The notes beneath the pieces were generated by a model. The model had not been told where the DNA came from and ran no database searches. It was given only the letters and a program-made list of their open reading frames with translations. Source: a virus (taxonomy: Duplodnaviria; Heunggongvirae; Uroviricota; Caudoviricetes). Taken from it: DNA of 10,558 nucleotides. Of the stretch, positions 1 through 10,558 are shown piece after piece (the stretch's first letter is position 1; each line of letters opens with the position of its first letter). Made by a program: the position numbers and the translations under genes. The stretch lies in IMG/VR virus record IMGVR_UViG_2690316166_000024. The stretch is one strand, 5' to 3'.

Positions 1-219
1 TCACATCCACATAATTTGCTGCCCTGACGGCAACGGGTGCGGCCTTACGGCGTGGACTTCTCCCGGCTTCACGATGTATCGCTGTACCGACTCATAAGTG
101 ATGAACGTGGCGCTGCAATTCACGTTCTGGCACTGGTGATAACGCTCTTTTGTCGTGTCAGTGATATAGCGACTTGTACGCGCATGTGCGGCATGCTGGC
201 ATAAAGGACAATGAAACAT
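1..219 (-). CDS. ogr: Late gene transcriptional activator Ogr (C4 zinc-finger)
   Basis: 72-aa product MFHCPLCQHAAHARTSRYITDTTKERYHQCQNVNCSATFITYESVQRYIVKPGEVHAVRPHPLPSGQQIMWM with a Cys-x2-Cys...Cys-x4-Cys motif, recognised as P2 Ogr. Start is ATG at 217-219 (minus), preceded by SD GAGGTG (complement of 225-230); stop TGA is complement of 1-3. The 93-aa ORF in the track is an upstream in-frame extension lacking an RBS. Confidence 0.93.
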   Translation of the reverse strand: MFHCPLCQHAAHARTSRYITDTTKERYHQCQNVNCSATFITYESVQRYIVKPGEVHAVRPHPLPSGQQIMWM

Positions 220-300
220 CGCGAGCACCTCTTCCGGTTTTGTTGATGGTGCCATTTTAGTTAATTTATCCTTATAAAACAAACAGATAAATAAACCACG

Positions 301-1493
301 TCACTCATCATCTTCTGTTTCGTACTCCACATCAGAAAGCCTTACCTCAAGCTCCAAGGACGTCGTGAAGCCGCTATTATTGAGACAATGTGTCACCTTA
401 GTGATGGTCCAGTCCTGCTCGTCTATGACGCGCTTAAAGCCTGACACTTTAACCGGTGTTTCCGTGTAAATATCTGCACGACCGGTAGCCAGGCTGATGG
501 AGAACTCCGCTACACCCCGTTGCAGTTTATCCCACTTCGCCTGAGCGGCGCGCATGGCCTGCGCTTTTGTGGCATATACCGTGGTCAGGGCAAAAACGTT
601 GTCAGCTTCACCGGCCATGTATTCACCTTCGCGCGCTTCCGGTACTTTTGGCGCTTTCTTCTGCGTGACCGGTTTCGCTTTCGGGTGCTCCAGTGCGCGC
701 AGGTGTTTTTCTTTCTTTTTGCGTTTCAGTTTTACCTTCTGCTTTTGCGGCTTCGGGTCTTTGGTGTGTAACCACTTTGCCGTTACGCCGGTGTAAGCTC
801 CACGGTCAGCAATCGCAAAATGATGACGGTCGCCGTCGCTGCGGGTGATGGTAATCTGCGGGATTTTTTTACCGCTGGCCGTCACCCCCTGCCCCGCTTT
901 GAGAAACAGCAGTTTTCCCATTTTTACCGACACNNNNNNNNNNNNNNNNNNNNNACCGACACCTCGCCGCCGTTGCGTTCAGCAAGACGGGTCAGGAATT
1001 TCGCATCAGACTCCTGCGACTGGTCGATGTGTGGAATTTTTATTCCGGCCAGTGACGGAGCGACACTGGCTTCCAGCCTGTTACGGGAGGCTATCGCCTC
1101 AACAATCGCACCGAGCGTAATGTCATGCCATGAGCCTTCACGGCGGGAATTGAGCGTCCCGCGAAAATCTGCACTCCGGGCGCGGATGGTGACCACATCC
1201 GGCGCGCCCCGGTGTTCAACCTCATCAACGGTAAATTTCCCTTTGCATACCAGGGCAAAACCTTTCCAGCCGATATACACCGTCAGGACAGCGCCACGAA
1301 CCGGCAGCCCGACCTGCCCGTCGGCATCGTTCAGTTCAATATCAAGCTGGTCAGCCTCAAAGCCCCGGTTATCCGTCAGGGTCATGCTCATCAGACGGTC
1401 GCTGATATTGCCGGTAATATCCCTGCTGTCGAGCATCAGCATGTAATCCGGCGTCAGCGTACTGCCTGCATCAAATGTCAGCGCATCCAGCAT
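301..1493 (-). CDS. D: Tail protein gpD, interrupted by a 21-nt N-run that is probably an assembly artefact
   Basis: Track ORFs 924-1493 (MLDALTFDAGSTLTPDYML...GGEVS) and 301-933 (VSVKMGKLLFLKAGQ...) are the N- and C-terminal parts of P2-type gpD. They sit in different frames only because of the N-run plus a duplicated 8-mer. Removing 29 nt (21 N plus one ACCGACAC copy) restores one 387-aa ORF. ATG at 1491-1493 overlaps the gpU stop. Confidence 0.88.
934..954. other. Assembly gap or masked bases (21 N) flanked by 8-bp direct repeat ACCGACAC (926-933 and 955-962)
   Basis: Run of n characters seen directly in the sequence, with an identical 8-mer immediately on each side. Confidence 0.95.
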
Positions 1494-1972
1494 TATCCCG
1501 CCCCCGTCATACCCGTGAATTTAGTCGCCATACTGCCAGCCTTACCGATGAGCGATTCCGCCTGTTTACCGATATCGCCATAAAGCGCGGCCAGTGACTC
1601 ATCAACGCGGGTGAGCGACAGCGTAAAATCAATTTTCCGTGGTGTGCCGTCTGCAAAGAAAATACTCCCTGTTTCACTCACCTTGCTGATGACATACATG
1701 CCGTAAATCATGCCGGTGCCATCCAGCAACGGCCACGCCCGGCCTTCCTCTGCCATCAGTCTGAGCGTGGTCATCGTCAGCTTTCCGCCAGTCAGTTCGG
1801 GATAAAGCACACCGGCAAGTGTGATGTTCTCCTCACCTACACCGAGAAACTGATAGGCATCCCGTTTACCGATACGGGAATTTGACGGCCAGCGATAATC
1901 TGATTCACGCTGCATGGTCTGGTGTGGCAGCGTCTGGCGCATAAAAACAAACATACCTAACGCGAGCATCAT
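1493..1972 (-). CDS. U: Tail protein gpU
   Basis: 159-aa ORF recognised as P2-type gpU. Strong SD AGGAGGTG (complement of 1980-1987) lies 7 nt upstream of the ATG at 1970-1972. Stop TAA (complement of 1493-1495) overlaps the gpD ATG, consistent with translational coupling. Confidence 0.93.
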   Translation of the reverse strand: MMLALGMFVFMRQTLPHQTMQRESDYRWPSNSRIGKRDAYQFLGVGEENITLAGVLYPELTGGKLTMTTLRLMAEEGRAWPLLDGTGMIYGMYVISKVSETGSIFFADGTPRKIDFTLSLTRVDESLAALYGDIGKQAESLIGKAGSMATKFTGMTGAG

Positions 1973-1986
1973 TTTTCGTCACCTCC

Positions 1987-4434
1987 TTAACCGTCATGCA
2001 TCATGCTGGCACGGGCGCGCGCACGTTTATCCCGCTCGTATTTTTCGAGCGCATCCTGTAACTGGCGGTCAAGCTGTGTCCCCGGTGCAGTACCACCCGT
2101 CAGGCTGATGTGATATTCGTTTTTACTCTGGTCCACATAAGAGCGGCCAGCCGGTGCCGTGACCGGCTGATAAGCCTGATAGCCTGCATAAGAGCTGGTC
2201 GCCGGAATATAACCACCGGTGCCATACGTGGCGGCATGAGTTCTGGCGGCGGTCTGGTCAAGTGTGTCTGACTCTTTGTTGATGACCCCGAGCTTTTCCA
2301 GTACCCAGTCAATGCCGCTGCGCAATTTGTTGAACGCATTAAGCGGCAGCATCAGCGCGTCAGCCAGTGCCTGCCCGAACATGACGCCCGTGTCACGGCA
2401 ACGGTTCAGGGTGTCCTGGGTGGCTTTGACCGGGGCAATCAGGTTTTTAAACCACTGCCACGCAGCCTGTAACTTTTCGCCCAGCCAGTCAAACACCGGT
2501 TTCAGTGGCGTGAACAGCTCCCCCACCGGCGCAAATGCCGCTTTCAGCCCTTCAACCACACCGCCAAAGAATGCGCTGACAGGCTCCCAGTATTTACGGA
2601 TAAGCAACGCCCCGGCGACAATGGCGGCCACCACAGCCACAACCGGCCAGCTAATCGCCCCGATGGCCGTCATAACGGCACTACCAACCGTCGTGAAGAT
2701 TGCCCCCATTGCGCCTGCTGCCGCGATGATGGCATTGATGCCGGTGATAACCGGCCAGGCTACAAGACCAATTGCACCGATGATGCCAGTCAGCGCCAGC
2801 GCGCCACCGGCAATGAGGCCAATGGTTGACGCCAGTGATTTGTTTTTCTGTACCCAGCCGTCGAGTTTTAACACATACTTTGTGGCCGTCTGCGTGAGCT
2901 TACGTAGCGCGCCTTCCTGCTGGTCAAACAGGTCTGTCCCCACCGCCTCATAAGCGGACTGAAACTCCTTAAAGTCACCGCCGAGGTTGTCCTGCATGAT
3001 ATTTACCAGCTCTGCGGTCTTCCCGTCTGAGGCTTTAAACGCAGCGGTCAGTTTGTCCAGCTTTCCGGTTGACGCGGCAGTCATCAGCACAGCGGCGGCT
3101 GAGCTGGCCTCCTCCCCGAAAATGGTTTTCATGTATTCGGCCTGCTGGGCAGTACCGAGCCGGTTTTTCTCAAAGCTGGCCTGCATTTCTTTCAGAATGG
3201 TAAATACTGGTCGGGTGTTTCCCTTACTGTCTGAGGTTTTCACGCCAAGCTCTTTGAGTGCATCCCATGCTTTTCCAGTCGGTGCCTGCAGGCGACTTAA
3301 CACGGCACGGCTTCCCGTCCCCGCCATTGAGCCTGTGATTTTTGCATCATGCAGCGCCCCGACCATTGCGGCGGTTTCTTCAATGCTGACACCGGCATTT
3401 TTTGCCACTGGTGCGGCATAGGTCAGCGCATCGCTCATGCCGTCAAAATCAGCGGCGGTTTTGTTCATCGTCATGGAGAGAACATCCCCGATATGAGCGA
3501 CCTTATCGTTTGAAAGCTGAAAGGCGGATTTCATCCCCATCAGCAGGGCGGCGTTTTCTTCCATTGTGCGGCGGTTCGCCAGCGCCATATTCAGCGTGAC
3601 CGGCGTTGCCGCCTGAATGGCATCAACATCCCCACCCGCTTTCGCAATGATAATCTGTGCACCGGCCGCATCATCCGCTGAGGCGGCGGTGTTGTCACCG
3701 AGCTGGCGCGCCTGCTTGCGGAGTGCAGCCATTTCGGCGGAGTCTTTTGCCACACCGAGCACAGCCTGCAATTCTGAGTTTTTCTGCGCAAACTCATAAC
3801 CTGGCATCAGCAGCTTAACTCCGGCTATCGTTCCCGCAGCAGCAATCCCCACACCGGCAGCGCCCACTGAGGCCATATTTCCGGCCAGTTCCTTTCCGGC
3901 CTGATAACGCTGTTTGACTGCGTTAAGTTTTGCCTGTTGCGCACTGACACGCGCCAGCGCGTCACGCTGCCGGTTAAGCTGGGCGGTGGTTTCACTGATA
4001 CGGTTTTTCAGTCCCTGCTCATCATGTGCAAGATTGCGGGTATTAATTCCCACAGCGGCCAGTTCCCGCTGCTGGCGTTTAACGGAATCTGTCAGGCGGT
4101 TATATTTCGCCTGTAAGTCCTCCGCCGCACGCTTTGCGGATTCCAGCACTTTCGCCTGAGCACGGGTCGGGCGTTCGGTGTTTTTAAACTGTGTGGCAAG
4201 GGCTTCGGCCTCCTGCCGTGCCTTTTCAAGTGCATGACCAGTCACGGCGAGCTGTGCACTGGTCTTGCGGAATCCCTCAATACGGGATGCGTGACCGTTC
4301 AGCTCGCGCAGTGATTTTTGTGTTTCCCGGATATCCCCCGACAGCAACTTACTCGCTCTGCGGATGGATTTAAACGGGCGGGACGCCTGGTCAACAGCCC
4401 TGAGCAATACCTGTAATTTTACATTGTTACTCAT
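1987..4434 (-). CDS. T: Tail tape measure protein gpT
   Basis: 815-aa ORF with a coiled-coil-like N-terminal half and long Ala/Gly/Ile-rich hydrophobic stretches typical of tape measure proteins. Length equals P2 gpT. Sits directly downstream of E/E' with an 8-nt overlap with the E' stop. Confidence 0.93.
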   Translation of the reverse strand: MSNNVKLQVLLRAVDQASRPFKSIRRASKLLSGDIRETQKSLRELNGHASRIEGFRKTSAQLAVTGHALEKARQEAEALATQFKNTERPTRAQAKVLESAKRAAEDLQAKYNRLTDSVKRQQRELAAVGINTRNLAHDEQGLKNRISETTAQLNRQRDALARVSAQQAKLNAVKQRYQAGKELAGNMASVGAAGVGIAAAGTIAGVKLLMPGYEFAQKNSELQAVLGVAKDSAEMAALRKQARQLGDNTAASADDAAGAQIIIAKAGGDVDAIQAATPVTLNMALANRRTMEENAALLMGMKSAFQLSNDKVAHIGDVLSMTMNKTAADFDGMSDALTYAAPVAKNAGVSIEETAAMVGALHDAKITGSMAGTGSRAVLSRLQAPTGKAWDALKELGVKTSDSKGNTRPVFTILKEMQASFEKNRLGTAQQAEYMKTIFGEEASSAAAVLMTAASTGKLDKLTAAFKASDGKTAELVNIMQDNLGGDFKEFQSAYEAVGTDLFDQQEGALRKLTQTATKYVLKLDGWVQKNKSLASTIGLIAGGALALTGIIGAIGLVAWPVITGINAIIAAAGAMGAIFTTVGSAVMTAIGAISWPVVAVVAAIVAGALLIRKYWEPVSAFFGGVVEGLKAAFAPVGELFTPLKPVFDWLGEKLQAAWQWFKNLIAPVKATQDTLNRCRDTGVMFGQALADALMLPLNAFNKLRSGIDWVLEKLGVINKESDTLDQTAARTHAATYGTGGYIPATSSYAGYQAYQPVTAPAGRSYVDQSKNEYHISLTGGTAPGTQLDRQLQDALEKYERDKRARARASMMHDG

Positions 4435-4854
4435 TCGTGTTTCCGCTTCGCCTGAGCGCCTTTTCGCGCCATGTGATGAGTTCGGTCAGGCTCATGGGAT
4501 ACAGTTCTGATGGCGGCCAGTGAAATATCACTGCCACATCCGCCATCAGGTCATCGACCGACAGATTTTTCGGAAGCGTCACTGCACCGAGTTCGGCGAC
4601 AAAAAACCGACCACCTTACCGGCCAGCGCCACAAGGTCAGGCAGTTCCAGCGCGGCGACTTCCTGCTCGGTCAGCATCGGTGCCGTCATGCGCGGCAGCA
4701 CCTTAATCAGTGCATCGACTTCTGAGTTTGCGACCGCAGCCAGACTGACACCGCGCAGCGTCCCCGCACTGGGTTTCATCAGCGTGACCTGTTCGATAAC
4801 CTGCTCACCACGCTTGACCGGATTGTCCAGGGTAATCACATTTTCTTTGTTCAT
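4427..4854 (-). CDS. E+E': Tail assembly chaperone gpE+E' made by programmed -1 ribosomal frameshift
   Basis: Slippery heptamer T_TTT_TTG on the minus strand (complement of 4600-4606) lies 7 codons before the gpE stop. The -1 frame is open from there to TAA at 4427-4429 with no intervening stop (I scanned 4427-4606 by hand). Predicted fusion is 142 aa, the same as P2 E+E'. Its stop overlaps the gpT start (ATGAGTAA). Confidence 0.8.
4579..4854 (-). CDS. E: Tail assembly chaperone gpE (zero-frame product)
   Basis: 91-aa ORF MNKENVITLDNPVKRGEQ...GFLSPNSVQ, recognised as P2 gpE. ATG at 4852-4854 (minus); stop is complement of 4579-4581. Confidence 0.9.
   Translation of the reverse strand: MNKENVITLDNPVKRGEQVIEQVTLMKPSAGTLRGVSLAAVANSEVDALIKVLPRMTAPMLTEQEVAALELPDLVALAGKVVGFLSPNSVQ
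4600..4606 (-). promoter_or_regulatory. -1 programmed frameshift slippery site TTTTTTG for E to E+E'
   Basis: Sequence seen directly. Position and heptamer match the conserved tail-chaperone frameshift described for P2 G/GT-type chaperone pairs. Confidence 0.8.
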
Positions 4855-4882
4855 GGTTTTCTCACTTCTGAATCGGGGTTAA

Positions 4883-4903
4883 CCGGTCAGCCAGGCTGAC
4901 CGG
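4883..4903. repeat. 21-bp perfect palindrome CCGGTCAGCC-A-GGCTGACCGG in the FII-E intergenic region
   Basis: Seen directly: 4883-4892 is the reverse complement of 4894-4903. Lies between the FII stop (4911) and the E start (4854); no flanking U-tract on either strand. Confidence 0.6.
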
Positions 4904-4910
4904 ATGAAAA

Positions 4911-5429
4911 TTACAGGCCGATATTGCGGCGGTGTTGCTCCAGCCGGTCGACGCCGTTCACCTTCTCAATCATGTTGATGGTGTCGATTTCGACCAGCTC
5001 CTTACCGTCCATCGTCAGCCGGAAATAGGTGCAGACCACGGAGATTTTCGACTCGGTGTCTTCTCCCTGTTTACCCTCGCCGGTGTCGATTTCTTTCTGA
5101 CGGCCACGCATGACCACCTCTACGGCCACCGTTTCGCCGGTATCGTCACGCTGGTAAGAGCCTGCAAAACGAATCGGCACGGCATCCACACCGGTTGCGG
5201 CGTAAAGCTCCCAGATAACCGAATCCGGGAAGCCCCCGAGCGACCACTCCATTGACAGCGCATCGTCATCAAGGCCGAGGTCTACCGGTGCGCTTCCGTT
5301 CATCCCCGCACCGCGATAGTTTTCGAGTTTACGGGTCAGTTTTGGCAGCGTGACGGACTTTGCAACGCCCTGATAGCTGTAGCCGTTCAGAAAGACGTTC
5401 ATTAACTTGAGTTTGCGCGGCATTGCCAT
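4911..5429 (-). CDS. FII: Tail tube protein gpFII
   Basis: 172-aa ORF recognised as P2-type FII. SD AAGGAG (complement of 5437-5442) precedes the ATG at 5427-5429. Confidence 0.93.
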   Translation of the reverse strand: MAMPRKLKLMNVFLNGYSYQGVAKSVTLPKLTRKLENYRGAGMNGSAPVDLGLDDDALSMEWSLGGFPDSVIWELYAATGVDAVPIRFAGSYQRDDTGETVAVEVVMRGRQKEIDTGEGKQGEDTESKISVVCTYFRLTMDGKELVEIDTINMIEKVNGVDRLEQHRRNIGL

Positions 5430-5441
5430 CGGTCAGGCTCC

Positions 5442-6632
5442 TTAATTGCTGTTAACCGAGGTGACCAGATTTGCCAGGTATTTATCGGTAATACGCTGGC
5501 GCAGGGTCAGGTTTTCAAGAGGAGGCACCGGGGTATAGTCGTAGTCGATATACAGTTTTCCGGCCTTGAGGGTTTCCGCATCGTTGGATTCTTCGCTGAA
5601 CCAGCAGGTCGCATCCACGATATAGCCGTTTGTTTTCAGCTCACGGAATTTGGCATTGATGCCGTCAACGATGTCGCGAATCAGCGTTGCGGTGATGGGC
5701 TTGTCCACCGCCCACATGTGCGCCTCAGCCATCGTGTCGGCCAGCACCTGCGCGGTGCGGGTGTAGTTTTCAAAGAGGAACAGCGGGTCATCAGAGCAGG
5801 TACGGTTACCCCAGAAGCGGAAACCGTCACGGCGAATCAGCGTTGTGACGCCTGACTCGTTAAGCAGGTCAGCATCGGTGCCGGACTCCTGCAAATCCCA
5901 GAATACGGACGCGCTGATGCCGGTAACACCGTTCACCCCGACGTTGGACAGCGTTTTATGCCAGCCCTGCTCCTGGTCGATTTTAGCGCGCAGACCCAGC
6001 GCACGGGCGGTGGCATACGCGGTGGCGGTGGTACTGGCGACCGTATCCCATGCGAGGAAATCCGGCCAGATGACCATCAGCTCACGCTGGCTGAAATTCT
6101 GACGGTAGGCTTTCACCTCGGAAACGGTCTTACAGCCCCATGCGCTGATATACCCGAAAGCGCGCAGCTTCTGACAGACTGATGCCAGTGCAACAGCCAC
6201 CTCTTTGGTGTCCAGTCCCGGCACGCCGAGAATACGCGGTTTAACACCGGTTACCGACTCCGCCGCCAGCAGGGCTTTCAGTCCGGTGTACTGACCGTTT
6301 TCGTCGGTGGTGCCGATGATATTGGAAACGGTCTGCGCGAGTTTCGTTTCCTCGTCGTCGCCGGTGCCGTCTTCCACACGCACGACAACGGTGACCGGTT
6401 TTGACTGGTCGGCGATGGCCTGCAACGATGCCGCCAGCGTGCCTTTTTTACCGGCCTTTGCAATTGCGCTCTGCACATTGGTAATCAGCACCGGTTTATT
6501 GAGGGGGAAGGTTTCCGCATCCGCATCGCTGGCCGTGCAGACCATGCCGACAATGGCAGTGGATACGGTGGAAATGACGCGGGTGCCGTCGTTAATCTCC
6601 AGCACCTGCACGCCGTGATGATAGTCACTCAT
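5442..6632 (-). CDS. FI: Contractile tail sheath protein gpFI
   Basis: 396-aa ORF MSDYHHGVQVLEINDGTRV..., recognised as P2-type FI sheath. SD GGAG (complement of 6641-6644) precedes the ATG at 6630-6632. Confidence 0.93.
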   Translation of the reverse strand: MSDYHHGVQVLEINDGTRVISTVSTAIVGMVCTASDADAETFPLNKPVLITNVQSAIAKAGKKGTLAASLQAIADQSKPVTVVVRVEDGTGDDEETKLAQTVSNIIGTTDENGQYTGLKALLAAESVTGVKPRILGVPGLDTKEVAVALASVCQKLRAFGYISAWGCKTVSEVKAYRQNFSQRELMVIWPDFLAWDTVASTTATAYATARALGLRAKIDQEQGWHKTLSNVGVNGVTGISASVFWDLQESGTDADLLNESGVTTLIRRDGFRFWGNRTCSDDPLFLFENYTRTAQVLADTMAEAHMWAVDKPITATLIRDIVDGINAKFRELKTNGYIVDATCWFSEESNDAETLKAGKLYIDYDYTPVPPLENLTLRQRITDKYLANLVTSVNSN

Positions 6633-6735
6633 CCGTTTAACTCCGTGGTTAATGGGTGCAACTATTTTCTGTTGGGCAGTGCATGAGACGCTATTTGACC
6701 TGGCTGGTCAGTGGATGAAACAACAGATAAAGAAA

Positions 6736-6756
6736 ATGCGGGCAATTCGCCCGCAT
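6736..6756 (-). terminator. Putative intrinsic terminator for minus-strand transcription (GC-rich hairpin plus U-tract)
   Basis: 8-bp stem ATGCGGGC (6736-6743) pairs with GCCCGCAT (6749-6756) around a 5-nt loop. On the minus strand it is followed by TTTCTTTATCTGTTGTTTC (complement of 6717-6735). Would stop G/H-operon read-through (antisense to the cargo gene) just before the FI promoter region. Confidence 0.45.
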
Positions 6757-6773
6757 GTCCTGATTTGTACACA
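6756..6773 (-). promoter_or_regulatory. TGT-N12-ACA dyad, candidate Ogr-dependent late promoter element for the FI-FII-E-T-U-D operon
   Basis: Exact TGT(6756-6758)-N12-ACA(6771-6773) match, about 130 bp upstream of the FI start codon. P2 late promoters are described as carrying such a dyad centred near -55. Precise transcription start and -10 not identified. Confidence 0.35.
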
Positions 6774-6971
6774 CTCATTTTCCGACTGACAGTTTACATA
6801 GCCCAAACGCTATCAAATCTGACAGCCTGCTATGAGCGAAAAGCGTTAAATCTCACGATATCTGCTACCGGGAAAAATTTCGATTATCTTCGATGGGAAC
6901 TTTGATAATGTAGTAAATGCCATTTTCAGCGATCACTTTTCAAGCGTGTGTAAATGATTAATGTTAAAAAA

Positions 6972-7001
6972 TTGACTTCACTGAAATAAGGTTGCTAGTA
7001 T
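6972..7001 (+). promoter_or_regulatory. Putative sigma70-type promoter for the cargo gene
   Basis: TTGACT (6972-6977), 18-bp spacer, then TG-n-TAGTAT (6993-7001), in AT-rich DNA about 40 bp upstream of the cargo ATG. SD AAGGA at 7032-7036 lies 6 nt before the ATG at 7043. Hand-scanned, so low confidence. Confidence 0.3.
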
Positions 7002-7042
7002 TTTTGGAGCAACCATTAATGTTTTTTATTTAAGGAATGTAA

Positions 7043-8461
7043 ATGACATACGCACTGATTGATAATTCAACTCTAACTGCAGTCCAAAGAATCGAGGGGA
7101 AAGTAAAAACAAGATCGAAGGACTCAGTAGATACAGACATAATAGCATTTGAGAACTATATACAGTCTATTTTGTTCTATGATCACGTTATCGCGGTTGA
7201 TGATTATATTCCAGAGTACCGTGGGAGTAGGATTTCAAGTTTCAGAGAGATATTATTTCTTGATAAAGCACAATATGGGTTGGATGAAATTGAAAGTGAA
7301 GCAAAAAAAATATCTGATGCATTGAAACCTAAAATTCGTGGTGGAACATTTGTTAATGACGATTTTAAAAAACTAATTGAACTTCTTCAGACACATATCA
7401 TATGTACATGGGACATTAGTTCAAGTGTTTATCATCTAACACTGAAGAACTTATCTGATGGAGGTAAGGAGTTTGAAAAATATGGTAACATTGCTGCTGC
7501 CATTTTTTCAGAACTGCGTGATGCTGCTGAGTCTGGTAATAGAACAAATGGCGATGTTGAACTTCTCGATCGATTTGGCAACCCTATTCGCAAGGGGTAC
7601 AAAGTTCCCGGAGCAAAATGGGGGGATGGCACATCTGCTGGTGAAGCATCAGATGCAATCAAAGCATTCGTGGCTTCGCTTGTATGGCTGGCTAATCGGG
7701 CAGTATTTTATTCTCTCACAGCTAAGTACCTTCAAGCAGATACTTTTTTATATCCATTACGTCAGGCGTATCAACAGACATATTTAAGCCAAAACTGTCA
7801 GTATGGTTTTGACTATGCTAAACATATTGTAGAAAACTTTTCCACTTCGTTAAGTCATGATCTCATTGATATTCATTCTGGTGGTAAAGCTGTAGCAACA
7901 GCAACTTCGCTTCCTTTATTTTCGGCATGGCTCGCAAAAGAAACTGGTGATCCAAGTTGTATTGTTGAAGCTGCTTATAACATAAGGGACAACAACGAAT
8001 TTGTAAGGGCCCGTGAGAAAATGCGAGAAATAAAGCGCTTGTTTGATGAAAATGAATTGCCTCAAGCTAATAAGTCAGTAAGAGCATTGCTTACTGAAGT
8101 ATCGAAAGAATCAGATTATATTCGAACTAAGTATGGGCTCAAGACTAGACAAGGTGTACCTGTAACTAAGCTTGTACATGTATACAATACTGTTGCGGCT
8201 ATTAATTCCCTTCCGAAACTACCGACCTTTAATTTTAAAGTTAAAGTTCCTGATTTCTTATATGATCTTAAAAAACCCAAGGGGTTTCGTGCTCTCTATC
8301 GAAATTTGACTAATGATCTTTCTACTGTGTGGTCGTTAGGAGAAGCTCGAGATATTCTTGGAAGTAAAGTTGTGATAGATAATCATGCAAGAATTTACAG
8401 TCCGAAGCATGAAGAACCGCGTTTCAAAAACTCTCATTCCCCATATAAGAGCCCGATGTAG
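7043..8461 (+). CDS. Hypothetical 472-aa protein; cargo (moron) gene at the Z/fun-position hotspot between G and FI; candidate anti-phage defence or superinfection-exclusion protein
   Basis: Long uninterrupted ORF on the strand opposite to all phage late genes, with a good SD and ATG and a strongly AT-rich composition against GC-rich neighbours. No transmembrane segment, Walker A motif or other signature I can recognise by eye. The only hint is an R-x5-H (HEPN-like) motif at residues 450-456 near the C-terminus. Homology to P2 fun(Z) cannot be judged without a search. Confidence 0.85.
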   Translation: MTYALIDNSTLTAVQRIEGKVKTRSKDSVDTDIIAFENYIQSILFYDHVIAVDDYIPEYRGSRISSFREILFLDKAQYGLDEIESEAKKISDALKPKIRGGTFVNDDFKKLIELLQTHIICTWDISSSVYHLTLKNLSDGGKEFEKYGNIAAAIFSELRDAAESGNRTNGDVELLDRFGNPIRKGYKVPGAKWGDGTSAGEASDAIKAFVASLVWLANRAVFYSLTAKYLQADTFLYPLRQAYQQTYLSQNCQYGFDYAKHIVENFSTSLSHDLIDIHSGGKAVATATSLPLFSAWLAKETGDPSCIVEAAYNIRDNNEFVRAREKMREIKRLFDENELPQANKSVRALLTEVSKESDYIRTKYGLKTRQGVPVTKLVHVYNTVAAINSLPKLPTFNFKVKVPDFLYDLKKPKGFRALYRNLTNDLSTVWSLGEARDILGSKVVIDNHARIYSPKHEEPRFKNSHSPYKSPM

Positions 8462-8499
8462 CTTAAGAAAAAGACACGCCCACCTTGTGCGTCTACTTC

Positions 8500-8541
8500 T
8501 GGCACAGAGCGGACTCTCAGATTAGGCTTTACTCTGTGCCA
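8500..8541. repeat. 10-bp perfect inverted repeat TGGCACAGAG / CTCTGTGCCA separated by 22 nt, between convergent cargo gene and gene G
   Basis: Seen directly: 8500-8509 is the reverse complement of 8532-8541. Lies 39 nt after the cargo stop and 35 nt after the G stop on the other strand. No U-tract follows, so it is not a canonical intrinsic terminator. Confidence 0.5.
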
Positions 8542-8575
8542 TAGATATGTAAGCTCACACCAGAGCTCATACAAC

Positions 8576-9103
8576 TTATTGCGGCATTTCCGGCCATTCA
8601 GGATTTGCAGGATCCACACGACTGACCAGAACACTGTAGCGTTCCCATGCCTCCAGTCGACTGCGCTCCTCATCTGTTGCCATATTCAGCCTGACAGCGC
8701 GCTCCAGCGGCAAAATCACGGATTCAGCATCTGCAAGAAGTCTGGCTTTCCGATTTTCTGCCTGCTGCTGCAATTCCTCTGCCGTATAAATTCGTTTAAT
8801 CACTGTACAGTCCTTAAACATCCAGTTCCCTGAAATGTCCGCCCGTCGGTTAGCAGTAATATCCGGCACTTCAACAACACTTAATCCATCCGGTCTGATA
8901 GCTGTCACATCCTTTTCCACATAGCGGATAATATTATCTTTGTCGTACGCTATTTTTATCGTGTCATCAGCAAAATACTTTTGTTCTTCGTACCAGTTCT
9001 TACCATCTTCTGAAAAAAACCAGACAACATCAAAGTCCTTTGTCAATTGATATTGTTCAACCGTTTTTGGATTACCTGCCGTTATATTTATCAAATGCTG
9101 CAT
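8576..9103 (-). CDS. G: Tail fibre assembly protein gpG
   Basis: 175-aa [43 protein letters not shown]..., recognised as P2-type G. Starts 3 nt after the H stop. Confidence 0.92.
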
Positions 9104-9106
9104 AAA

Positions 9107-10558
9107 TTATACCTGTGCCACGTTATACCAAGTCCCGTTAATGTATTTCTGCACCGGTCTGTAATATACGCCACCAATGTTATCGGCAGAGTTTGAGCCG
9201 GTATCCTGAACAATAATGCCGGAATATACACACCCGGACGGTGCCTGATGTGTCCATGTCATACCATTGTTCGCAGGTTTGTATGTGGCAGCACCACCAA
9301 GCCGGATATCCCGGACATAGCGTGAATCAAAGTTGCCATAGTTAGATGGTGATACCTGCCCGTTAACAGCAAAAGTGATGCTGTTATCTGTATTTCTCTG
9401 ACTGTAAAAATGCCAGCCTGCATCATCACCTAATTCAGCCACCACAGGACGACTTGAGTTTCCCCACAAATTGAATGCGGCTTCCTTCGTGGATGTATTG
9501 CTGCTGCTGACCGTGAACTTTTTCCCGCTACCGGCACGTACTTTGGTACTTGAGACAATATCACCTGTAACACTCAGGCCATGCCCCATTGACACTCCGC
9601 CATTGGCGTTATTGATAGTCAGCGGTCTTAAGCCGTTCCATGTCCCAAATTTATCGCCAGAGGCCGTCAGCATTAAATATGTGCTGCCGCCATCATTCCT
9701 GATAAAGAATCCATAATTGCCATAAGCAATGCGCAGACCATTAGCACTGAGTGATGTAATTTCACCTCTTGAACGGAGACCATAAGCGGAGCTGAGTGAT
9801 AATTCTTCCTGAGCGTCATTGTTTCCTGTCGCCCAGCGAATTACCCCGCCCTGAACTGTTTCATGCCAGATAGTATCTCCTTCTCCACCACGAAACTTTC
9901 TGAGATATTTTTTGCCGCCTCTGGTGCCTGAACATAAGGCCGTAGACATATAGGCATTCTGGCTTCCGCCATCCTGATTAATCGTTCCGGTCATTGAGTC
10001 GCCCTGACGATTCCAGTCACGACGCCAGCCGGGGGAGTAGCCGTCCCCATGATTTATGTAAGTGAATTGCGCGCTGGTTGTACCGCCACCGCTTGATGTT
10101 GTTGGCGTGGTCACTCGGATAGTGATTGCAGATTTAGTTCCCATGACCTCGACGACACAACCAGCCAGGTGGATATCACCACATCCGGTATCCGTAATGA
10201 TTTTGTTATTTGCATATGACCAGGAGCCTTTGCACATCCAGTACGGATGATTAAATGCACCACGGGAATCCAGCCATTCAATAAACTGAGCGGTTGTCCA
10301 GTTTCCGGCTTCAGTGCTCAAAGCGCCGCTATAAGCACGACAGGCACCGATATTTTTCGTGAAGGTATCCTTTCCCGGAATATCCGCACCGTTCTGATCT
10401 TTCTGAAGACGTTTTTCAGCATTGTCATAGGCAGACTTCACTGCTTTTGGCGTTGCGGCCAGCGTTTCAGAATCGCTGTTGATGGCACTACTTAGCTGGA
10501 CAAGACCTTTTCGCGCTGTGGTGGCATCCTGTGCAGTGTATTTCCCGTTAGCAAGGTC
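9107..10558 (-). CDS. H: Tail fibre protein gpH (partial; N-terminus lies beyond the window)
   Basis: The minus-strand frame is open to the window edge: complement of 10501-10558 reads DLANGKYTAQDATTARKGL..., continuing into ...LVQLSSAINSDSETLAATPKAVKSAYDNAEK..., a tail-fibre repeat region recognised from P2 H. The track's Met at 10441 is internal. Stop is complement of 9107-9109. Confidence 0.88.
   Translation of the reverse strand, partial: DLANGKYTAQDATTARKGLVQLSSAINSDSETLAATPKAVKSAYDNAEKRLQKDQNGADIPGKDTFTKNIGACRAYSGALSTEAGNWTTAQFIEWLDSRGAFNHPYWMCKGSWSYANNKIITDTGCGDIHLAGCVVEVMGTKSAITIRVTTPTTSSGGGTTSAQFTYINHGDGYSPGWRRDWNRQGDSMTGTINQDGGSQNAYMSTALCSGTRGGKKYLRKFRGGEGDTIWHETVQGGVIRWATGNNDAQEELSLSSAYGLRSRGEITSLSANGLRIAYGNYGFFIRNDGGSTYLMLTASGDKFGTWNGLRPLTINNANGGVSMGHGLSVTGDIVSSTKVRAGSGKKFTVSSSNTSTKEAAFNLWGNSSRPVVAELGDDAGWHFYSQRNTDNSITFAVNGQVSPSNYGNFDSRYVRDIRLGGAATYKPANNGMTWTHQAPSGCVYSGIIVQDTGSNSADNIGGVYYRPVQKYINGTWYNVAQV

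What the first reader, a model, noticed from the sequence alone, without database searches (positions are those of the whole stretch)
6633..8575. AT-rich insertion island with its own transcriptional signals, set antisense to phage late transcription
The roughly 1.9-kb G-FI interval is much more AT-rich than the flanking tail genes by eye (exact GC should be computed). Its gene is convergent with G and divergent from FI. A hairpin plus U-tract at 6736-6756 (minus strand) and an inverted repeat at 8500-8541 bracket the island, which would insulate the cargo gene and the FI promoter from G/H-operon read-through.
Basis: partly seen in the sequence, partly recalled or inferred. Interest (0 to 1): 0.55.

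Follow-up and report, generated by a model that had tools for sequence, protein, structure and literature searches.

The report
P2 prophage accessory-gene hotspot, unknown cargo
The AT-rich stretch between two tail genes is the well-known "Z/fun" accessory-gene hotspot of P2-like prophages, here holding one uncharacterised 472-residue gene that travels alone on many mobile elements and is a reasonable but untested candidate for a phage-defence gene.

Summary
The G-FI interval (6633-8575) has 38.7% GC, against 55.6% to its left and 47.5% to its right. It carries one plus-strand ORF (7043-8461, 472 aa), convergent with G and divergent from FI. The hairpin with U-tract (6736-6756, minus strand) and the inverted repeat (8500-8541) are both present.

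The truly variable cargo is narrower, about 6846-8493. The left hairpin sits directly upstream of the Ogr-dependent late promoter P_F.

This is the classical Z/fun hotspot of P2-like phages. Phage P2 itself carries fun(Z) there in the same antisense layout. 1017 of 5426 complete E. coli genomes match the conserved flanks; only 7 carry this cargo.

Verdict: a known kind of island with an uncharacterised cargo that is probably a single-gene defence candidate.

The parts
5442..6632 (-). FI, tail sheath gene (conserved backbone, left flank)
   Evidence: phrog_23 tail sheath, E 1.5e-158. Annotated as phage tail sheath protein in the closely related prophage of E. coli 89-3156.
6656..6725 (-). Late promoter P_F of the FI-D operon: activator (Ogr) binding site 6700-6725, transcription start 6656-6658. 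Assigned by homology only.
   Evidence: Mapped from the misc_features of the phage P2 reference genome NC_001895 through alignment A3.
6726..6756 (-). Conserved intrinsic-terminator-like hairpin (6736-6756) plus U-tract (6726-6735), directly upstream of P_F. Backbone, not cargo.
   Evidence: Only terminator hit in the scan. Folds at -17.9 kcal/mol, z -3.4. Conserved in 6 phages, 95.8% of cells paired, one compensatory change.
6816..6827 (-). Left copy of the junction motif GRCTGTCAGATT, an inverted partner of 8512-8523. A related copy lies at 6784-6795.
   Evidence: Inverted repeat I1. Five matches with up to 2 mismatches, against 0.66 expected. Invariant in other P2-like phages.
6846..8493 (+). 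Variable cargo module, the real island: about 1.65 kb, 37.3% GC.
   Evidence: Backbone homology to P2-like phages with other cargo stops at 6844-6845 and resumes at 8490-8496. GC.
6972..7001 (+). Sigma-70 promoter-like site TTGACT-18-TAGTAT with a TG extension. Prediction only.
   Evidence: where the number of such sites in the region is not above chance. Only partly conserved in the Pantoea and Serratia copies.
7032..7037 (+). Shine-Dalgarno sequence AAGGAA, 6 nt before the ATG.
   Evidence: Read from the sequence. GG invariant, and AGG kept in two, of the three aligned copies.
7043..8461 (+). Cargo gene: 472-aa protein (53 kDa, pI 8.6, no transmembrane segment) of an uncharacterised family. 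Has a PIN-like N-terminal alpha/beta domain (about residues 1-137), a helical C-terminal part and an invariant C-terminal KSPM.
8465..8494 (.). Hairpin at the cargo's right-hand junction (8472-8494) just after the stop codon, its last bases overlapping the conserved flank. On the minus strand it is followed by UUUUUCUU (8472-8465). Candidate two-way terminator.
   Evidence: Folds; sequence. Not found by the strict scan.
8500..8541 (.). Conserved backbone inverted repeat TGGCACAGAG-N22-CTCTGTGCCA downstream of G. Contains the right copy of the junction motif (8512-8523).
   Evidence: I24. Part of an element of about 80 nt conserved in Proteus, Yersinia, Brenneria, Citrobacter and Pseudomonas lundensis. 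No covariation.
8576..9103 (-). G, tail fibre assembly gene (right flank).
   Evidence: phrog_136, E 8e-78; annotation.
6109..9115 (.). 3-kb tract identical to the prophage of E. coli 89-3156, while the rest of the two prophages differs by about 2%.
   Evidence: 205 mismatches in 9604 aligned bases, none between 6109 and 9115.

Best explanation
The interval is the Z/fun-type accessory-gene ("moron") hotspot of a P2-like prophage, between the tail fibre assembly gene G and the tail sheath gene FI. The phage backbone supplies fixed borders. On the FI side there is an intrinsic terminator followed at once by the Ogr-dependent late promoter P_F. On the G side there is a conserved element of about 80 nt just after the G stop codon.

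Between these borders different phages carry unrelated, AT-rich, self-contained gene modules. These are exchanged by homologous recombination in the flanking tail genes. Here the module (about 6846-8493) is one gene with a promoter-like site, a ribosome binding site and a 3' hairpin. It reads opposite to the late operons, so it can be expressed from the otherwise silent prophage.

Its product is a soluble 53-kDa protein of an uncharacterised family that moves as a single gene between prophage hotspots, integron cassettes, ICEs and defence-rich islands. Inferred, not shown: it most likely protects the lysogen against other phages as a one-protein defence system. In this reading the N-terminal alpha/beta domain, with its conserved acidic residues (D7, D32, E37, D47, D53, D54), acts as a metal-dependent nuclease of PIN-like architecture. 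The helical C-terminal two-thirds would sense infection or hold the enzyme in check.

During lytic growth the junction hairpin (8472-8494), and possibly the conserved G-side element, would stop G-operon read-through. The left terminator would keep FI expression dependent on P_F.
For: Hotspot identity (shown):
- All flanking genes are P2 late genes.
- The P2 reference genome carries fun(Z) at the same place, also antisense and divergent from FI.
- Five P2-like phages carry five different cargos there, in both orientations.
- 1017 of 5426 E. coli genomes match the interval only through its conserved ends (mostly the left one), with variable spans wherever both ends were joined; only 7 have this cargo.
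- The literature describes the site as the second P2 defence or accessory hotspot (PMC9519451; bioRxiv 10.1101/2024.10.15.618418; PMC13586616).

Foreign origin (shown): 37% GC and GC3 of 27%.

Exchange by flanking homology (shown): a 3.0-kb tract with no mismatch to another prophage, inside a backbone that is about 2% divergent.

Self-sufficiency of the gene (shown):
- The family is about 320 clusters at 50% identity. Full-length members are about 440-485 aa (shorter hits look like fragments) and none is long enough to carry an extra fused domain.
- There is no conserved neighbour across nine genomic settings.
- In Vibrio vulnificus it is a cassette between attC-like repeats.

Association with defence genes (shown as neighbourhood only):
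- Pectobacterium: HEPN_Toprim_N/RiboL-PSP protein, toxin-antitoxin genes and a CTD1/MComp1/SMC trio.
- Pantoea: an OLD-like AAA_15/TOPRIM nuclease in an integrative element.
- Desulfotalea: MksBEF, a Wadjet-type system.
- Other cargos at the same P2 site match PADLOC candidates PDC-S51 and PDC-S07.

Fold (weak evidence):
- Conserved acidic residues follow predicted beta-strands.
Against: - No experiment or homology links the protein to defence.
- It matches no PADLOC, Pfam or NCBIfam model.
- It has no solved relative by sequence or by Foldseek.
- A profile-profile comparison with a VapC alignment gave probability 0.25%. That VapC profile was narrow, so the test was weak.
- Neighbourhood evidence is anecdotal (nine loci). 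Two contexts have no defence genes (Acinetobacter; Citrifermentans).
- The promoter is a consensus match at chance frequency.
- The hotspot also carries non-defence cargo such as tail fibre genes and invertases.
Confidence: 0.6

Rival explanations
1. The cargo is a lysogenic-conversion gene with a host-directed role other than phage defence, for example stress tolerance, metabolism or virulence. It would be carried in the hotspot simply because non-essential DNA is tolerated there.
For: The Z/fun hotspot is mixed-purpose and also carries tail fibre genes, invertases and other cargo. A HAD plus NUDIX hydrolase pair occupies the site in P2_4C9. The protein matches no defence model. Two homologue contexts contain only housekeeping genes.
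Against: The family is spread across distant phyla almost only on mobile or variable DNA, with 50-90% identity and fixed length. It often lies beside nuclease-type defence genes. Integron cassette arrays and P2 hotspots are both reported to be enriched in defence genes. No metabolic or secretion signature was found, and there is no transmembrane segment.
Confidence: 0.2
2. The protein is a selfish toxin-like or addiction module that stabilises whichever mobile element carries it, with toxin and inhibitor parts fused in one chain. Any effect on phages would be incidental.
For: PIN-like folds are typical of VapC toxins. In Pectobacterium the neighbours include TacA, CcdA and CcdB genes. The gene is always on mobile DNA. 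Truncated copies occur in Shigella.
Against: No antitoxin-like partner is conserved. The protein is 3.5 times the size of a VapC. The PIN assignment itself is unproven. Addiction and abortive-infection defence are not mutually exclusive.
Confidence: 0.1
3. The gene serves the phage itself during infection, as an anti-defence factor or a takeover or exclusion function, rather than serving the lysogen.
For: Temperate phage hotspots can carry counter-defence genes; a few Anti_RM and Anti_CRISPR genes were found in P2. The gene sits among late genes.
Against: It is antisense to the late operons, lies behind terminator-like structures and has a sigma-70-like upstream region, which is the layout of fun(Z) and other lysogen-expressed morons. 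It also occurs in integron cassettes, ICEs and chromosomal islands with no phage around it. It is absent from all 50,697 deposited phage genomes searched by tblastn.
Confidence: 0.07
4. The interval is ancestral P2 DNA that merely looks foreign, or the ORF is not a real gene.
For: None beyond the absence of any annotation.
Against: Only 7 of 1017 related E. coli prophage loci carry it. GC3 is 27%. The ORF is kept full-length at 50-90% identity, with only rare one- to three-residue indels, in bacteria from several phyla.
Confidence: 0.01

Closest known systems
Z/fun locus of bacteriophage P2 (fun(Z), blocks phage T5); "P2 defence hotspot #2" of Vassallo et al. 2022
   Same: Same position between G and FI. 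Same conserved borders: P_F with its upstream hairpin, and the element after G. Same architecture, with the cargo antisense to the late genes, divergent from FI and convergent with G. AT-rich and replaceable.
   Different: The cargo is unrelated. The search of the phage collection matched the P2 group only through the conserved flanks, not through the cargo. Fun(Z) is 528 aa (1587-nt CDS), while this protein is 472 aa and of another family. Its function has not been tested, whereas fun(Z) has a known T5-exclusion phenotype (record annotation).
Single-gene candidate defence cargos of the same hotspot and of PADLOC (PDC-S51 in phage fiAA91-ss; the PD-T4 and PD-lambda systems of Vassallo 2022)
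   Same: One-gene modules in the same slot with their own expression signals. Annotated as hypothetical proteins. Found by position rather than by homology.
   Different: No sequence similarity to any PADLOC v2 model at E up to 1.
VapC / PIN-domain ribonucleases
   Different: No sequence or profile similarity. The strand and helix count differs, with one extra beta-alpha unit in the model. There is a 330-residue C-terminal extension and no antitoxin partner. Matching of the four PIN acidic residues could not be checked in 3D.
Integron cassettes and ICE cargo genes encoding phage defence (sedentary chromosomal integrons of Vibrio)
   Same: A homologue (69% identity) is a cassette flanked by attC-like repeats in V. 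vulnificus. Another (86% identity) is cargo among the conjugation (tra) genes of a Serratia ICE.
   Different: In the window the gene is not in a cassette. It is held between phage backbone sequences and, in the one exchange seen here, moved together with its flanking tail-gene DNA, as expected for homologous recombination.

Membership tests
P2-like phage Z/fun accessory hotspot (moron locus) | Located between the tail fibre assembly gene G and the tail sheath gene FI of a P2-like genome. | tested here: met
   Gene order H-G-[island]-FI-FII-E-T-U-D-ogr. Same as the P2 reference.
P2-like phage Z/fun accessory hotspot (moron locus) | Content varies between otherwise collinear phages while the borders are conserved. 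| tested here: met
   Borders at 6845 and 8490-8496 are shared with 5 phages carrying other cargos. 1017 E. coli genomes match the conserved flanks; 7 have this cargo.
P2-like phage Z/fun accessory hotspot (moron locus) | Base composition and codon usage differ from the phage core genes. | tested here: met
   37.3% GC against 55.6%; GC3 27% against 59-70% in the FI-U genes.
P2-like phage Z/fun accessory hotspot (moron locus) | Cargo is expressed autonomously from the prophage, with its own promoter and terminator. | not testable with these tools
   Only a promoter-like site at chance frequency, a Shine-Dalgarno sequence and a 3' hairpin. No transcript data.
Anti-phage defence system (any known family) | Homology to a validated or candidate defence protein model. 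| tested here: not met
   No PADLOC v2.0.0 hit at E up to 1. No Pfam or NCBIfam hit. Defence models newer than 2023 could not be searched.
Anti-phage defence system (any known family) | Reduces phage plating or burst when expressed. | not testable with these tools
   Needs an experiment.
Anti-phage defence system (any known family) | Recurrent location in defence islands or mobile-element hotspots. | tested here: met
   P2 hotspot, integron cassette, ICE cargo, and positions next to HEPN/Toprim, OLD-like and Mks genes. The sample is only nine loci, with two neutral contexts.
PIN-domain nuclease (VapC-like) | PIN fold: a three-layer alpha/beta/alpha domain with a parallel sheet. | tested here: inconclusive
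PIN-domain nuclease (VapC-like) | Sequence or profile similarity to PIN families. | tested here: not met
   No Pfam PIN hit in any of 82 members at E up to 10. hhalign against a VapC alignment gave probability 0.25%. That VapC profile was narrow (73-98% identity), so the test was weak.
PIN-domain nuclease (VapC-like) | Four conserved acidic residues forming a metal site. | tested here: inconclusive
   D7, D32, E37, D47, D53 and D54 are at least 90% conserved down to 21% identity. Several follow predicted strands.
Type II toxin-antitoxin module | An adjacent small antitoxin gene co-transcribed with the toxin. | tested here: not met
   No conserved neighbour in nine contexts. In the window, the 197 bp upstream of the ORF holds no ORF that lies wholly inside it.
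Integron gene cassette | An attC recombination site next to the ORF. | tested here: not met
   The Vibrio homologue has attC-like repeats. By eye, the window's flanks show no GTTRRRY core site, and the inverted repeat 8500-8541 is P2 backbone.

The most novel reading that the evidence does not exclude
The 472-aa protein founds a new single-protein anti-phage defence family. It would have a divergent PIN-like nuclease head, a large helical sensor or regulator body and an invariant C-terminal KSPM tail. It would be disseminated as a one-gene unit through P2 tail-region hotspots, Vibrio integron cassettes, ICEs and integrative elements across several bacterial phyla.

A further possibility is that the conserved inverted CTGTCAGATT-containing border sequences act as recombination or protein-binding sites that help move cargo. 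These sequences accompany the gene even in a non-P2 Pantoea element.
Probability: 0.4. Interest if true: 0.5.

Novelty: new member of a known kind. Interest (0 to 1): 0.33.

Why it matters
The island itself teaches nothing new. It re-finds the Z/fun hotspot that P2 workers have known for decades and that recent defence-discovery papers have exploited.

Its value is as a pointer. The cargo is a conserved, widely transferred, completely unannotated protein family sitting in a slot where about half of the tested genes turn out to be phage-defence systems. It is a cheap, well-defined candidate to clone: 1.65 kb, one gene, with its native upstream region.

The analysis also gives a clean map of which signals belong to the phage backbone and which to the cargo. 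That map is useful for anyone engineering or annotating P2-like prophages.

Tried and rejected
Protein family and structure searches:
- Pfam, NCBIfam, PADLOC and PDB-sequence searches of the cargo protein and of 82 family members returned nothing meaningful: only scattered weak Pfam hits in a few members and four chance PDB hits at E above 0.5.
- PHROGs gives only an unknown-function family, phrog_13435.
- Foldseek against the PDB found nothing with E below 0.1. The afdb50 library was not available.
- hhalign of the family against a VapC alignment gave no signal. The VapC set returned by the search was too narrow (73-98% identity) to be a good PIN profile.

Searches of collections and literature:
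- tblastn found the protein in none of the 50,697 phage records. Only four plasmids matched (one covering the full length), at 32-38% identity.
- A literature search for accession WP_000220361 found no paper.
- Nilsson et al. 2004 and Odegrip et al. 2006, the primary descriptions of the variable P2 loci, are not held in the library. Their content is cited from memory only.
- Rfam found no RNA family in 6400-8800.

Sequence-level ideas tested:
- TGT-N12-ACA, the late-promoter consensus as quoted: the perfect match at 6756-6773 is at chance frequency. It does not coincide with the annotated P_F activator site mapped from P2 (6700-6725), so I did not use it.
- The idea that the 8500-8541 repeat is an RNA hairpin under selection is not supported (0 compensatory changes).
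- The idea that the border motif marks a cassette used outside P2: the genome-wide scan gave 11 hits, about 17 being expected by my own chance estimate. The five real ones align to the backbone element that follows G; only the Citrobacter contig also shows the left flank, and no FI, G or H homologue was detected in any. The question stays open, except for the Pantoea copy.
- An apparent frameshift in gene D turned out to be a masked run of N at 934-954.
Full report
**1. What the window is**

All long ORFs outside the interval lie on the minus strand. They are P2 late genes in the canonical order: H (cut), G, FI, FII, E/E', T, U, D, ogr. The window is 97-98% identical to a P2-like prophage inserted next to yegQ in E. 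coli 89-3156.

**2. Checking the observation**

The sliding profile drops to 0.33-0.44.
- The only long ORF is 7043-8461 on the plus strand (472 aa). Its GC3 is 27%, against 59-70% in FI, FII, T and U. It has the largest codon-usage distance to the pooled tail genes.
- It is divergent from FI and convergent with G.
- The minus-strand hairpin 6736-6756 with a U-tract is the only terminator-like site in the region and folds well (z -3.4).
- The 10-nt inverted repeat 8500-8541 is exact.

**3. Where the island really begins and ends**

Five P2-like phages with other genes at this place share the backbone up to window 6844-6845 and again from 8490-8496. The same ends recur in hundreds of E. coli genomes. 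The variable DNA is therefore about 6846-8493 (1.65 kb, 37.3% GC).

Mapping the annotated features of the P2 reference genome onto the window gives two positions:
- the P_F activator-binding site at 6700-6725;
- the FI-operon start site at 6656-6658.

The hairpin and its U-tract (6726-6756) therefore end exactly where the late promoter begins. Across six phages the stem is paired in 95.8% of cells, with one compensatory G-C to U-A change and two wobble changes. This is consistent with a real terminator, although the sample is small.

The right-hand repeat behaves differently:
- In 11 relatives it is 90% paired, but every change breaks a pair and none is compensated.
- No U-tract follows it.
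- It is part of an element of about 80 nt just after the G stop codon that is conserved as sequence. The element is found even in Proteus, Yersinia, Brenneria, Citrobacter and a Pseudomonas lundensis genome.

A hairpin at the cargo's right-hand junction (8472-8494), right after the cargo stop codon, is followed on the minus strand by UUUUUCUU. It is a better candidate for stopping read-through from G.

**4. What kind of thing it is**

Phage P2 itself carries fun(Z) at this site: antisense to the late genes, divergent from FI, and annotated as a non-essential lysogenic-conversion gene that blocks T5. The site has been described several times:
- as a second defence-enriched locus of P2-like phages (Vassallo 2022, PMC9519451);
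- as one of the well-known P2 hotspots (bioRxiv 10.1101/2024.10.15.618418);
- as a hotspot within the tail genes (Moura de Sousa 2026, PMC13586616).

In complete E. coli genomes, 1017 of 5426 match the conserved flanks. Where both flanks were joined, the spans range from about 1.06 to 1.94 kb. The annotated contents include a "lysogenic conversion protein", DUF4145 and SMEK-domain proteins. Only 7 genomes carry the present cargo. Two of the alternative cargos I fetched match PADLOC candidate models (PDC-S51, PDC-S07), and four match nothing.

The island is thus an instance of a known kind.

**5. How the cargo moves**

Against the E. coli 89-3156 prophage, the window has 205 mismatches in 9604 aligned bases but none between 6109 and 9115. 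About 64 mismatches would be expected in that tract. A 3-kb piece comprising the 5' end of FI, the whole island and G has therefore been exchanged recently between two diverged prophages. This is the signature of homologous recombination in the flanking tail genes, and it fits the rapid swapping reported for P2 and P4 hotspots (abstract).

One observation is left unexplained. The two borders carry an inverted motif, GRCTGTCAGATT (6816-6827 on the minus strand, 8512-8523 on the plus strand, with a third copy at 6784-6795). It is over-represented and invariant in other phages. The copy of the gene in a Pantoea integrative element has no P2 tail genes around it, yet it shares DNA with the window from 6812 to 8557. 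That span includes about 35 and about 62 bp of what is backbone in P2. The Serratia ICE copy shares 6832-8478. Either these copies came out of a P2-like phage with a little flanking DNA, or the border sequences are themselves involved in movement. I could not decide between these.

**6. The cargo protein**

It is 472 aa, 53 kDa, pI 8.6, with no hydrophobic segment. It is annotated as hypothetical everywhere. It matches no model in Pfam, NCBIfam or PADLOC, and has no significant match among PDB sequences.

The family:
- An exhaustive HMMER search of 1.84 billion representative proteins finds 319 hits. The full-length ones are about 440-485 aa; shorter hits look like fragments, and none is long enough to carry an extra domain.
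- Members from Pantoea, Serratia, Pectobacterium, Acinetobacter, Halomonas, Vibrio, Psychrobacter, Desulfotalea, Citrifermentans and others are 50-90% identical, with almost no indels and an invariant C-terminal KSPM.
- With members down to 21% identity, the residues conserved at 90% or more include D7, N8, R16, G19, D32, E37, D47, D53, D54, Y55, R63, G101, W123, W215, R219, Y223, P238, R240, P291 and R324.

The structure:
- An AlphaFold model from 82 sequences reaches pLDDT 78.9 and pTM 0.84.
- It shows an N-terminal alpha/beta domain (about residues 1-137) and a mostly helical remainder.
- Foldseek finds nothing.
- A profile-profile comparison with a VapC alignment is negative, but that alignment was narrow.

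I therefore call the head "PIN-like" as a description of architecture only. Membership is unproven.

**7. Genomic company of the family**

| Organism | Context |
|---|---|
| E. coli (window) | P2 prophage hotspot |
| Pectobacterium | Directly after a HEPN_Toprim_N/RiboL-PSP gene, among toxin-antitoxin genes and a CTD1/MComp1/SMC trio |
| Pantoea | Integrative element with integrases, a relaxase and an OLD-like AAA_15/TOPRIM nuclease |
| Serratia | Cargo among the tra genes of an ICE, beside IS elements and an HTH/Peptidase_M78 protein |
| Vibrio vulnificus | A cassette between attC-like repeats in a long cassette array |
| Candidatus Tenderia | Between IS elements |
| Desulfotalea | Next to MksB/E/F |
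| Acinetobacter | Lone insertion, with no defence neighbours |
| Citrifermentans | Next to a TrwC relaxase fragment, with no defence neighbours |

No partner gene recurs. A self-sufficient, horizontally mobile, single-gene function is shown. That this function is phage defence is inferred from location.

**8. Most likely mechanism**

Shown:
- It is a replaceable, compositionally foreign, one-gene module in the P2 Z/fun slot.
- It was exchanged together with its flanking tail-gene DNA, as expected for homologous recombination.
- Backbone signals border it.

Inferred:
- It is transcribed from its own promoter in the lysogen, on the strand opposite to the silent late operons.
- Its product is a cytoplasmic enzyme whose acidic N-terminal pocket cleaves nucleic acid once the C-terminal body senses a superinfecting phage. 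This would give exclusion or abortive infection, as with fun(Z), old, tin and the PD systems found in the same phages.

I put about 0.95 on the hotspot identity, about 0.55 on a defence role and about 0.3 on a nuclease mechanism.

**9. Novelty and score**

The finding as written re-describes a known hotspot, with the same layout as in phage P2. A specialist would not be surprised. The cargo family is uncharacterised and is a sensible candidate for testing, which gives the finding modest value.

- Novelty: new member of a known kind.
- Interest: 0.33.

Noticed in passing
window 6109-9115, compared with L001 (E. coli 89-3156): There are no mismatches over 3.0 kb (5' end of FI, the island and G), while the rest of the two prophages differs by about 2% (205 mismatches in 9604 nt). 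This is a recent recombination tract that carried the cargo between diverged P2-like prophages.
   Followed up: yes
window 6784-6795, 6816-6827 (minus strand) and 8512-8523 (plus strand); L009 9769-9803 and about 11452-11515: A conserved motif, GRCTGTCAGATT, lies in inverted orientation at both borders of the variable region. It is invariant in other P2-like phages. The same border sequences accompany the gene in a Pantoea integrative element that has no P2 tail genes. Its function is unknown; it could be a protein-binding or recombination site.
   Followed up: partly
window 8496-8579; L019, L022, L023, L024, L027: The non-coding element of about 80 nt just after the G stop codon is 77-81% identical in Pseudomonas lundensis, Citrobacter, Yersinia massiliensis, Proteus mirabilis and Brenneria. 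The tail fibre genes next to it are too different there to be detected by tblastn. It is conserved as sequence, without covariation in the inverted repeat.
   Followed up: partly
window 934-954: A run of 21 N (a masked stretch) lies inside gene D. It splits D into two apparent ORFs (301-933 and 924-1493). It is not a frameshift.
   Followed up: yes
window 8850-9150 and 9500-9999: There is a second GC dip (0.37) over the 5' half of G and the 3' end of H. A cluster of 48 mismatches to the E. coli 89-3156 prophage falls in 9500-9999. This is the usual mosaicism of the tail fibre (host-range) genes H and G.
   Followed up: no
cargo protein residues 452-472 (window 8396-8458): The C-terminal tail Y-x-P-K-x-E ... 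H-S-x-[FYW]-K-S-P-M is nearly invariant across the family, and the last four residues, KSPM, are invariant among the 28 closer members aligned. It is modelled with high confidence (pLDDT about 91-92). This may be a regulatory or autoinhibitory tail.
   Followed up: no
cluster members P0273, P0275-P0283 (Shigella sonnei, S. boydii, E. coli): Many copies in Shigella sonnei and S. boydii assemblies are shorter than full length (140-424 aa). Several are contig-end partials, but some sit on contigs of several megabases, so the gene may be decaying in some lineages.
   Followed up: no
L012 9839-9903 and 11893-11957 (Vibrio vulnificus): The Vibrio homologue is a gene cassette of about 2 kb between attC-like repeats of a chromosomal cassette array. 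The same protein cluster includes V. parahaemolyticus, Plesiomonas and Shewanella members.
   Followed up: partly
L006/L007 8646-9881 (Pectobacterium brasiliense): A 411-aa HEPN_Toprim_N/HEPN_RiboL-PSP protein lies 120 bp upstream of the homologue on the same strand, inside an island rich in toxin-antitoxin genes. One strain also has a CTD1/MComp1/SMC_N trio nearby.
   Followed up: no
window 6756-6773: There is a perfect TGT-N12-ACA, the textbook P2 late-promoter dyad, immediately upstream of the terminator hairpin. It is about 35-50 bp upstream of the activator site annotated for P_F in P2, and such matches occur at chance frequency in the window (2 found, 2.9 expected).
   Followed up: partly

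Follow-up and report, generated by a model that had tools for sequence, protein, structure and literature searches.

The window analyzed here (a stretch of 10,558 nucleotides from the virus record IMGVR_UViG_2690316166_000024) corresponds to the block of tail genes of a P2-like prophage, in which every long open reading frame (ORF) but one lies on the minus strand. The question raised by this locus is what the exceptional ORF encodes, and whether its product could protect the lysogen against other phages.

A lone gene in the Z/fun slot

The genes of the window that frame the question are the following:

1987–4434, minus strand: tape measure gene (Pfam PhageMin_Tail)
5442–6632, minus strand: tail sheath gene FI, left flank (Pfam Phage_sheath_1 and 1C; 97.7% identity to P2 DNA)
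7043–8461, plus strand: ORF of interest, 472 aa, ATG start
8576–9103, minus strand: tail-fiber assembly gene G, right flank (Pfam Caudo_TAP; RefSeq annotation)
9107–10441, minus strand: fiber gene H (P2-type match)
further P2-type genes, minus strand: ogr (left end), a gpD-like late control gene, U, E/E' and the tail tube gene

The GC content drops to 0.33–0.42 over positions 6800–8400, compared to 0.52–0.60 in the tail genes; the 472-aa gene itself has a value of 0.38, and its flanks have 0.54. The ORF calls, this drop and the annotation of the flanks agree with an earlier sequence-only reading, which had noticed a lone AT-rich ORF opposite the minus-strand P2 tail genes. The gene model of 7043–8461 is sound, since its MTYALIDN N-terminus and KSPM-stop C-terminus are common to the homologs. 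The product is identical to WP_000220361.1 ('hypothetical protein') and belongs to PHROG 13435. E. coli 89-3156 (NZ_CP027366) contains an identical stretch, with the ORF annotated as WP_000220361.1, within a P2-like prophage inserted next to yegQ. In the window, a run of 21 N at 934–954 (masked or unresolved) splits the gpD-like late control gene where ORFs 301–933 and 924–1493 meet; in E. coli 89-3156 this gene is a single uninterrupted CDS of 1164 nt. The prophage of E. coli 89-3156 also carries, outside the window (L001 36855–38327), an Old-like 'ATP-dependent nuclease' between the portal and replication genes, i.e. in the other P2 hotspot; this lysogen would therefore have cargo in both variable loci.

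The borders of the insert were established by alignment to the P2 genome (NC_070904) and to the 'proviral Z-region' record of P2-EC67 (AJ512685):

~6758–6842: segment matching the other Z-region repeat of P2-EC67
6843–8491: AT-rich cargo cassette in the P2 Z/fun variable slot, delimited by the P2/P2-EC67 homology borders (GC 0.33–0.42)
8492–8600: conserved P2 segment, the 'left inverted repeat' of the P2-EC67 Z region (95% identity to the AJ512685 repeat_region)

The homology to P2 and P2-EC67 ends at 6839–6842 and restarts at 8492–8495, which leaves a cargo of about 1.65 kb with the 472-aa ORF as its only ORF. Because the homology stops and restarts at its borders, the insert fills exactly the Z/fun slot. 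The borders coincide with the two segments annotated in AJ512685 as inverted repeats bounding the Z region, and both lines of evidence confirm the position between G and FI that had been proposed from the sequence. A search for repeats or recombination sites at the insert borders turned up just these 'inverted repeat' segments of P2, and the window contains no other convincing pair of repeats. In other P2-like phages the Z slot is occupied by a different gene, on the strand opposite to that of the 472-aa ORF, and among 5426 complete E. coli genomes the flanks are present in 1661 and the 472-aa cargo in only 7. Z/fun has been listed as a P2 defense locus (PMC13586616). The slot of P2-EC67 contains an ORF (ORF1, L055 380–1291) annotated as a 'putative lysogenic conversion protein', in which a Mrr_cat restriction-endonuclease domain was detected (E-value 4e-5); this match is another hint that the Z slot holds nucleases or defense genes.

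The resident of this slot in P2 is fun(Z), the T5 exclusion gene, and the sequence-only reading had considered that the ORF might be this gene or one of its diverged alleles. The two genes share the slot and its flanks, and both are single, non-essential cargo. However, they lack sequence similarity (the one-to-one BLASTP comparison with the 299-aa P2 Z-region protein gave an E-value of 0.19 over 58 residues), differ in length (472 vs. 299 aa) and lie on opposite strands; moreover, the tblastn search of the 472-aa protein against 50,697 phage records was empty, and the relatives of the protein are widespread outside P2, in many phyla. The identity with fun(Z) is refuted at the sequence level, and we regard it as having next to no probability.

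A widespread and previously undescribed protein family

Searches with the 472-aa protein identified no match at E≤1 in Pfam, NCBIfam or PADLOC-DB 2.0.0 (2023), and only chance-level matches among PDB sequences, regardless of whether a single sequence or the family profile was used. The sole family match is to PHROG 13435, over the full length, for which no function is annotated. The Pfam scan of 60 divergent family members also revealed no consistent family. The identifiers WP_000220361 and phrog_13435 and several locus tags are absent from the searchable literature and from the DefensePredictor and Rousset et al. 2022 supplements. As judged by comparison with the Pfam, NCBIfam and PADLOC models of 2023, the family is previously undescribed; it is possible that it has been described under another name after that date.

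The word-indexed search retrieved 282 relatives, and the exhaustive search of 1.84 billion cluster representatives retrieved 266 at E≤0.001. About 270 clusters at 50% identity share the length and the ends of the protein; nearly all complete members comprise 460–475 aa, align end to end and lack additional domains. The scan of one genome per species revealed 43 loci, in hosts that include Enterobacterales, Pseudomonas, Vibrio, Halomonas, Nitrospira and Cyanobium, as well as Verrucomicrobiota, Chloroflexota, Clostridia, Bacteroidota and Armatimonadota, so that sequence conservation spans at least ten phyla. The GC content of the gene is a constant 37–43% in hosts of 53–61% GC. Comparison with the orthologs from Lonsdalea, Pantoea, Serratia and Pectobacterium gave dN/dS values of 0.06–0.17.

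A few homologs are disrupted (L021, L024, L037 and a truncated copy on Pseudomonas aeruginosa megaplasmids), as one would expect if the ORF had arisen by chance or were decaying without function. Against this speak the uniform length and ends of the clusters, the low dN/dS and the confident, compact AlphaFold model described below; almost all copies at the 43 loci are intact. AT-richness offers nothing specific to such an explanation, because AT-rich DNA yields long ORFs less easily. The chance or decaying ORF is refuted by the conservation and can be given a negligible probability.

Mobility and genomic neighborhoods

Together with the ORF, 200 nt of upstream and about 32 nt of downstream sequence are conserved in a Lonsdalea chromosome (among housekeeping genes), in a Pantoea mobile island and in a Serratia conjugative element. 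Comparison of these sequences indicates that the gene moves alone, as a one-gene cassette. The horizontal acquisition proposed earlier is borne out by the low GC content and by the promoter-ORF-tail unit that Lonsdalea and Pantoea share outside the P2 context. The Vibrio vulnificus homolog is a single cassette of a chromosomal superintegron, with attC-like repeats directly on either side of it (L053 6845–6972 and 8426–8549; gene at 7001–8419). The family is thus found in the P2 Z/fun slot, as cargo of integrative and conjugative elements (ICEs) and as a superintegron cassette. Plasmids carry it rarely (4 records, in one of which the copy is truncated and adjoins IS and resistance genes).

Three side observations concern these vehicles. 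Repeats of the attC type, about 120 nt long, recur every 0.5–1.5 kb throughout the Vibrio vulnificus region (L053 1–15419; 26 core copies), which identifies it as a superintegron with the homolog, P0041, as one of its cassettes. A superintegron-type array is also present at another locus (L052), whose neighboring region encodes a P2-type Phage_GPA replication protein, a Mrr_cat protein and a protein kinase. The copy on the ~500-kb plasmids of P. aeruginosa (L057 6007–7008) encodes 333 aa without the N-terminal PIN-like domain described below; it adjoins IS elements and the resistance genes msr(E)/mph(E), is preceded by a DEAD/DEAH helicase gene, and is probably a truncated remnant.

Clustering of 385 neighboring ORFs (≥70 aa) revealed no conserved partner gene beyond the synteny of related Pseudomonas loci. 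Many of the homologs have recognized conflict genes as neighbors: an OLD-family nuclease (beside a relaxase) in Pantoea; a HEPN_Toprim_N/RiboL-PSP protein, CcdA, TacA and a CTD1-MComp1-SMC set in Pectobacterium; MksBEF in Desulfotalea; Hachiman (Cap4_nuclease-HamA and helicase), a DUF4365-TPR-PIN giant protein, and PIN_8, AAA_13 and ResIII proteins in Pseudomonas; and SIR2_2, a TIR-CHAT-AAA-TPR protein, a type I RM subunit, a Fic protein and a PLD-ResIII-DUF3427 helicase in metagenome-assembled genomes (MAGs). A defense-type neighbor occurs within a few kb at roughly half of the ~35 loci inspected; this evidence is suggestive rather than statistical. The PADLOC tally of 144 neighbor proteins gave a few MADS, WYL and AriA-like matches and is not quantitative, because many of the models match generic domains. 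In Pseudomonas, a 1321-aa DUF4365/TPR/weak PIN-TPR-GreABC protein is encoded ~220–640 nt upstream of the homolog and on the same strand at 4–5 loci (among them L028, L029, L031 and L036), and a protein of 719–762 aa with a terminal SEC-C motif is encoded 3' of the homolog, on the other strand, at 3 loci. This arrangement could be a shared synteny or a clade-specific multi-gene island.

The same neighborhoods bear on the possibility that the gene has no role in phage defense and is an addiction or stabilization module, an anti-defense factor, or a gene of lysogenic conversion unrelated to phages. No phenotype is on record for the family, the homologs in Acinetobacter, Lonsdalea and several MAGs have ordinary neighbors, housekeeping genes among them, partition systems and toxins also occur in P2 variable loci (PMC9122126), and only ~18% of the tested Vibrio cholerae superintegron cassettes of no known function showed anti-phage activity (10.1101/2024.07.02.601686). 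On the other hand, homologs are found repeatedly beside known defense genes of different systems in unrelated phyla, the slot is also that of P2 fun(Z), an antitoxin-like gene is absent next to the ORF, and the predicted structure lacks a secretion signal or membrane segment. On balance, a role outside phage defense appears improbable, and an anti-phage defense gene is the reading that we consider reasonably likely. The literature favors such a prior: of 8 P4-hotspot genes of unknown function that were picked at random, 6 conferred phage protection (PMC13586616).

Predicted structure and conserved residues

The AlphaFold2 model calculated with 42 close sequences reached a pLDDT of 70.5, and the one calculated with 60 divergent sequences reached a pLDDT of 82.6 and a pTM of 0.87, with the chain folded into a compact single body in which segments 268–280 and ~385–415 are poorly predicted. 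Two parts can be distinguished:

7043–7453, plus strand: N-terminal alpha/beta domain (residues 1–137), putatively PIN/VapC-like by fold; predicted alternating beta-alpha, pLDDT ~90
7454–8458, plus strand: C-terminal region (residues 138–472), mainly helical with a few small sheets, fold without recognizable match

The Foldseek search of the PDB with the predicted structure returned no match (best E-value 0.2), and nothing matched the C-terminal 330 residues.

Residue conservation was calculated from 60 sequences, down to ~20% identity. The N-terminal domain carries the invariant D7, R16, G19 and D32 and the near-invariant T10, E37, D47, D53, D54, Y55, R63, W123 and S128, and the C-terminal region carries the invariant P238, R240, P291 and R324 together with a conserved S-x-x-K-x-P-M end (residues 466–472, immediately before the stop codon at 8459–8461; P471 in 51/60, M472 in 46/60). 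Residues 469–471 form a β-strand in the better model (pLDDT ~93), and the conservation suggests a structural or regulatory role of the extreme C-terminus. R450 and H456, which had been proposed as targets for mutagenesis, are both variable among the 60 sequences.

PIN domains comprise about 130 residues in a three-layer alpha/beta/alpha fold around a central parallel sheet, and four acidic residues (D after strand 1, E in a helix, D at a helix start, D/E after strand 4) make up their metal-binding pocket. The PIN motif was mapped by eye, from the predicted secondary structure. The layout is plausible for a PIN domain: D7 (60/60) follows strand 1, E37 (56/60, with D in the remaining 4) is part of the long helix that comes next, D/N105 stands at a helix start, and T122-W123-D124 is located at a strand end, like the 'T-x-D' motif of PIN domains. 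At position 105, the candidate third acid, 30 of the 60 sequences have D, 7 have N and 6 have E, and 55/60 have an acidic residue within 105–107; D124, the candidate fourth acid, is conserved in 41/60; D32, D47, D53 and D54 are better conserved than positions 105 and 124, which are acidic in about half to two thirds of the sequences. At E≤1, neither the 472-aa protein nor any of the 60 divergent members matches any Pfam PIN family. The hhalign comparison of the N- and C-terminal profiles with an alignment of VapC(fMet), for which the VapC sequence was checked against 3TND and relatives were then collected, gave no signal (probability 0.4%), a weak negative result because the VapC alignment is shallow (members ≥73% identical). 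We therefore make the PIN assignment of the N-terminal domain with modest confidence, on the basis of the model, and only tentatively, at somewhat under even chances, do we place nuclease chemistry in this domain. Alternatively, the protein may act in defense or conflict by means of a non-nuclease Rossmann-like N-terminal domain, engaged in nucleotide binding or processing (NTP or NAD depletion or modification, signal sensing) or in protein-protein interactions; we rate this alternative as unlikely, slightly ahead of a role outside defense.

Proposed function

The position of the gene, its mobility and conservation, the absence of a partner gene and the defense-rich neighborhoods of its homologs are observations; the defense function and, within the mechanism proposed below, the nuclease chemistry, the substrate and the trigger are inferred. 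The protein is a good candidate for a new one-protein defense system because it represents a lone mobile family, occupies the Z/fun slot and frequently has anti-phage neighbors. The cassette would be a self-contained, horizontally mobile 'moron' in the Z/fun hotspot, expressed from the lysogen, and its single polypeptide would combine effector and sensor. The N-terminal PIN-like domain (D7 and D32 invariant; E37 and D54 near-invariant; D/N105 and T-W-D124 partly conserved) may act as a metal-dependent nuclease; the analogy with PIN toxins of the VapC type makes RNA its most probable target. The C-terminal 330 residues, predicted to adopt a novel fold and containing P238, R240, P291 and R324, may hold the nuclease silent until an infection cue appears, upon which the released nuclease would stop phage growth via abortive infection or growth arrest. 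That the product of a mobile one-gene moron guards the lysogen in this manner against other phages or invading DNA, with a PIN-like nuclease under C-terminal control, is plausible, although we would not give it even odds. A bolder and somewhat more doubtful proposal is that the protein is the founder of a very broad single-protein immune family, in which a cryptic, diverged PIN-like nuclease is joined to a 330-residue sensor/regulator of a fold absent from the PDB, and which, partner-free from Proteobacteria to Clostridia and Cyanobacteria, is spread by prophage hotspots, ICEs and integron cassettes.

If the gene proves protective, it would constitute a compact 1.65-kb immune module with one gene, its own promoter and independence of the host, the sensor part of which has no structural precedent, and it would help to establish the little-studied Z/fun slot as a second P2 defense reservoir beside old/tin. 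The strict length and the conservation over at least ten phyla make the family easy to test in E. coli and by mutagenesis. If it is not protective, it is still a widely transferred gene.

Relationship to known systems

The VapC-type PIN ribonucleases (PAE0151, 2fe1; VapC20, 5wz4; Shigella VapC, 6sd6) show no sequence, profile or Foldseek match to the 472-aa protein, and the new family conserves acidic positions three and four only in part. VapC is a stand-alone toxin of 130 aa, whereas the PIN-like domain described here is fused to a 330-residue region without a known fold. Unlike in VapBC, no gene for a VapB-like antitoxin is present beside the ORF; the insert holds a single ORF, and no neighbor family (≥70 aa) is shared among the loci.

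A parallel in genomic organization is provided by the single-protein defense genes of P2 and P4 hotspots (for instance the DUF4238 protein of Rousset et al. 2022, PMC9122126, and the systems of unknown genes named in PMC13586616), each of which, like the 472-aa gene, is one exchanged gene in a variable locus and had no recognizable defense domain before testing. Those genes were validated by plaque assay and derive for the most part from old/tin in P2 or from the P4 hotspot, while the 472-aa gene is a candidate in Z/fun; it also differs from the known systems in matching no PADLOC 2023 model. The Vibrio vulnificus homolog shares with integron anti-phage cassettes (10.1101/2024.07.02.601686) the compact, one-gene, attC-bounded format in a long array; that study tested cassettes of V. 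cholerae N16961, and its text names no member of the new family. The finding is unsurprising in kind, since a defense role is what one already expects of an uncharacterized gene in a P2/P4 hotspot, and single genes of this sort have proved to have one. What is new is the family itself, rigid and widespread, carried by three vehicles (prophage hotspot, ICEs and integron cassettes) and with a weak PIN-like domain as its only fold resemblance. Taken together, these comparisons uphold the part of the sequence-only reading that described a horizontally mobile single-gene cargo in a defense-candidate setting, and discard its suggestion of fun(Z).

Upstream region and expression signals

The following signals were located around the start of the cassette:

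6756–6773, minus strand: TGT-N12-ACA dyad TGTCCTGATTTGTACACA (pattern search), within the P2-conserved segment upstream of FI
6843–7042, plus strand: conserved 200-nt upstream region (candidate promoter/leader) that moves with the gene; 80% mean column identity over five loci from four genera in different contexts
6972–7001, plus strand: sigma-70-like promoter candidate TTGACT-18-TAGTAT with an upstream TG (consensus scan)
7033–7036, plus strand: Shine-Dalgarno sequence AGGA, 6 nt 5' of the ATG (direct reading; GAGG/AAGGA conserved in the cassette alignment)

Over the 200 nt that precede the ORF, conservation equals that of the coding sequence (counterparts at L006 9804–10000 and L049 6800–7000). 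The conserved blocks include AATCTTACGATATCTGCTACC and CTGATAATGTGGTAAATACCATTTT and could be operator sites for some regulator. This region has no Rfam match, and its consensus fold is weak and lacks meaningful covariation. Of the expression signals claimed earlier for the gene, the Shine-Dalgarno sequence stands, but the promoter does so only in part: promoter-like matches are no more common than expected by chance (4 found vs. 5.3 in shuffled sequence), and in the related cassettes the -35 element of the candidate is conserved and the -10 element is not. The dyad at 6756–6773 is placed where we presume the Ogr-dependent late promoter PF to lie. It is directly abutted by a GC-rich hairpin followed by a T-run on the minus strand (6756–6726), which, judging from its sequence, would act as a terminator of transcripts that read from the H-G operon antisense through the cargo.
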